From: a virus
Strand: one strand, 5' to 3'
Length of the DNA stretch: 64,000 nucleotides
IMG/VR virus record: IMGVR_UViG_3300045988_177924
Shown here: in pieces, positions 1 to 64,000 of the stretch
How positions within the stretch are numbered: position 1 is the first letter of the stretch
Layout: each line of letters opens with the position of its first letter
Program-made: the position numbers and the translations under genes
Notes under the pieces: generated by a model
Told to the model about the DNA's origin: nothing
Database searches by the model: none
What the model saw: the letters and a program-made list of their open reading frames with translations, nothing else

Positions 1-162
1 GATGACGACGAATATCAGTACGATGATATCGAAGACGATGACGATTCCGACGACGAATTCTTTGAGTTCTTCGAGGGTTGCCTTGACTGCTCCGGCCCAT
101 TGTGGGGAATTGATGACGACACTGTAATGGACGACGAGGATTACGACGATGTCCAACTCTAA
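1..162 (+). CDS. hypothetical acidic protein, C-terminal fragment (cut by window edge)
   Basis: frame 1 open from nt 1 to TAA 160-162; D/E-rich. Confidence 0.4.
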   Translation, partial: DDDEYQYDDIEDDDDSDDEFFEFFEGCLDCSGPLWGIDDDTVMDDEDYDDVQL

Positions 163-580
163 GGCTGACGTTCAAATTATGAAAATTGCAAAAATCCTAC
201 ACGGTCCTTCGTGTGGGACGACAAACTGCGCCGATTGTCATTATCATGACATTCCGTCAATCTTTCCAGTCAACGATAGGTGCCACGATTATTATTCGGC
301 AATCGAATTGGTGAAGCAAGGATTCGTGGACGGCGCATTGCTTAAAAATTTTGCAAAAAATTTAAAAGCCCATATTTTGGCTGTTATGTTGTCAGGCGAC
401 AAAATATCTTGCAAAGATATATCGAATGCAAAAGTAATTTTGTATTATATCAACCGGCAACTAAACGACACTTTTGGGTTAAACGAGCCTCTTAACGCTG
501 CAAATCAGTTTTTGGCAGAACCTGACCTTGTTAAAAAATATCAACTCGACGAATTTTTGGAGGAACACAAAGATGACTAA
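149..580 (+). CDS. hypothetical protein (143 aa)
   Basis: ORF track; weak SD GAGGA upstream; Cys/His cluster CGTTNCADCHYH. Confidence 0.5.
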   Translation: MSNSKADVQIMKIAKILHGPSCGTTNCADCHYHDIPSIFPVNDRCHDYYSAIELVKQGFVDGALLKNFAKNLKAHILAVMLSGDKISCKDISNAKVILYYINRQLNDTFGLNEPLNAANQFLAEPDLVKKYQLDEFLEEHKDD

Positions 581-1073
581 ACAAGAGCAAATCGAGGAAA
601 TGACGAAAGAAAGAAACGAAATAAAAGATATTATGAAACTTTTAGATAAATGTGTTTCATTAAATCCAATGTATAAAAGTGAAGTTGCAAGTGTTCTCTA
701 TGGAAACAACTACCGAAAACTCCCTGAAGATAGCGTTGTGCTTTCAAGAGAAGAGTATGAAATGTTAAAAAGTTTATACGATACTCAAAAAGGTGCGATT
801 ATGACTTCAAGTATAGGTGATTTACCTTTAACGGTTGAAGGGTTAAGAAAAGCAGTTGACGAGATTACAAGACTTAATAGAGTTGAAACTGAACTGCAAG
901 AACTCAATGCAAAATATTACAACGAAGCGAAAGATTTAAGGCGAGAACTCAAACAAACGCGCAAGGAAACGGCGAAAGCTATTTTGAATGTCCTATATTT
1001 TAATTTGCAAAATGGCGTGATGGGTAGGATTCAAGAAATTGCAAAAAACTACGGTGTGGAGGTAGAAAAATGA
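573..1073 (+). CDS. hypothetical coiled-coil protein (166 aa)
   Basis: SD GGAGGAA 6 nt before internal ATG 573 (track start 528 has no SD); K/E-rich heptad-like sequence. Confidence 0.55.
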   Translation: MTKQEQIEEMTKERNEIKDIMKLLDKCVSLNPMYKSEVASVLYGNNYRKLPEDSVVLSREEYEMLKSLYDTQKGAIMTSSIGDLPLTVEGLRKAVDEITRLNRVETELQELNAKYYNEAKDLRRELKQTRKETAKAILNVLYFNLQNGVMGRIQEIAKNYGVEVEK

Positions 1074-1453
1074 ATAAAGACGATATTAAGAAAGCGTTAG
1101 AGTTTTGTGCCAACGCTTTCCCTTGCGAGGGCTGTGCGTATCACGACGACTTAACGTGTACCGACAAACTAAAAACTGATGCTCTCAACGTTATCATTGA
1201 ACAAGAACAAGAGATTGAAAAGTGGAAAAACGATTACGTAAAATTGCAAGAACAGTTTGCAAAATATCAAACTGCGAGTGACAAGGAAATTGCAGCACAA
1301 GTCAAGCAAGCCAAAATCGAAGTGTTGAACAAGTTGAAAGAACGCGTTGAAACCGCAATAGACGCTTATTTCAATTTAGATGGTGGTGGTTATTATCTCG
1401 CAGAGGGTGCAATGAATGATATCGACGAACTCATCAGGGAGGTAGAAGAATGA
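1070..1453 (+). CDS. hypothetical Cys-motif/coiled-coil protein, paralog A (127 aa)
   Basis: ATGA stop-start overlap; shares MNxDDIKKALExC..C..C and ASDKE(I/M)(A/I)AQVKQAKI(E/D)VLN(K/R)LK with the next ORF. Confidence 0.6.
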   Translation: MNKDDIKKALEFCANAFPCEGCAYHDDLTCTDKLKTDALNVIIEQEQEIEKWKNDYVKLQEQFAKYQTASDKEIAAQVKQAKIEVLNKLKERVETAIDAYFNLDGGGYYLAEGAMNDIDELIREVEE

Positions 1454-1881
1454 ATATAGACGATATTAAGAAAGCATTAGAGTGTTGTTCAAACCCGAGC
1501 ATCAACCCTTGTAAGGACTGCCCGTATAATAAAAACGGTGATTTTAGTTATTGTAATGACAAAATTCTCAAAGACACACTCAATCTTATAACCGAGCAAG
1601 AGAAAGAGATTGAGCGTTTGAAAGATGAGAACAAAGAAAACTGCTGGAAGTGTATTGAGGCGAAGCGTGTTACGGAAGAAGACTATGCAAAACTTCAAGA
1701 AGAGTTTGCAAATTATCAAATCGCAAGTGATAAAGAAATGATAGCACAGGTCAAGCAAGCGAAAATCGACGTGCTGAACAGATTGAAGTCGTTGAGTATT
1801 TATGACGATAATTATCTGGATGGTTATGTGTTTATCGACGACATAGACAAACTTTTGGAGGAGTATGAAAATGACGCTTAA
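1450..1881 (+). CDS. hypothetical Cys-motif/coiled-coil protein, paralog B (143 aa)
   Basis: ATGA overlap; tandem paralog of 1070-1453. Confidence 0.6.
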   Translation: MNIDDIKKALECCSNPSINPCKDCPYNKNGDFSYCNDKILKDTLNLITEQEKEIERLKDENKENCWKCIEAKRVTEEDYAKLQEEFANYQIASDKEMIAQVKQAKIDVLNRLKSLSIYDDNYLDGYVFIDDIDKLLEEYENDA

Positions 1882-2299
1882 AGAATTATTAGAGCAATAT
1901 GGATATACAACCGATCCGGTTAAAGAAGCAGACATCATAAAAAGATGGTTTGTTGAAAACGACTTTGAAGATATAGGACTGTCTATGATTCCCAGCTTGT
2001 CGGCGCATAAAATCAAGAAATTGCAAGATAAATTGTCGTTCGCACAATCTTGGCTCCCGAGCAAAATTGATGTGAACTGCAACAAAGAGTTTGCTAATGA
2101 TAAACTAACTGCTGATATGTTGAATCACATTATAACATATTGTATGCTGTCTATGCCGTTACCAGACGACATTCTTGAATGGGCAAAAGAAAATATTCCC
2201 AACATCAATGTTCCGAGAGTGTTTTTTATGCCAACCGTAAAATATCTTAAAGAAAGATATAATATAGAATTTAAGGATAAACCACAGTGGGAGTTTTAG
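1871..2299 (+). CDS. hypothetical protein (142 aa)
   Basis: SD GGAGGAG 7 nt before ATG 1871 (ATG 1865 also possible). Confidence 0.55.
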   Translation: MTLKELLEQYGYTTDPVKEADIIKRWFVENDFEDIGLSMIPSLSAHKIKKLQDKLSFAQSWLPSKIDVNCNKEFANDKLTADMLNHIITYCMLSMPLPDDILEWAKENIPNINVPRVFFMPTVKYLKERYNIEFKDKPQWEF

Positions 2300-2320
2300 G
2301 AGAACATTTGAGAGGGTAGA

Positions 2321-2524
2321 ATGACGGATAAACAAATTGAAGATAAAATAAGAAAAGTATCGAATAAGATTAGTAATTATACAAATAGAAATATAGACTA
2401 TTGTTGCACCTTTGAATGTAGGTGCCCGTTTATGGACAATGACGATTTTAGCAATATATCGTGTACTGTATGTAAAGTAATCGGTGCGGCAATAAGAGCA
2501 GACGCAATAACAGTAGGAGAATAA
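2321..2524 (+). CDS. hypothetical Cys-rich protein (67 aa)
   Basis: ORF track; SD GAGAGGG. Confidence 0.5.
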   Translation: MTDKQIEDKIRKVSNKISNYTNRNIDYCCTFECRCPFMDNDDFSNISCTVCKVIGAAIRADAITVGE

Positions 2525-2526
2525 AA

Positions 2527-3114
2527 ATGGGATACAGACATTATTTTTATTTAGTTAAAAAATCGGATATAGAAAAATGCAACAATATAAGTCTTAGCGA
2601 ATTAAAACGACAGTATGGCGATGCTGACAGCGGTTATATAGATTTCGATGAAATTTTTCCACGAACTGAAATCTTTGAATTCGGCAAATTATATTATGAA
2701 GATACCGCCGAAAGAATATACAACACCGGCAAACCATTATTTGGCGACAAAGATTGCCAGGAATATTTTGAAGCTTATTACCCTTTCGTTGTCGGTAAAG
2801 AAGGTTTGTTAGAAGCAATTAAGATATATAAGGAAAAGGCCATAAGTGCTTATCAATCGCTTTTAGGGGACGGACAAGAAGTCCAGTATCCATTGGGTAT
2901 AACTATGACCGAGGATATATCTGAACACGATAAAATGAAGAAATTTGTAAAGGGTAGACTTTACTGGCTACAAAATCAGTTTGAAAATATAGATGAGTCA
3001 AACAAATATAAGGTGTCCAGAAGTTATATATACGAACATGCAATCTTTAACCTAATTCACCTGTTAAAAGTTATTGATTGGGACAATGAAACTATTTTAT
3101 TTTATGGATGGTAA
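2527..3114 (+). CDS. hypothetical protein (195 aa)
   Basis: ORF track; SD TAGGAGA. Confidence 0.6.
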   Translation: MGYRHYFYLVKKSDIEKCNNISLSELKRQYGDADSGYIDFDEIFPRTEIFEFGKLYYEDTAERIYNTGKPLFGDKDCQEYFEAYYPFVVGKEGLLEAIKIYKEKAISAYQSLLGDGQEVQYPLGITMTEDISEHDKMKKFVKGRLYWLQNQFENIDESNKYKVSRSYIYEHAIFNLIHLLKVIDWDNETILFYGW

Positions 3115-3120
3115 ACATAA

Positions 3121-3441
3121 ATGAAAACAATTTATATAATAAATTACGATACAGAATTTTTTATCACCGAAATCCCCATATTGACGGAATCTGACCAGGT
3201 GTACATCTTCGATTACGAACGTCTTACTACTGACCAACACCGCGCTCTCGATTGGGAAGACACCTTGAATAAAAGCGAGGAAAATACTACCAACTGGACG
3301 ACCGACAAGACGCGCTTTGAAACCCTGAAACAAGAGTATATCAAAAATAAGTTAGCACAACTTAACGCCGGCGCCATTTGTGCCACCAGCCGTTTTGAAC
3401 GCGCTGTTCTCAGTGCGCATCAACTGGGGTTCATGTTCTGA
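3121..3441 (+). CDS. hypothetical protein (106 aa)
   Basis: ORF track; packed array; weak SD. Confidence 0.45.
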   Translation: MKTIYIINYDTEFFITEIPILTESDQVYIFDYERLTTDQHRALDWEDTLNKSEENTTNWTTDKTRFETLKQEYIKNKLAQLNAGAICATSRFERAVLSAHQLGFMF

Positions 3442-3460
3442 AAAAATTTTTCAAAATATG

Positions 3461-3489
3461 TTGACAAAATCTAATCCTTGTGCTATACT
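3461..3489 (+). promoter_or_regulatory. sigma-70-type promoter TTGACA-17-TATACT
   Basis: TTGACA 3461-3466, 17-nt spacer, TATACT 3484-3489; about 30 nt before the SD of 3521. Confidence 0.7.
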
Positions 3490-3520
3490 AACAATATAAC
3501 ACACAAGGAGCGTAACAACT

Positions 3521-3844
3521 ATGAAATTTGTATTAGACAGTTTAGATTTTACCATCAGCGAAGATTATAACGACAAATTTGAAGCCCTCGAGGACCTCGA
3601 AGACTTCTCAGATGACCTCGAAAGACATACACCCGAAGAGATCTTCCAAATCCTTAAAAAGTGGGTGAAAAAAACACGCCGCACGCTTCGCGAAGAACTC
3701 ATCGAAGATGGACGTTGTCCTGATTGCGGGGAAGAACTCGAAGAAGAGGTTGAAACCGAAACGGGGTATCTTGACGGAAGACCTGCTTATCAAGTAAGCG
3801 AAGTTGTTGGAAGGTACTGCCCTGAATGTGGTTGGGAGGAATGA
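3521..3844 (+). CDS. hypothetical zinc-ribbon protein (107 aa)
   Basis: SD AAGGAG; CPDCG and CPECG pairs. Confidence 0.6.
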   Translation: MKFVLDSLDFTISEDYNDKFEALEDLEDFSDDLERHTPEEIFQILKKWVKKTRRTLREELIEDGRCPDCGEELEEEVETETGYLDGRPAYQVSEVVGRYCPECGWEE

Positions 3845-4344
3845 GCATGGCACAATCGACTATCACTACCGAGGTGTGCAAAGTCACCACTCCCGAAAAT
3901 CCTGTACCCACCAAAGAGATTCTCTTATCTCTTTTTCTAGAGCTTACACAAGCTGTAGATTTTCTCATCCCCAACAAGACGTATTATTTCTCGTATAATA
4001 CACACATCGCAGAAAACACAGTTACTCATTATTTACGGCTGGGAAAACCGGACGCTGCTGACATCGCTCGAATCAAACAAATTATCGTGGACCCAAACCA
4101 GGCCCAGGAAATAGATTGTTTCTTCCCGCGTGTGTTTGAGTTGGTGATGGACCGAACCCTCGGTTATAAAACTCTCACCGATATCAACAAAAACCTGTTC
4201 CGAGCATTCCTCGCGAAAATGGCAGATGGTATCGAGAATAACAAATTACTATTGAACGACTTTATAATACTTACAGAAAAACGCCAAAATATTCAGCTGC
4301 CGCTCGCAGTCTTGATTTATTGGTTCCCAAAACAGGAGGATTGA
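3841..4344 (+). CDS. hypothetical protein (167 aa)
   Basis: ATGA overlap with upstream stop; SD GGGAGGA. Confidence 0.55.
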   Translation: MSMAQSTITTEVCKVTTPENPVPTKEILLSLFLELTQAVDFLIPNKTYYFSYNTHIAENTVTHYLRLGKPDAADIARIKQIIVDPNQAQEIDCFFPRVFELVMDRTLGYKTLTDINKNLFRAFLAKMADGIENNKLLLNDFIILTEKRQNIQLPLAVLIYWFPKQED

Positions 4345-4345
4345 T

Positions 4346-4915
4346 ATGAAAATTAAAGAAAGCAAAAAGATGTCCCATAAGGACGTATTACAGTTTTTCA
4401 ACACCCTAACCCTCATCGGCACAAGTATGAGAGGTCTCAAAGAAGAGAGCGATGTAGCTCTCACGGCGTTTTACTCACTCATAATAAGTCGCAGCAGTGT
4501 GGTTGCTTACATAACCCGCGCCCTCGCTCCTATTGGGTTAGAGAAATTTATGCCTACACACAAGCTGGCCACTTACATCACCAAAACCATCGACGAGCGT
4601 CTCATGCAGCGCCTGGCGACTTATTCGTGCCAGAAAACAGAATACGACGAAACCAAAGTCTGCGTAGAGAGACGTAGTGAGCTCACTCTTGACGAAGACC
4701 GTTACACCGACAAAAGGAACGAGTCTCTCACGATGCTCTTCTCTAAACGCGCCAAATATAACTTCTGTTATAATGTCATTTGCACTCAGCTCAACAAAAT
4801 AGCTCAAGCGATGGCGATGACGATTGATTACGCCACGATTCTCCACGAGAGTGAGCAGCGACTACTCACGGCGATGGGGAAAGAGAACGAGCCGTTATTC
4901 AGCGTGAAGGACTAA
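4346..4915 (+). CDS. hypothetical protein (189 aa)
   Basis: SD CAGGAGGA. Confidence 0.6.
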   Translation: MKIKESKKMSHKDVLQFFNTLTLIGTSMRGLKEESDVALTAFYSLIISRSSVVAYITRALAPIGLEKFMPTHKLATYITKTIDERLMQRLATYSCQKTEYDETKVCVERRSELTLDEDRYTDKRNESLTMLFSKRAKYNFCYNVICTQLNKIAQAMAMTIDYATILHESEQRLLTAMGKENEPLFSVKD

Positions 4916-4949
4916 ACCACGAACCGGCGGCTAATAGGAGAATTGAATT

Positions 4950-5237
4950 ATGATATTTGGAATAACGGCTACTTCGAACTTTGATTATGGATGCACACAA
5001 GGGGAAGAAGACAGGCAAGTACTTCTTCGACACTACCCCCTTTTAGAAGATCGACTAATAGATGGTTGTATGAGGGCGAAAAGATACAATACCTTGTATC
5101 AACTGATTGAAGTCGACACGTTTGAAGAAATTATGGATTTTGTTAAGAAATATAATCGAATAGTGATTGAAAAACTCGAAGACGACAAAGGGGAAACCAG
5201 ATATGTCATCGAAATCTATGATTATTGGAGAGAGTGA
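4950..5237 (+). CDS. hypothetical protein (95 aa)
   Basis: SD TAGGAGA. Confidence 0.55.
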   Translation: MIFGITATSNFDYGCTQGEEDRQVLLRHYPLLEDRLIDGCMRAKRYNTLYQLIEVDTFEEIMDFVKKYNRIVIEKLEDDKGETRYVIEIYDYWRE

Positions 5238-5308
5238 AACTCGGCAGGTGCTACAGCAATTATAGCACTAGGTAACGACTTAACTTGCTGTAAAAGGAGA
5301 TAACGATT

Positions 5309-5698
5309 ATGAAAATTGGAGCGATTTGGGATGCAAAAGTCATCCATTTGAACTATGTCTTGAGAGGTAAGATGGTGGCCAATGATTCAATGTTGAGTCA
5401 GGAAGCCAATGCAACCACATTGGCTTTCACAATCAATGACGCGGTGTTGACTTCGGGCGAGGAAGACTATATGCCCAAAGTGGGAGACGTGATAACCGTC
5501 GAACTTACCACCAAAGTAATTATGGGCGGCGTTTTTGAGGTTGGCTCAATAAATCTGAGATTGGAGGACGCAGTAATCACCAACATCGACAAGTGCAACA
5601 ACCTGTGTGTGATGGTAAATTTATCAGCGGAACAGTTGACAAAACATCTGACGGACCGTGTGTATGACACGTTTGGAATTAAGAAACATGTGTCATAA
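5309..5698 (+). CDS. hypothetical protein (129 aa)
   Basis: SD AAAGGAGA. Confidence 0.6.
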   Translation: MKIGAIWDAKVIHLNYVLRGKMVANDSMLSQEANATTLAFTINDAVLTSGEEDYMPKVGDVITVELTTKVIMGGVFEVGSINLRLEDAVITNIDKCNNLCVMVNLSAEQLTKHLTDRVYDTFGIKKHVS

Positions 5699-5702
5699 AA
5701 GG

Positions 5703-5731
5703 TTGACAAACGACGACGGCTGGTGTATAAT
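5703..5731 (+). promoter_or_regulatory. sigma-70-type promoter TTGACA-17-TATAAT
   Basis: TTGACA 5703-5708, TATAAT 5726-5731. Confidence 0.75.
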
Positions 5732-5763
5732 GAGAACATAACAGAAAAGGAGATACAAAAAAA

Positions 5764-6222
5764 ATGGCAAAGTTTAGAGTAGGAGATTTGGTGACAATCC
5801 GCGAATGGGACGATATGGCGCAAGAGTACGGCGTCGCTGACAACGGCGACATTAAGGTATGTATGGGTTTCCCCGCATCTGCAAAGATGCTGTGCGGCAA
5901 GGTTGCTCAAATTACCGAGATTGGTCGCGGCGTTCGTCTTAAGCTCGTGAATCCCGTCAAAGCCCCTTATGTATATTTTACAACCGATATGTTGGAGCCT
6001 TTGTCGGCAAAAGGACGTGTTGATGTAGAAATTGGAAGTTACGCGAAGGTGGTAAGAGGTAAGGCGGAAGGTTGCTTTGTCTTAGTCAGCGACGATGGTC
6101 ATGACTACAACGAGGTCGGCGGCACCGTCGTGTTCCCTAAAGAGAGAAGAGGGGAACACTTCCATTTTGAAGATACAGATTTGGAGCCCGTCACCGAAGA
6201 TGTTAATTGGTTTTGTTTATAA
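5764..6222 (+). CDS. hypothetical protein (152 aa)
   Basis: SD AAAGGAGA. Confidence 0.6.
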   Translation: MAKFRVGDLVTIREWDDMAQEYGVADNGDIKVCMGFPASAKMLCGKVAQITEIGRGVRLKLVNPVKAPYVYFTTDMLEPLSAKGRVDVEIGSYAKVVRGKAEGCFVLVSDDGHDYNEVGGTVVFPKERRGEHFHFEDTDLEPVTEDVNWFCL

Positions 6223-6233
6223 GGAGTAAGAAG

Positions 6234-6836
6234 ATGGCTGATGAAATTAAACAGACATTCGAAGACTTAACCACCAAACGCTGTCGTACGTGCGCCGTCT
6301 GCGGCAAACCCGAAAACGATGGGTTGCTCTTCGATGACTCTGCGTGGATCTGCAACGACTGCAGAGCGGTGCTGGGTCAGTTAAGAGGATGCTACATTCG
6401 TTCAGTTAGACGTAAAGAGAAGAGCCAGCAAATTAAGAACGGCTTAACCAACGAACGAGCCCGTCTGCTGATCGAAAGCTGGTTCTGTAACTTTTGCCCC
6501 AACAAGGGACAGCCGTGTATGGATACCCTCGAAAGCGAACGGCAGTGCGTGAATGATACAAAGTTAGCGAAGATTGGGTTATACCTCGGACATCGAGAGT
6601 TTCCGCTGATTAAGAATATGAAAGTCAATCGCCCTCGTTTTGTACAAGTACGAGAACAGGAAACGTGCGATAACTGCGGACGAGAATTCCCGTCGGGTAA
6701 CGCTATGGCCAGAGTCGAAGTTTATGGCCGGACGACGGAGAACGAAGTGTGGGCACACAAGTATATTTTCTGCCCGATGTGCGCTAAAATGCTTTTGAGA
6801 AAGGCTGAAAGAGCAGAACAAGAAGGTAATTTATAA
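6234..6836 (+). CDS. hypothetical multi-CxxC zinc-finger protein (200 aa)
   Basis: SD TAAGGAG before ATG 6234; CRTCAVCG, CNDC, CDNCG, CPMC motifs. Confidence 0.6.
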   Translation: MADEIKQTFEDLTTKRCRTCAVCGKPENDGLLFDDSAWICNDCRAVLGQLRGCYIRSVRRKEKSQQIKNGLTNERARLLIESWFCNFCPNKGQPCMDTLESERQCVNDTKLAKIGLYLGHREFPLIKNMKVNRPRFVQVREQETCDNCGREFPSGNAMARVEVYGRTTENEVWAHKYIFCPMCAKMLLRKAERAEQEGNL

Positions 6837-6837
6837 G

Positions 6838-6865
6838 CCCATATAGACCGTATGGTCTATATGGG
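6838..6865 (+). terminator. perfect 12-bp hairpin after the 6234-6836 gene
   Basis: CCCATATAGACC-GTAT-GGTCTATATGGG; the T-run is delayed, not adjacent. Confidence 0.55.
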
Positions 6866-6883
6866 ATGTTAATTTTTATGGGT

Positions 6884-6900
6884 GTGGTCAGAAGTGGTCA
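6884..6900. repeat. left copy of 17-bp inverted repeat GTGGTCAGAAGTGGTCA
   Basis: reverse complement of 7600-7616 matches 16 of 17 positions. Confidence 0.7.
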
Positions 6901-6961
6901 AAAATTTTATACAGCGTCCTGGACCCCTCTGTAAAAAAGGCAATTTTTTACCCTAACCGCC

Positions 6962-7011
6962 CATAACCCGCTATAAACCCCCATAAACCCCCATAAATCA
7001 CTCTAAATCAC
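6962..7011. repeat. five 10-bp-phased units yATAAAyCmC
   Basis: cataacccgc/tataaacccc/cataaacccc/cataaatcac/tctaaatcac. Confidence 0.6.
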
Positions 7012-7029
7012 CGCCAAAGGAGGCAACAA

Positions 7030-7512
7030 ATGACAACTAACTCATCATCGTACGAACTCGAACACGAACTCCGATATCGTCTTCCGAAGTCGGTCTTCGT
7101 CAACCTGCTTACGAGTCCCTACAAACCGTTCACGATTGCTGACCGCGTCATCATCCGTCAGCTTTGGACGTACAACGATGGCGTCAGCCGTAGCCGTATC
7201 CGCGAACTCACCGACAACAACGGAACCTGCACATACACAGCGTGCACCAAGTACAAACTTGATAAAGACAACCAAATCGAGTTTGAGCGGCCCATTCTAC
7301 CGGCCGAATTCGCCAGCGTCCGTAGTCTTTATCCGAACACGGCGCTCGACGAAAAAGTCCGCTTTTACATCTTGACTAAGGAGAACCCGACCTTCTACTT
7401 CGTCGTCGACCTTCGAGCGACATCAGACGAAGCCGTTGTCGAGATTGAATGCGGGAGGGACACACTCGTGAAAATACCGAAGTGGATCACCGAAAACGCG
7501 CTGAAAAAGTGA
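7030..7512 (+). CDS. CYTH-like (triphosphate tunnel metalloenzyme) domain protein (160 aa)
   Basis: SD AAAGGAGG; ordered motifs ELEHELRY (ExExK/R), RIRE, TKYKL, EFERPI, KVRFYI, VVDL, VEIECG recall the CYTH beta-strand pattern. Confidence 0.4.
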   Translation: MTTNSSSYELEHELRYRLPKSVFVNLLTSPYKPFTIADRVIIRQLWTYNDGVSRSRIRELTDNNGTCTYTACTKYKLDKDNQIEFERPILPAEFASVRSLYPNTALDEKVRFYILTKENPTFYFVVDLRATSDEAVVEIECGRDTLVKIPKWITENALKK

Positions 7513-7555
7513 GCGTATTATATATAGTATATATACATGCGTACGCGCAAGAGAG

Positions 7556-7583
7556 AGAGAGGCCGAGATGCCTCTTTTTTTTA
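7556..7583 (+). terminator. rho-independent terminator
   Basis: AGAGGC-CGAGAT-GCCTCT followed by T8. Confidence 0.75.
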
Positions 7584-7599
7584 TTATAATAGGGACGGC

Positions 7600-7616
7600 T
7601 GACCACTTGTGACCAC
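7600..7616. repeat. right copy of 17-bp inverted repeat TGACCACTTGTGACCAC
   Basis: pairs with 6884-6900. Confidence 0.7.
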
Positions 7617-7620
7617 CTTA

Positions 7621-7667
7621 TCGAAATCGACACGTTTAAACCGGTCGAAATCGACGGGTTTGAGGGT
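7621..7667. repeat. direct repeat TCGAAATCGACnnGTTTnAnnn x2, period 24
   Basis: copies start at 7621 and 7645. Confidence 0.6.
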
Positions 7668-7725
7668 AGAAAATGGGATAACTTGCACCAAATTGACTCT
7701 TTTTTTTGGCATTATTTGCACCTTT

Positions 7726-7765
7726 GGCGGCGGACGTTGGCACACATAGGCGGCGGACGTTGGCA
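7726..7765. repeat. direct repeat GGCGGCGGACGTTGGCA x2, period 23
   Basis: identical 17-mers at 7726-7742 and 7749-7765. Confidence 0.8.
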
Positions 7766-8047
7766 GCCGTAGGCATCCGATTTCGTCCTTTTTAACGAGT
7801 ACTAACTTTGCACAAAAACCGCAGGATTCTGTTCGTTTTTGACGCCAATTAGGGACATTTATAGTGACGTTTTGCCACTGATAGTATCATTATAATGTCA
7901 CCGATGGCGTCATCCGCCGCCCGAATCATTAAAAAAACTATACACTTTTAGTAACGAAAGGCACCGAAAACGAGACCTTTGATGTGGACAACTATGTGGA
8001 AAAGTGCACAACTCACCGCAAAATCGATAGTAATTTTTTGTCATTTT

Positions 8048-8084
8048 AATAGGAATATTTTGTTCTATAATAGGAATATTTTGT
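8048..8084. repeat. direct repeat AATAGGAATATTTTGT x2, period 21 (third, looser copy near 8358)
   Basis: identical 16-mers at 8048-8063 and 8069-8084. Confidence 0.75.
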
Positions 8085-8420
8085 CCTACTTCAGGCGGCG
8101 GACGGTGTCATTTTTGTCTAAAGTTATGTACCGTTTATGGTACATTACGTCATCATCGACCGTCATCAGCCGTCGACATCGTATTACAATTTTCGTCACA
8201 AATATCCCAAAATACCCTGTTTTTTATAAAAATGCAGCTCCGCCAGGACGGTTTTGGTAGCGATATGTTCAGTTTTCTAAACCAGTGCGAACGGGTAAAA
8301 AACGGGCGCAGCCGCATAAAAAAATGTCCGCCGCCGATGGTAAATTTTTGCACTATTGAATAGGAAAATTTTGCACTATTTTTTTCTTGAAAAATTTTTT
8401 ATTTTTTTTCTAAAAATATG

Positions 8421-8449
8421 TTGACAAACTGTCGAACCTATGTTATACT
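8421..8449 (+). promoter_or_regulatory. sigma-70-type promoter TTGACA-17-TATACT
   Basis: TTGACA 8421-8426, TATACT 8444-8449. Confidence 0.7.
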
Positions 8450-8479
8450 TAAAGTATAAAAAGATTAGGAGACAGTGAT

Positions 8480-8911
8480 ATGAACAGAGTCATTAAAGCA
8501 ACCAAATTAACCAAGTCGGAAGTCGAAGCCATCAACGCCAGGATCTTCTTCAACAATCTGAAGACAGACACCTTGTGCTGGTCATGCATGAACGCCCGCG
8601 ACAATAAAGAGCATTCCTGCTCGAAGTTCAAGACTGGCGTCCCGGTGGAAGGGAGCAAGTACGAGACGCATCAAGGGGCGTTGGGTGAGGAGTACAACAT
8701 TCGTGAGTGCCCGTGCTTCAAATTCGAGTACGATCGTCCCCAGGCGCTCAAGTCCGTCGTCGGCATCATCGCTCATTGGTGTGATGTGACCACCAGGACT
8801 GTGTGGAGGAATCCGAAGGGATGGGTGGCGATGTACAACAAGATCTGCCCAGAGTGCCAGATTATGCTGGCGGACGAAGATGAAGACGACGAATGGGACG
8901 ATGAGGAGTAA
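8480..8911 (+). CDS. hypothetical protein with acidic C-terminus (143 aa)
   Basis: SD TAGGAGA; several Cys. Confidence 0.6.
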   Translation: MNRVIKATKLTKSEVEAINARIFFNNLKTDTLCWSCMNARDNKEHSCSKFKTGVPVEGSKYETHQGALGEEYNIRECPCFKFEYDRPQALKSVVGIIAHWCDVTTRTVWRNPKGWVAMYNKICPECQIMLADEDEDDEWDDEE

Positions 8912-8920
8912 GAAAGATAT

Positions 8921-8948
8921 CCAGGCATAGCAGCCTGGGTATTTTTTT
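8921..8948 (+). terminator. rho-independent terminator
   Basis: CCAGGC-ATAGCA-GCCTGG then GTAT7. Confidence 0.7.
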
Positions 8949-9135
8949 GTGTGTGGGCGGACGCGTGATGGGGAAAAATGGTCTGAGATACCTTTTTTTG
9001 GTTTTTCTTGAGCTTATTTAAGCTCTGTAGTAAAAGAAAAGAGTTTGGTCGACAGATTTATCGACCGAGGTATTTTCGTTTGAGAGATATGATGGCTTCA
9101 TTATACGACAAGTTAGAAGTATTTGTCACCCTGTG

Positions 9136-9164
9136 TTGACATACCCGCCGCCGTGTGGTATAAT
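9136..9164 (+). promoter_or_regulatory. sigma-70-type promoter TTGACA-17-TATAAT with CCGCCGCC in the spacer
   Basis: TTGACA 9136-9141, TATAAT 9159-9164. Confidence 0.75.
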
Positions 9165-9197
9165 AGAATTATAAAAATATTACTGGAGGTTTAGCTT

Positions 9198-9557
9198 ATG
9201 GTTAAACAAAAAAAGACGTATACGGTTGACGATTTGGTCGCTTTCCCGAATAACCCCTTGGACGAACAAGAGACTTCGATTGTTTTTGAACGCAACAGCG
9301 ATAAGATGACCATCTGGACCAGTGATAACACAATGGTCACCAAACTCAAAAAACTAATGACGAATAATCCCAAAGAGTATAAGTTGGTTTCAATCTCCAC
9401 TTATGATGGGCAACCGGTGGCATATGAATTTGAGGCCCCTAAAAAATTTTTGACACTCAAAACTGCTGGACGTACTTTAACAGATGAGCAACGGGCCGCC
9501 CTTGTTGAGCGTCTAGTTATACAGAACAAGGCCCGTAGCCAGGCGGCGGCCAAGTAA
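9198..9557 (+). CDS. hypothetical protein (119 aa)
   Basis: SD TGGAGG. Confidence 0.6.
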   Translation: MVKQKKTYTVDDLVAFPNNPLDEQETSIVFERNSDKMTIWTSDNTMVTKLKKLMTNNPKEYKLVSISTYDGQPVAYEFEAPKKFLTLKTAGRTLTDEQRAALVERLVIQNKARSQAAAK

Positions 9558-9753
9558 AAAAGCCCCCGCACAATAATAACTCTCGCCCAAACACGCTAGA
9601 ATGCCCTTTTTTGGTTTGTACGCTTATCTGTATGTGGATGTGCCAGACAAAAGGGGCTCGGTCGATAGATTTATCAACCCGACCATAAAAAAATAATTCT
9701 ACACGTCTGTACACGAGAGGAAAACCATAACACCCCACAGGAGGGATAATATA

Positions 9754-10128
9754 ATGATTGAGACGACCGTATTCGGAAAAATCATCACCAACATCACCAT
9801 CGGCGAAAAGCAATTGGCTCGCGGTAATAAAATAAAGACGGCGACCTATACTGTCTGTACTGGTAAAGATTTCGGCAAATGGTGCAGCATCGAAGTTGTC
9901 GCCATGGGTAGGCAAGCGACTTACGCCGAACACAATCTTCAAAGAGGCGGGTATGTTTACCTTGTCCTAAATGGCGCTGGAACCGGTGAACCTAATAAGT
10001 TTTCGTTCACTGTGGTTAAGCAACGTAGTGGACCGGTAGACGAAACCAACAACGACGACTCTGCTGAAGGGGCGGCGGACGAGGTTACACCCGAATCCTC
10101 AGAGGACTACGAAGAACTGCCGTTTTAA
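9754..10128 (+). CDS. ssb: single-stranded-DNA-binding (SSB)-like OB-fold protein (124 aa)
   Basis: SD AGGAGGG; SSB-like N-terminal strand pattern (VFGKIITNITIGE ... IEVVAMGRQATYAEHNLQRGGYVYLV); acidic tail ending EDYEELPF like the SSB C-terminal tip. Confidence 0.55.
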   Translation: MIETTVFGKIITNITIGEKQLARGNKIKTATYTVCTGKDFGKWCSIEVVAMGRQATYAEHNLQRGGYVYLVLNGAGTGEPNKFSFTVVKQRSGPVDETNNDDSAEGAADEVTPESSEDYEELPF

Positions 10129-10207
10129 GGCGGCGGGCAATTACGCATATTTACAAGGCGACGGATAGTACATGTCCGCCGCCGACTTTCACAAGGAGAA
10201 AAAGATT

Positions 10208-10525
10208 ATGTTCCACGGATCTGTAATAGGGAAAATTATATCCCCTGTTGAAATAACTAACGAAGAACGCCCCAGTGGTTGTACTCGTAAAAAAGCAACC
10301 TACACTCTCTGCACCGGGAAAGATGGCCTCGGTAAGAATAAACACTTTTGTATTATGGATATGGTAGCCATCGGAGGTGTTGCTCACAAAGCTGAAAAGA
10401 AGCTTAAAAAGGGGGATCATGTTTATGTTGTTTTTCACGCAGAAGCAACTGATGAGAATGGTCATTTTATCTTCTATGTTGATGAACAGACGAAGATGAA
10501 CTACGCCCCAGACACCACCTTCTAA
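10208..10525 (+). CDS. SSB-like OB-fold paralog lacking the acidic tip (105 aa)
   Basis: SD AAGGAGA before ATG 10208; aligns with 9754-10128 (KATYTLCTGKD vs TATYTVCTGKD; VAIGGVAHKAEKKLKKGDHVYVV). Confidence 0.45.
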   Translation: MFHGSVIGKIISPVEITNEERPSGCTRKKATYTLCTGKDGLGKNKHFCIMDMVAIGGVAHKAEKKLKKGDHVYVVFHAEATDENGHFIFYVDEQTKMNYAPDTTF

Positions 10526-10554
10526 GACTGTTGTAAAAGCGAGCAATCCCCTTA

Positions 10555-10582
10555 TTATATATTTCCTTTAGGAAATATATAA
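10555..10582 (+). terminator. 12-bp AT-rich hairpin after the 10208-10525 gene (no T-run)
   Basis: TTATATATTTCC-TTTA-GGAAATATATAA. Confidence 0.3.
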
Positions 10583-10671
10583 TATCGCGCGCGTGTTATA
10601 TATACTCTCCGAGGGTTTATATATAATATATAAGAGTAATAGATAAATATATAAGAGATAAGAGTAAGATC

Positions 10672-10929
10672 TATTATATATAATATAATATAATATATAA
10701 TAATATTATTATAATAATATAATAATATTAATATATAATAATATAATTATAATAATATAATTATAATAATATAATATTAATATATAATAATATAATATTA
10801 ATATATAATAATATAATTATAATAATATAATTATAATAATATAATATTAATATATAATAATATAATATTAATATATAATAATATAATATATATATAATTA
10901 ATAATATATAAATATATTATTAATATAAA
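10672..10929. repeat. TA-only island A: 258 bp without a single G or C, containing two perfect 70-bp tandem units (10741-10810, 10811-10880)
   Basis: read directly; flanked on the right by a purine-rich AGA/ATAG low-complexity stretch to about 11140. Confidence 0.9.
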
Positions 10930-11141
10930 GAAAATAATATATATATAATATATATAAATATATATTAATATATATTAAAAAAGAAAGTAAGAGTAATATC
11001 ATAATATAAGATATAAAAGAGAGAATAGAAGATATAGAATAGAAAACAGAATATAGAGAATATAGAGAATATAGAAGATGAAGATATAAGAAGATAGAAA
11101 GAAAGATTATACTCTTATACTCTTGAATATATTCATATAGT

Positions 11142-11165
11142 CTACTACTACTACTACTACTACTA
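11142..11165. repeat. (CTA)n microsatellite, about 7-8 units
   Basis: ctactactactactactactacta. Confidence 0.9.
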
Positions 11166-11382
11166 AGAGTAAGAATAAAAATAAAACCTTGGGGCAGCAA
11201 AACTAAACCTCACCAGGAAATAGAAAGGGACTAACGTCCCCTTCAACCCCTACGCGGCTTCGCCAGTGTTTCAAACGCTTACACCTGCGGTGTTGCGCGT
11301 TAATGAAATTGCGCACCCATTTGATCTGTTATCACTCCGGAGAGAGAAATATAAAAAAAAATAAATATTTTGTCATTCCCTG

Positions 11383-11411
11383 TTGACTTTTCACTCTCCC
11401 TGTGTTATAAT
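11383..11411 (+). promoter_or_regulatory. sigma-70-type promoter TTGACT-17-TATAAT with TGn extended -10
   Basis: TTGACT 11383-11388, TATAAT 11406-11411; shares a 21-mer with the promoter at 36682. Confidence 0.75.
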
Positions 11412-11442
11412 ATAAATATAAAGAGAAACAAGGAGGTACCCA

Positions 11443-11631
11443 ATGAGGTTCCAGATGGATTCAAAAAAAGCCACGCGCTCAATCCCCATCCCCCCAGGCG
11501 ACGCTTTTATCTTCGATACGTTCCCCGATGGCATCGAAGACTATCAGCCTACGTCCGATGACGACGCCGTCCTCCTCTCGGGTGATTACGCCGATTTCCT
11601 CGCGTCCATCCCTCCCGATCTCTTCACATAA
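11443..11631 (+). CDS. hypothetical acidic protein (62 aa)
   Basis: SD AAGGAGG 7 nt before ATG; own promoter and terminator. Confidence 0.55.
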   Translation: MRFQMDSKKATRSIPIPPGDAFIFDTFPDGIEDYQPTSDDDAVLLSGDYADFLASIPPDLFT

Positions 11632-11794
11632 CACGATCCTCGGGGTTAAGCCGCTTAAGGGTGTTGACGGCCGTAAAGAAGGAACGTCGCTGCTTCCCGA
11701 GATCACATACATCGCGCATCTTTTTATTATCACCTCCTATTGCGCCTTGTTTCTTTTACGTATATATATATGTTACCTCCTATTTTTATTTTTA

Positions 11795-11836
11795 AGAACA
11801 CAGTTGCTAGACACCCCGACTGTGTTCTTTTTTTTT
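11795..11836 (+). terminator. rho-independent terminator
   Basis: AGAACACAG-16 nt-CTGTGTTCT then T9. Confidence 0.75.
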
Positions 11837-11957
11837 GCTCTCCTTAGAAGAAAAAACGGGTGCTGACGACGGATGACAAAAAAATAAAAATAGGTCGCTG
11901 ACCTGGTTTGGTGGGGGCCTTATAGGCCATAGTCCTCTGGCATCGTTGCCCTTTGTG

Positions 11958-12075
11958 TTAAAAAATTTTTTCGTGAGAAAAAATTTGGGGCTCTGTAAAA
12001 AAAATGGGGGGCGCGTCAAAAAAATATTGGGCCACCGAAAAAATATGGGCACCGGGGAAAAATATGGGCCGATGG
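11958..12075. repeat. array of 5-6 units A5-8 (T/AT)(A)T GGG n7-9, period 19-21 bp
   Basis: aaaaaatttggggctctgt / aaaaaaaatggggggcgcgtc / aaaaaaatattgggccaccg / aaaaaatatgggcaccgggg / aaaaatatgggccgatgg. Confidence 0.75.
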
Positions 12076-12121
12076 TGAGTACGATTTATTCAATGGTGAC
12101 TATCGTGAAAACCCAAAAAGG

Positions 12122-12205
12122 TTATTTTTTACATAACCAAATGCCCAATGGCAAGATGACAATCACGGTAATAATTACTTCAATCGCATGCTGTAACAGG
12201 TCCAT
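12122..12205 (-). CDS. 27-aa hydrophobic micro-peptide MDLLQHAIEVIITVIVILPLGIWLCKK
   Basis: AAGGAGG 7 nt before ATG; single predicted TM helix; below the ORF-track cut-off. Confidence 0.4.
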   Translation of the reverse strand: MDLLQHAIEVIITVIVILPLGIWLCKK

Positions 12206-12217
12206 TTAATCACCTCC

Positions 12218-12310
12218 TTATGAATGAAGTCGTATCCAAATGGCTACGAGAACGAACAAGATTTGCCCAACTATCACAAGACCACCAATTGTTTCTGCAA
12301 TCACCCGCAT
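12218..12310 (-). CDS. about 28-30-aa hydrophobic micro-peptide (..IAETIGGLVIVGQILFVLVAIWIRLHS)
   Basis: AAGGAGG directly upstream; ATG is only 2 nt from the SD, so GTG two codons in (12304) may be the start. Confidence 0.35.
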   Translation of the reverse strand: MRVIAETIGGLVIVGQILFVLVAIWIRLHS

Positions 12311-12318
12311 CACCTCCT

Positions 12319-12912
12319 TTATCTATAGTTCTTCAAAACAGCATCAGCCGTAATCGCCAACGCACGTTCGGTTGCTTTGTCCAGTTCATCTTTCTTCTGT
12401 TGAAGCTGTTTAATGAGCTTCGGTAAAGCTTTGGCTGTATCACCCCATAAACGAGAGATATCTTGTCCGATTTGGTTGATTTCTTTGACAATCTCTTGAC
12501 TCTGTCCATCGACAAAGTGCCATTTGGTTATTGACACCCCGTCGATATTTGTCTTCCAAGTAATCTCCCAATGGTGGTCCGCCATTGTAGAGCGCACAGC
12601 CGTCGGAGCCGATAATTCGACAGACGAGCTTGGAATATAGAGAGCATAGGATGACAAACCGTGTTGCTCTATATGAACAACAAAAGCTTGTTTTTCGTTG
12701 AAATCAATCTTTGTTTTCTTTTTGACATCGCCTGGAATTTCAAGTTTGTCAAAATTGTTGTTCGTTGAAATACCTGACGTAAACCAACCATGACCGGTGC
12801 GACAGATTTCTCCACTTTTGTCGAAAAAGACAATGTCACCAAGCTCATAACTGTTGTTGTTAACATCGATTGAGAAGGGGTTGTACCATTTTGCAGTTCT
12901 GTAAAGTTTCAT
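12319..12912 (-). CDS. hypothetical protein (197 aa)
   Basis: SD AAAGGAGA before internal ATG 12912; C-terminal coiled coil. Confidence 0.6.
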   Translation of the reverse strand: MKLYRTAKWYNPFSIDVNNNSYELGDIVFFDKSGEICRTGHGWFTSGISTNNNFDKLEIPGDVKKKTKIDFNEKQAFVVHIEQHGLSSYALYIPSSSVELSAPTAVRSTMADHHWEITWKTNIDGVSITKWHFVDGQSQEIVKEINQIGQDISRLWGDTAKALPKLIKQLQQKKDELDKATERALAITADAVLKNYR

Positions 12913-12931
12913 TTTTATATCTCCTTTAAAA

Positions 12932-13228
12932 TTATCTTTTGATGGTGATGCGATATGCGTCGAGAACTTGTTCAATAATGTTTGCTAATTTGTCACTGCT
13001 ATAACCGTGTTCTTCAAGATACTCATCGTGCATATCCATTATAGCGTTGATTTCGTCGTCGCTCAATTTGTCAATGGTTGCGCCGTTAAAATACTCATCG
13101 AGGACAGTTTTTATATCCTCGAGCTTATAATAAAGCTCAACCATAGTGTGAGTCGAGAACTCTTCGGGTGTGGGGACATATTCTTGTGCGAATTGTTTTG
13201 CTGACATTTCTTTTCCATTGATAATCAT
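12932..13228 (-). CDS. hypothetical acidic protein (98 aa)
   Basis: SD AAAGGAGA. Confidence 0.6.
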   Translation of the reverse strand: MIINGKEMSAKQFAQEYVPTPEEFSTHTMVELYYKLEDIKTVLDEYFNGATIDKLSDDEINAIMDMHDEYLEEHGYSSDKLANIIEQVLDAYRITIKR

Positions 13229-13294
13229 ATTATTATCTCCTTTAATTTTTTATTATTCGTTGATAGTGAGAGAACATAGAGCGTCGGCGTGAAT

Positions 13295-13507
13295 TTATAC
13301 TGTTATCAACAACTGATTTTCAACAGCTCCTATGTGTATAACGTCTTTGTCTCCGTGCTTTTCTACGGCAAAGTCTATAGAACAACCATTTTCAATAACA
13401 GTATTTGTTTTGCTGTCATATACAATAGCAAACTGAACACTTCCTATACTTGAATATAAGACTGATTTTAAATCTTTGAGTTTCATAATCAATTGTTTGC
13501 TTTCCAT
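13295..13507 (-). CDS. hypothetical protein (70 aa)
   Basis: SD GAAAGGAG preceded by a 7-bp GC hairpin. Confidence 0.55.
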   Translation of the reverse strand: MESKQLIMKLKDLKSVLYSSIGSVQFAIVYDSKTNTVIENGCSIDFAVEKHGDKDVIHIGAVENQLLITV

Positions 13508-13551
13508 TTTTAACTCCTTTCCGGCGGGACCGCCGCCGGTCGGTTTTGTTC

Positions 13552-13809
13552 TTATTCGTTGATAGTGAAAACATAGAACGCCGGACGACGTCCAAGTTCG
13601 GCGGTGTTGCAGTTGTAGTAGGTGAATTCGTTGACCAAGGTGTCAAAGTTTTTATCGGCCGATTCTTTTGAAACCGTCGAGTTTGAGAACCAAGGGCTAT
13701 TTGGATTCGCTTTACACGGCAGCACCGTAATGGGTCTGCCGAGATTGTAAAGCTTACGAGCTTCGGATTTGTTGATACGAGTATAAGTGAGAGTTGTGTT
13801 GTTGAGCAT
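13552..13809 (-). CDS. hypothetical protein (85 aa)
   Basis: SD AAAGGAGGA before ATG 13809. Confidence 0.6.
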   Translation of the reverse strand: MLNNTTLTYTRINKSEARKLYNLGRPITVLPCKANPNSPWFSNSTVSKESADKNFDTLVNEFTYYNCNTAELGRRPAFYVFTINE

Positions 13810-13825
13810 TTGTTTATTCCTCCTT

Positions 13826-14293
13826 TTAATCAAGTTTTTTGAATTGTAAGATATCACCGTCGATGTCGCCTTCTTCGTTTACGGGGACCTTCATAAGATA
13901 TACCGAATATACCTTGAAACGAATGAATTCTATTTTTCGTGCCCAATCTAAAGCTTCCTCTTCGGTGTTGAAGAGAATCGATTGTGCAAAGTAGGCATCT
14001 GACGAAAGTTCATCAGAGAATTCGATATAGTATTTGTAACTTTGTGGAGCGCGATAGACGGTGATGTCAAACCAATGAGGAGCGTCGATGTCGGCGATTT
14101 TATTTGAAAAGTCGTCGTAACAAGCTTCGTAGTTGTCACTCGAAAGCAGACGATAAGTGCCTGCTTTGAGTTCTTCCTCATAAGGAAGGAGAGCTTCGTA
14201 AAGCTCTCCAATGTAAGGATAGGCGGGACTGGTCTCGTCAAGATAGAGACCGAGCTCTTCGTTGATATAGTTGATAAATTCTTGTTTATCCAT
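13826..14293 (-). CDS. hypothetical acidic protein (155 aa)
   Basis: SD AAAGGAGG. Confidence 0.6.
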   Translation of the reverse strand: MDKQEFINYINEELGLYLDETSPAYPYIGELYEALLPYEEELKAGTYRLLSSDNYEACYDDFSNKIADIDAPHWFDITVYRAPQSYKYYIEFSDELSSDAYFAQSILFNTEEEALDWARKIEFIRFKVYSVYLMKVPVNEEGDIDGDILQFKKLD

Positions 14294-14304
14294 AAGGACC
14301 TCCT

Positions 14305-14718
14305 TTAAATAAGTTCTTCGAACTCTTCAAATTCTCGTGCAAAGTTACGCATTGTTTCTTCGAAGCCGAACCAAGCAAGTAGGTTTTGGTTACACCGATA
14401 GAGGGCAAGAGGGTCTTCTTTGTCCCATTTGTCGCCAAATAGTTCCGAGGGAACGTAAATGCCACACTCATCCATTGTGTCATAAAGGAGTTCATTAATT
14501 TCTTCTTTGTGCTCCTCATAATAGGCGGTTGTTTGGCTGTAATAAACAAGGTGACCCACAAAGCCCGATTGGCACCCGTTATTAAGAACATCTAGAATGA
14601 TGTTTTTCTTGTCGTCGTATTCGTCCCATTCGTTGAGAATGTAATCAATTACGTCTTCTGTCAATTCCGATGCCGTGTTGTCTCTGATTTGTTTAATGTT
14701 TTGTTTTGTGAATTTCAT
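14305..14718 (-). CDS. hypothetical acidic protein (137 aa)
   Basis: SD AAAGGAGA. Confidence 0.6.
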   Translation of the reverse strand: MKFTKQNIKQIRDNTASELTEDVIDYILNEWDEYDDKKNIILDVLNNGCQSGFVGHLVYYSQTTAYYEEHKEEINELLYDTMDECGIYVPSELFGDKWDKEDPLALYRCNQNLLAWFGFEETMRNFAREFEEFEELI

Positions 14719-14735
14719 GATGTATTCTCCTTTTG

Positions 14736-14945
14736 TTATAATATTTCTTCGAGTTTCTCAATAAGAGCATCGTAAAATGCGATACTTTCTTTTGTTTGCT
14801 CGATAAGTTTATCGTACTGCTCGTCGTACTTGTGGATGCTGTCGTAGTCGATTTCGTATTGCAACAGTTTGGTTGATAACTCATGCCGAGCGTATTTCAC
14901 ACAAAGCAGAGCATGATACTTTTCATTTTCGGTAAGTTTTTTCAT
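14736..14945 (-). CDS. hypothetical protein (69 aa)
   Basis: SD CAGGAGG. Confidence 0.55.
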   Translation of the reverse strand: MKKLTENEKYHALLCVKYARHELSTKLLQYEIDYDSIHKYDEQYDKLIEQTKESIAFYDALIEKLEEIL

Positions 14946-14962
14946 TGGTTAAGCCTCCTGTG

Positions 14963-15442
14963 TTAATTCGGTTTACGCCAAATAATTTCATTAGTGTCGA
15001 CATCGTTACACGGACTGTATACGACCTCTATACATTTATCGGGAAGCACTTGTGACATTGTTTTCGCCGTTGAGATGGCGTCTTGTTCTGTTGAAAACGT
15101 TTCTTTAGGAGTTAAATCATCCCAACTGTCACCCACGTTAATTACGTAATCGTTGGTGGGTTCGGTTTCCTCTTCGTTGTCGTCATCGTCGGCGTCTTCG
15201 TCGTCTTCATCTTCGTCTTCTTCATCCTCGATTCCCAACCATTCGTAAACGGTGTCGGCATCGAACCATAACAAGTCATTCAAGTCTGTTTCATCGATTC
15301 CGTCGGGATATAAGTCTTCCAAAATCGCTTCAAGTTGGTCAAAGCCTTCTGACCCTTGCTCTTCCCAAATGCGTTGAGCGGTGGTTTCTGCACCACTCCA
15401 AAATTTAAAATCTGCCAAACTTTGTTCTGTATAAATTTTCAT
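14963..15442 (-). CDS. hypothetical very acidic protein with a D/E run (159 aa)
   Basis: SD TAAGGAGGA; EDEEDEDEDDEDADDDDNEEE stretch. Confidence 0.6.
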   Translation of the reverse strand: MKIYTEQSLADFKFWSGAETTAQRIWEEQGSEGFDQLEAILEDLYPDGIDETDLNDLLWFDADTVYEWLGIEDEEDEDEDDEDADDDDNEEETEPTNDYVINVGDSWDDLTPKETFSTEQDAISTAKTMSQVLPDKCIEVVYSPCNDVDTNEIIWRKPN

Positions 15443-15462
15443 GATTTGTTCCTCCTTATTTT

Positions 15463-16173
15463 TTAGTCGATTTTCTCGATTTCTGCGATTTCGAAGTCAA
15501 AGTATGCGTCCGCGTCTTCAAACGTTAGGCTATAAAACCCACACATCGAATCGACTATTTCGCCTTCTTCGTCTATTTTGCGGCTCAATTCCTTGCCGTC
15601 CATCGATTGTCTGATTTCGATGATCGGTTCGTAAAGCGTCCACTGATAAACGTTTCCTTCGAGGAAATCGCTATAAGTTTTGACTTCGCCTTCGAGCGTT
15701 TCTTTCGCTTTTGCCTTCCAGTCCTTTTCGTCTTTCAAGCACATCTGCGCGAGGTAGAAGTCTTTTTCGACGAAGATAAGCCCGACGAAGCTCGAATCCC
15801 ACGAGCATTGTCTTCTTGTCGACATTGAGATACCGCTGTGGTCGTAAATCCATAACGGCAATCCGCAAACGTCGTCTTGATCGAGAATGAACTGGATTTC
15901 TTCAGAGAACGTCATTTCGTCGATTTCTTCGTCGCTCTTCCCGTATTTACGGCAGATTTCCGCGAGCTGCTCTTCGGTTTCCCTGTTGCTGTTACAATCG
16001 CCGAGTTGATAATCGCGATGGCAGCAAAGCATTGTTCCGAGGTTATCCCACGAACGCGGGTCTTCTGGGAACTGGTCTTGCTCGATTACGAGACGGAGTT
16101 TTCTTCCGTCGGTGCTGGTGATGGCGAATTTATCGCCTGCGTAAAGTTTACTGGTTTTGTTAATCGTAGCCAT
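15463..16173 (-). CDS. hypothetical protein (236 aa), conserved-looking PRSWDNLGTMLCCHRDYQLGD / WIYDHSGISMS motifs
   Basis: SD TAGGAGG before ATG 16173; I recall this motif pair from plasmid/phage hypotheticals but cannot name a family. Confidence 0.6.
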   Translation of the reverse strand: MATINKTSKLYAGDKFAITSTDGRKLRLVIEQDQFPEDPRSWDNLGTMLCCHRDYQLGDCNSNRETEEQLAEICRKYGKSDEEIDEMTFSEEIQFILDQDDVCGLPLWIYDHSGISMSTRRQCSWDSSFVGLIFVEKDFYLAQMCLKDEKDWKAKAKETLEGEVKTYSDFLEGNVYQWTLYEPIIEIRQSMDGKELSRKIDEEGEIVDSMCGFYSLTFEDADAYFDFEIAEIEKID

Positions 16174-16232
16174 TTTTGGGCCTCCTAAAAAATATTTTTT
16201 GCCCGTATTGCCGATAGCACAGCAGTTTTTTA

Positions 16233-16619
16233 TTAATCTATTTGGGACTTTTCTTCTTCCTCGTCCCATTGGTCGAGGAGTGCTCGAATGTCACTGTCAC
16301 CAAAATCTTCGCCATAATTTATTGCGTGTTCGGCAAGAGTCTTTGTGTCAATCCAACCTGCGTACACGGGGTCGTCGGTTGATTCAAGGTTCGCATAAAC
16401 ATTCAACCTGAAATAACTGTCCACGGGGCAAAATTCTCCGTAATATGCTGCCCGTGCGATTTCCCAAGGTGTTCTTCCGTACAAAATCTCGTCAAAGTCG
16501 TCCATTGAGTAAATGGCGTCATCACCATCTAAATACGAACAACAACTGACGAGTTCGTCGAGATCGTAGTTATCAATAATGTCTTTAATTTGATCAATTT
16601 TGTCATTATATTCTGTCAT
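16233..16619 (-). CDS. hypothetical acidic protein (128 aa)
   Basis: SD TAAGGAGG. Confidence 0.6.
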   Translation of the reverse strand: MTEYNDKIDQIKDIIDNYDLDELVSCCSYLDGDDAIYSMDDFDEILYGRTPWEIARAAYYGEFCPVDSYFRLNVYANLESTDDPVYAGWIDTKTLAEHAINYGEDFGDSDIRALLDQWDEEEEKSQID

Positions 16620-16633
16620 TTTTTATGACCTCC

Positions 16634-16813
16634 TTATTGTTCCATTTGTTCTGCTGCCCACTCATTCATGGGGGTGATGCTTGTCCCACCTTCGTAGTCG
16701 AGACCTTCGGTGTTCTCAAAATATATTGCTTCTTCAAGAGTATCGAAATACTCTTTTTGAACCACTGTGCGACTGCCGTTAATAAAATCAAAACACATTA
16801 CTTCAAAGTTCAT
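16634..16813 (-). CDS. hypothetical protein (59 aa)
   Basis: ATGA overlap with upstream stop; SD GAGGAGG; just under the ORF-track cut-off. Confidence 0.5.
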   Translation of the reverse strand: MNFEVMCFDFINGSRTVVQKEYFDTLEEAIYFENTEGLDYEGGTSITPMNEWAAEQMEQ

Positions 16814-17199
16814 TTTGTTACCTCCTCATTTTTCCAAACAAGGGTGTTATATGTACACCCTTCACTGTCGGTATATACCGAGTAGCCCACTCGTTCAATA
16901 TCATCAATCTGTCCTTGAATTAACTCGATTACTCGTTTTTCTCCAAGTGTGTCTACATACGATGCAAGATACGAATAATAACTGTTAAGTTCGTTGTGGA
17001 GAATGGCAGCCGCGTCTGAGCAGCCACCATATCCGTAACACAACAGAGAGTTAATCATATCGATGCATGCTAATTCTTCTTCACGCAGACGATATTTCTT
17101 GGGGGGATTACGGTATTTCCCGTCGATCCAACCGTAGCCAATGGCTGCGATTTCATTTTTAAGTTGCGACCTTGCGGCCTCTAATTGTTTGTCATTCAT
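16810..17199 (-). CDS. hypothetical protein (129 aa)
   Basis: SD TAGGAGG. Confidence 0.6.
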   Translation of the reverse strand: MNDKQLEAARSQLKNEIAAIGYGWIDGKYRNPPKKYRLREEELACIDMINSLLCYGYGGCSDAAAILHNELNSYYSYLASYVDTLGEKRVIELIQGQIDDIERVGYSVYTDSEGCTYNTLVWKNEEVTK

Positions 17200-17213
17200 T
17201 GTGACACCTCCTA

Positions 17214-17444
17214 TTAATCACGATATAAGTCTGGAGCTCTGAAGCAATTGTGATTCCTTGTCCAGTTGCAAGTAACACACGAATCTTCGTCGCCTATACA
17301 TTCGTCACAAAGCATAATCAACTTACCACAATGTTGGCATCGAGCTACGTAGCCTTGCTTGTTGACATCCCAATTGGGATAAACATTTTCTTGTCCGCAG
17401 AAGGGACAAACCTCAACTGCTTCTGTTTGAATTGTTGTGTTCAT
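17214..17444 (-). CDS. hypothetical zinc-ribbon protein (76 aa)
   Basis: SD TAGGAGG; CPFCG, CQHCG, CDEC, CVTC. Confidence 0.6.
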   Translation of the reverse strand: MNTTIQTEAVEVCPFCGQENVYPNWDVNKQGYVARCQHCGKLIMLCDECIGDEDSCVTCNWTRNHNCFRAPDLYRD

Positions 17445-17456
17445 ATATACCTCCTA

Positions 17457-17645
17457 TTAATCATGATAGCAATATTTGGGAGTGATGTGCCAGTCGTTGT
17501 AACGATCGTCGGCGTAAATTGAACAGTTCGCGGAATATGAGCTTTTTGCAAACTCTATAGCCTCGTCATAATTGTCTGCTACAACCCCAACCAACAGTAA
17601 GGGATTGTCATTGCATTTTACATAAAAACTATAATCTTTAAACAT
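17457..17645 (-). CDS. hypothetical protein (62 aa)
   Basis: SD TAGGAGG before internal ATG 17645. Confidence 0.55.
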   Translation of the reverse strand: MFKDYSFYVKCNDNPLLLVGVVADNYDEAIEFAKSSYSANCSIYADDRYNDWHITPKYCYHD

Positions 17646-17658
17646 GTGTTGCCTCCTA

Positions 17659-17973
17659 TTATTTTCTAAATCTGTATATAGGTTCAATGACCACATCCCC
17701 TATATAAGTACCAGGTTTTAAATCGACACAATTCGTACATTTGTCAACGCAAATCCTACGATCTGTAGCTTCGTCGCAAATTTCCCAATACGCCGGCCGT
17801 ACCAAGTCGAATGCGAAATCGTGGTGATAATGGTCGCAATAGTGAATATCGCGTAAGCCATAGCTTCCGTCGCATTCAGACGCCCAACGCTCGATCATAT
17901 CGAGCGTCATATCTGCGTCGTAGCCAATTCGTTCCATTTCTTTTTTATACGTTTTGTAGTTTGTGAGTTCCAT
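17659..17973 (-). CDS. hypothetical Cys-rich protein (104 aa)
   Basis: SD TAGGAGG. Confidence 0.6.
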   Translation of the reverse strand: MELTNYKTYKKEMERIGYDADMTLDMIERWASECDGSYGLRDIHYCDHYHHDFAFDLVRPAYWEICDEATDRRICVDKCTNCVDLKPGTYIGDVVIEPIYRFRK

Positions 17974-17984
17974 AAAACCACCTC

Positions 17985-18230
17985 CTAAACTTTCTTACAT
18001 TGCTCAGCAATTTTACGAGAATGTTCATTGACAGCCTCTCTCAACATATCCCAGTACATATCCCAGAACGTGTCGTTGCCGAGTATAAGGTCTTCCCATT
18101 CATCCACAATCTTTTCGACTTCCTTATCTGAATAAGGATTTTTCATGTCGTTATTCGTATAATTGTCGAAGAAAAAGTCATAATCATCTTTGTTGCAGAT
18201 GGCCAATCCATCAGTTGTTCTAAGTGCCAT
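17985..18230 (-). CDS. hypothetical acidic protein (81 aa)
   Basis: SD AAAGGAGG; first gene after the internal promoter. Confidence 0.6.
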   Translation of the reverse strand: MALRTTDGLAICNKDDYDFFFDNYTNNDMKNPYSDKEVEKIVDEWEDLILGNDTFWDMYWDMLREAVNEHSRKIAEQCKKV

Positions 18231-18270
18231 AGTAATACCTCCTTTTGTGGCCTAAAATAAGTTGTACAAT

Positions 18271-18299
18271 ATTATATCACAGGCGCCTGAGGTTGTCAA
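18271..18299 (-). promoter_or_regulatory. sigma-70-type promoter TTGACA-17-TATAAT (reverse strand)
   Basis: TTGACA at 18299-18294 and TATAAT at 18276-18271 on the minus strand; a GGCGC/GCGCC inverted repeat straddles the -35. Confidence 0.75.
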
Positions 18300-18318
18300 G
18301 CGCCCGTGAGTAATGATG

Positions 18319-18729
18319 TTAAAGATTTTGGAATTTTCCATAAAGAGCAACGTTGTTAAGTTCCGCGAGATGCTCAAGCAATTCGGGCGACAACGTCAAC
18401 TCATCGTCGTGAGTGTTGATTTTGCTCAATTCAGTTTTCTCTGCGTCGGTTAGCTCTTTCCCGTATGAATCTCTGATGATATCGATGAGTTCACCGTAAA
18501 CATCAGCCGAGTGTGAATACCCATAACCGTGTGTCGCTTTGCCGTAATAAACGATGACATCGTTCATATTCGCGAGAACGTTCATTTCTTTGATACGACC
18601 ACGACGCGGGTGATCAATGTCAGTGACGATAAAGTAGGGTTGGATGAACGCGCGTTCACCTTTTTTGCTATCAATCGTGATGAAGAAGTAATCGGGTTTG
18701 CCGTTTTTGTAAATAGAATTAAATTCCAT
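18319..18729 (-). CDS. hypothetical protein (136 aa)
   Basis: SD AAAGGAGA. Confidence 0.6.
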   Translation of the reverse strand: MEFNSIYKNGKPDYFFITIDSKKGERAFIQPYFIVTDIDHPRRGRIKEMNVLANMNDVIVYYGKATHGYGYSHSADVYGELIDIIRDSYGKELTDAEKTELSKINTHDDELTLSPELLEHLAELNNVALYGKFQNL

Positions 18730-18746
18730 AGTTTGTTATCTCCTTT

Positions 18747-18971
18747 TTATTTATTATTTTTAATTGTATAATTGAATCCTTCTACGCAGAATCCGGTTAA
18801 ATCGGAAAGAGCGTCGGCGATTTCATCATCCAAATAATCGCCATCTACGTAATCCTCAATGTTGATATCACAACTGTGAGGTAAGGTTTTTGCTAATTTT
18901 TTGTCGCCGTCTGTGTCCCATACTATTTCGCTGCATCTGACACAAATGGTTCTTCCTAATCTTTTAATCAT
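18747..18971 (-). CDS. hypothetical protein (74 aa)
   Basis: SD TAAGGAGG. Confidence 0.55.
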   Translation of the reverse strand: MIKRLGRTICVRCSEIVWDTDGDKKLAKTLPHSCDINIEDYVDGDYLDDEIADALSDLTGFCVEGFNYTIKNNK

Positions 18972-18983
18972 TTAGACGCCTCC

Positions 18984-19256
18984 TTATAATTTTTTCAATT
19001 CGTCTATTTTTGCTCTATTTACTTCGAGCGAGCCGCCCATATCGTATTCATCGTCAGGATCTCCGTCGTCGGGATTGATGTCAATACCATATTTCGTCGC
19101 GAATTCTTCGATTTCGTCTCTTGAATATCCATAAGCGGTTATTGTGGATACGAAGATGTAGAAATCGTCGAAATCCTCATCCTCGAATTTGGCTTCTTCT
19201 TCGTAAGTATTAATGATGATGTTTTTAATGTTTCTTTCTGCTATTTTGCTTAACAT
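18984..19256 (-). CDS. hypothetical acidic protein (90 aa)
   Basis: SD AAAGGAGG. Confidence 0.6.
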   Translation of the reverse strand: MLSKIAERNIKNIIINTYEEEAKFEDEDFDDFYIFVSTITAYGYSRDEIEEFATKYGIDINPDDGDPDDEYDMGGSLEVNRAKIDELKKL

Positions 19257-19276
19257 ATCTTTGGCCTCCTTTTGAT

Positions 19277-19501
19277 TTATTGAACTTCGTAGAACTTGGG
19301 CATTCCGCCGAGTTCGTAGTTGTAGGTTATGTCATCTGTAATATTATCGAAATCGACGTCAACGTAATCGTTCGAATCAAGAACAATTTGCTCATCATGG
19401 TAAGCGTCGCTTACTTTTTGAATTGCGTCACATACGTCTGTAGCGTGGACTTCGACGGTTCTTTTCAAGGTCTCAGTGACCGAAATGTAAAAAGTTTTCA
19501 T
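19277..19501 (-). CDS. hypothetical acidic protein (74 aa)
   Basis: SD GGGAAAGG; structured leader at 19502-19572. Confidence 0.55.
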   Translation of the reverse strand: MKTFYISVTETLKRTVEVHATDVCDAIQKVSDAYHDEQIVLDSNDYVDVDFDNITDDITYNYELGGMPKFYEVQ

Positions 19502-19572
19502 ATTTATGCCTTTCCCTTTCGGGACAGTCGGGTTTGGTTTTTAAGCCGACTTTGCGACCCCGACCGTTTTGT

Positions 19573-19761
19573 TTAGATATATAATTCGATATTATCTAGA
19601 TAATCTTTTGCGCCTTCATATGCGTCGTTTGGATTATTGAATTTTTGGCTGTATCCGTGTTTGGTTGTATACACATAACCGCCTTTGACGGATTTTATTT
19701 GGACTTTGATTTTGTCCCCGAATCGATTTCTTAATTGTTGATTCAAATTTTCCATATCCAT
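19573..19761 (-). CDS. hypothetical protein (62 aa)
   Basis: SD TAAGGAG. Confidence 0.55.
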   Translation of the reverse strand: MDMENLNQQLRNRFGDKIKVQIKSVKGGYVYTTKHGYSQKFNNPNDAYEGAKDYLDNIELYI

Positions 19762-19770
19762 AATTGCTCC

Positions 19771-20040
19771 TTATCTGATGAATTCTGCAATTACTTCATC
19801 ATCGGTTACTTTAACTACGCGGTAAGTGTGTAACGGGTCCTCTTCGTCAACGAACCAAATTCTCAGTGCTTCCCCGACTTGGCAGAACGATTCGTAAACA
19901 AGCGACTTTTTAATTTTGATATTCCCGTCCGATGCGAGCACATAATCGTCTTCGTTACAACCGAGCGCAACGTCATATTCAACGTCATCTTCGTCTTCTG
20001 CATTAACGCAGGTTTCAACGAGAGTGTAATATTGTTCCAT
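19771..20040 (-). CDS. hypothetical acidic protein (89 aa)
   Basis: SD AAAGGAAA. Confidence 0.55.
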   Translation of the reverse strand: MEQYYTLVETCVNAEDEDDVEYDVALGCNEDDYVLASDGNIKIKKSLVYESFCQVGEALRIWFVDEEDPLHTYRVVKVTDDEVIAEFIR

Positions 20041-20095
20041 AAAATTTCCTTTTTCGGCTTTCTATGCGGGAAAGTGTCCCAAGGCGGCTTGTTTG

Positions 20096-20770
20096 TTATA
20101 AAATTCCGTTATCTTCAAGAGCTGTCTCGATATCGTCGAAAGTTTCTGCAATCTCACAGTCTTCTGGAATTACATACACGAGTTCGCCGGTGGATAATCT
20201 CTTGATTTCCAACGGTGTATTTGGGAGTTGAACCAGAATGGCGCCGGCCTCATCGCCGTATTCGCAAGATTCAAACAATACATACGTGTCTTTACCTACG
20301 TTGGTGCGATCGATTTCATACCAGGTGAAATAACGCCCTTCAATCTCATAATCAAGATTGGGGTTTTCGGTGATTTCACCATTATCTGAAATTACGACGG
20401 ATTTAAAACCCTCATATACTTTAAGGAAATATTCCGCTAACTGGTCGTAATCTTCATCTTTAGAAATTGATACTGAGAAATCGGCTACATCCCCGTTTGG
20501 GTAATACGGGAAGTTAATGTAGTCAAGATCGGTTCTCATACTATCTGAAGTCCAGACTTTGAGAGCAATATTGATTGCATAATCGGGTTCGTCTTTTGCC
20601 TGAATTACGTCTTCACGCAATTCGTCACCGTATCCAGCGGACCAACCAACGCACACAGCGAGGTGGTCGTCCAAGGTAAAAGTACAACAACCCTCTTGAT
20701 GGTCGATTACCCAATCGACACTTTCTTTAAGCCACTGGCTCAATTGTTTCGTTTGCATTTGTTTGTTCAT
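20096..20770 (-). CDS. hypothetical acidic protein (224 aa)
   Basis: SD AAAGGAGG. Confidence 0.65.
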   Translation of the reverse strand: MNKQMQTKQLSQWLKESVDWVIDHQEGCCTFTLDDHLAVCVGWSAGYGDELREDVIQAKDEPDYAINIALKVWTSDSMRTDLDYINFPYYPNGDVADFSVSISKDEDYDQLAEYFLKVYEGFKSVVISDNGEITENPNLDYEIEGRYFTWYEIDRTNVGKDTYVLFESCEYGDEAGAILVQLPNTPLEIKRLSTGELVYVIPEDCEIAETFDDIETALEDNGIL

Positions 20771-20781
20771 ATATACCTCCT

Positions 20782-20934
20782 TTATTCTTCCACATAAGTA
20801 TCTATAATTTCAACGCCGTCATAAGCGTTTAACATCCACGATACATCCGTGTATCTTTCCGCATAGCGAACATTTAATCCGTCGTTGTCGCCTTCGAAAA
20901 TGAAACCTTCGTAAACCACTTTATATCTTTCCAT
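20782..20934 (-). CDS. hypothetical protein (50 aa)
   Basis: SD CAGGAGTG before ATG 20934; fills an otherwise empty gap; below the ORF-track cut-off. Confidence 0.45.
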   Translation of the reverse strand: MERYKVVYEGFIFEGDNDGLNVRYAERYTDVSWMLNAYDGVEIIDTYVEE

Positions 20935-20956
20935 GTTTCACTCCTGCGGCTTACGT

Positions 20957-21274
20957 CTATTCGAGCACTTCAAGTTCGCGCCAATAAACAGTATAATGTT
21001 CTGTATTATACCATCCATCTTCATAAAACGAAAACGATTCGCCTTCTGGCCCGACAAACTCATCACAAACGAATACATCGCCGTATTCGTCTTCTTTGAA
21101 ATTCCCGTCGCTATCAAAGTATTCTGGATAGTCGTTCATTTTCGTCTCTTTGACGCAAATGTCATACAATGCCTTTGCGGCCTCTTGGCGCTCGAATGCC
21201 TTGATTGTTTGATCACTGTCGCCACTACGATCTGCGTAGTCAATGACCACTAAGTAAATACATTTTTTTGCCAT
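20957..21274 (-). CDS. hypothetical acidic protein (105 aa)
   Basis: SD TAGGAGA. Confidence 0.6.
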   Translation of the reverse strand: MAKKCIYLVVIDYADRSGDSDQTIKAFERQEAAKALYDICVKETKMNDYPEYFDSDGNFKEDEYGDVFVCDEFVGPEGESFSFYEDGWYNTEHYTVYWRELEVLE

Positions 21275-21334
21275 AATTTTGATTCTCCTATTTATTTATT
21301 TTACCCGTAACGTCGATAGCACATCGTGATTGAT

Positions 21335-22279
21335 TTAGAACTTGTATTCTTTGATGGCGTCTTTCCAACAACTGCTGTCGCAACCGTAGCACACTTCAAT
21401 CGAATAATCCCTTCGTGCCCCATCTGGTTTGACGTCGCAGATGAGTTTGATTGGGATTTCGACATCCTTCTCAAGTTGGATACCCCAGCAGCTACCACCG
21501 CCATTCCAACTATCGTAAAGAAGACACTCAACGTCTTTGCTGACGACGATTGAACCGCAGTCTTTGCGATCTTCGGGTTCCCAATGATACCCGTCTTCAT
21601 CTCTCTTGTTGATGATTTCTTGAAGTTCTATCAGCTTACCAAGAGTCATCTTTACAGGGAAGAAAAGGGCTGGCAACGGCACACAGCAGTTGATGAGTTC
21701 GTCGTACACGGTTTCCAAGAAGCCGTGACGTTCAAGGCTGTCCTCGAGTGTGTTCAACGCATGCTGGAGCTGCTCTTTTGAGTAACCTTGAGTTTTTGCC
21801 AACCACACCAACGATGCGCGATCGTCGATTTCTTCTCCCTCACGACCGTTGTAATGCGGATAAATCGCATTCAGCGTGAAGTCGTAGTTTGCATCGCCCG
21901 TGTCGATACGAATGTCGACGTTGACTTCTTGTTCCAAATACTCGTCGGTCGGATATTTGAAATACCACATCGATTCGAGTTCTTCACGAATTTTTTCGTC
22001 GTCCCATGATTGACGGGTAAGAGTTTTCTTGAACTCTGTAATGAGTTCTGCTTCATACTCCCAAGCGGCGTCATCCCACCAATCGTAACATTTTTCCTCG
22101 AGTGTCTCCATCGGATATTTTGAATCCAAAATTTCGCCGATGGTTTTGTCGTCAATGATATCATCATAAGAACGATAAGGTTCGTCGTAGTAGCACTGGG
22201 ACTTTTCGTCCCAAGCCCACGGGCCGTATTTCTCATCGAGAAAAGCTTTGAGCTTCTGTTGTAAAACTGTTTGTTTCAT
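21335..22279 (-). CDS. hypothetical acidic protein (314 aa)
   Basis: SD TAAGGAGG before ATG 22279. Confidence 0.65.
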   Translation of the reverse strand: MKQTVLQQKLKAFLDEKYGPWAWDEKSQCYYDEPYRSYDDIIDDKTIGEILDSKYPMETLEEKCYDWWDDAAWEYEAELITEFKKTLTRQSWDDEKIREELESMWYFKYPTDEYLEQEVNVDIRIDTGDANYDFTLNAIYPHYNGREGEEIDDRASLVWLAKTQGYSKEQLQHALNTLEDSLERHGFLETVYDELINCCVPLPALFFPVKMTLGKLIELQEIINKRDEDGYHWEPEDRKDCGSIVVSKDVECLLYDSWNGGGSCWGIQLEKDVEIPIKLICDVKPDGARRDYSIEVCYGCDSSCWKDAIKEYKF

Positions 22280-22289
22280 ATAAACCTCC

Positions 22290-22664
22290 TTAATTTTCTT
22301 CGGGGATACAATATCCGTATCCCCAGTCATCGATTTCGCTTTCGGTCATTTGGATTTCTCCAATGAGCGTTTGATACAATTCTTCCGCACCATCGGAATT
22401 GGCTTCCACGTAGCGCAACAAACGTTTAATGAGCGAGTTCTTTGTAAAAGAATATTTCTCTTCAATTAACGCTTGAAGCGCATCGTCTGCGGTGCTGTAC
22501 GAATACAGCCCTTGACTCCAAGTTCCGTCGGTCCGATTATAACCGAGGCCGACGAAGTAATCTTCACCCCAAAACATATCGCGTTTTATGATAGCGTGTT
22601 CGCGATTGCCGTCGGGAATGATTGTAACAATTTGATAACCTTGTGCTGTTTTTTCAGTAAACAT
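22290..22664 (-). CDS. hypothetical protein (124 aa)
   Basis: SD AAAGGAGGA. Confidence 0.6.
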   Translation of the reverse strand: MFTEKTAQGYQIVTIIPDGNREHAIIKRDMFWGEDYFVGLGYNRTDGTWSQGLYSYSTADDALQALIEEKYSFTKNSLIKRLLRYVEANSDGAEELYQTLIGEIQMTESEIDDWGYGYCIPEEN

Positions 22665-22676
22665 ATATATCCTCCT

Positions 22677-22946
22677 TTAATTGTTGTAGGCGTATTCATT
22701 GTCTTTCCATTCTTCAAAGCACGCCGGAGAGCTGCCTTCAAAATAGTCATCACAATGATCAATAATCCAGTCTTGCAGATAACGCAGATAGCGCTCGTGC
22801 ATACTGTCGCTGTCTTCATCAAGAATAACAGCGCTGTCGAGATGGACGTGGATGTCTCCGTCCATCTTTTGCTCCAATGTGTCAATCACTTGACCATCAT
22901 TGATTGTGTCATCGACATCGATGACAGCTAAAATGTTTCTGTACAT
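22677..22946 (-). CDS. hypothetical acidic protein (89 aa)
   Basis: SD AAAGGAGG before ATG 22946. Confidence 0.55.
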   Translation of the reverse strand: MYRNILAVIDVDDTINDGQVIDTLEQKMDGDIHVHLDSAVILDEDSDSMHERYLRYLQDWIIDHCDDYFEGSSPACFEEWKDNEYAYNN

Positions 22947-22960
22947 GTTCTGTACCTCCT

Positions 22961-23557
22961 TTAATAACTTAGGACGAGCACGCCGTCGTTCTGTTCGCGG
23001 TCGAACCATACTTGGATGTCGTCTTCAGAGAGATTTTCAATCTTTTCTCTGGTGAAACAATCGTTTTCAATAAAGTGTTCCTTAACATATTTGAGGATTT
23101 TCTCCGTCGGGGCGACCACGTTCTTTGAAGTGACCACGCCTCTCATATGGAGGCTCTTGATATACCAACGGAAGAGATGGTCTTCCGTTTGGATGTTTGC
23201 CCATGTCGCGATGGACTTTTTGATTTTCGCAACGGGGCGAATGTCACCGAGCACGCCACCGCTATAATAACCGTGTTTTGCTCCTGCGGCGATACACGCC
23301 GTAAAACAACGACAAGTTTCTTCGAAGCAAGAAGTATCGCCATCCTCGTATTCAGGGGTTGCGACGTCTTCTGCGATGAATTCATAATCTGAATCATCAG
23401 CTCCGTCGGGAATGCCGTTTGTGAGCCAGAGGTCCATGACACTTTCGTCATTAAGACTACGGACGACAACGTCCATAGCCTTGAGAAGTTCTACTCTTTT
23501 TGCAACGTTTTCGGGTTGCATTACGATTTCGAGCTGTTTTTGAGACAGTTTTTCCAT
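22961..23557 (-). CDS. hypothetical protein (198 aa)
   Basis: SD TAAGGAGG. Confidence 0.65.
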   Translation of the reverse strand: MEKLSQKQLEIVMQPENVAKRVELLKAMDVVVRSLNDESVMDLWLTNGIPDGADDSDYEFIAEDVATPEYEDGDTSCFEETCRCFTACIAAGAKHGYYSGGVLGDIRPVAKIKKSIATWANIQTEDHLFRWYIKSLHMRGVVTSKNVVAPTEKILKYVKEHFIENDCFTREKIENLSEDDIQVWFDREQNDGVLVLSY

Positions 23558-23570
23558 TGTTTTTACCTCC

Positions 23571-23858
23571 TTAGCAATACCAACTTGCTTTTTCGATAAG
23601 ATCCCAAGTGGTTACATCAAGCACTTGTTGAACGGTGTAATTTTCATCGGTGATAAGATCACTCACACATTGAACGAGTGCTATAATCGTCATCTCTTCC
23701 GCTTTAAGATAAGCAGTTCGTATAACCCCACAAAGGGCTTCAAAATCGTCATCAGTGTAGTCAAAATCGAATACGCAGTCGCATTCGTTTGCAATCTCCA
23801 GATCGAGAATGCTGAGGTCGTGGTCGTTTGCTATTTTTAATTGTTCTTTAAATGTCAT
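23571..23858 (-). CDS. hypothetical acidic protein (95 aa)
   Basis: SD TAAGGAGGG. Confidence 0.6.
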   Translation of the reverse strand: MTFKEQLKIANDHDLSILDLEIANECDCVFDFDYTDDDFEALCGVIRTAYLKAEEMTIIALVQCVSDLITDENYTVQQVLDVTTWDLIEKASWYC

Positions 23859-23872
23859 ATATATGACCCTCC

Positions 23873-24088
23873 TTAAAATTGTTCGATATTGTGTGCCGCA
23901 AGAATATCTTGCAGTGCGTCGTTGTAAATTGCATTATACGTATCATCATTAGCGAGTGCATCTTGCAACTCATCATTAATGATTCCGAGTTCGTCGTTAG
24001 ACAAACGACTTGTGTTATACCCTAAACACTCAATGGCGTTTAGGGTATCTTCTTTTTCAACTTTTTTAGCAATTTCGTATTTGTTCAT
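23873..24088 (-). CDS. hypothetical acidic protein (71 aa)
   Basis: SD AAAGGAGGG. Confidence 0.55.
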   Translation of the reverse strand: MNKYEIAKKVEKEDTLNAIECLGYNTSRLSNDELGIINDELQDALANDDTYNAIYNDALQDILAAHNIEQF

Positions 24089-24099
24089 ATGGCCCTCCT

Positions 24100-24423
24100 T
24101 TAACCAATATACTCAAAGTAGATAAATTCATCATCTTCGTTGATCATTTTATAGGAATAAACATTCCCATCGTCATTGTCGTCAGCAAATTGGATATTAA
24201 TGTATGTTCCTTGTTGATAATCATCAAAGATAAATTTGTCAACGGCGATCCCGTCTTTTGTTTCGGTGTAATCTACTTCTTCAAGAACCAGATCGATTTC
24301 GTCGTCAGCCGGAAACACCACGTTATAGTTTTCCGTATATTGACGAAGTTGTTCTACCGACGTGATTTCGATAGGCGCGTTGGTGTGCGCTTCTTTGTAA
24401 TCATTACCATAATAATACTTCAT
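24100..24423 (-). CDS. hypothetical acidic protein (107 aa)
   Basis: SD CAGGAGG. Confidence 0.6.
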   Translation of the reverse strand: MKYYYGNDYKEAHTNAPIEITSVEQLRQYTENYNVVFPADDEIDLVLEEVDYTETKDGIAVDKFIFDDYQQGTYINIQFADDNDDGNVYSYKMINEDDEFIYFEYIG

Positions 24424-24454
24424 CTGTATTACCTCCTGTACTTATTCTGCTGAT

Positions 24455-24619
24455 TCAGTCATTTTTGTATTCTTCGCAATTTTCTTGTAGACGTTCAATC
24501 GCTTGATCAACGTGTATGTACGTCCACTTTCTTGCGTAATCAGTTAATTCGTCATTATCACCCACAATGAGTTCGTTTCTGATTTCTTCAAGTTGGTCAA
24601 TCATTTCTTGTCGCGTCAT
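24455..24619 (-). CDS. hypothetical protein (54 aa)
   Basis: SD TAAGGAG before ATG 24619; overlaps the upstream gene by 23 nt; below the ORF-track cut-off. Confidence 0.4.
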   Translation of the reverse strand: MTRQEMIDQLEEIRNELIVGDNDELTDYARKWTYIHVDQAIERLQENCEEYKND

Positions 24620-24806
24620 TTTTTGTACTCCTTATAATACCGTAGATGTCGTCTACGTAGTAGCAACCCACAAACGGATTGTAAATTGCAGTGCAGCGAA
24701 TACCTTTGTAATCGACGATAACGTCATTACATCCGTTTTCGCTAACGATGGTGACTTCGGCGAATTGACCGCCGAGGGAATGGATTCTTGCTTGAATTGT
24801 TCTCAT
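24597..24806 (-). CDS. hypothetical protein (69 aa)
   Basis: SD TAAGGAGG. Confidence 0.55.
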   Translation of the reverse strand: MRTIQARIHSLGGQFAEVTIVSENGCNDVIVDYKGIRCTAIYNPFVGCYYVDDIYGIIRSTKNDATRND

Positions 24807-24818
24807 GTTGATACCTCC

Positions 24819-25220
24819 TTAAACTTCGAAATTGTTTATAAACGCGTTTGCCGCGCCTTGGTTAGCTATTATTTGTTCTATTTTAGTCTTGAGTGAAGAC
24901 CAGTTTTGAAGAAGCACGTATAGATCGCCTGCATAGCGTTCTTCAAAAATTACGGCAGGACCGAATCCCTTTTCGAGCCCAACGTGGGCTTTTTGATATT
25001 TGTTCCAACCCGAACAAAAATCATAAAGCTCGGGTTTGATAACCAAAACATACATTGGGGTTGGAGTCCCCGTTCTTGGACAGTGGTAAGTCCCTCCAAA
25101 CTCGAGTCGAACATCGCCCGCAAGACGCGGGACGACGTTTTCGACGATGTAACGTTCAATTGCGAGAGCGTTTTGCTTAATTTGTTCTTTTTGTTCTTTT
25201 GTGAATGTGATGTTTTCCAT
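24819..25220 (-). CDS. hypothetical protein (133 aa)
   Basis: SD AAAGGAGG. Confidence 0.6.
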   Translation of the reverse strand: MENITFTKEQKEQIKQNALAIERYIVENVVPRLAGDVRLEFGGTYHCPRTGTPTPMYVLVIKPELYDFCSGWNKYQKAHVGLEKGFGPAVIFEERYAGDLYVLLQNWSSLKTKIEQIIANQGAANAFINNFEV

Positions 25221-25234
25221 TTTTATGCCTCCTT

Positions 25235-25444
25235 TTAGTTCAACACAATCGTGTCGCTTGGTTCGTCTTCGCCCACTTTGTAGATGAAGACTCTTGCTTC
25301 ACCGTCTGACGTCACATCAAGACGGACTTCTGCTTGTCCACCTTCAGTGTTAAGGATAATCGATATCCCTTTGAAATCGCCGTCTGTGAACGCCGTTGCC
25401 ATTGCGAGACCTGCTGCGGTCTCTTGTAAAAGTTGATTTTTCAT
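25235..25444 (-). CDS. hypothetical protein (69 aa)
   Basis: SD TAGGAGG before ATG 25444. Confidence 0.55.
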   Translation of the reverse strand: MKNQLLQETAAGLAMATAFTDGDFKGISIILNTEGGQAEVRLDVTSDGEARVFIYKVGEDEPSDTIVLN

Positions 25445-25455
25445 TTTGCTACCTC

Positions 25456-25671
25456 CTAAATTTTGGTATATTCTTGTGCAAGCTCGTTGCACAATTGTTT
25501 AAAAGCCGTTTTGGCTTCCAGGCGAGTGTCATATATTTTGGTTGACACCCTTGGTGCGTTATCACACCAACCGCCTTTCTCACGGTTGATGGTAATGATG
25601 ATGTTGTCTTCAAGGACAATTGTTTGATATAATAGGCAATCGTTGCCATATTTTAGATATCGAGCTATCAT
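25456..25671 (-). CDS. hypothetical protein (71 aa)
   Basis: SD AAAGGAGG. Confidence 0.55.
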   Translation of the reverse strand: MIARYLKYGNDCLLYQTIVLEDNIIITINREKGGWCDNAPRVSTKIYDTRLEAKTAFKQLCNELAQEYTKI

Positions 25672-25682
25672 CCATACCTCCT

Positions 25683-27722
25683 TTATGCCACTTCTGGCAT
25701 TTTAATGAAACTGCTTCCCATCCCGTATTGGGTAGAAGTTGAAGTTAGAATTGCTTCGTTACATTCAATATTGTTTTGACGTAACCACCTTACCACAGTA
25801 GGAATCGCTTCTGTGTCATTACCCAGCCACCTATTCCCAAAACCATGGATTTGCCTGATCCGTAATCCAGCCACCTTGCCATCGGCGACTCCAATTTCTA
25901 CTTCAATTGTGTAGAAAGGTTTATCGGGTTCCGACTTTTTACGCAAGAACATAATAGTTGTAGAACCGATACTGTGCTCATGTGCGTAACCTCCTACACA
26001 ATGATGAAGGGACATACCTTCTTTACATATTTCGTCTTCATCTTTTGGTAGTCTAATGAGATAATTTTCATCGTCGTACTCAAGCTGTCCTCTGAATTCC
26101 AACTTTGGTTTGTTTTCTTTCTGTATCCTTTCCGCTCTTTGGCGAGCTTCTTCAGCATACATTGCTTGTCTCTGTTGTTGTTGTTCATTCAGTAATCGTG
26201 TGTACAAATCGTGCAATCGGTGTAACTCGGAGACGGCAACGACTGGCAGCTCAGGGCGCGGCCAATTTAACGATCTCCATGTTCGAGATGTGTCCAACAA
26301 TAGATCAATATTATGGGTTACTTGGGGATGCTTGATAACTTTGGGTAACATTTGATTTATCCACGCTGTTGTTTCGGGCGTATTATAAACATTCTCTGTT
26401 AGGTCTCGTAAGCGCTCCAAATTGTTGATATATATGTCAGTTGTTTGATTATCTAGCGATGCGGCATTAGGGCCAACAATCTTACGAAATGTTGCGATTT
26501 TTGTGCGATTTGTATAATAAGCGTTTGTATATGTGGCGGATATTAAGCGCCCAAGTTGATATTTGTTTAAACCCAACCATTTATCAACAGTTGTTGCTTT
26601 TTGATTGAGGTCAGACCCAAAAATCTCGGTTTGGTAATGTGGGTCCAGTGTGTTAATTAGTTGGACCCCTTTATATGATTTTGCTAATTGTTCATACATT
26701 GGATTTTTTACCATTATGGCCAACGCTTTTAGCGTGCTAAATTTTGTTTCTTCCGGATTTTCACAATAATAATAATTATCATCACCACGCCAGCTAGTTT
26801 GTTTTATGACCGGTTTCGCAAATAAACCAGCATATTTCTTAAACATCCCATCTTGTAAATCTTCGGGATTGTAAATTGTAACGTCGTTCAGGTTGGAGTA
26901 CGCACAGCTTACATCATAGTTTGGCGCTTTTGCGGCCGCGAAATTTTTGCCATCGTAATAGAACCGCATTGCTTGTCCCCACTTTGCCTTTGATTCTACA
27001 ATGGATATGCCAGGGAAATTCCTAACAATACCCACATTGAGGGTATTATCTGGAAATACTGTAGGTGCTTGGGAGAGCAAGTCATTTCCTTTGGCAATCA
27101 ACGCTGCTTTAGCAGTTTTGGATGTGTTAATCGTAAGTTGTCGCTGATATGTGAGATATTTTGTCACATAATCAATTTTTGTCCACGAAAAATTCGCATA
27201 CTCAATTTTGTCGTCGGGAAACAGCTCGTTGTAAATTTGAGCTCTTCTGTGCATACTTGTATCTCGCAAAATATCTTTGACAATCTCTATTGATGCGTGC
27301 GAGCCGTCGCTCAAAAAGAGTCGACGCGGATATTCCGATAAATCCACAAAATATCTTTCTGTGTTACCCGACCAATATTGAATATATTTATATTTAAACG
27401 TACGAATTTCGCCAGGTTTAGCGCGATTCATTGGGATTTCAACATATGCTAATTCCATCACTTGTTGTTTGCGATGGTATTTAATATACGTCAATAGCGG
27501 GGTCGCGCCTGCGGAATATTGTAAATATAGGGAAGATAAATTCTCCCATTTCAGAAGTGCGTTGCTTTCATCGTATGACAATCTTTTGCCGGTTGACAAA
27601 TCATGATAAATCTGACCTTCTGTTTTTGTAGACCAACGTAAGATGATTTTTGGTGTATATTTGGGATCGGGATTGGGTTCTTTTGCTACAATGTTTTTAA
27701 TGATTTTTTGAATATTTTTCAT
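25683..27722 (-). CDS. large protein with C-terminal PcfJ-like domain (679 aa)
   Basis: SD AAAGGAGA; C-terminal KEGMSLHHCVGGYAHEH...FYTIEVE...IRQIHGFGNRW resembles the PcfJ family signature (HCVxxY ... Q..G..N) as I remember it. Confidence 0.5.
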   Translation of the reverse strand: MKNIQKIIKNIVAKEPNPDPKYTPKIILRWSTKTEGQIYHDLSTGKRLSYDESNALLKWENLSSLYLQYSAGATPLLTYIKYHRKQQVMELAYVEIPMNRAKPGEIRTFKYKYIQYWSGNTERYFVDLSEYPRRLFLSDGSHASIEIVKDILRDTSMHRRAQIYNELFPDDKIEYANFSWTKIDYVTKYLTYQRQLTINTSKTAKAALIAKGNDLLSQAPTVFPDNTLNVGIVRNFPGISIVESKAKWGQAMRFYYDGKNFAAAKAPNYDVSCAYSNLNDVTIYNPEDLQDGMFKKYAGLFAKPVIKQTSWRGDDNYYYCENPEETKFSTLKALAIMVKNPMYEQLAKSYKGVQLINTLDPHYQTEIFGSDLNQKATTVDKWLGLNKYQLGRLISATYTNAYYTNRTKIATFRKIVGPNAASLDNQTTDIYINNLERLRDLTENVYNTPETTAWINQMLPKVIKHPQVTHNIDLLLDTSRTWRSLNWPRPELPVVAVSELHRLHDLYTRLLNEQQQQRQAMYAEEARQRAERIQKENKPKLEFRGQLEYDDENYLIRLPKDEDEICKEGMSLHHCVGGYAHEHSIGSTTIMFLRKKSEPDKPFYTIEVEIGVADGKVAGLRIRQIHGFGNRWLGNDTEAIPTVVRWLRQNNIECNEAILTSTSTQYGMGSSFIKMPEVA

Positions 27723-27749
27723 TTTTAATTCTCCTTTTATTTGTGTATT

Positions 27750-28343
27750 TTAAAACAACCAAATGTTTCTATGTTTGTTGATGTGTTTGCGGCAGCTCTC
27801 GTCGCCGGTGAAGAGACATTCCTCTTCATTGAGATAATACCATTTGCCTGTTCCCTCTTCTTGTTCGAAGTCAGGATTGATATTCCCTTCTTTGTACATT
27901 GTCACCGTCGTACGGACGGGTTCGAACGTTTGAGGATTTAACATCCAATACCGTTTTGTATAGGATTTGATTTCTTGTCCAGGGACAAGAGTTTGTAATA
28001 AGGCAAATTTTTCTACCTTGTTGCCTTGATATAATTTGACGAGGTCTTCTTCCTCGTAAACTGACACCGCTTTGGTAGGCAGTTCTTCGATTTCGATCTC
28101 ATAGTCATTTCTGCGCATTGACCACCCTTTGCGCAATGCCAGCCATTTGGCTTCTTCCATTGCTGCAGTAGTGTTCCTGCGCGGCAAGGAGTGGAATTCT
28201 TCCACGACGTTTTGAAACACTGTTTCGGTGATGATGTTTTCGTCCCATTCTTCTTGGTTCATCGGATGGGTTGGGGCAACTGGAACTTGTTTTTCTACAT
28301 TGTAGAACGTAGCTTTGACAGTTGCGATAATGTAATTTTTCAT
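27750..28343 (-). CDS. hypothetical protein (197 aa)
   Basis: SD GAAAGGAGAA; preceded by structured leader E1. Confidence 0.6.
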   Translation of the reverse strand: MKNYIIATVKATFYNVEKQVPVAPTHPMNQEEWDENIITETVFQNVVEEFHSLPRRNTTAAMEEAKWLALRKGWSMRRNDYEIEIEELPTKAVSVYEEEDLVKLYQGNKVEKFALLQTLVPGQEIKSYTKRYWMLNPQTFEPVRTTVTMYKEGNINPDFEQEEGTGKWYYLNEEECLFTGDESCRKHINKHRNIWLF

Positions 28344-28490
28344 AATGATTCTCCTTTCTATGCCATTAGTCTTCGATTAGCAAGATTTTTATTTTACGAA
28401 GATGATGCCATTATGAACACCATGAGCGCCACCCTCCTAAGAGGGCAACGGACTTGCACCGTTCACGCTTTCGCGCGGGCCTTGCGGTGA
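28344..28490 (-). ncRNA. conserved structured 5' leader, copy E1
   Basis: minus-strand blocks UAAUCACCGCAAGGCCCGC, ACGG-UGCAAGU-CCGU, GGCGCUCAUGGUG and GGCAUAGAAAGGAGAA are shared with E2; intervening hairpins differ in sequence but not in shape. Confidence 0.45.
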
Positions 28491-28982
28491 TTAACTCTCG
28501 TAAGATTCGAGAGCGTCCTCCAAATAATCAGTTCTTGCTCTTTCGAGCAAGAGTGATTTGGTAAGGGCATTCTTTTTGCCCTTGGTTGCTTTGAGCTCAT
28601 CTTCGGTGAGCGATGCGACAACTGTCGCTTGCGGCGTGAGTAAGACACCTTTCTTATAATCAATATAAGTTTCGGTGTCGATTTCGCTCTCGGCAGAGGT
28701 TACAATCTCATCAACGTTGTAGCCTTTAGTTAGAAGCATGAAACAAGAGGTCATCATGCTTTTTGCCTTATCGCTGTCGCCGGCGCAAACATCGATGCAA
28801 ATCTGCGCGAAGTGCACAGCAGCTTGCTTGTCGGCCTCGCCGTTGTAGCAGAATTTTTCTTTGCTGCCATCGGGAAACTCGATTGTTTCGATGCCGAGGT
28901 TGATATTCCCATCTGCTTTCATTGCGTCGAGGGCGTTGATGATGTTGGGGGTTGATACAGTTTGATTGATTTTAATTGACAT
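28491..28982 (-). CDS. hypothetical protein (163 aa)
   Basis: SD TAGGAGGA. Confidence 0.6.
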   Translation of the reverse strand: MSIKINQTVSTPNIINALDAMKADGNINLGIETIEFPDGSKEKFCYNGEADKQAAVHFAQICIDVCAGDSDKAKSMMTSCFMLLTKGYNVDEIVTSAESEIDTETYIDYKKGVLLTPQATVVASLTEDELKATKGKKNALTKSLLLERARTDYLEDALESYES

Positions 28983-29015
28983 ATATATGTCCTCCTATAT
29001 AATAATATTTTTTAA

Positions 29016-29411
29016 TTAAATGTTTACCACTCTTTCGCAAGCGGTTTTGATTCCGATAGGCATTGACCTATCATAGAATCGATCAGTGTGATCAGCCATT
29101 CGGGTGATCAACGTATAAATTTGATCAAGTTTATTGCAGAAAGGACTACAATAAACTTCAGTCCAGTTATAGGTTCCTCCTGAGAGTTTGCTTCCCGCCG
29201 GCAGCCCACTCGGGGTTTTCTTGGCTATGATGCAAAGATACATATAGCCTTCGGGGGAAAATTGAGCTAAGGAGATTTTCACCTTTTGTTGCTTAAAAGT
29301 CAATAAGACCTGTGAGTTTTCCACACCACTTAACGGGTGTTGTTTGACGACGACTTTGATGTTGTCGTCTTTGTGTTGGTTGATATAGTTTGTTAGGTCG
29401 TGGATAAGCAT
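29016..29411 (-). CDS. hypothetical protein (131 aa)
   Basis: SD AAAGGAGGTG. Confidence 0.6.
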   Translation of the reverse strand: MLIHDLTNYINQHKDDNIKVVVKQHPLSGVENSQVLLTFKQQKVKISLAQFSPEGYMYLCIIAKKTPSGLPAGSKLSGGTYNWTEVYCSPFCNKLDQIYTLITRMADHTDRFYDRSMPIGIKTACERVVNI

Positions 29412-29426
29412 ATCGCTTCACCTCCT

Positions 29427-29555
29427 TTATGTATTGGCTTGCGAGCAGGTTCCCCACTCGCAAGAGCGAGTTGTGCAGTCTTTGCACGGATCGTCTTCTA
29501 TAGTTGCTTCATATTCCTTGAGGTATTCCTCGATGGTGATTTGTTGGTATGGCAT
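29427..29555 (-). CDS. hypothetical Cys-containing micro-protein (42 aa)
   Basis: SD TGGAGG before ATG 29555; below the ORF-track cut-off. Confidence 0.4.
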   Translation of the reverse strand: MPYQQITIEEYLKEYEATIEDDPCKDCTTRSCEWGTCSQANT

Positions 29556-29738
29556 AATAACCTCCAATTAAAAAGTTTTTGTTTTTATATTTAATACCTC
29601 TTCTAAGGTATATAAATATCTTTCGTGGGTAAAAACTACAACGTTAAAGAGTTTCGCCACCGCATAAGCGCGGTGGCGATTGGTGTAGTCTTTTTGCTTA
29701 TTATTGATAAAAAGAGTATAAATTATCATAAACCCTCC

Positions 29739-29924
29739 TTAATCGATATTATCAACAGTGACTTGATATGTCACGTTGATTTTCAGTTGATGTATCAACG
29801 ACATTGAAAGATCATCACCGAGTTCAAATACATTGATTTCCCTCGGTGTTGCCATCGTCATTGTCGCGACGATGACGCCGTTGTTGTTATAGAAAATAAA
29901 ATTATAATGTTTTACATTTTTCAT
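29739..29924 (-). CDS. hypothetical protein (61 aa)
   Basis: SD GAGGAGGAA; ATGA-type overlap with the upstream gene. Confidence 0.5.
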   Translation of the reverse strand: MKNVKHYNFIFYNNNGVIVATMTMATPREINVFELGDDLSMSLIHQLKINVTYQVTVDNID

Positions 29925-30352
29925 TTTGTTATTCCTCCTCTCTCTTTTTTGTAGGCGTCTAACTTTTGTTCGGCGCGTTGGACATCGATGATGGGGTCGC
30001 CAAAATCGTAGTAGGATTCAACAATCCCTTCTTTGCCGATTTCGTACTCATCGATTTCATAACCATATTCGTCAATTGCAATATCAAACCCAAGTGGGGA
30101 TATATAATATTCCTCAAATGAACTTGCTAAATCACTTAGATTTAGATAATATTTGTTTCTCTCTTCTTCAGAAAGAGTGGAACAAAATACTTGTTTCATT
30201 TTCTTGAAAAGATATAAATCTTCCTCAAGAAGATTACGATTGTGTTTGATCCACTCAGTTGCTTGCTCTTTGTCATCAAAGATACAATAAGCAAAGTTTT
30301 GGTTATTTTCACCGTCAAAATAATCAATTTTCGAAATATAAACTTTTTTCAT
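29921..30352 (-). CDS. hypothetical acidic protein (143 aa)
   Basis: SD AAAGGAGGA before ATG 30352. Confidence 0.6.
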   Translation of the reverse strand: MKKVYISKIDYFDGENNQNFAYCIFDDKEQATEWIKHNRNLLEEDLYLFKKMKQVFCSTLSEEERNKYYLNLSDLASSFEEYYISPLGFDIAIDEYGYEIDEYEIGKEGIVESYYDFGDPIIDVQRAEQKLDAYKKERGGITK

Positions 30353-30356
30353 TTTC

Positions 30357-30560
30357 TTAGTCCTCCTTTTCTTTAAGAACGTTGAACGTCCCAACGATAT
30401 TATAATCGTTGATCTTGTTGATTAAGCTGTCCGCCGCCCCCAGGTTGCCCAGAAGCAGTTGTACTTCTGCTGCATCCAGCAAAAGTTGGTCGTAACGGGA
30501 GAGTTGCCTCTCTTCTGCAACTTGATCGAGTTCATCGATCCATGATTTAATATTTTTCAT
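30357..30560 (-). CDS. hypothetical protein (67 aa)
   Basis: SD GAAAGGAGAA before ATG 30560; the longer track ORF has no SD and would run into leader E2. Confidence 0.5.
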   Translation of the reverse strand: MKNIKSWIDELDQVAEERQLSRYDQLLLDAAEVQLLLGNLGAADSLINKINDYNIVGTFNVLKEKED

Positions 30561-30706
30561 AACGGTTTCTCCTTTCCCTGCCATGGGACCCCTAGCAATA
30601 ATAAAGTTTTTCGGGGACGGTGTCGTTATGCCCACCATAAGCGCCGCGTATTTCTACGCATCGGACTTGCACCGATCACCTCCGAGGGGGCGGGCCTTGC
30701 GGTGAT
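30561..30706 (-). ncRNA. conserved structured 5' leader, copy E2
   Basis: see E1; AUCGG-UGCAAGU-CCGAU hairpin co-varies with E1 AACGG/CCGUU. Confidence 0.45.
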
Positions 30707-30949
30707 TTATTTTAGTATTTCGCCGAAATTGTCGGTGACAAGTTGTTTGGCGACATCCGTCAAGTGGTGGATACACTTGCTGTAAGTCTCCGTTTTGCCT
30801 TCGACTTTAGCCCTGTATTCGGGCGTTATGGCGAAGGAAATTTTGGTGGCATTGGACATTTCTTTATCGAGTTGGGTGTTTACCCATATGACAAAATCGT
30901 TGACAAAGCCAACGATTGCCGCGATTTGGTCGGCGGTATAATTTTTCAT
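30707..30949 (-). CDS. hypothetical protein (80 aa)
   Basis: SD AAAGGAGG before ATG 30949. Confidence 0.55.
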   Translation of the reverse strand: MKNYTADQIAAIVGFVNDFVIWVNTQLDKEMSNATKISFAITPEYRAKVEGKTETYSKCIHHLTDVAKQLVTDNFGEILK

Positions 30950-30971
30950 AATAGCCTCCTTTTGCTTGGGG

Positions 30972-31391
30972 TTAGATGTTGCCCCAAACATCTAATTTGT
31001 TATAGTGTGCCTGGCAGGTTCCCCTGCGAGAATGCCCTCCACTATAATAAAACATGCCGTCTCCGGCATATATTTTGCGGCGGAGAAAGTCTTCCTCCAT
31101 TTTGATATTGTGATCTATAACCACAATTTTATTAATTTTAACATTGTTAAAATTAATATAGTAATACACTGGGACCAGTGCAACCTGGTCTCCTTTTTGG
31201 AGAGATGCCAAGGTTTTGGCGTTCTCCTTTTGAAGTTTTTTAATCTTTTCCCCGAGAGGGAAGATTTTGTATTGGACCGGACGAGAGGTCCAATTTTTTA
31301 ACGTGGCTTCTGCTACTTTGCGGACGTTGCCGCGTGTGGCGTTGACGACGATGTCGCCCATTTGTGTTTTAATGATAAATTGTTTTTTCAT
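30972..31391 (-). CDS. hypothetical basic protein (139 aa)
   Basis: SD GAAAGGAGAA; preceded by leader E3. Confidence 0.6.
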   Translation of the reverse strand: MKKQFIIKTQMGDIVVNATRGNVRKVAEATLKNWTSRPVQYKIFPLGEKIKKLQKENAKTLASLQKGDQVALVPVYYYINFNNVKINKIVVIDHNIKMEEDFLRRKIYAGDGMFYYSGGHSRRGTCQAHYNKLDVWGNI

Positions 31392-31761
31392 AGTGTTTCT
31401 CCTTTCCTGGCTAGGGAACCCGATTCGCCATTGTTTAGTTTTGTTTTACGGGTTGCCGAACTATGAACGGCAATGCTGATGGTTTCGGCTCATGCCGTCA
31501 TCAGGCCACGGACTTTTACCGTGACGACCATCTGTCCCGAGCAAGGGTTTAAGCTTACTCGGGACATTGTGTGATTTTTACATATTTTACCTCCCCACCC
31601 CCGCTTGGGTGTATTGTATTTCACGGCTCCTTAATAAGAGAATTGTTCCCACTCACTCGCTTGTGAGCAGTTGAATAAACGTTCCTCTTCCCCTTCGGAG
31701 GGGTAACCTATCTCTCTTAAAGCGGTAAGAGAGCAATTGTGGGACTATATCCCACGACAAC
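31392..31761 (-). ncRNA. conserved structured 5' leader, extended copy E3
   Basis: 3' half aligns with E1/E2 (AAUCACACAAUG, CACGG-UAAAAGU-CCGUG, UUCAUAGU, CCAGGAAAGGAGAA); 5' half adds four more clean hairpins. Confidence 0.45.
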
Positions 31762-32163
31762 TTATAGATTAAAAATTTCTATAAGTTTTTGGCAATTCTC
31801 GCGAGGATTGCGTTTGTCCCATTGCATTGGGACACCTTTATTTTTGTGGTTTTTTATTTCACCACAAAACGTGTGAAAAGATATTTGTATCTTTTCTTGT
31901 GTATTATAAAAATACACTACGCGGGATTTGTTCCCGTTTTGATCAGGCATTTCTACCACATAATAACGGAATTGGCATTCCGTTATTTTTGAAGAATTAA
32001 TAAGGCTTATGGCCTTAATTATTTCTTTATCTTTGAGGGAATACCCCCAAAGTTTTGCGCGTTTGTCGCCTTCAAGGGAAAGGATATTTAATCCTTTCCC
32101 GGCGTCCGACGCTGTTTGTGCCAGACAAATATGTCTGGCAATTTCTTTATTGAGATTAAACAT
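31762..32163 (-). CDS. hypothetical protein (133 aa)
   Basis: SD TAAGGAGG. Confidence 0.6.
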   Translation of the reverse strand: MFNLNKEIARHICLAQTASDAGKGLNILSLEGDKRAKLWGYSLKDKEIIKAISLINSSKITECQFRYYVVEMPDQNGNKSRVVYFYNTQEKIQISFHTFCGEIKNHKNKGVPMQWDKRNPRENCQKLIEIFNL

Positions 32164-32178
32164 ATTGAATTTACCTCC

Positions 32179-32343
32179 TTATTCTTGTGTCAAAGACACA
32201 ATTTTTACAGCGCTGTGGCCGCAAGCCCGCAGTTGTTGCGCGGTTTCTTCAGCACTCTTTCGAGTGATGAAAAAGTTGTTAAAGACCTGCACGGTCTTTG
32301 ACCTGTCGCCGTAAGCGACGTAGTGTATAATCCAAATCTTCAT
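32179..32343 (-). CDS. hypothetical protein (54 aa)
   Basis: SD AAAGGAGGA before ATG 32343; below the ORF-track cut-off. Confidence 0.45.
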   Translation of the reverse strand: MKIWIIHYVAYGDRSKTVQVFNNFFITRKSAEETAQQLRACGHSAVKIVSLTQE

Positions 32344-32357
32344 TAGATTGTCCTCCT

Positions 32358-32657
32358 TTATTTGATGTATTCAGTAAGAACGACGGTGATTTCGCCGTCG
32401 TGTTCGTCTTCATCTTCACAGAAGTAACTGGCAGTTACTCCTTTGATTTTATTGAGGGATTGCGCGACTAACTCAGAGTTATAGAACCAAATGTTGGCAG
32501 GATTTTTGCTTTCAAGCGCCGCTTGAAATACTTCAAAATCCGTAATGTGCATTACGGGTTTCCCAAATGTTTTATATTGCATTTGGATTTTGTTATAGAG
32601 GATATCAGCGATTGTGTCGTTGATAAGCACGGGGTTGTTGTTTTGATTATTTAGCAT
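32358..32657 (-). CDS. hypothetical protein (99 aa)
   Basis: weak SD GGGAAAAGG; first ORF after the long structured region. Confidence 0.55.
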   Translation of the reverse strand: MLNNQNNNPVLINDTIADILYNKIQMQYKTFGKPVMHITDFEVFQAALESKNPANIWFYNSELVAQSLNKIKGVTASYFCEDEDEHDGEITVVLTEYIK

Positions 32658-33499
32658 AAGTTTGCCTTTTCCCTTATCCCTGGGAGCTAGGAGTTATTTT
32701 TGTGCTTTCAGTTCATCTTTCGATGATGCAGAGCCACGACGAGCACGTAAGCACTTGGCTCCATTACTTCTATCCCTTAGACAGTCCTCTCATCCTTGCT
32801 CTTTCTGGTGAGCCCCCTGTCATTTCCGCACCAGGTTTTGCACCCTGGCACGTTTCGGGATATCGGCAATCAGGCTTGCCGCGATTTAGGTTTTGTGCCC
32901 TCTTTGTAAGTGGGACACACGCAGTTGTCTCTGCGCCTGGGGTTGGTTTAACTCCCAGATATACCAATATCAAGTCGTTGCTTGACTCGGAGTGTGCTTA
33001 ACGTAGACTCCTCTACAGGTTAGTTTGTTATTATGTGCAGTCCAACACACCTGAATGTCGTGTTGGGCTTCCAACTTGGTGTGAAAACACACCAACGCTA
33101 ACAAGTACGGCTTTCCCTTTAGCTCCATACTTGTTACGGGAACTGATGAATTTTTCGTTGGCTAGACTACTTACCTCGTTTAAGGTCCCTTCATCTGGGT
33201 TGCTACACTTATTGACGCCAGTGGCAGGCGTATGTTGTTCCCCCGAAAGGAAACATGGGAGTTCCTTGTGGATGGTAAGATTTCATCCCTCTCAAGGGCC
33301 AATCGAGAAGGCCACAAGGAACCATTTATTCCATTCCTGAGAATGGAGTGGGGTGATTAACCCCAACGTGTCAAGTTGTACCGCGAGCGTACTGACTTGA
33401 CACGGAAATTATTTTTTTCGATTGTTGACGGCAGAGCGTCATATTTCCAATCAAAGCTCCTTTTCATCACAGTCTTCACCGTATAAAAAGGCAAGCTAA
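32658..33499 (-). ncRNA. about 0.85 kb ORF-free, G+C-rich, helix-dense region: candidate large structured RNA or long leader
   Basis: no credible ORF; many 5-12-bp helices with G-U pairs only on the minus strand; follows two terminators and a weak promoter. Confidence 0.45.
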
Positions 33500-33505
33500 A
33501 AGTGA

Positions 33506-33534
33506 AATTTACACTTTTTGGAAAGTATTTTCAA
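33506..33534 (-). promoter_or_regulatory. possible promoter TTGAAA-17-TAAATT (reverse strand)
   Basis: TTGAAA at 33534-33529, TAAATT at 33511-33506; weaker than the other promoters. Confidence 0.3.
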
Positions 33535-33602
33535 TCGAAAATACAATTTCAGGACAAAAATATTCATAAACCCATTTTCCCGCCCCAACCCAATTTCCCC
33601 AT

Positions 33603-33634
33603 AAAAAAAAGGCGCCGACATCCGTAGTCAGCGC
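33603..33634 (-). terminator. rho-independent terminator (second of a tandem pair)
   Basis: GCGCUGAC-UACGGAU-GUCGGCGC(C) then U8 on the minus strand. Confidence 0.75.
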
Positions 33635-33654
33635 TCATCTCACCTCACACACAT

Positions 33655-33684
33655 AAAAAAAAGAGGAGCCAGGCACTCCTCTTC
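33655..33684 (-). terminator. rho-independent terminator (first of a tandem pair)
   Basis: AGAGGAG-UGCCUGG-CUCCUCU then U8 on the minus strand, 5 nt after the stop of 33689-33994. Confidence 0.8.
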
Positions 33685-33688
33685 TTAA

Positions 33689-33994
33689 TCAAAACCAGAA
33701 AAAGTCATTCAAGACATCGAACATCGACGGCATCGAACTCTTCCCATTATAACTTATATGGAAAGAGCCGTAGTCCTTGACGAACTCTTTCAGCAACTTT
33801 TGTGCTTCGGCCTCAGCCTCTCGCGCCTTTTTAAAGGCGTCGACGACAGCCTTCGACCTCGTCTCGCGTTCGTTTTTAAGAGCCAGCTGTTTCTCTTCTT
33901 CGGCTTTCTTTTTTGCGACAATAGCCTCTTCGGCTTTTTCGCACTCTTCTTTTGTTTCATAGACCTTGTCGGTCATCTCACTGTAATACTTCAT
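33689..33994 (-). CDS. hypothetical K/E-rich coiled-coil protein (101 aa)
   Basis: SD AAAGGAG. Confidence 0.6.
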   Translation of the reverse strand: MKYYSEMTDKVYETKEECEKAEEAIVAKKKAEEEKQLALKNERETRSKAVVDAFKKAREAEAEAQKLLKEFVKDYGSFHISYNGKSSMPSMFDVLNDFFWF

Positions 33995-34064
33995 ATTGTA
34001 CTCCTTTTGAGCGTTCCTTATCTTCGCTCTAATTTATATTTCCCATCGTTCTCTGCTGACGGGA

Positions 34065-34496
34065 TTATTCACCCAAACCTGCCTGGTCGGTATCGGATTT
34101 TTCTTTTTCAGCCTGCATCATATGCCGAAACTCAGCATCCGTGCGTGAGGCATACTCCCTCACTTTCTGACGTCGACAGCGCTCGTAGACATCAGCGACA
34201 TCCTTCGCCTGTTGTTTGGTATAAAACCACCCTTTGATCAATCCTGTAGTCGTTGACGTTATTGGTCTGAGGACGTACTCGGGGTAAACACCATTATGAT
34301 CATCGAAGTCGTAAACCAGCGGAATATATCGGACAACTTTAGTGTCTTTATCTTTCACCTTTTTATACTTTATTGGGAATGGAAACTCGAGGGTACCATA
34401 ACTTGCCCAACAGGCCACGAGGTAAATCTTTGGCAGCTTAGCGAGCTTGTCTTTGGTTTTTTGATTGTAGGGCAGATGTTTTCTTACTATACACAT
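34065..34496 (-). CDS. hypothetical basic protein (143 aa)
   Basis: SD TAAGGAG. Confidence 0.6.
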   Translation of the reverse strand: MCIVRKHLPYNQKTKDKLAKLPKIYLVACWASYGTLEFPFPIKYKKVKDKDTKVVRYIPLVYDFDDHNGVYPEYVLRPITSTTTGLIKGWFYTKQQAKDVADVYERCRRQKVREYASRTDAEFRHMMQAEKEKSDTDQAGLGE

Positions 34497-34573
34497 GGGG
34501 TTGCTCCTTATTTATATTTGTATTTTTTAAGCGAGAAAACCCGTTGGTCTTTAGCCAATGGGATGAATCGCTA

Positions 34574-35836
34574 TTAATCTTGACTGTTAATGATATTTTG
34601 ACTTATATATAAGCAACTTCTTCTCGCTGAGATTCTGTTACAGTTTGATAATTTTGGTGTCTTATAGCCTCTCGGCATATAACTAAAATCTATCTGATTA
34701 TTAAATATGTCCATAAGTATAGCAAATCCAGAACTCATCTTTCCTTTGATGAAATACTCTTTTCCAAAGTATTTGACCTTATCAAATTTTCTAAATCCTT
34801 GAATCTTACCTACAGGGATTTTTTGTTCTCCACGAACGCCCCTAGTTAATTGATAATTTCCTTTGGATACTCTTCGCTTTTGATAGATAGTGTCATTGAG
34901 CGTGAACTCTTTACCACCGGAAGAGATGACACAAGCATCTATGAAATGGTCTTTTGGTAGATGGAGACTTTCACGATTCGTCTTAGTAACAAATCCAAAA
35001 GTCTCAATAGCGTCAGGATAGACCTTAAGCAACCGACTTCTGATGATACTCATGTGAGTTGCATACTTTAAATTCATCTTTTTAGGTTTTTTGTTTAGTG
35101 CAATTTTCCCACTATGGACTCCGGTGTGGCAATCTTCACATAAGGTTATGAGATTGCTCTCATCATCTGTTCCACTTTGACTTTTAAAGACGATGTGATG
35201 AACCTCTAATCTGGTATGTTTCTTACCGCAAATCTGGCAGGTATAACCATCACGATTAAGTATGGCTTCTCGTCTACTGGCCCATTCATAGTTAAAACCC
35301 TTTTGATACCCCCAGTGTTTGACCTTCTCCAAAATCAAACTTGGATTTTTCATCAGATGTGTATCAAACTGACTGACTTCAAGTACAATCTTTGAAATTG
35401 GGAGTATCTTTTTGCAGAACTCGATTTCATCAATGTGTGCTTGTACCTTGTGCTTGACGGAAGGTGGAAGCCTGTTTAATTTGGTAGAGTTATTACGGTT
35501 GAGGAATCTTGACTCACGATAACGAGTCTTTCTGTTGCGTCTATTCCTACGAGCCTGTCTCCTACTATCCATCTTCGACTTGATATCGTCTCGAAGTTTT
35601 ACATTTGACTGATACAAAACTTTGTTATTGCCAACACAAGCAGTACCAATATATTTTGAGCCTGTATCTTGTCCTAAGACAACGTCTTGTGTATACTCAG
35701 TGGAGTCATAAGTAAGTTGAATTGTAAATGGACATCTCTTTTTGACTTTAGCTTTGCCATCTTTGAGAAGCAATCTTGCGACCACATTCTCGCATGGCAT
35801 TAGCGGTTTCCCACTTTTTGAAATTACATAAACCAT
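34574..35836 (-). CDS. iscB: IscB, OMEGA-family RNA-guided nuclease (RuvC split by HNH) (420 aa)
   Basis: PLMP (SGKPLMPC); RuvC-I VLGQDTGSKYIG; Arg-rich bridge helix RRQARRNRRNRKTRYR; RuvC-II IVLEVSQFD; HNH CQICG..LEVHHIVFKSQSGTDDESNLITLCEDCH; RuvC-III KDHFIDACVI; SD AAGGAGA. Confidence 0.85.
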   Translation of the reverse strand: MVYVISKSGKPLMPCENVVARLLLKDGKAKVKKRCPFTIQLTYDSTEYTQDVVLGQDTGSKYIGTACVGNNKVLYQSNVKLRDDIKSKMDSRRQARRNRRNRKTRYRESRFLNRNNSTKLNRLPPSVKHKVQAHIDEIEFCKKILPISKIVLEVSQFDTHLMKNPSLILEKVKHWGYQKGFNYEWASRREAILNRDGYTCQICGKKHTRLEVHHIVFKSQSGTDDESNLITLCEDCHTGVHSGKIALNKKPKKMNLKYATHMSIIRSRLLKVYPDAIETFGFVTKTNRESLHLPKDHFIDACVISSGGKEFTLNDTIYQKRRVSKGNYQLTRGVRGEQKIPVGKIQGFRKFDKVKYFGKEYFIKGKMSSGFAILMDIFNNQIDFSYMPRGYKTPKLSNCNRISARRSCLYISQNIINSQD

Positions 35837-36161
35837 AAATAAGTCTCCTTAAAATTCTCACTCTTAATGAGTGGTAACGCCTATCTTAACTCTGTTACCA
35901 AGTTAAGAATTGGTCTTCCTTTCGTCAATGTTAATTAGGCTTTTGCGACATACACACAGGGCTTTTCTTACTCCAACCCAACTTAATGTATATCGACAGA
36001 GCGACGGTCTAAGGCGACAACCGAAGGTGTCATGACCTAACTAACGTAGCTCTCATTTCTGAGGCTGAGACTTGTGAACTATTTAATGGAAGCCTACGAG
36101 TTTTTAGCTCATAGGTGGCTCACTAGGATTATTACATCACTTTACTCCTTTATATCTTATA
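35837..36161 (-). ncRNA. candidate omega RNA (HEARO-type) of IscB, including the 5' guide region
   Basis: 325 nt ORF-free stretch between a consensus promoter and the iscB ATG; helices CCUAUGAG/CUCGUAGG, CUCA-GAAA-UGAG, CUUAAC/GUUAAG interleaved with GGUAAC/GUUACC, CACUC/GAGUG. Confidence 0.6.
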
Positions 36162-36168
36162 TATTAAT

Positions 36169-36197
36169 ATTATACACTATTTGATTATAAAAGTCAA
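36169..36197 (-). promoter_or_regulatory. P1: sigma-70-type promoter TTGACT-17-TATAAT (reverse strand) driving omega RNA and iscB
   Basis: TTGACT at 36197-36192, TATAAT at 36174-36169. Confidence 0.75.
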
Positions 36198-36298
36198 CTG
36201 TAGATGACATAATTCTTTAAGATTCTGTGAGTATGTGTGGTAGTTTTTCTTTGGGAAAAATATTTTTTATTTTTTTTTGTATTTTCTGTCATTGGTAG

Positions 36299-36327
36299 TT
36301 GACAAATGGTATTTTTCTGTGTATAAT
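36299..36327 (+). promoter_or_regulatory. P2: sigma-70-type promoter TTGACA-17-TATAAT firing rightward into TA island B
   Basis: TTGACA 36299-36304, TATAAT 36322-36327, then GGGGTGGGTGGTCGGG. Confidence 0.75.
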
Positions 36328-36357
36328 AGGGGTGGGTGGTCGGGAGAATGAGATCAC

Positions 36358-36560
36358 TATTTTTTATTATATTATATTTTAATATATATTTAACATATTA
36401 TATGTTATAATGATAGAATATATGTTATATGATCATATATTATATATATTTAATTATATTTTAATATATTATTACTTTTTTAATATATAATAATATTAAT
36501 TATAATTAATATTATTTATATTAATATTTATAATTATTATATATTTATATATAAATAAGC
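36358..36560. repeat. TA island B: about 200 bp almost purely A/T (83 bp with no G/C at 36476-36558)
   Basis: read directly; no ORF and no terminator hairpin. Confidence 0.9.
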
Positions 36561-36594
36561 AAGATCTTCTTATCTATACCCGCCCACCACCCAA

Positions 36595-36623
36595 ATTATA
36601 ACAACTTTGAAAAGAAAAGTCAA
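36595..36623 (-). promoter_or_regulatory. P3: sigma-70-type promoter TTGACT-17-TATAAT (reverse strand) firing leftward into TA island B
   Basis: TTGACT at 36623-36618, TATAAT at 36600-36595, then GGGTGGTGGGCGGG on the minus strand. Confidence 0.75.
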
Positions 36624-36681
36624 CCTACAATGACACAAAAATAAAAAAAATTTTAAAACTTTACAAAAATGTCATCATATG

Positions 36682-36710
36682 TTGATATTAAATATGATAT
36701 GTGTTATAAT
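36682..36710 (+). promoter_or_regulatory. P4: sigma-70-type promoter TTGATA-17-TATAAT with TGn extended -10
   Basis: TTGATA 36682-36687, TATAAT 36705-36710; followed by a 9-bp hairpin AAGAAAGAG/CTCTTTCTT. Confidence 0.7.
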
Positions 36711-36784
36711 ATAAATATAATAAGAAGAAAGAGAATATCCTCTTTCTTTAGGAATCTATATCACTTCTAAGGAACTACATTATT

Positions 36785-37354
36785 ATGAGCAAACACTTAC
36801 ACCTAATTGTAGAAGACAATGTAATTTTTAATTGTGCGGAGACAATAACCAAAAAACTTAATGAAAAATACAACACTAATTATTCTGTAATCGATTTTTA
36901 CGAAAACAAATTCCAAACGGTCTGTGGTCAAGATCATGATTTCGAAATCATTGATTGTATCAAAAGTCTGAATGTACCTGACTTGCGGATTCGAGAAGGC
37001 GCGGAAGATTTTCTTGATACCATCACAGAACTTGCGGAGAACTGTAAGCTCACTATCGAGATTGAAAGTTATGCTGAAGCTTATAGAACGGCAACAATGG
37101 AAGATGTAGAAAAAATTCGTCTTTTTGGAGACTCGGTTATATATATAGGCAGCGATTACCGTATGTGCGCTAATTATTTAGCTGATATGGTCGTGTTATT
37201 TACTGGCGATGTTGAACATCAGCGTAACCGTGTTGAAGGTAATGAGGAAGATTTTTATATCATACATAACTTTAACGACTTAGAAGCGTTGGTGAAGTTT
37301 TATGCCGATTACCCTGAATTTGTGGGGAACCCTTCGTCGATTATTGAGGAGTAA
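36785..37354 (+). CDS. hypothetical acidic protein (189 aa)
   Basis: ORF track; weak SD; first gene after P4. Confidence 0.55.
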   Translation: MSKHLHLIVEDNVIFNCAETITKKLNEKYNTNYSVIDFYENKFQTVCGQDHDFEIIDCIKSLNVPDLRIREGAEDFLDTITELAENCKLTIEIESYAEAYRTATMEDVEKIRLFGDSVIYIGSDYRMCANYLADMVVLFTGDVEHQRNRVEGNEEDFYIIHNFNDLEALVKFYADYPEFVGNPSSIIEE

Positions 37355-37355
37355 A

Positions 37356-37904
37356 ATGAAAACATTATTTTGTGTACTTGGCAGAAGTGGAACCGGAAAA
37401 GATACAGTCGTTGATCGTGTGTGCCAGCTGACAGGAATGAAGAAAGTGTGTTCTTATACCACGCGCCCCAAGAGAATTAACGAAGGTGACACCCACATTT
37501 TTATTCGACCTGAGGATGTGGATAAATATAAAGATGATATTATTGCGCAGACTGTAATTGGAGATGTGGAATATTTTGCTACAGTTACACAAGTGTTAAA
37601 TAGTGATTTTTATATAATCGATCCTAAAGGGCTTGGAGATTTGTGGAAGTATTGGAATTTCGAAAAACATCCATTAAAAATTGTGGCTGTTTTGATTTCT
37701 GTACCTACGGATGTACAACGTGGATTCTTGATGAAACGGGGCGATGATGTTGAAATTGCCCAGAAGAGAATGGCTGCGGAAGACGCGCAGTTCTGTGAGT
37801 TCGAGAAGGAATATAAAAATAAATACGTTTTGACAAATTTAGATTTGACACAAACGGTGAATGATTTGCTAGATATTATTAAACGCGAAAAAGAGGAAGA
37901 TTAA
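37356..37904 (+). CDS. guanylate-kinase-like P-loop NMP kinase (182 aa)
   Basis: SD GAGGAG before ATG 37356; GRSGTGKDT P-loop and SYTTRPKRINEGDTHIF resembling the gmk TTRxxRxGE signature. Confidence 0.5.
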   Translation: MKTLFCVLGRSGTGKDTVVDRVCQLTGMKKVCSYTTRPKRINEGDTHIFIRPEDVDKYKDDIIAQTVIGDVEYFATVTQVLNSDFYIIDPKGLGDLWKYWNFEKHPLKIVAVLISVPTDVQRGFLMKRGDDVEIAQKRMAAEDAQFCEFEKEYKNKYVLTNLDLTQTVNDLLDIIKREKEED

Positions 37905-37906
37905 GA

Positions 37907-39548
37907 GTGCCTAATTTACAAAACCTATATCAAGTTTTTAAACTTAAATCTAGTTTTATTGTAGAGAACAACTTAAATATAGTTAATTATTCAAAATCTA
38001 AGGCAGCTCGCGATGGAGCGCTGGTATCAATTGGTGATAATCTGGTTTTTCAACAAATCAGAAAATATTATAATGATACCAGAAGTCATCGAGAGATTTT
38101 TAACGATGTCCAACAATTTCGTCGCGCTATAAGAGCCGCGAAGAGAGAGGGACGAACTAAGGAAGCTGGTATTCTTAATCGGTTTTTGACAGATGCGTTG
38201 TTTGTTAAAGATATTATTAACGTTGAAGTCGTGACCAAGAAAGAATATAAAGAATTGGCCAAGAATGGTTTTGACGTTAACGGTATTCATTATGTGAGAT
38301 TTTGTTGTGGTTCGGGACAAATGAGGCGCAACACTATTACCTTTATTAACGAAGCTCTTTATGACACCTTGTACAAAAACCTGATGTGCGGGTTGGACAC
38401 CAAGATTTCAGAAATGAATTTGGCGAAATATCATGCGTATTTTGCGTTGGCGTTTTCAAGTGTTATGTGGGTGCGAACTCCGAGGGTATGCGTAGTTAAG
38501 GATTTCTTTAATGTGGTGAAGGATCAATCGGTTGATTGGATTTGCCCCAATCCCGAGACTGGGAAAAAACAGATTAAAGAAAGAATAATGGATATCGAGT
38601 TAAACTGCGCTGATGGACAGGGGTTGATAGATCCTAAGTTTGCGGCGCTGTGGGCAGAAGATATGAATTTATCATATACGCCGTCGTCGTTCGTTGTCCG
38701 TAGCGTTTTTGTGAAGGGGTGCTTGGTTCCATTTGATTTTCGAGAATTTGGAGCTGTACACGGTATTGACTCAATTCGTGACCGGTGGGGAATCTCGCAT
38801 AGGTTAGAGGATATTGATGTTATATTGAGTGAATCTCAATTCAAGATGTATAAATATTATGTATCTTGGTATGAATATCAAAAGTATGTAGATGCGGCTG
38901 GTATTCAGTGGGGAGTTGCGAGATATAATAAAAAGTACGATGACGAATATGTGCTGGCTAATTATCAATATCTGCAAGTGTTGGATATCAATAAGGATGA
39001 TATTCTGGAATTGATTCAACCGACGATTGATTGGATTAAAAAGATTTGTTCAGGTGACCAATTGTATACAATGCTGTATATGTTGGGTTGCAAGGGCGAA
39101 CAGGTCAGTTTTAAAGAGCTGTACAATGGAGCGCAAAGCACGGCGTTGAGGGCTATTATTAAAAACCCGATAATGTTGGAAGACGCTCATGTACAGAAGA
39201 AAATATATCGCAATATTGCTGAGACGATAAACAAGGCGAAGATTGGTAAGATATGGGTGAGAGGAAATTATAGTTTTATGATTTCCGATCCCGTGGCACA
39301 GTGCCAATCGGCGCTTGGGTTGGAACCGGTGGGGTTAATTGGGCCTGACCAAGTGTATTCAAATTTCTGGAGGCAGCGAAGTGTGGGTTGTGTTGACCTG
39401 TGCCGCAGCCCGATGATTGACTCGCACGAACACAACCCTTGTAAAGTAGTATCGTCCGAAGATATGGATTATTGGTATCAATATATTAAGAGTGGAATCA
39501 TTTATAGTATATATGATACTTCAACATTACGACACTCCGATAGTGACT
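37907..39548 (+). CDS. YonO/RdRP-like single-subunit RNA polymerase, exon 1 (spliced product about 957 aa)
   Basis: GTG start with SD AGAGGAAG; ADGQGLID (RdRP-family DGxGxI), CRSPMIDSHEHNPCKVV; ends ..HSDSD then one nt of the next codon. Confidence 0.55.
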
Positions 39549-40588
39549 TAACATAATGGGTCCGTCGGATGGTAACATTCGATTGCTACTCAGTGAACCT
39601 GGCAATCCAGGGTGTGGGATAAAATCCTGCTAACAGTAAAAATCGTAAGTTTTGTTGGTCGGCCTGGAGAGAAATGCCGACAGAAGAAAAAGAATTCTAT
39701 GTCTATGAATGGATAAACAAAGACACGGGAGAGATTTTCTACGTAGGGAAAGGTAGTGGTTATCGTTGGAAACGTAAAACCGCCAGCTCTCGAAACAGAT
39801 ATTTCAATCGTTATGTCCAAAAATATCCAAATTGTGAACCTCGAAAAGTTTATGAAAATTTAACTGAAGAAGAGGCTTACAACAAAGAGCGAGAATTAAT
39901 AGCCGAATATAAAGCACAAGGCGTTCAGCTGGTTAACTTCGACGAAGGAGGACGACGAGGTGGACGCTCACCTGGAAAGCTAAATGGTATGTATGGGAAA
40001 ACACATACACCAGAAGCTCGAAAGAAAATAAGCGAAGCCAATTCCGATGGCCACAATGCGGGAATCAACAATACTCAATATGGAATTAGTCCAAGAGAGC
40101 GTATGAGTCCTGCGATATACGAGCAGTGGCGTACGGCACACAAGAAAGTAGTTGGTGCAGCAAATCCAAATTGCCATCATACAATTTTGTTTAATCTTGA
40201 ACATGAGATTGTGAAAGAGTTTGAATATACGATTGAATGTGCGCATTTTTTGGAAGAGCAAGAGCATTTAACTAATGGAATTGAGAATATTCGCTCGCAA
40301 ATCAAATATTACAGCAATACAGGACACGTTATGTTCAATAAGTATTATGTAAAAGTGATTCGGCCAACAAAACAAGACAATACTGTGCCAAGCCTCGTGA
40401 AAGAGGAAGGTTAAACGACTACCGAAAGCATATCAAGCGAGAAAAACGTTTGAAAAGAAGCAAGTAGGGTAGAGAACGGTGCAAATCCGGTTCTCGAAGT
40501 GCTGAGGGAACTATGAACGGTAAAAGAACATAGCTCTAAGAGATAGTCTACTCCCCTAATAAATATCGGGAAACCGAGGGTATAAAGG
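39549..40588 (+). mobile_element. group I intron (1040 nt) carrying a GIY-YIG homing endonuclease ORF
   Basis: P1 exon GACU paired with intron GGUC, with U.G at the splice site; core AACUAU/AUAGU(C)U (P7) inside R/S-like elements GGGAACUAUGAACGG and AAGAGAUAGUCUAC; terminal G at 40588; splicing restores the frame. Confidence 0.75.
39674..40414 (+). CDS. GIY-YIG homing endonuclease with NUMOD3-like repeats (246 aa)
   Basis: FYVYEWINKDTGEIFYVGKGSGYR ... NKERELI (GIY-YIG module); GMYGKTHTPEARKKISEA (NUMOD3-like). Confidence 0.8.
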   Translation: MPTEEKEFYVYEWINKDTGEIFYVGKGSGYRWKRKTASSRNRYFNRYVQKYPNCEPRKVYENLTEEEAYNKERELIAEYKAQGVQLVNFDEGGRRGGRSPGKLNGMYGKTHTPEARKKISEANSDGHNAGINNTQYGISPRERMSPAIYEQWRTAHKKVVGAANPNCHHTILFNLEHEIVKEFEYTIECAHFLEEQEHLTNGIENIRSQIKYYSNTGHVMFNKYYVKVIRPTKQDNTVPSLVKEEG

Positions 40589-41820
40589 TTGACGGAGATG
40601 TAGTAATGTCCACGGATAATAAAATCTTTATCAAGGGTGCGCAAAAATGGCACAATGTCATCACATATGAGAAAGGTGCGGTGCCGGTTCAGAAGATTTG
40701 TTTAAAGAATTCAATCGCGACCGATATTCGCGGCTTGGGAACTGGGGTTGGAGGTTTTTCTAACTGCGCAACAATAATGCACGCAATGAAGGGAATTTTC
40801 CAAAAAGACACCCAAAAAGAACAAAGAGACGAACTCACTTTGCGTATTAAATTACTTCGAGAAATTGTTGGTCAAGAAATTGATAGAATTAAAGGAACAG
40901 CCGCGCCGGAGCTGCCAAAAGAGTGGAAAAAATTCATCCGAATTAATGATGATGACACTGATGCGGTTAAGGCTGATAAATATAAAAGAAATTCGATGGT
41001 TATTTCTAAAAAACCCTATTTCTTTAGATATTTATATCCAGAGCTAAACCAACAGTTCAAGCAATACGAAAACAGTTACAATATGGCGTCCAAAAACATG
41101 TTTGGTATTAAATTTAAAAAGCTTTTAACCAAACCTAATAAGTCAGAAGACGAGATGAATTTGGTACGCCGTTATCAAAAGTATTCGCCGCTAATCACCG
41201 CACCGTGCATAATGAATATATTGTGTAAGGAATTTGAAAATGTCGATTTTGATATTAATTTCAATAAAAACGCGGTAAGTATGTTGCCTACCTTTGAGGA
41301 TTGTTTTGAATTTGATCAAGAACGGTTTGCTATTGTTAAAGATTTGTATCGCAAATATACAGCGCGTAAACAAGTAAAAACCTTGGAGAGTATTGTTGAT
41401 AATATTGATTTACCGAATCGTGACGAATATGATGAGATTAGATTCGGGGCAATGACATTTATCAGAACGGAAATTCAAGAGGCGATTGAGTCTGCGTCGT
41501 TCAGTGGCAAAGAATTGCTTTACTACTGCCATTGTTTATCAAAAGAATACAAACAGTTTAATTGGGATTTTGCTTGGGACATTTTAGACGAAAGCGTGTT
41601 GGATTTAATCCCTCGTGGAATTGTTCAGATTCCCGTAAAAAATGAGACTGGATTTGAATACCTTGGTAATCGATACACTTTACAAGTAATTCACGAAGAT
41701 CGCGTCAGCGAGTTGTGTGATGATGACGATTGGAATCAAACGGCGTGGGAAGAAATTTTGGGGCAAGATTTAGATTTTGACTTCGATGCTGATAACTTAT
41801 TTGGAGGCGATGACGTATGA
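40589..41820 (+). CDS. YonO/RdRP-like RNA polymerase, exon 2
   Basis: reading frame open from 40589 (tt gac gga gat ..); junction gives SDFDGDVVMSTDNK. Confidence 0.55.
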
Positions 41821-42398
41821 CAATTGAAGAACAAATTTGTAAGAAATCGATCGAAAAAGGCAGCAGTGTTGTAAAAATCATTAATTTGTTAAGAGCCGAA
41901 GGTATGACCGACGGCTCTATACGAGAATTTCTCCTTGAGTGTGAACGCGGGTTTGAATTAAATAACCAATGTTTTGAACAAATTGTGGACTGTTTATTAA
42001 AAGCCCCTCTTGATACCAAAAATACATTCACAACCTTCGTGGTTTATGAGGATGAATGGAACTTTTTATTAAATATTAGTAATGAGGAAGTTCGAGCCTT
42101 ATTTGGGGTGTTAATATATGTGGCTAAAACAAATTGGCACGACTCGGGGTGGATCAAATATAACGAACCACAAATTATGCAATTGTTGGGGATGAAGGAT
42201 CATAAGAAGTTTTTAGAATTGGTGCATCAGGCCGTGAAGCTTAAATTAGAATTTAGAGTGGTGGGTAGTAAAAATCCGATCTTATGTTTTAAACTCCCGG
42301 TGTTCGTGCGAGAAAATGAAGATGAGCTGTTCGCCCTTGATTATTCTTTACAAGAATTCTTGGCTGTACTGCGCACATCGGTGATGACAAGGAGTTAA
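41817..42398 (+). CDS. hypothetical protein (193 aa)
   Basis: ATGA overlap with upstream stop. Confidence 0.6.
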   Translation: MTIEEQICKKSIEKGSSVVKIINLLRAEGMTDGSIREFLLECERGFELNNQCFEQIVDCLLKAPLDTKNTFTTFVVYEDEWNFLLNISNEEVRALFGVLIYVAKTNWHDSGWIKYNEPQIMQLLGMKDHKKFLELVHQAVKLKLEFRVVGSKNPILCFKLPVFVRENEDELFALDYSLQEFLAVLRTSVMTRS

Positions 42399-42401
42399 TC
42401 T

Positions 42402-43154
42402 ATGTTAATTTTGGACTGGAATAAAAATTCAGAAGCGGTGTTAAAACAAGGGTATTATAACACACGACGTAGTATTAACACTGAACAAACACACCTTTGT
42501 CAATATTGGCAAGAACAAGGGGTGACTAAAGAGACCGCCTATAAGATTTGGGTGGAACTAGAGTCACCGCAAGTTGTAGGGTGTTTTAGTGAAGAAGAAA
42601 CTCGTGAGTATTTTGACAAGTTTTGGGAGAAGGCGTTACATTACGGCTTTAATAGAAAATATATTTATGGGCTAACAGCAAAAGAATATAATTTTATTGA
42701 AGGTTTAGATGTAGATAAAGAATACAAAGAGTTTTTGCGAATTTTAGTTGAGTGCCAACGCTCCTTTGGACGAGCCGATGGATTTTTTTGTAGCCAGGAA
42801 GTTTGGGAAGGGTTGGTTAAAGGTACCCGCCGCCAGCGCCGCCCATATAGAGTTGCACAAATGGACAAGTGGAATGCCCAATACAACTTATATACTATGC
42901 ACCAGAAAGCCTATTTCAGAGACGGGAAACCTGTTTACGGGAACGTAATCGAATTAAATTTTTTTGATAATAAAGGGACGGTTAAGACAGATTTCCAATT
43001 TAGCGAATATAGTGGTACTTGTAGGTCGTGTGGTAAGAGGTTTATCGTGGGGAAAAAGAAATATAAGGATTTATGCCCCGATTGTTATAAAACCGAATTA
43101 ACACAGCGTAAAAACGAGTTAAAACGGCGTTCTCGACAGGCCAAAAAAACCTGA
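42402..43154 (+). CDS. hypothetical protein with C-terminal zinc ribbon and basic tail (250 aa)
   Basis: CRSCGKRF..CPDCY. Confidence 0.6.
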   Translation: MLILDWNKNSEAVLKQGYYNTRRSINTEQTHLCQYWQEQGVTKETAYKIWVELESPQVVGCFSEEETREYFDKFWEKALHYGFNRKYIYGLTAKEYNFIEGLDVDKEYKEFLRILVECQRSFGRADGFFCSQEVWEGLVKGTRRQRRPYRVAQMDKWNAQYNLYTMHQKAYFRDGKPVYGNVIELNFFDNKGTVKTDFQFSEYSGTCRSCGKRFIVGKKKYKDLCPDCYKTELTQRKNELKRRSRQAKKT

Positions 43155-43267
43155 TTTAGGGTAGATGTCGAAAGGTACGGTGTTCTAATATTCTATGGAA
43201 AGAGTAAAATAATAGTTTTATAGTTGGTTTTTTGCTCTTCATTAGAGAATTGGGATGTCACTAAAAT

Positions 43268-43296
43268 TTGACAAAAAATAGAGATTGTGATAGTAT
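43268..43296 (+). promoter_or_regulatory. sigma-70-type promoter TTGACA-17-TAGTAT
   Basis: TTGACA 43268-43273, TAGTAT 43291-43296. Confidence 0.6.
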
Positions 43297-43326
43297 TAAA
43301 CTATCTAGAAGCACAAGGAGAAATAC

Positions 43327-44562
43327 ATGACTCAAACCGATTTTTTAGAGTTCCTCAAAAAGTTTAATGAAGAAAACTTAACCGAGGACGATTTGTTTGA
43401 AATAGGGGTAACCCACAAAGAGTTACCATTAGGAGTAAAAAACTGGAGTGCCCTGAATGAGATGTTGGGGATGCCTTTTACGACAGGTGAAAATTATCGT
43501 TGTTGGGTAAAGCAAAAACTTGCACGCTCCGGCGAATTACCTAGAAACTCAAAATTATTATCCAACAAAACAGTTGAAGAATTGTCCACCCAAGAAATGG
43601 AAGATGAAATCCAAGGACAAATTCAAGATTTATATAAGCAACAAGTTAAAACACGCGATTCTTTAAACGCTTATCGAAGAATGATGAGAGAAGAAGCGCG
43701 TTTGGATGATTTTAAAGCTTTGATGAAAGAGTTGGTTGTGGATATTACAAAACTTCCCAAAGTTGTGTATCATCCTGTTGGAAATACTTACACAGAAGCG
43801 GTTTTAATGTTGTCGGACTTACATATTGGTGTAGAGATTGATAATTATTATAATAAATACAATCTCACCATCGCTCGTAAAAGAGTGAATAAACTAATCC
43901 AAGATGTAATTAGATATTGTGTAAACAACAATGTCCAAAGATTAAATATTTTAGGACTTGGCGATTATTGCCAAGGGCATATTCACACAAGTGCAAGATT
44001 GGAGCAACAAATCGACGTTGTTGAACAAATCATGGTTGCATCCGAGATTATTGCAGACACGCTCAATCAACTACAGGCTGCCGCACCAGATGTGAGATAT
44101 TATTCTGTTACCGATAATCATTCACGAATGACGCCTTCTCTTAAAGAAAGTATTGAGGCCGAAAACTATGGTAAACTGATTACTTTTTATCTAAAAGAAA
44201 GGTTGAGGGATACTAACATTACTTTTGAGGAAAATGTTCTCGATCAGGAAATTGGTATGATTAATTTCCAAAACGGGAAGACCGGTGTGTTTGTGCATGG
44301 GCATCATGATAATATCACAACGCTTTTCCAAAATATGACCGCTTACACTGGGATAGTGGTAGATTATGCTTTTGTCGGCCATTATCATTGTGAAAAACTG
44401 AAAACGTTCAACAATTTCAAAGTTTATGTAAATGGTAGTATTGTTGGCGTAGATCAATATGCGTTTAGCAAACGCCTGTTTGGTAAACCAAGCCAAACCC
44501 TGTTGATCTTTGATGGTGACAACGTGTTGCATCATAGTATTAACTTAGATATTCAAGAGTAA
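43327..44562 (+). CDS. calcineurin-like metallophosphoesterase with N-terminal helical extension (411 aa)
   Basis: SD AAGGAGA; ordered motifs SDLHIG, GLGDYCQG, TDNHSR, VHGHHD, GHYH. Confidence 0.65.
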   Translation: MTQTDFLEFLKKFNEENLTEDDLFEIGVTHKELPLGVKNWSALNEMLGMPFTTGENYRCWVKQKLARSGELPRNSKLLSNKTVEELSTQEMEDEIQGQIQDLYKQQVKTRDSLNAYRRMMREEARLDDFKALMKELVVDITKLPKVVYHPVGNTYTEAVLMLSDLHIGVEIDNYYNKYNLTIARKRVNKLIQDVIRYCVNNNVQRLNILGLGDYCQGHIHTSARLEQQIDVVEQIMVASEIIADTLNQLQAAAPDVRYYSVTDNHSRMTPSLKESIEAENYGKLITFYLKERLRDTNITFEENVLDQEIGMINFQNGKTGVFVHGHHDNITTLFQNMTAYTGIVVDYAFVGHYHCEKLKTFNNFKVYVNGSIVGVDQYAFSKRLFGKPSQTLLIFDGDNVLHHSINLDIQE

Positions 44563-44584
44563 TTCAAGGATATGCTGTTCAAAG

Positions 44585-44612
44585 AGCCTTCGCTGTTGCG
44601 GGGGCTTTTTTG
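44585..44612 (+). terminator. rho-independent terminator
   Basis: AGCCTTCGC-TGTT-GCGGGGGCT then T6. Confidence 0.75.
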
Positions 44613-44643
44613 AATGGTTGTGTGTAGATTACAAGGAGGGCTT

Positions 44644-45819
44644 ATGGCCACTGAAAGGAAGATTTTATCAGCTTTTGGCACAATAGCCCAAAAGTTATAT
44701 TGTGTAGGATGCAAGACCAGTTTGGACCCCGAAGAGTTTTGGGGCAGTAATGGGACAATATCCGCACTTCGAACGGTGAAAGATAAAGAGCACAAATCTT
44801 TATTATGTAAAGAATGTACTCGTGCATTATATAATAAAATATTAGCAGAATGTGAAAATGACCATCTTGAGGCACTTTTCCAACTCTGCGCAATCAATGA
44901 CTGGTATTATGATGATTTACTTGCGTCAAGTGTGGCAACATCATTGGATGCGACTGAAATAATGCCAGATAAATATTTAGAGATTATTTTTACAAACGAA
45001 GAATATTGTAATAGGTCTTTTTGCAAACAGTTAAGCCGGTCAGTATTTATAAAGATGGCCAGTTTCAAAGAGGGTGAAGACGAGCTTACGGAAGATGATA
45101 AACAAAATCGTAATGATATTAAAAAAAGTTTTGGTTACGACCCGTTTGAATCTAAACCTATATCACAACGTTCAATGTTGTATCGTTCACTCAGCCAAAT
45201 GATCGATCCGACTTTAAATAATGACTTGGTACGTCAAAGAGCGGCAATTGAAATAGTGACTAACTATGAGGAAATTGACCGATTGGATTTGGCGATTGCA
45301 AAATTATCTATAACACCTGACGACATCGTAAAAAACGCCAAAGACTTGGAAGTTTTGCGAAAAATGAAATCAGATGTTAATAAAAATATTTCAATGTTAT
45401 GTAAAGACCACGGATTGTCGGCGAAATATGCTAACTCCAAGAGTCGAGGTGCTGGTACGTTGTCAGGTATTATGCGCGACATGGAAGAGAGCAATTATGA
45501 TGATGGCAAAACTAATCTTTACGATATTGAGACAAGTTCAAGTATTCAGCAGTGTTCTGATATTAGTGCAAAATCAATTATGGCACAATTGAGGTTGTCA
45601 GATTCTGATTACGCTCAAATGGTTGAGGAACAAGCAATGGTTGTACGCAGAGAGATTGCGGCGCGTAAGCAAGCGGAAGAAGCTTTGCGAATGTGCAAAG
45701 AATATTTGCGTAAACAAGAGTTGATTGCTGAACTTATTAAAGAATATAAACGTAAAGGGATTCCTTCAGAAGAAATAGAGGAACTGCTTGCTCCTGAGTT
45801 TAAGGAGAGCAGCACTTGA
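44644..45819 (+). CDS. hypothetical protein, possible terminase small subunit by position (391 aa)
   Basis: SD AAGGAGGG before ATG 44644; CVGC..CKEC N-terminus, coiled-coil C-terminus; stop overlaps the terL start. Confidence 0.3.
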   Translation: MATERKILSAFGTIAQKLYCVGCKTSLDPEEFWGSNGTISALRTVKDKEHKSLLCKECTRALYNKILAECENDHLEALFQLCAINDWYYDDLLASSVATSLDATEIMPDKYLEIIFTNEEYCNRSFCKQLSRSVFIKMASFKEGEDELTEDDKQNRNDIKKSFGYDPFESKPISQRSMLYRSLSQMIDPTLNNDLVRQRAAIEIVTNYEEIDRLDLAIAKLSITPDDIVKNAKDLEVLRKMKSDVNKNISMLCKDHGLSAKYANSKSRGAGTLSGIMRDMEESNYDDGKTNLYDIETSSSIQQCSDISAKSIMAQLRLSDSDYAQMVEEQAMVVRREIAARKQAEEALRMCKEYLRKQELIAELIKEYKRKGIPSEEIEELLAPEFKESST

Positions 45820-47492
45820 TTTCAGTCTATGGGAATCTCACAGATAACGAAGTAAATATTCGCAAACAAGAAAGTTTTGAAAGATATAATCGGTTAATTC
45901 AATGGGGCCGCAAGCACCCCACGCGATTTATTGAAAAAATTCTTGGAATACAATTGTTGGATTATCAACGGTGGATTATTATGGGCACCTGGACGGCAGA
46001 AAAAGCCGCTTGGGTATGTTCACGAAACGCGGGTAAAACATTTTTGGGAGCGGTATATTTGATGGCGAAGGCTATTTTGTTCCCACAATTTAAAATAAAT
46101 ATCATGAACGTTTCGGGGCGTCAGTCTTTTGACACCTTTATGAAAATCGAAGATATTGCAAAAAAGAATATTGCTTCATTATTGAATACGACAGACGTGT
46201 TTTTTGATGAACTCATCAAGAGCAACGCTAATACCGACGGGTTTACCCATAGCCAAAAGGGTTATGAGTGTAATCTGTATAACGGTTCGCGTATTAGGGC
46301 GCTTGTGGGTAAACCAGAGACCGTCGTCGGTGTTCGTTCTAATATTAACTTCTATGACGAGGCGGGAAAGATTCCACAGGCATTTTTCGATTTAACAGAA
46401 CCTTTTACAGCGCAAAACCGCGACTTTAAAACTGGTTCTGGTTTTGACGCGTCGGTTTATCCTAAGGATATACCAACACAGTGTATTTACTCGTCGTCAG
46501 CCGAAGACATTAATACCCATTTATGGTCAATGTATAAACTTTGTGCTACAAATATGATGATGGGTATACCTGGATATTTTTGTGCAGATGTCAACTGCGA
46601 TATTCCACTTGCACCGAAACTCAACGGGAAACCAATGTCACCATTGCTTAAACAAAGTGAGATAGATGACGCGCTAAAAAGCAATGAGTCTCGAGCAATG
46701 CGCGAGTATTATAACATATTCGATAACACGGGTGGTATTGACGCGTTAGTAAAACGACAAGATATTTTACGAAACGAACAAGACTATTTACCAATCTTTA
46801 AATCAGAAGGTCCAGAACACCATTATGGTTTATTTTTTGACCCCGCATTGCAACAAGACAACAGTTTTGTGCTTATTGTTGAATATTGGAAAGACAAAAA
46901 ACGCGGATGGATGGGTAAAATTGTTAATGGTATTAACCTTATCGAAAAATTACCAAACGGCGATAAGAAGCCCTTGCGTTCTCCTGAACAATTAGAGTGG
47001 ATTCGCAAGCTTATTGTAGCATACAATGGGAAATCACCTGAGTACGAAAACGTTATGTTTTATGTTGACGCTGGTTCCGGTGGTGGTGGTCGTAGTTATG
47101 CTGACAACCTAATGCTTCCTTGGACAGATCGTGATGGAGTAGAGCATGCGGGGATTATCGACTTAACTGATGATACAGCCAAAGAACAGGCAGAAAAATT
47201 CAGGCAAGCTAAGGATGTTTGTCGAATCATTGAGCCTCGTAAATGGCGTCCTACTATGTTTAGCGAATGCGCTGAAATGATTATCAACGATTATCTTATT
47301 TTCCCTATGCCCGTACCAAAACAAGGTGTTTGGGAAAAAGATGGCGAAAAATATGAACTTTCAAAAGAAGAATTAAGAGCATTGCTTGAAATTGATCTTA
47401 TGAAAGAAGAACTTGTAGCAATTGTGAAAACAAAGACTCCGAGTGGTGATGTAAAATACGGATTACCACCCGATAAGTCTCGTAAAATGCAT
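45816..47492 (+). CDS. terL: terminase large subunit, exon 1
   Basis: TTG start with SD AAGGAGA; Walker A-like SRNAGKTF, Walker B-like INFYDEAG, nuclease-domain FFDPALQQD and MFYVDAGSGGGG. Confidence 0.7.
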
Positions 47493-47731
47493 GAACAACA
47501 TTGTGCACTTGCGGCATAATACATAAACCGCTCGATTAAATCTTGTCTAATTGACTTGGAGGTCCAGAAGTGGATAACAAGGCGGAAGTCAATGACACCG
47601 TGAACGACTAAACGACGAGAGCCCGCGTTAGCGGGTGTGCGCTAGTCTGAACTCGCGATATAACAACAGAAACGCGAGAGAGGGGATGAAGAGCCCCTCC
47701 GCTTAGAAATAAGTCTTAAAGTAACAGAATG
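47493..47731 (+). ncRNA. ORF-less group I intron (about 239 nt) in terL
   Basis: P1 exon UGCAU paired with intron GUGCA (U.G at the splice site); UUGACUU/AAGUCAA (P4/P5-like); R-like GUGAACGACUAAACG and S-like GCGCUAGUCUGAAC giving P7 GACUA/UAGUC; P8 CCCGC-GUUA-GCGGG; P9 CUCGCG/CGCGAG; terminal G at 47731. Confidence 0.7.
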
Positions 47732-47926
47732 GATGATAGATGCTACACCTGTGTGTTGGCAGCTCACCACTTAGCACAATTGCGAAGAGAAGAAATTTTA
47801 GGTTCGGCTGAACCAACTACAAATATGGATGTTTTGTTTAGTAATCGAATTGCTCAAGGATTCAAGCAAAGACAAAGCGCCAATCCGTTTAGTGGATTCA
47901 CTAATCCATTTGGGCGGAGAAGATAG
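47732..47926 (+). CDS. terL: terminase large subunit, exon 2
   Basis: junction gives ..SRKMH-DDRCYTCVLAAHHL, like the C-terminal HDD nuclease motif of TerL proteins; exact junction is inferred. Confidence 0.55.
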   Translation, partial: DDRCYTCVLAAHHLAQLRREEILGSAEPTTNMDVLFSNRIAQGFKQRQSANPFSGFTNPFGRRR

Positions 47927-47946
47927 AAGCAAAAGGAGGCAGAAGG

Positions 47947-48360
47947 ATGATCTGTAAAATAATTTTCGATCATACTGGGATTGACATAGAAAATCTCTTA
48001 GATAAAATTGGGAAAATGGGCTCTTTTATGCTAATAAAAGGAGTAATTTATTTCCAAACACTGGGAGAGTGTTCTAAACAAAAATTAAAATCTGCTATCA
48101 AACGCAGTGGCGTGTCGGATTGTGTAATTTTGGAGATTACAGAAGACAGCCTTTGTAATGAGGGCGGATATGTTGCTGATTGGGCGCGTGAGCATTTTAC
48201 TAATCTTGCAACCAAACGGGCGATAGACGAATTAAATAGCGAGAAATATCGGAAGAAAATGGAAATCGAGGCACTTAAACTTGAGTTAGCCCAAGCCTTG
48301 GCTTCCGGCCAATTAATCGCAGTACCGAAACATCAAAAGGAGGATTGCACCAATGGGTGA
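47947..48360 (+). CDS. hypothetical protein (137 aa)
   Basis: SD AAAGGAGG. Confidence 0.6.
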   Translation: MICKIIFDHTGIDIENLLDKIGKMGSFMLIKGVIYFQTLGECSKQKLKSAIKRSGVSDCVILEITEDSLCNEGGYVADWAREHFTNLATKRAIDELNSEKYRKKMEIEALKLELAQALASGQLIAVPKHQKEDCTNG

Positions 48361-50305
48361 AGCCAATAAGACCACAAACAAAGGTGGCCGTCCAAAGAAA
48401 CAAATTCCCATTACCGAACAAGAACAACCGCAAGACTCCAAGTTGTTGATGACGACAGGAGGCGCTGGGACCGAAGTTAAAGATGTGTTGCAAGGCTGCA
48501 CGGATTTCTTTAATCGGTTTTTAGGAGATGTTGATTCCAACAGTGTTCTTGGTCAAGGTATTTATAATTTAAATCAATATAATCCATTTTTACAAAATAC
48601 ACGATTGAAGACGTTGGCGGGTCTGCCAATTGAGATGAGCAAAGATGGTATTATCAATGCGTTAAAAAACCCTCAATTCCACGAGGAAGATATTCGTGGG
48701 GCAGCGGCTTCATTATCGTCAAGCCAGTATTTGTATTATAAAATACTTCGTCAAGCGGGTGATATCCCTCTAATGAAGTATGTTAAATATCCGCCTTTTT
48801 TAGAAGCATCTGAATATAAAACGGAAAAATTCAAAAAAGATGACGACTTTGTGGACGAGTGGCTCGAAAAATTCGATATAGTGAACACTTTTAAACGCAT
48901 TGCGATTGAAGTGAAACGCGAAGGTAAGCCGAGTTATTTGTTGCGTAGTCATGTGACAAAAAAAGGTGGTAAAAAGATTGTAGATTATGCGGCGTTGCAA
49001 AAACTCCCGCCACAATTTGTCAAACTTACGGCAATTGGGGAACATGGTTTTGTAGCAAGTTTTAATTTAATGGTCTTTATGAATCCAGCATTTGTTCCTG
49101 ATCAATACCCCGCTTTTATTCAAAGAGTGTGGAGTGATATGATCAATAATAAAATTGCAGTCTTCGATCCTAAGAAAAATTCATACAAATTGGACATTGC
49201 GAAAGCGACTAACTACGCGTTCGTCGATGAGGACGGCAATTCTTATGATACATTGCTGGAGAGGACTGAAAAAAGGACATATATGTTCTGGGTCCAATTA
49301 CCTCAAGATTTGTGTTATACTTTCTGTAGCGATACCTCTACAGCTACCGCAGCGCCTGATACAGCAGGTCTATTTATGGATTTGCAAGAATTGACGGATT
49401 ACTCGGTACTGGCGGGACTTATTGCTAGTACACCTTTGACGTCGTTGCTGACGGGTGAAATTGAGCTGATCCCTAATCCATCAACCGGTCGTGATCAGAC
49501 GGCAATGAACCCCGAAACGGTTTTAAAATTCCAAAACTTGTTTAACAGTATGACGAGCACTAATACGGAAGCGTTCTTTGCTCCGTTGAAGAATTTAAAA
49601 TTGCAAAGTCTTAATAACGTTCCTAACAGTAGTGACATTAAGACTAAAGCGGTTTCAAACTTTATTAGTGTCGCGGGCGAAGGGGGCAATATTATCGCTA
49701 CTGAAAAACCGAGTATTGCGCAGGTAAAAACTGCTAATATGCTTTCGGCTGCCCAATATGATTTTGTGGTGAAACAGTTTAAATCAGCACTTAACAATAT
49801 TGTTCAAGAATGTATAGGTGCCGATTACAAATGGAAAGTGGATATCTTTGGGGATATTTTCTCTGAACAAAATCAGAAAAAGTATTTGAAAGAACTGGTT
49901 ACCGCAGGTATGAAAGGTTTGGTTCCTAAACTTCTTGCTTACGAGGATATAACTGTTAAAGACTCTAAAGCAGCAGAATTGTATTTGGACTCAATTGGAT
50001 TCTATGACAATTTAACAACGCTCACGCAAGTTGCGGCCTCAAAGTTAAATACACAACAAGAAAAGTCAGCCGACTTAAACACTAACGAAGATGGTTCGGC
50101 TAAGAAAGTTGGCCGTCCCGCATTAGAAGATGAAGATATAGAGTCTGATGAGACTGCTGCGTCACGCGAAAAAGGCGAAAACACAAGCGAGAATAAGGAT
50201 ATATATGCCGCAAAACGGTGTGCAATTTGCGGGGCAGAATTAGACAACGAAGATGATGTTCTTTGCGATGATTGTTGCGAGGCATATCTCGAAGAGCACA
50301 ACTAA
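48353..50305 (+). CDS. probable portal protein with C-terminal zinc ribbon (650 aa)
   Basis: SD AAGGAGGA; size and position just after terL; CAICG..CDDCC tail. Confidence 0.5.
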   Translation: MGEANKTTNKGGRPKKQIPITEQEQPQDSKLLMTTGGAGTEVKDVLQGCTDFFNRFLGDVDSNSVLGQGIYNLNQYNPFLQNTRLKTLAGLPIEMSKDGIINALKNPQFHEEDIRGAAASLSSSQYLYYKILRQAGDIPLMKYVKYPPFLEASEYKTEKFKKDDDFVDEWLEKFDIVNTFKRIAIEVKREGKPSYLLRSHVTKKGGKKIVDYAALQKLPPQFVKLTAIGEHGFVASFNLMVFMNPAFVPDQYPAFIQRVWSDMINNKIAVFDPKKNSYKLDIAKATNYAFVDEDGNSYDTLLERTEKRTYMFWVQLPQDLCYTFCSDTSTATAAPDTAGLFMDLQELTDYSVLAGLIASTPLTSLLTGEIELIPNPSTGRDQTAMNPETVLKFQNLFNSMTSTNTEAFFAPLKNLKLQSLNNVPNSSDIKTKAVSNFISVAGEGGNIIATEKPSIAQVKTANMLSAAQYDFVVKQFKSALNNIVQECIGADYKWKVDIFGDIFSEQNQKKYLKELVTAGMKGLVPKLLAYEDITVKDSKAAELYLDSIGFYDNLTTLTQVAASKLNTQQEKSADLNTNEDGSAKKVGRPALEDEDIESDETAASREKGENTSENKDIYAAKRCAICGAELDNEDDVLCDDCCEAYLEEHN

Positions 50306-50324
50306 ATAAAGGAGGAAGTTAATC

Positions 50325-50828
50325 GTGAGATTACATGAAGAAACTTATAATGCGTTAAATGAGCTAATGAAGATGTGTTTTGAGATGAATGCTGTTGCTG
50401 ACAATATCTACTATAATATGGCAAATCTGTATTATAATCATTCAGCAGAGTTATTCCATCATAGTTATGCACACGCTTGGGGTCAAGTTGCGGATATGAT
50501 TAGCGACGAAATGCTCAAATTAAACGCGAGACCAATTAGGCTACCCGTGGAGGGAGCAAATGAAGAATATGATAATCTTGAACTCATGATGGTCGTCAAT
50601 TTGGCTGCTGTTAATAAGGTTTTTGAGAAGTGTAAGGAAATCGTAGATTTGGCGGATATGCTGGACGATGTGGACATCAGAATTTTTGGAGAAAATTTAC
50701 TTAATGGTGTATTGTTGAATTATGTAAAACAATCAGACGAGTGGCTTAAGGTTATAAAAACCGTACCGGCGTACCATTTTGATATTCACTTTAGCGATTA
50801 TACACACTTCATTCCTATTGTCGAATGA
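50325..50828 (+). CDS. hypothetical helical-bundle protein (167 aa), weak Dps/ferritin-like resemblance
   Basis: GTG start with SD AAAGGAGGAAG. Confidence 0.5.
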   Translation: MRLHEETYNALNELMKMCFEMNAVADNIYYNMANLYYNHSAELFHHSYAHAWGQVADMISDEMLKLNARPIRLPVEGANEEYDNLELMMVVNLAAVNKVFEKCKEIVDLADMLDDVDIRIFGENLLNGVLLNYVKQSDEWLKVIKTVPAYHFDIHFSDYTHFIPIVE

Positions 50829-50836
50829 GGTAAATT

Positions 50837-51547
50837 ATGGGTCCTGGAGAAATTGTAAAATTAATTATTGAATATGGTATTTATCCTGTTCTTATGGGAA
50901 TTCTTTTGTGGCTACTTTTAGCTATACAAAAACGGCAAAACCGTGCAGCAGAAGAACAGGAGAAACGCCTAACAGGTCTTATCGATTCGAGTGTTAAATT
51001 AGCCATACACGATTCTAAAAAACATGGTCCAATAGAAGAGGCCGACAACCGTAAGGTTGCGACCTACATTAAATCTCAATTAAACACAATCGTTCAGGAA
51101 AATGGTGCAAATCGCGCCTTTTGTGTAGCATATCATAATGGCGGCACATATCTAAACGCGCGTAATTTTTCTAAATGCAGCATAGTGGCTGAAAGTGTGG
51201 ATAACCAAACAAGACCGTTTATGATGGATTATCAAAATGTCCAACGGGCTTTGTTTATTGAGTTGGATAATGAGTTGGCCACAAAGGGCGAATGTTATAT
51301 TGATGATATTGAGTCGATAAAAGATAGAAACCCTGGTAGTTATCATTTTTTAAAGTGCTGGGGTAGTGATGCTATTTATTTCAAAGCTTTGGTGGATAAC
51401 ACTTCTGATGTTGTGTTAGGGTTCATTGCGGCTGAATTTAATACAAAAACGCCCGAGGATAAAGAAGCTTTAAAATTATGTTTGAGTAAAAGAGCTCAAC
51501 GCATTTCTGGAGCCCTTCAATTTTCTCACGCTGAATCAGAAATATAG
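50837..51547 (+). CDS. hypothetical protein with N-terminal TM helix (236 aa)
   Basis: SD GAGGT; IIEYGIYPVLMGILLWLLLAI. Confidence 0.6.
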   Translation: MGPGEIVKLIIEYGIYPVLMGILLWLLLAIQKRQNRAAEEQEKRLTGLIDSSVKLAIHDSKKHGPIEEADNRKVATYIKSQLNTIVQENGANRAFCVAYHNGGTYLNARNFSKCSIVAESVDNQTRPFMMDYQNVQRALFIELDNELATKGECYIDDIESIKDRNPGSYHFLKCWGSDAIYFKALVDNTSDVVLGFIAAEFNTKTPEDKEALKLCLSKRAQRISGALQFSHAESEI

Positions 51548-51564
51548 TAAGGAGGCTGAAACTT

Positions 51565-53025
51565 ATGAATCCAATGGTGTTTAGCCTAGAGGCCGATAGG
51601 ATTAAGTTAAAGAAAATACTTGGTAGTAATTTCTTACAACTTGAGATGAAGGCTATTTCAGAAGGCGAAAATCGTAATCACAGTAGCTTCTCTTTAGAAG
51701 CGATGCAGGGGGCTCTTCCCAGTTTTAGAAACAAACCAATTTTGGGATATTTTAATACAAAAGAGCAAGATTTTGAATCTCACAACGGCACTTGGAAAAG
51801 AGATTCTGAGACCGACACACCTTATTGGGACACAACTATGCCCAACGGTGAGAGAATATTAGGATTGATCAGAGAGTCTGATTCTATCTCTATAGAGCCT
51901 GATAATAAGGGGAAAAATTGGATTGTACTTACATGCGCTCTGTGGGTACAATACGCTTTGCCTCAAATTAAAAGGTTGCTTAAAGATAAGAAAAAGAAAG
52001 TCTCTGTTGAGATCGATATAAAGGACTACGAGGATAGGGATGGTATCAGATATATCAATAAGTTTGAACTTCTGGGCATCACTATATTAGGTTCGAAAAA
52101 CGGGAAACCAGTTACGGAAGGTATCGAGGGTGCATCGGCGTCAGTCTTGGATATCATCGATAATGAGGTTTTCAACAGACAGAAGACGGCATTGTGTTTT
52201 GCCTACAAAGAATTGGATGGCGACGCAATGGAAGTCGAAAAATCTAACAAGGAGGATAGCGAGCAGTTGGACAATGAATTGACTTTACAGGAAGAAGCCC
52301 AAGTCGTTAACTGTAGTGAAGGTGAAGTGGCGCAAGAAGAGTGCCCAGTTGCACCGGAACAAGAAGACGCTCAGTGTCAAGATTGCCATATGGACGACGA
52401 TAACGACGACGATCAAGATGACGATCAAGATGATGACGATTCAGATGACGACAAAGGTACCGATAATCCTGAACCTGCATATTCGGAATGTCCCTCTGGT
52501 GAAGAAGGTGCAGAACCTGCTTATTCGGGAGAGCCCGAAGGCGACGGCGAACCTGCCCCTAATCCAGAAGCAGAGCTTTTGATGAAATGCGGCGAACTCG
52601 AAGCAAAAAATTGCGAACTTATGAAACGCATTGAAGAGCTTGAGTGTAAGATGGCCGAAAAAGAAGAAGCTTATTCTAAATATTTCGATTATGACGAGAT
52701 CAAAGAACAACTCGCTAAAGCCAACCAAGCGCTATTTGCTATTGAGTGCGAGAAGCGTGTGGCAGAAGCGCACGAGCTTTTGGATGACGAAAACGTCAAT
52801 AAAGAGCAATGTGATGCGATTTTCGATAAGTGCGCACGTGGCGAGTATGCTTCGTCTGACGCATTGCGTGCAGAAGTAGCATTGGCAGTCTTTAACGCGA
52901 ACAAGGGCAGTAAAACTCACAAAAAAGAGACGTTTACCACACCTATCGCAAAACCCGTAGAAATCAAATCTGAGAAGAATATGAGTGCTATGGACAAACT
53001 AAAACTGTATGTTGGAAGAGAATAA
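51565..53025 (+). CDS. possible prohead protease/scaffold fusion (486 aa)
   Basis: SD TAAGGAGG; position before the capsid genes; poly-D/E linker and C-terminal coiled coil; N-terminal domain only loosely protease-like. Confidence 0.35.
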   Translation: MNPMVFSLEADRIKLKKILGSNFLQLEMKAISEGENRNHSSFSLEAMQGALPSFRNKPILGYFNTKEQDFESHNGTWKRDSETDTPYWDTTMPNGERILGLIRESDSISIEPDNKGKNWIVLTCALWVQYALPQIKRLLKDKKKKVSVEIDIKDYEDRDGIRYINKFELLGITILGSKNGKPVTEGIEGASASVLDIIDNEVFNRQKTALCFAYKELDGDAMEVEKSNKEDSEQLDNELTLQEEAQVVNCSEGEVAQEECPVAPEQEDAQCQDCHMDDDNDDDQDDDQDDDDSDDDKGTDNPEPAYSECPSGEEGAEPAYSGEPEGDGEPAPNPEAELLMKCGELEAKNCELMKRIEELECKMAEKEEAYSKYFDYDEIKEQLAKANQALFAIECEKRVAEAHELLDDENVNKEQCDAIFDKCARGEYASSDALRAEVALAVFNANKGSKTHKKETFTTPIAKPVEIKSEKNMSAMDKLKLYVGRE

Positions 53026-53080
53026 TCAGCATACGAAAAATAATACATTTTATTTAATTATATAAAGGAGAAAACTTATT

Positions 53081-53641
53081 ATGGCAAAAGTGTTTAGAGC
53101 GGCTGAAATGATGTCGGAAGACGTTCAGTCCTATGTAATTTCCTGCCAATACCAAGCTAACAGCGTCGACGCTCCTATCGAAGACGGCGCGTTTGTTAAA
53201 CTTGGCGAACTCAAAGACGATAAAACTTATGTTGCAGCTGGCGATAAAGATTACAACGTTTATCTCGCTGCTGCGCCGACCGCTGTGACCGACGAAGTTG
53301 TCGTTATCGATTATCCTGGCGTTTCTGAAGGAGCTATCTCTGGTAACTCTTATAGAATTGGCGTCAAACTTTTTGACCTTGTAGCACCTGCTGGCCGTCC
53401 TGTTCGTGCTCGCAGACTTGCTCTCCATGACAGATTCTGGCTTGGCGAAGGCAACTTTAATGGTGCTGTTGTCGTTGGCAACATCGCGGGTCTTGAAGCA
53501 AACAAAACGACCCTTAAAGACAGTGGTGCGCAAACTATTGTTGAGGGTCAACTCAATGTCAAAATTCACCTCGGCAAAGATTTCAACTATGGCCAGTCGG
53601 CCAATGGCAAACTCTATCTTTGCGAAGTCGTTGGACTTTAA
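53081..53641 (+). CDS. virion structural protein (possible head decoration or accessory capsid protein) (186 aa)
   Basis: SD AAAGGAGAAAA in a leader shared with 59455; directly upstream of the major capsid gene. Confidence 0.5.
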   Translation: MAKVFRAAEMMSEDVQSYVISCQYQANSVDAPIEDGAFVKLGELKDDKTYVAAGDKDYNVYLAAAPTAVTDEVVVIDYPGVSEGAISGNSYRIGVKLFDLVAPAGRPVRARRLALHDRFWLGEGNFNGAVVVGNIAGLEANKTTLKDSGAQTIVEGQLNVKIHLGKDFNYGQSANGKLYLCEVVGL

Positions 53642-53660
53642 TTAAGGGAGGACTACAGCA

Positions 53661-54758
53661 ATGATGGAACATTTCAATTTTAATAGTCAAGACGACAATT
53701 TCAACGCAATCATCAATTCGATCGTTGAAAGTGCTCAAGCTCATTATGAAGCAAAATCTGAGCCCTCGAAAGACGACCTCAGACTCCAAAACGAAGCAAT
53801 CGTTAAATACGCGCTTGAAGGCACCCGTTTCGAAGCTAAATTCGAGCAGGAAGGCCTTGCTTGCATGAAGAATCCTCAAATCACGAAAAACGAAACCGTT
53901 CGTAGCAACTTCGAAGCTGTTATCGCTGAAGTAGTCAATGCGATCGCTCCGTCGGTTACCAGTGCGGATTATTCGAGATTCCTTGCTGAAGTTCGTCAAA
54001 TCGGTTGGGGCGACACTGGTCGTTTCATTATCCGTTCTAACGAGCTCTTCAAAGTCAACGAAATCGCAGAAGGTGTAAACCGTGGTGTATTGCAACCCAT
54101 CTTCGATAACGAAGTTACGGTTAACCCCTCGCCGATCGAAATCGCAACGGCTATTGACTGGTATGCAGTCGCGGCTGGTGTGTTCGATTGGGGTGACTTC
54201 GGTCTCCGTGCTGGTCGTTCGTTCGAAGCATATATCTTCCTGAAAGTTATTGCTGCTATGACTTCGGTCACGGGCGATATGATGGGCGCTGGTTATATTG
54301 CTAACGGCTACACTCCCGCTAACTGGACCGGCCTTGTTCAGAAAGTTTCGGCGGCAAACGGTGGCGCTCCCGTTTATGCAATTGGTTCGCTTGGTGCGTT
54401 GATGAAAGTCAACACCACGGGTGCTAACGGCCTTGGCCTTCAATATTTTGTTGGCGAAGATTATCTCTCCAAGGGCTATCTTGATAAATTCCTTGGCGCG
54501 AGAATGATTCCCGTTGATCCCGCTCTCGTTCCGACAACCATCAATACGACGGCTGACCTTGCGGTTCCCGATAACAAGATTTATCTGGTTGCGGCAGATG
54601 CGTACAAACCTGTTAAGATCGTTTTCGAAGGCACTTCGATGACGGTTGAAAGAATCCCCGAAGAAACCACTGACAAGAGATACGGTATCCGTATTCAAAT
54701 GAGGGTTGGTGTTTCGGCGATCGTTGGTTCGAAATTTGGTCGTATCGATCTTCAATAA
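53661..54758 (+). CDS. probable major capsid protein (365 aa)
   Basis: SD AAGGGAGGA; position after the scaffold-like gene; G+C-richer biased codon use; strong terminator follows. Confidence 0.55.
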   Translation: MMEHFNFNSQDDNFNAIINSIVESAQAHYEAKSEPSKDDLRLQNEAIVKYALEGTRFEAKFEQEGLACMKNPQITKNETVRSNFEAVIAEVVNAIAPSVTSADYSRFLAEVRQIGWGDTGRFIIRSNELFKVNEIAEGVNRGVLQPIFDNEVTVNPSPIEIATAIDWYAVAAGVFDWGDFGLRAGRSFEAYIFLKVIAAMTSVTGDMMGAGYIANGYTPANWTGLVQKVSAANGGAPVYAIGSLGALMKVNTTGANGLGLQYFVGEDYLSKGYLDKFLGARMIPVDPALVPTTINTTADLAVPDNKIYLVAADAYKPVKIVFEGTSMTVERIPEETTDKRYGIRIQMRVGVSAIVGSKFGRIDLQ

Positions 54759-54777
54759 TTAATTTAAAGTCTAATTA

Positions 54778-54803
54778 GGGCCTCCTTTTGGAGGCCCTTG
54801 TTG
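54778..54803 (+). terminator. rho-independent terminator
   Basis: GGGCCTCC-TTTT-GGAGGCCC then TTGTTG. Confidence 0.75.
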
Positions 54804-54845
54804 AGACTTATTATCTTAGATTTTTAGTTCACAAGGAGACTTATT

Positions 54846-55538
54846 ATGGCAAATAACAAGGAAGCTACCCAGACGGTAGAAAAGGCAATAAAAGAAGAAA
54901 AGGTTGTAAAAACTGAAATTAAACCTGATAACAAACAGGAAGAAATAGATTTTTTGCGTAATCAAAACGCAGAACTTCAAGATGCAATGAAGTCTTTGAT
55001 GGCTCAGTTTGCAGAATTGAAGAATAATATAGCGACGCCTGTTGCTCAATCGACGAGTTATAATCGTAATGACGAAGTGACGATTGTCCATCTGTTTGAT
55101 AATGCGCCTGGTATTACCACACACATCGATCTGTCAAATTATTCTATTGATATGGCAGCATTCGGCGAAGTAAGAACTCTTACGGTTCAACAATTTGAAG
55201 AGTTGGTCGGCAGATATCGCTCTTGGTTTGATCGTGGTATTATTGCTGTCGGTGCTGGTTCGGAATACTATGCACGTCGTAACAATCTTAAAATGGCGTC
55301 TGAGTCGTTGATAAGCTCTGAGTTTATTCGCAAACTTGGTACACTTCCTATGAATGAAGTGCAGGATATTTATGAAAAAGTTTGCGATGGTCAAAAAGAT
55401 TTCATTGTAAGTTACTGGAAACGTAAATTCATTGAAAAAGCACCGGAATTCAGAGATTTGAAAAAGTTGCAGATTCTTAATGGTTTTACCAACAACGCGT
55501 TCGAGTACGAAATCCTCGAGCTAACTACTAACAAATAA
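54846..55538 (+). CDS. hypothetical virion-module protein (230 aa)
   Basis: SD AAGGAGA. Confidence 0.6.
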   Translation: MANNKEATQTVEKAIKEEKVVKTEIKPDNKQEEIDFLRNQNAELQDAMKSLMAQFAELKNNIATPVAQSTSYNRNDEVTIVHLFDNAPGITTHIDLSNYSIDMAAFGEVRTLTVQQFEELVGRYRSWFDRGIIAVGAGSEYYARRNNLKMASESLISSEFIRKLGTLPMNEVQDIYEKVCDGQKDFIVSYWKRKFIEKAPEFRDLKKLQILNGFTNNAFEYEILELTTNK

Positions 55539-55557
55539 TTTTTAATAGGGGGTCGTT

Positions 55558-56250
55558 ATGATTCTATTTGAAGATATTTTTAATCGCGCGGTGAATTTAT
55601 TCGATGACCCCGATATTTTACGTGCTTATGAACTCAACCCCGTTGAATTTTCAAAAACAATGAGACCATACTTGATTAACGGCTTAGGGATGTTTGCAAA
55701 TCCCACAACAGTTTCCTCAAGGTTTTCTAATTATACAGAAGCTCAAGGAAGGTTAGAGGTTTTTGACGGCAACGGTGGCGCTAGTTATACTTTGTCTACG
55801 ACTCCGCTGGATAATGCGGTAATGAGTTTTTTCATTGGAAAAACACCCGATCCACTGGCGGAGTACAATCCCGAAACCAAAGTCGTGACATTCTCGCACG
55901 ACGTGCCAAACGGAACACCTTGTTCGGCTGAGTGGTATTATGCTGGCGAGTTTGCGGCAGATTTCACAGGGTTTTCGTCAAACATTTCGTCTGCGTTTAT
56001 AGAATCGCGTACGAAAGATATTTTAGCACACTGTTTGCTTTTGGGGTGGGCTGAGAATGAAAAGAACTTCATGTTGGATATTCGCAATATTTTAACTGAT
56101 ACAGATTTTAAATTACATTCGCCGGCCAATTCTGTAAGAGCAAAAACCGAGTGGTACCAAAATATCCGTGAAGGTTTAAATGATTTGACACAGAAGTTAT
56201 CATGGGATTTATGGTCAGGAGCAATTGGAGGTAAACAAATTGGCAAATAA
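55558..56250 (+). CDS. hypothetical virion-module protein (230 aa)
   Basis: SD TAGGGGG. Confidence 0.6.
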   Translation: MILFEDIFNRAVNLFDDPDILRAYELNPVEFSKTMRPYLINGLGMFANPTTVSSRFSNYTEAQGRLEVFDGNGGASYTLSTTPLDNAVMSFFIGKTPDPLAEYNPETKVVTFSHDVPNGTPCSAEWYYAGEFAADFTGFSSNISSAFIESRTKDILAHCLLLGWAENEKNFMLDIRNILTDTDFKLHSPANSVRAKTEWYQNIREGLNDLTQKLSWDLWSGAIGGKQIGK

Positions 56251-56563
56251 GTTAATACTACCCTTAGAGGCAAAAAAAGATTACCTTCACAAACTGAGTA
56301 AGCGATGTATAAAAATTCTGTATCTTATTGAAGATGAAACCAAAAACACTGTTCAAGATGAACATAGAATCACTGCGGATGATTATATTGTAAGCCAGTT
56401 GTTTGAGGTGAATTCGGCCAATATTTTATTTGATGGTGCTTTGGTTGATGTAATTGTAAAACTAAACGGTATTCGAGATTATAAAAATCTCCCTTATTCG
56501 TTGGTGCGGAAACAAATTTTTGAAACCAAAGGCATTATCGATCATTTGTTAAAAAGCTTGTGA
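56225..56563 (+). CDS. hypothetical virion-module protein (112 aa)
   Basis: ORF track; overlaps the upstream gene by 26 nt. Confidence 0.5.
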   Translation: MEVNKLANKLILPLEAKKDYLHKLSKRCIKILYLIEDETKNTVQDEHRITADDYIVSQLFEVNSANILFDGALVDVIVKLNGIRDYKNLPYSLVRKQIFETKGIIDHLLKSL

Positions 56564-56582
56564 TAATGAGGAGGTGGTGCGA

Positions 56583-57725
56583 ATGGGTAAAGTTTATGAT
56601 ACTACAAACAGACCAAATCCTTATAATTTGATTTCACAAACTCCACGCAATTACGTACCTCAAAATTATTGGCTAAAAGAAATTCAAGATAAGGTAGATG
56701 CCGACTGGGATTATCGTCCCAATCGTGCATTGATTGAACAAGAGACGGCAATTGGGACAAACCAGTTCGTCCCCTTGGAGGTCGTTTTACAAACAGTTAA
56801 AACCGATAAAGGCGTTCCGATTTCTGACGACTGGCGTCGCGTGGTATTTCGCGATGTGCACTATCAATGTCCCTTGGGATTAAAATTTAAATTTTCATTC
56901 CAATATGATATTGATGAGCCAGAGGAAAACAAGAGTATTTGGTTAACGACTAACCGTAATACCGGTGGCGCAACCGCAAGCGCCATTATTGCGCGATGCA
57001 ACGGTACTTTAGGTAGCGAATACTTAGACGCTCAAGGTATAACACATTATCATTATGAGCCTGCAGTTCAAACAAAAGAGCTTGCTGGCGTTAACATAGT
57101 GTATAATCAGACAGCGGTAAGCCAATCATCGGATTTAACCGTAATTGTGCAGCACAATGAGTTTACGCGTAAATATTATGTCAACCAACGGTTTATTGTT
57201 GGATATGATCAAGTTTATCGTATACAAGCAATTAGCAAATTTGCTTCAAATCGCACATTTGTGGATGATGATTTAGGAACAATTATTCTGTATTTTGAAG
57301 TTGTCCAAAAATCTGAATACGATAATTTTCAAACGCGCATTGCGTATAACCAAAAAGAAAGCGTTGTTGTTGAAGAAACTGGCACAGAAACGGATTATCA
57401 AATCCGATTAGACGAACCATCTGTTATTCCCGAAACGCTTTCAAATGAGCCGTTGATATTTAAGCCTGTGGTATATGCTTCTGGTGTATCTACCGATACG
57501 CCGGTTGTAACTACGTATCAACTTATGAATGCCTCTAGTCCACCACAACCCGTTGACGATTCAGTTAGAGACAAATATGTCAAATTTGAGCAATTGGAAG
57601 GTAATAGCTTTTCGTTGCAAAAATTAAAATTCTATCCGGCGGGGAATTTAGAAGTTACCTGCAAGGCAATTCTTGAAGGTGTGGACGTGACATATAAATT
57701 TAATATTTCACTAAGGGGGTTATAA
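56583..57725 (+). CDS. hypothetical virion-module protein (380 aa)
   Basis: SD GAGGAGG 8 nt before ATG 56583. Confidence 0.6.
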   Translation: MGKVYDTTNRPNPYNLISQTPRNYVPQNYWLKEIQDKVDADWDYRPNRALIEQETAIGTNQFVPLEVVLQTVKTDKGVPISDDWRRVVFRDVHYQCPLGLKFKFSFQYDIDEPEENKSIWLTTNRNTGGATASAIIARCNGTLGSEYLDAQGITHYHYEPAVQTKELAGVNIVYNQTAVSQSSDLTVIVQHNEFTRKYYVNQRFIVGYDQVYRIQAISKFASNRTFVDDDLGTIILYFEVVQKSEYDNFQTRIAYNQKESVVVEETGTETDYQIRLDEPSVIPETLSNEPLIFKPVVYASGVSTDTPVVTTYQLMNASSPPQPVDDSVRDKYVKFEQLEGNSFSLQKLKFYPAGNLEVTCKAILEGVDVTYKFNISLRGL

Positions 57726-57731
57726 GGTATT

Positions 57732-58424
57732 ATGGCAGGATATCAAGGTAGTTATGATGAGATGAGCAACTATAATAGGTTTACCAACCTTGACAGCATC
57801 GAGTGGAAAATCATATCCCATTTGTTGTATAGTCAAACGAAAAATGCTCAAAATATTTGGAAAATCTTAAAGTATCCAACCATGGATTGTTTGTTTAAAG
57901 ACAATGTTTCACTCGAAGAGCGTTATGCTCTAATCGACACTGAAGATGGTCAAGAAACAAATAAAAGAGTGTTTTTATCCAGATATGTTGACGACGCGTG
58001 GACTGAACAATGTGCACATCTCCATATTTATATAGACGGCATTTTCCCGACTAACCACGAGGTTGCTGTAGTTAATATTGCGTTAGAAACAATTTCACAC
58101 AGCAAGATTATTAAAATTATGGGAGATGCCGACGCACAAGATATAAACCCCTTACTTCCCAATCCGAATCCCAACGATTCGGATAAAAAAGGAGAAGCGG
58201 TGGTTTTATATAAAAATCGCGAGAGCGTTCTGTTAAAGAGCGTGATTGCAGAGTTGAACGGTTTGTATTTGGATGGAATTGGGTACTTCCAGTTTAACCA
58301 AAAAACAAATTATTATAACAACTCACAACAAAATTTGTGGAATGGTCGAACCTATCTGGGCCACGTTACCAAGATGGCAATGTTGGTATCAGGATTAGCG
58401 GAAGGACCGAATAGCAATTTCTAA
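57732..58424 (+). CDS. hypothetical virion-module protein (230 aa)
   Basis: SD AAGGGGG. Confidence 0.6.
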   Translation: MAGYQGSYDEMSNYNRFTNLDSIEWKIISHLLYSQTKNAQNIWKILKYPTMDCLFKDNVSLEERYALIDTEDGQETNKRVFLSRYVDDAWTEQCAHLHIYIDGIFPTNHEVAVVNIALETISHSKIIKIMGDADAQDINPLLPNPNPNDSDKKGEAVVLYKNRESVLLKSVIAELNGLYLDGIGYFQFNQKTNYYNNSQQNLWNGRTYLGHVTKMAMLVSGLAEGPNSNF

Positions 58425-58497
58425 AGGATTTCAATAGCTTAAAATGAGCGCAATATATTAATAGCTACTGAAATATAAGGATGAGAGGGAGGATAGA

Positions 58498-59421
58498 ATG
58501 GACAGATATGGGTGTTTGAACGAAAAAATAGCCAACGAAATTCAACAGTATGAGGCTACGTATTTTACCTATGATGAACCCGTTCCCTTTTGTGGGTTAC
58601 AAATTTATCCAATAATTATGCGGAACTACAACGATTTTATGTTGGTAAATCCGTGTTTAACGTTGAATAAAAACGAAACCCTTGAAGGCCTTAAACAAAC
58701 TCATCTAGATTTTTTGATCGGAAAACTTAATGATCAAGAAGAAGGACAACTTTGGACTCTTCGTTTGAGTAAGTTGTTTGAGTTGATTTTCCATTTAAAA
58801 GATGGGGTGTGGTGCCCTCAATGTGGCAACACAATGACTTACGCCGAGTTTATAACTCAACACAGAGAAATTCTCACTCAGGAAAAACCAGAAGAGGAAA
58901 AGTTGGTGGCTTGTCCCAAGTGTGGTTCAACACAACTTGAGGCAATGATACGGTATGTTGCAGATCCGGAAACGAAGAAGTATAAGTTAGTCGTAGCGGG
59001 ACATTCAATCGACGCTGCGGCGTTTGAGCGTTTAAGGCAAATTGTAATGTATCAGAATTTACCTGATTATTATGATGACAGCAAGATTGATCCTGACTTG
59101 AAGGCTGACTACGCAGAACGTATCAGAATCAAAAGCCAAAAGAGTGGAAAAGCGACCACTGAGAAAAAGATGGTGTGTGTTTCGGCTAAAACCAGCTATA
59201 AGCTGAGCGAGCTGTATGATATGCCAATCCGAAAGTTCTTGATGTTGTTAACGACGGTCGATGATGTAATCCAATATGAGGCCACTCGTGTTGGTATGAT
59301 GACCGGAATGGTTTCAATGAAAGAACCGCCTGAACATTGGATATATAAAAAAGAGACAGATGTTTTGGGCGACGCTTACAGGACTCTTGATGAATTCAAG
59401 GGTGAAATGTCTCAAATCTAA
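58498..59421 (+). CDS. hypothetical protein with zinc ribbon (307 aa)
   Basis: SD GAGGGAGGA; CPQCG..CPKCG. Confidence 0.6.
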   Translation: MDRYGCLNEKIANEIQQYEATYFTYDEPVPFCGLQIYPIIMRNYNDFMLVNPCLTLNKNETLEGLKQTHLDFLIGKLNDQEEGQLWTLRLSKLFELIFHLKDGVWCPQCGNTMTYAEFITQHREILTQEKPEEEKLVACPKCGSTQLEAMIRYVADPETKKYKLVVAGHSIDAAAFERLRQIVMYQNLPDYYDDSKIDPDLKADYAERIRIKSQKSGKATTEKKMVCVSAKTSYKLSELYDMPIRKFLMLLTTVDDVIQYEATRVGMMTGMVSMKEPPEHWIYKKETDVLGDAYRTLDEFKGEMSQI

Positions 59422-59454
59422 AAACATAATTTAATTATATAAGGAGAAACTAAT

Positions 59455-60471
59455 ATGGCAAAATATTTTTTAGGCTCCGTTGGTAGCGCTGAAGCTTTCC
59501 GTATGGTTAATGGCCAACCGAAAATGGCTTTCGTCGCAAAGACTTTGACGGACTCTTCGATTTCTGTCACGATCACGAAAGACGAACTTCGTGGTGGTAC
59601 TGGCGCACCTGTTGTGACCAACTTCTTCCACGATCCTGCAGTGGCAATTACGCTTACTGACATTCTTTTCAAAGAAGGTTATGTTGAGGCACAACTTGGT
59701 ACCAACTTCACCGCTTCTGCGGAAGCTTATCAGAGCGAAACCATCAAAGCGGCTGAAGCCGGAAAACTCGTTTTGAGCAAAACCCCTGTTGATCTGGGTG
59801 TTTTAAAATGCAGTGACGGCGGCACCATTATTGCTTGGTATTCCGAAGAAGGGAAAGACGACTATAAGGCCGTTATTATTTCTGCTGTGGATGCTGGTAC
59901 GAAAACCTTGAGCGACAGCGGTATCGAAAATGGCAAAACCTATTGCGTACGTTATCTTGCGTCTGATAACAATGCCCTCGAAGCAATCGTTAAGAGCGAT
60001 ATGATTCCTCATGAACTTGCTCTTATTATTACGGTTCCTATTTTTGCAGGCGATGCTTGTGCGGCTTCTAAAGGCAGCAAGGCTGGTACGCTCACCTTCG
60101 AAGTTCCGAGATTCCAACTTGATGGTGGCCAAGAATTCACGTTCAATATGAGCTCGAATGCCACGATGAACCTCAATGGTACTGCTATGGTTATGACCGA
60201 AGGTTGTGACGTTAATAGTGGTAAACTCTTCCGCATGATCGAGGTGATTGAGGGTAGAGTTGTGGAAGACATCATGATTGATGAAGCAACGGCAAAAGTT
60301 GGAGCATCCAAAGAAGACGTCGTTGTTTATGCACTTTATAGCGATAAAAAGATAGCCGTTGTGAACAATCCTGAACTTTCTGGTGCAGCGATTGGCGAAG
60401 ACGGTATTTTGAAAGCTGGTGAACTTACCGCTGCTGCTCTTGGCAAGACTGCGAGCTATACGATTGAATAA
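59455..60471 (+). CDS. abundant virion protein, possibly major tail/tube-like (338 aa)
   Basis: same leader and MAK start as 53081; biased codon use; N-terminus loosely resembles major tail proteins. Confidence 0.4.
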   Translation: MAKYFLGSVGSAEAFRMVNGQPKMAFVAKTLTDSSISVTITKDELRGGTGAPVVTNFFHDPAVAITLTDILFKEGYVEAQLGTNFTASAEAYQSETIKAAEAGKLVLSKTPVDLGVLKCSDGGTIIAWYSEEGKDDYKAVIISAVDAGTKTLSDSGIENGKTYCVRYLASDNNALEAIVKSDMIPHELALIITVPIFAGDACAASKGSKAGTLTFEVPRFQLDGGQEFTFNMSSNATMNLNGTAMVMTEGCDVNSGKLFRMIEVIEGRVVEDIMIDEATAKVGASKEDVVVYALYSDKKIAVVNNPELSGAAIGEDGILKAGELTAAALGKTASYTIE

Positions 60472-60473
60472 TT

Positions 60474-60659
60474 ATGAGTAAATATCACAATTGCCTTCAC
60501 GCCGAGGGCGATGGATTTGATTGTTTTAAATGTTCAATTTTTATTGAACAAAAACAGGATAATTCAATTTGCCCTTTTCAGCGTTATTGTCACAACGAAA
60601 AACGCTGGGTTTCTACAAATTGTAAGGACAATTGTAAAAATTTTCAGTCGGCAAATTGA
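60474..60659 (+). CDS. hypothetical Cys-rich protein (61 aa)
   Basis: ORF track; no clear SD. Confidence 0.3.
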   Translation: MSKYHNCLHAEGDGFDCFKCSIFIEQKQDNSICPFQRYCHNEKRWVSTNCKDNCKNFQSAN

Positions 60660-60716
60660 TTTTAAGGATTTTTGGGGTCGTACATTTGTGTATGGCCCCA
60701 ATTTTCTCTTTTACAA

Positions 60717-60732
60717 ATAGACACGTGTCTAT
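60717..60732. promoter_or_regulatory. perfect 16-bp palindrome ATAGACACGTGTCTAT upstream of the holin gene
   Basis: read directly; followed by hairpin CCCACA-GCG-TGTGGG at 60751-60765. Confidence 0.5.
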
Positions 60733-60805
60733 CCTAACTATGAAAACAATCCCACAGCGTGTGGGTACAAATAAAAATATCATTTTATTTAACGAGGTGG
60801 AATCC

Positions 60806-61132
60806 ATGAGTAATGTAGATATTGGATTAATCGTCTCACTTGTTAGTGTTGTCGTTGCTGCGATTACTGCTATGGTTGCAATGTTTACAAAACTGAAAAA
60901 GAAGTTTGGCGAATTAGCAAAAGATGGCAATTGGAAAAAACTTTATCCTATGATTTTGCGGGCTATGGCAGATGCCGAAGCCACTGGGCAATCTGGGGCA
61001 GAAAAAAAAGAAATTGTTATGGCAGCTGTGGATTCTTTTGCGAAGGAATTAGGTGTTCAATATGAGGCTGATCAAATTTCCGACGCAATTGAATTTATTA
61101 TTGATTTTTCAAAAAAAGTAAATAAGAAGTGA
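60806..61132 (+). CDS. holin, LL-H-like family (108 aa)
   Basis: SD GAGGTGG before ATG 60806; one N-terminal TM helix (IGLIVSLVSVVVAAITAMVAMF), then GAEKKEIVMAAVDSFAKELGV...ISDAIEFII typical of LL-H-type holins as I recall them. Confidence 0.5.
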   Translation: MSNVDIGLIVSLVSVVVAAITAMVAMFTKLKKKFGELAKDGNWKKLYPMILRAMADAEATGQSGAEKKEIVMAAVDSFAKELGVQYEADQISDAIEFIIDFSKKVNKK

Positions 61133-61142
61133 GGGGAAAATT

Positions 61143-61349
61143 ATGGGACAAAAATATGAAGGCACACTGATTATTCAAACCAACGATAATTATAGTCCTA
61201 CGGGCGAATATCGTTTGGAGTCAATACCTGATCTGGCATCCGAAGAAGACATCCTGAAAGGTAAAAAAGCTTATGGAGCACAGGGCGTGGTATTGAACGG
61301 GTCTTATGTCGCACCGGAGAAAGATCCTGAACCTGAACCTGCGGCGTAA
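61143..61349 (+). CDS. hypothetical protein, paralog A (68 aa)
   Basis: SD GAGGGGAAAA; N-terminus MGQKYEGTLIIQTNDNYSPTG identical to the next ORF. Confidence 0.55.
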   Translation: MGQKYEGTLIIQTNDNYSPTGEYRLESIPDLASEEDILKGKKAYGAQGVVLNGSYVAPEKDPEPEPAA

Positions 61350-61409
61350 ACAACTATCGCAAAAGCATCCACACTATTGGTTATGGGTGATTTGGCAGGA
61401 GGAGAAAGT

Positions 61410-61730
61410 ATGGGACAAAAATACGAGGGGACGCTAATTATCCAAACTAATGATAATTATAGTCCAACAGGAGATTATGTATTAACCCCTCTTGGCAATC
61501 AGGCAGATGCGGCCAAGGTTTTAAAGGGTTATTCAGCTTACGATTCGTATGGAAAGGTAATTAATGGTACTGGAGAACTTGGTTCGATCGAAAACCCCAT
61601 TATAGCCAAAACCGAAGAAGAGATGAACAAGCTGAATGTGAGTGAGTTTTTTGGCAAATTTGTTAAGTATGTGGGACCGACCACGGAAAAATATGTTCAA
61701 AACGCTTACTATATAATTACAGAGGGTTAA
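61410..61730 (+). CDS. hypothetical protein, paralog B (106 aa)
   Basis: SD GGAGGAGAAAG before ATG 61410. Confidence 0.55.
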   Translation: MGQKYEGTLIIQTNDNYSPTGDYVLTPLGNQADAAKVLKGYSAYDSYGKVINGTGELGSIENPIIAKTEEEMNKLNVSEFFGKFVKYVGPTTEKYVQNAYYIITEG

Positions 61731-61733
61731 AAG

Positions 61734-62204
61734 ATGATTCAAAGAATTATGATTGCTGATTATAATCAGCTGCTTAACACTCCAATTGAGAACAAAGATC
61801 TGAGTTCTTTTTCTCCGAAGGACGCAAGCGATAATAAAATCTATCATCATCTTGGTGCCACAACGGAGAAATTAGAACACAACGGTCTATATCGTTCAGA
61901 TGGTTCTAATTGGATAGCCTTGGATTCAACCGAGGAACTACAAAAGTATCAACAAAAATTAACAGCTGGTTCTGGAATTACAATTGACGAAAATAACGTT
62001 ATTTCTGCTTCGGGCGTTACCGCAGGGGCTGTTCAAGTGAGTACACGCGAACAACTACCCACTGTTGGCGATGTTGGTGGTGTGTACTTTGTATTATCAG
62101 AACAAGCAACCTATTGCTGGGATAAGGAAGAAAAATCTTATAAAAGCATGGGACAAAATTACGAGCATTTTATTTTCAATGGCGGAGACGCGTTGAATGA
62201 ATGA
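61734..62204 (+). CDS. tail-fibre-associated protein (156 aa)
   Basis: SD AGAGGG; LTAGSGITIDENNVISA fibre-like repeat. Confidence 0.4.
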   Translation: MIQRIMIADYNQLLNTPIENKDLSSFSPKDASDNKIYHHLGATTEKLEHNGLYRSDGSNWIALDSTEELQKYQQKLTAGSGITIDENNVISASGVTAGAVQVSTREQLPTVGDVGGVYFVLSEQATYCWDKEEKSYKSMGQNYEHFIFNGGDALNE

Positions 62205-62230
62205 CAAACTTATTCCAAAAAGGAGAGTTT

Positions 62231-63496
62231 ATGGAGAAACAAATACGTACTACTTTAATTTTACGTAATGACACCAGCACCAATTGGGCTGCTTCCAAGC
62301 TTGTTTTGAAAAAAGGTGAAGTTGGTTATGATACCGATTTACACATTTTCAAGGTTGGAGATGGCACCAAAACTTGGAGCGAAATTACCATTTCATTTGT
62401 GGATTTGGCAGCCGTCGAAAAAGCAATCGGCGATGCTACCAAAAATTTGCACACAACCGATGTTTATCAGAAAGACATCGCGTTGGGTGGTGACAAAGCG
62501 GCAGCGCTTGCTGAAATCACAGCACCTGTCAAAGGTGATATTGCGATCATCAGGGAAGCGTTGGCTGGTGGAAAATATCAGTATACCGCATATGTACGCG
62601 GCGAGACCAACTGGGAAGCCATGGATGGCAATTACGACGCAGGTAATGTCTATTTTAAAGATGATATCACAGCAACCACAGCGTTTGGTATTTATGCTCC
62701 TGACGCATCTGGTTCGGTTGTGTTGCCTGCAAGTGGTAAGTCTGTAGAAGAATTCTTAAAAGGAGCGCTCGCAAAGGCTAATAACACTCCTACGGTGAAA
62801 CAACCGTCGGTTTCAATCAGTTTGACTGGAGCTGGAGCAAAAGAAGTTGGTAGCGAATTCACTCCTGCATATACGGTAAGTTTTAATAAAGGTAGTTATC
62901 AATATGGCCCTGATACGGGCATTACGGCAACCTATGCGGTCAGTGATACGGCTTCGCACACGGCTACTACAGCCACGGGTTCGTTTGCTAAGTTTACAGT
63001 TGGTGACAGCACTAATTACAAGGTCAGTGTTGTTGCTACGCACACGGCTGGTGCTGATCCTAAAAACAATCTTGGTGTGACTGAGGGTGTAGCTGGTAAA
63101 ATTGCGGCTGGCACAAAGAATGCTACTTCGGGTGCTGTTACTGGTTATAGAAACAGCTTCTGGGGTGGTGTCAACTCTAAAGAAGGCATTCCCACGAGTG
63201 CGATTATTAGAGGTTTGGCTGGTAAGAAAGGCGGCGCAATTGCGGCAGGTAATACGGGCGATGCTCAAGAGGCTGTTGGTGACATGCGTGTTATCATAGC
63301 TGTTCCTGCACCGAGAACCATCAATTCAATCAAAGACGTTAACGGATTGAACGCAGAAGCGTTCAGCGCATTTACCCATGTTACTGTGGATGTAGAAGGC
63401 GCGAATGGCTATGAGGCTAAGTCGTATAACGTATATTACAAAGATAATGCTGCAGCTTGTGACAAAGCGAATAAGTGGCATTTCACCGTAGCATAA
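62231..63496 (+). CDS. tail fibre / receptor-binding protein (421 aa)
   Basis: SD AAAGGAGAG before ATG 62231; N-terminus LILRNDTSTNWAASKLVLKKGEVGYDTDLHIFKVGDGTKTWSEI matches the widespread fibre/hyaluronidase N-terminal (Mtd-N-like) motif. Confidence 0.55.
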   Translation: MEKQIRTTLILRNDTSTNWAASKLVLKKGEVGYDTDLHIFKVGDGTKTWSEITISFVDLAAVEKAIGDATKNLHTTDVYQKDIALGGDKAAALAEITAPVKGDIAIIREALAGGKYQYTAYVRGETNWEAMDGNYDAGNVYFKDDITATTAFGIYAPDASGSVVLPASGKSVEEFLKGALAKANNTPTVKQPSVSISLTGAGAKEVGSEFTPAYTVSFNKGSYQYGPDTGITATYAVSDTASHTATTATGSFAKFTVGDSTNYKVSVVATHTAGADPKNNLGVTEGVAGKIAAGTKNATSGAVTGYRNSFWGGVNSKEGIPTSAIIRGLAGKKGGAIAAGNTGDAQEAVGDMRVIIAVPAPRTINSIKDVNGLNAEAFSAFTHVTVDVEGANGYEAKSYNVYYKDNAAACDKANKWHFTVA

Positions 63497-63514
63497 TAGA
63501 GGGAGGTATATACT

Positions 63515-64000
63515 ATGTCAATGGATTTTGGTAAATTAAATTTTGCTGTTGGCTTTAATAGGACTTCTGCTTTCCCACTGGATGCTAATAGCTATTTTGA
63601 GAATTATAATGACGCCGTCACTGCTGCTGCGGGTGCCGCAGAAGTAGGCAGTGCAGATAGTGCATATTATATTGGTCAATTATTGATCGTTAAGGATACC
63701 ACCGAAGGTGTTGGTCTTTATCAAATCAATGCAGGTAAAACCCTTACGAAGTTTGGTCAGGCTTCTAGCGCAGACGAACTTGCAGGCAAAATTAGTGCAC
63801 TTGAAGCACGTTGCGCGGTAATCGAAGGTAAACTCATTCTTGCGACAACGGAAAAAGATGGTTTCCTGTCGAAAGAAGACAAAGCAAAACTTGACGGTAT
63901 TGCCGCTGGCGCACAAGTTAACGTTCTTGAAGGTGTTAAGGTCGACGGCGTTGATGTTGAAATAGTCGACAAAAAAGTAAACATTGATTTAAGTCCCTAT
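63515..64000 (+). CDS. tail fibre protein, N-terminal part (runs off the window)
   Basis: SD GAGGGAGG before ATG 63515; frame open to nt 64000; LSKEDKAKLDGIAAGAQVN fibre repeat. Confidence 0.55.
   Translation, partial: MSMDFGKLNFAVGFNRTSAFPLDANSYFENYNDAVTAAAGAAEVGSADSAYYIGQLLIVKDTTEGVGLYQINAGKTLTKFGQASSADELAGKISALEARCAVIEGKLILATTEKDGFLSKEDKAKLDGIAAGAQVNVLEGVKVDGVDVEIVDKKVNIDLSPY

Follow-up and report, generated by a model that had tools for sequence, protein, structure and literature searches.

Positions 39549..40588 of the window (the whole stretch of viral DNA analysed, 64,000 nt; all features given below lie on its + strand) very probably hold a mobile, IA-like phage group I intron in a YonO-like RNA polymerase gene, which would be spliced to encode a 957-aa enzyme and into which the intron would spread by GIY-YIG homing. 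The joining of U39548 to U40589 yields a single frame of 957 codons plus stop from exons of 1642 and 1232 nt (2874 nt), reading ..HSDSDFDGDVVMSTDNK.. / ..RHSDSDFDGDVVMSTDNK... Exon 1 (37907..39548) holds codons 1-547 and the first base of a Phe codon, ending ..HSDSD + U, and exon 2 (40589..41820) continues with UU GAC GGA GAU.., i.e. (F)DGDVVMSTDNK.., through the stop. The insertion point lies within the DFDGD codons, following the first base of the Phe codon, and the predicted spliced junction is GATAGTGACT|TTGACGGAGATG. In the unspliced DNA, ORF 37907-39556 has the C-terminus ..HSDSDLT*, and gtt gac gga gat gta gta precedes the ATG at 40606 in frame. An initial annotation of this DNA had pointed to this ORF end and these upstream codons, to an insertion inside the DFDGD codons, and to the 957-codon frame restored by joining 39548 to 40589; all are borne out by the sequence, and the frame computed here matches the intron-less alleles. 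Restoration of both frame and motif by the splice is far beyond chance.

The intron-less allele P0001 (960 aa) encodes a protein 99% identical to the spliced product and carries the exact predicted junction. The empty-site DNA of L015 and L016 reads ...GAT TTT GAC GGC GAC GTA GTA ATG... without interruption (in L015, ...CGACATTCTGACAGTGATTTTGACGGCGACGTAG...). Among the matches listed, D[FYWH]DGD is present at the catalytic-motif position in 120 of 120 full-length homologues. The intron-less alleles read at this position as the initial annotation expected. By DNA comparison alone, a junction 1 nt further 3' (T39549 / T40589) is also possible; the proposed junction alone leaves a terminal G. A search of viral contigs and JGI metagenome contigs for the spliced junction with intron-type flanks found no match, which carries little weight either way, since these collections are DNA assemblies.

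The host gene, in a gut phage, is supported by homology as a YonO-type two-barrel single-subunit phage RNA polymerase, in agreement with the initial annotation. The spliced protein scores 43.7 bits against Pfam RdRP PF05183 (cut-off 23.8), is 28% identical to SPbeta (SPBc2) yonO over residues 65-609 (tblastn, E 2e-32), and matches phrog_8308 at 3.5e-101, while a phmmer search of it against PDB sequences gave only noise. Its catalytic DxDGD aspartate triad, which exists only after the proposed splice, aligns with DNDGD of YonO, where the Asp triad is required for catalysis (PMC5467207). The unspliced reading frames yield ..DSDLT* and a C-terminal piece without DGD, so that no active polymerase would be possible from them. 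With the intron inside the catalytic-aspartate codons, the polymerase should be producible only once the RNA is spliced.

The intron (1040 nt) starts with UAAC.. and ends with ..AAAGG, its terminal G being G40588; the boundary was fixed against the empty-site DNA of L015/L016, and the assignment draws also on same-site ORF-less alleles and covariation. As noted initially, exon GACU (39545-48) pairs with an internal guide GGUC (39559-62), which begins 10 nt into the intron, to form P1 (39545..39562) with a U39548·G39559 wobble at the splice site. The guide covaries with the exon in relatives: GCGGAU/GUCCGC (L128), CUUCGAU/GUCGAAG (L204) and UUCGAU/GUCGAA (L089). P1 is short, having 4 bp only, and P10 is weak in the present copy, with just a U·G beside the guide.

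P1 is followed by the P2 hairpin (39565..39582; UCGGAUG-GUAA-CAUUCGA, with a GNRA loop), which in a sister intron reads UCGGUUG-GUGA-CAAUCGA with one compensatory change. The 5' strand of P3, CUCAGUG (39589..39595), pairs with UGCUGAG (40500..40506), and both-sided changes are found in four of its seven pairs among 13 introns. This pairing was chosen as P3 because it covaries in 17/17 sequences by eye (13 in the formal count). An alternative P3, AUCCUGCU/AGUAGGGU, lacks conservation in L001 and was dropped. Between P3 and P4 lie two family-specific hairpins (39598..39628), recognised by structural pattern comparison across introns: CCUGG-CAAU-CCAGG (39598-611) and GGGAU-AAA-AUCCU (39616-28), separated by a conserved GGUGU. 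The pattern GTGAAC..GGTGT..CTAAC occurs once within the window. It is through the structural pattern only that the 5' half is linked to the intron family; blastn of the 5' 132 nt of the intron against phage records gave no matches. The 5' strand of P4, ACAGU (39633..39637), has UAA (J3/4) before it and an A-rich J4/5 after it, and pairs with ACUGU (40382-86). An extended P5, pairing GUUUUGUUGG (39649..39658) with CCAACAAAAC (40364-73), may enclose the ORF; it is proposed from its position, as a 10-bp complement, estimated to arise about once per 1 kb by chance, is by itself no better than chance.

The 3' half holds the remainder of the putative ribozyme core. The Rfam alignment, which positions the Q-P6-R and S elements in the intron, and covariation place the 3' strand of P4, P6/P6a (GCC..CCUC-GUGAAA-GAGG..GGU, 40387-40411), the 5' strand of P7 (GACUA, 40417..40421) within the R element GGUUAAACGACUAC, and J8/7 CUCUAAGAGA with the 3' strand of P7 (UAGUC, 40544-48) in the S element (40534..40548). 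The R element spans 40409-40422 and overlaps the endonuclease stop codon. Two IA-type peripheral elements, P7.1 (UCAAGCG/CGUUUGA, 40433-53) and P7.2 (GAGAACGG/CCGGUUCUC, 40472-95), flank a conserved AGUAGGGU (40463-70), and are followed by the 3' strand of P3, which is placed by covariation. The P8 hairpin (40511..40533), formed by CUAUG (40511-15) and CAUAG (40529-33), and P9 (CCCC/GGGU enclosing UCGG-GAAA-CCGA, with an AUAAAGG tail to the terminal G; 40553..40588) were placed by eye, P9 also by family identity. The initial annotation had taken AACUAU/AUAGU as P7 and GGGAACUAUGAACGG as an R-like element. Neither assignment holds: P7 is GACUA/UAGUC, which becomes GAUUA/UAAUC and GACCA/UGGUC in relatives, and the R element is the one given above. 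The 5' arm formerly assigned to P7 is really that of P8, pairing locally with CAUAG at 40529-33.

Over the 25 pairs of P3, hairpin A, P4, P6 and P7 in 13 introns, 96.6% of the cells are paired, and both-sided changes are found in 13 of the pairs. Double-change cells number 64, as compared with 18.7 ± 3.2 in shuffles, none of 500 of which attains the score, and with 0-8 in slid-register controls. The covariation, together with near-identity to known phage introns (see below), supports the reading of the insert as a group I intron with a P3-P7 pseudoknot core, the class that the initial annotation had assigned to it. An Infernal search, named there as a check, stayed below threshold: RF00028 scored 12.5 bits (E 3.4) on the intron against a gathering score of 50, had no match on the ORF-less sister intron, and nothing of group I type reached threshold on the whole window, the intron or the ORF-less relatives. 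The Rfam group I model has been reported to miss phage introns (PMC11878797). The lack of an Rfam match, together with the short P1 and the weak P10, might also be read as marks of a decayed intron that no longer splices, leaving the polymerase a pseudogene in the present phage lineage. This is highly improbable, however, considering that both exons are open and encode a protein 99% identical to intron-less alleles, that the core helices are all intact, and that 100-140 kb contigs with this allele are common, coming from many samples.

The most improbable of the readings considered is one that dispenses with splicing, in which a free-standing endonuclease gene has been inserted and the two polymerase halves assemble as separate polypeptides. 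A precedent is the mobE insertion in nrdA of phage Aeh1, where the halves of the split gene are reportedly made separately and assemble. Gene callers do annotate separate products of 549 aa and 404 aa here, and the ATG at 40606 is preceded by purines. In such an arrangement, however, one piece would keep DSD and DGD would be lost altogether, as the ATG of exon 2 lies past the motif, although the triad is essential in YonO. It would also make purposeless about 300 nt of non-coding flank that is conserved in other introns and contains covarying helices, and L019-L023 carry a 314-nt ORF-less insert at the same site.

In the favoured reading, that of a spliced group I intron, the primary transcript would fold into P1-P9, with P1 presenting U39548·G39559. 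The intron is presumed to splice itself: a guanosine cofactor would attack after U39548, the freed 5' exon would then attack after the terminal G40588, and GAC U and UU GAC GGA GAU would be joined in an mRNA for the 957-aa polymerase.

The ORF at 39674..40414 would encode, in the loop of the P5 arm, a 246-aa homing endonuclease with an N-terminal GIY-YIG domain, a NUMOD3 motif and a C-terminal domain. Its last ~17 codons double as J5/4-P4'-P6-J6/7 of the ribozyme, so that the final codons are at the same time ribozyme core. The protein carries the motif YVYEW-x9-FYVGKG followed by R, E and N, and the Y, Y, G, R, E and N positions are invariant in 14 homologues. NUMOD3 PF07460 is matched after the catalytic domain, at residues 101-120 (22.5 bits; cut-off 20.4). 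A profile search against the PDB retrieved a solved GIY-YIG protein at 1.4e-5. The AlphaFold model (pLDDT 79.7 overall, ~90 in the N-terminal domain) has as its top Foldseek matches the GIY-YIG enzyme PD-T4-3 (prob 1.00) and the UvrC GIY-YIG domain (prob 0.97-0.99). In contrast, Pfam GIY-YIG PF01541 does not match, TIGR01453 gives 16.1 bits, below its cut-off of 56.05, phmmer against PDB sequences gave only noise, and in hhalign the N-domain aligned poorly with three canonical GIY-YIG domains (probability 8%). Motif, profile and predicted fold thus support a divergent GIY-YIG and NUMOD3 endonuclease; the identity given in the initial annotation stands, but its description as 'clear' was an overstatement. 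At the start of the ORF, GUCGGC and GCCGAC can pair in a hairpin (39658..39681) whose loop holds GGAGAG (39666-71) as well as the A and U of the AUG start codon (39674-75); its G and the two codons that follow fall in the 3' arm. The hairpin may serve to control translation of the endonuclease.

Three natural allelic states are found at the insertion site, namely the empty site, a 314-nt ORF-less intron (L019-L023, at the identical site), and the endonuclease-bearing intron. The exact endonuclease ORF sequence is on 270 contigs, and its 90% cluster has 145 members. Synonymous differences in the flanks, at -14, -11, -8, -2 and +8, are in perfect linkage with the presence of the intron, and the linkage also holds in a backbone of just 88% identity, which argues for homing. 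Mobility of the intron is thus supported by the empty-site alleles and the intron-linked flanking changes. The endonuclease, which is presumed to be active on this target, would presumably cut intron-less polymerase alleles in mixed infection, and repair off intron-bearing genomes would copy the intron with a few flanking bases. It is rather improbable that the intron splices while its endonuclease is inactive or acts off-site, in which case inheritance would be vertical only and the alleles would reflect old events and ordinary recombination. The endonuclease is indeed divergent, reaching neither the Pfam GIY-YIG nor the TIGR01453 curated cut-off, and the site still harbours ORF-less introns in some alleles, which indicates that the ribozyme can be retained without the ORF. 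Nevertheless, the ORF is intact, the identical copies and the large cluster speak against this reading, the GIY-YIG catalytic positions are all invariant among homologues, and one and the same short tract flanks the intron in a backbone otherwise closest to intron-less ones. Homing therefore remains the preferred account. With all stages of the homing cycle apparently present at one site, this gut-phage population offers a natural system for studies of intron spread and of phage-phage interference.

The element belongs to a familiar type of mobile element, of which it is a good new example, and does not define a type of its own. Group IA2 introns are represented by that of the phage T4 td gene, a conserved enzyme gene, which encodes the GIY-YIG endonuclease I-TevI, has the extra helices P7.1/P7.2, carries its ORF in P6a, and can form a hairpin in the start-codon region; in I-TevI, the N-terminal GIY-YIG domain is connected to a C-terminal domain through a linker that bears a NUMOD3-type motif. 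The present intron is similar in the conserved-enzyme host gene, P7.1/P7.2, the order of the endonuclease domains and the start-codon hairpin. It differs in its host gene, in the position of the ORF in the P5 arm instead of P6a, in the use of the ORF 3' end as J5/4-P4'-P6-J6/7, in the two extra hairpins between P3 and P4, and in a GIY-YIG domain too divergent to reach the Pfam/TIGRFAM cut-offs.

From 40538 on, the intron shares 94-100% identity with introns from phages of Enterococcus, Staphylococcus, Listeria and Bacillus. Its 3' 53 nt are 100% identical to those of the terminase intron of Enterococcus phage EH93P1, of the same ribozyme family, and ~94% identical in Staphylococcus phages. The 5' core, GUGAAC-hairpin-GGUGU-hairpin-GCUAAC-P4, is shared with EH93P1, SBSphiJ4 and Grass, the three included in this comparison; its signature is also in more than 60 further introns. 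The same-family introns of Herelleviridae (Bacillus phages Grass and SBSphiJ4, Staphylococcus phage Romulus) lie in DNA polymerase/terminase genes, and the host genes and internal guides of the EH93P1/Herelleviridae introns differ from those here. In EH93P1, the end of a GIY-YIG ORF likewise overlaps P4'-P6, but that endonuclease is canonical I-TevI-like (TIGR01453, 106 bits), whereas the present one belongs to a divergent family. The comparison reveals a large, well-conserved family of phage introns undetected by the Rfam group I model.

In other YonO-like genes, introns of this family have entered the same DxDGD codons, at three positions. The split YonO homologue of Clostridium phage c-st (CST179 + CST178) has a 317-nt interruption within this motif (..GMDMD | GD..), which follows a U, ends in G, and contains a GGAU/GUCC P1 and R/S-like elements. 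This stretch has no ORF and another ribozyme sequence, and lies 5 nt further 3' (DxD^GD). Motif-invading introns carry a GIY-YIG ORF (here), an ORF without family assignment (L001) or no ORF (c-st, L019-23), at three insertion points within ~6 nt. The literature search found no paper mentioning introns in YonO-like genes, and the YonO-type polymerase, specifically its metal-binding loop, would join the genes known as targets of mobile introns. In phage PhiPA3, a group I intron with the HNH endonuclease gp210 lies in the virion RNA polymerase beta-subunit gene at conserved aspartates, and gp210 targets the intron-less homologue of a competing phage (PMC11620839). Both cases place an endonuclease-bearing group I intron right at conserved aspartates of a phage RNA polymerase gene; the host there is a beta subunit of a multi-subunit polymerase and the enzyme an HNH nickase, whereas here they are a single-subunit YonO-type DxDGD polymerase and a predicted GIY-YIG enzyme. 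By analogy with gp210, it may be speculated, tentatively, that the YonO-type triad codons are a recurrent intron battleground, the endonuclease copy being a weapon against the polymerase gene of co-infecting gut phages and late transcription being tied to ribozyme folding. In the c-st record, two separate proteins are annotated and no intron; gene callers render such a gene as a pair of 'hypothetical proteins', and these polymerases are therefore missed or mis-sized in phage annotation.

The ORF at 37907-39556 ends in ..HSDSDLT*; the next ORF lies at 40606-41820, and the in-frame bases upstream of its ATG at 40606 read gtt gac gga gat gta gta. Excision of 39549-40588 (+) joins GAC U to UU GAC GGA GAU and yields one continuous frame 2874 nt long (957 codons and a stop), as the initial annotation had it, with a product that reads ..IYDTSTLRHSDSDFDGDVVMSTDNK... 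A search of 5.8 billion proteins recovered homologues that are full-length and uninterrupted; one of 960 aa (P0001, 99% identical) reads ..LRHSDSDFDGDVVMSTDNK.., and D[FYWH]DGD stands at the motif position in 120/120 homologues among the matches listed. Intron-less DNA from two IMG/VR loci (L015 and L016) reads ..CGA CAT TCT GAC AGT GAT TTT GAC GGC GAC GTA GTA ATG... Because these proteins and DNA read across the same junction, the inserted block is 39549-40588. A shift of one T is also possible by DNA comparison alone; a U ahead of the 5' splice site together with G as the final intron base is obtained only with the boundaries 39549-40588. In the viral and JGI metagenome contig collections, which are DNA and silent about RNA, no copy of the spliced junction with intron-type flanks occurs, and this absence is consistent with there being no precise-loss allele.

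The spliced product matches the Pfam RdRP family PF05183 (43.7 bits; cut-off 23.8) and phrog_8308 (3.5e-101). Its tblastn matches are yonO of SPbeta-type phages (28% identity, E 2e-32) and homologous genes of Clostridium phage c-st, Enterocloster phages and contigs from gut phages. YonO, a DNA-dependent RNA polymerase made of a single chain, loses all activity when its aspartate triad is changed to asparagines (PMC5467207). In a five-protein alignment DFDGD of the window aligns with DNDGD of YonO, and its assignment to the catalytic-motif position of a phage RNA polymerase is borne out. Gly-substituted motifs with all three Asp retained are found in some homologues: DFDYD in Bacillus phage BUCT082 (L003) and DFDSD in L128.

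In the predicted ribozyme fold, P1 is formed by GACU 39545-48 and GGUC 39559-62, P2 (39565-82) carries a GUAA loop, and P3 pairs CUCAGUG 39589-95 with UGCUGAG 40500-06. J3/4 is UAA and is followed by P4 (ACAGU 39633-37 / ACUGU 40382-86), the P5 arm, which contains the ORF, and P6/P6a (40387-411). P7 pairs GACUA 40417-21 with UAGUC 40544-48; the P7 proposed initially, AACUAU/AUAGU, is unconserved, and its 5' arm is that of P8 (CUAUG 40511-15 / CAUAG 40529-33). P7.1 (40433-53), P7.2 (40472-95), P9 (40553-81, including a GAAA-capped hairpin) and a 3' tail AUAAAGG with the terminal G last complete the fold. By resemblance, with P7.1/P7.2, the intron would be IA-like. A 10-bp stem closing P5 around the ORF (39649-58 / 40364-73), not significant alone, is plausible by position.

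Thirteen family members, taken from different genes, were aligned with MAFFT, and covariation was assessed for 25 pairs located in P3, the first hairpin after it, P4, P6 and P7. Paired cells amount to 96.6%, and both-side changes occur in 64 cells versus 18.7 ± 3.2 in shuffles, of which 0/500 reach 64; when the partners are slid by 1-3 columns, pairing falls to 27-42%. In relatives, exon and P1 guide also differ in step (GCGGAU/GUCCGC, CUUCGAU/GUCGAAG, CUAUGAU/GUCAUAG and UUCGAU/GUCGAA). Between P3 and P4 (39596-39632), the window and the intron family have two conserved hairpins (39598-611 and 39616-28) separated by an invariant GGUGU, to which no named element was matched; most group I introns have a mere 3-nt junction at this place.

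The 53 nt at 40538-40590, two of them exon bases, recur at 100% identity in the terminase intron of Enterococcus phage EH93P1, and introns of Twort-like Staphylococcus phages (Romulus and relatives) share about 50 nt at 94% identity. In all, 210 records match, some of them from Listeria and Bacillus phages. Bacillus phages Grass and SBSphiJ4 have an intron of this family in their DNA polymerase gene. The string ATATCGGGAAACCGAGGGT occurs in at least 120 stretches in IMG/VR; among the matches listed, about 70 copies also have the 5' core GUGAAC-hairpin-GGUGU-hairpin-GCUAAC-P4 (from 75 rows, including a few loose matches and some window alleles). The Rfam group I model (RF00028), a check suggested earlier, gives 12.5 bits on the window and does not detect the intron or its family; it has no match on the ORF-less allele, and the family escapes detection even without the ORF. 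In keeping with this result, Rfam and GISSD models were recently reported to overlook phage introns (PMC11878797).

For the intron ORF (39674-40414, +, 246 aa), Pfam returns NUMOD3 only, PHROGs returns phrog_314 'homing endonuclease' (4.5e-17), and TIGR01453 scores 16 bits, far under its cut-off. The motif YVYEW-x9-FYVGKG-x3-R ... E ... N is common to the homologues and all invariant, and the domain profile matches a solved 'GIY-YIG domain-containing protein', 9u75 (1.4e-5). The AlphaFold model (mean pLDDT 79.7; N-terminal domain ~90) has its best structural matches in GIY-YIG enzymes, namely PD-T4-3 (probability 1.00) and the UvrC N-domain (0.97-0.99). Motif, profile and model together identify the predicted endonuclease as GIY-YIG but of a divergent branch, and the GIY-YIG/NUMOD3 assignment made at the outset stands.

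The codons AAU ACU GUG CCA AGC CUC .. GAG GAA GGU UAA specify the endonuclease C-terminus, ..DNTVPSLVKEEG*, and those for NTVPSL..EEG (40376-40414) double as the ribozyme elements J5/4, P4', P6 and J6/7; 'NTVPS' is conserved in most homologues (alignment A2) because the same codons form these elements. In a 259-aa variant the TAA stop is replaced and the frame reads on through P7 and P7.1 (..EEGQTTTESISSEKNV). Within the loop of a hairpin at 39658-81 lie GGAGAG and the A and U of the AUG, and we infer that this hairpin may delay translation of the endonuclease.

Three alleles exist in nature: intron-less, with an ORF-less intron of 314 nt, and with the endonuclease-bearing intron. The last is the same as the window's in L008-L013 (100-140 kb, ENA metagenome assemblies), and the exact endonuclease sequence is present on 270 contigs. 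The 314-nt intron occupies the identical position in L019-L023 and shares 75-85% identity with the ribozyme parts of the window intron. Within the 90% protein cluster, intron-less 960-aa and split 549/404-aa forms are both common. Within 240 nt either side of the insertion, all intron-bearing alleles read CAC TCC GAT AGT GAC T | TT GAC GGA GAT, including L023, the backbone of which is only 88% identical, and all intron-less alleles read CAT TCT GAC AGY GAT T | TT GAC GGC GAC, in 99% and 83% relatives alike. The synonymous differences at -14, -11, -8, -2 and +8 are in perfect linkage to intron presence, and only -2 lies inside P1. For the positions outside P1, the best explanation is either that they are markers carried along with the intron by co-conversion, or that they protect the intron-bearing allele against its own endonuclease.

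The DxDGD codons are a hot spot: further YonO-like genes are split in them too. Insertions at DxD^GD are found in gut phage MT835481 (no endonuclease family in NCBIfam matched its insert ORF), L204, L143 and Clostridium phage c-st, and insertions at D^xDGD in L089-92 and L128. In c-st (AP008983; L002 2660-2976), 317 nt separate ..GMDMD from GD.., and the record lists the YonO homologue as two proteins, an N-terminal one (CST179) and the one that follows it (CST178). The ORF-less insert is preceded by U, ends in G and has a GGAU/GUCC P1 and R/S-like elements; by these features it resembles a group I intron that the record leaves unannotated. The motif lacks an uninterrupted form in 10/78 IMG/VR YonO-like loci, among which L019-23 and L089-92 are split at the motif; in L078 the downstream exon and R/S-like elements are seen, with the 5' junction unread. 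At another conserved site, ..ENNFTID | FAK.., a family intron is found about 45 nt into the excerpt of L153 (IMGVR_UViG_3300014087_000018), adjoining the one Lys that is invariant in alignment A1; by this motif the host gene looks YonO-like.

It is textbook knowledge that group I introns with endonucleases occur in conserved codons of phage genes. The kind of element is therefore already known, and the member is new. Such an intron lies beside conserved aspartates of a phage RNA polymerase gene in PhiPA3, where gp210 was recently shown to act in phage-phage competition (PMC11620839). A literature search found no paper tying YonO-type polymerases to introns. Useful beyond that are the occurrence of three allelic states, the linkage of the flanks, the hot spot and an intron family invisible to Rfam. 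Splicing, endonuclease activity with its cleavage site, and a regulatory or competitive role are putative.

Some 1.8 kb upstream of the polymerase gene, an IscB-type ORF of 420 aa (34574-36123, -; its identical counterpart in L009 has RRXRR and HNH) lies directly downstream of a HEARO/omega RNA (35910-36123; 94.6 bits), and the two look like an OMEGA-type element inside the phage. It is polymorphic, being present in L009 and L011 and replaced by an N6_N4 methyltransferase gene in L008 and L010. In L020 a HEARO RNA (140 bits) immediately follows the polymerase gene. Two twister-sister ribozymes (28413-28492 and 30628-30707, -; 71 and 54.5 bits, gathering score 34) occupy short gaps between minus-strand ORFs.
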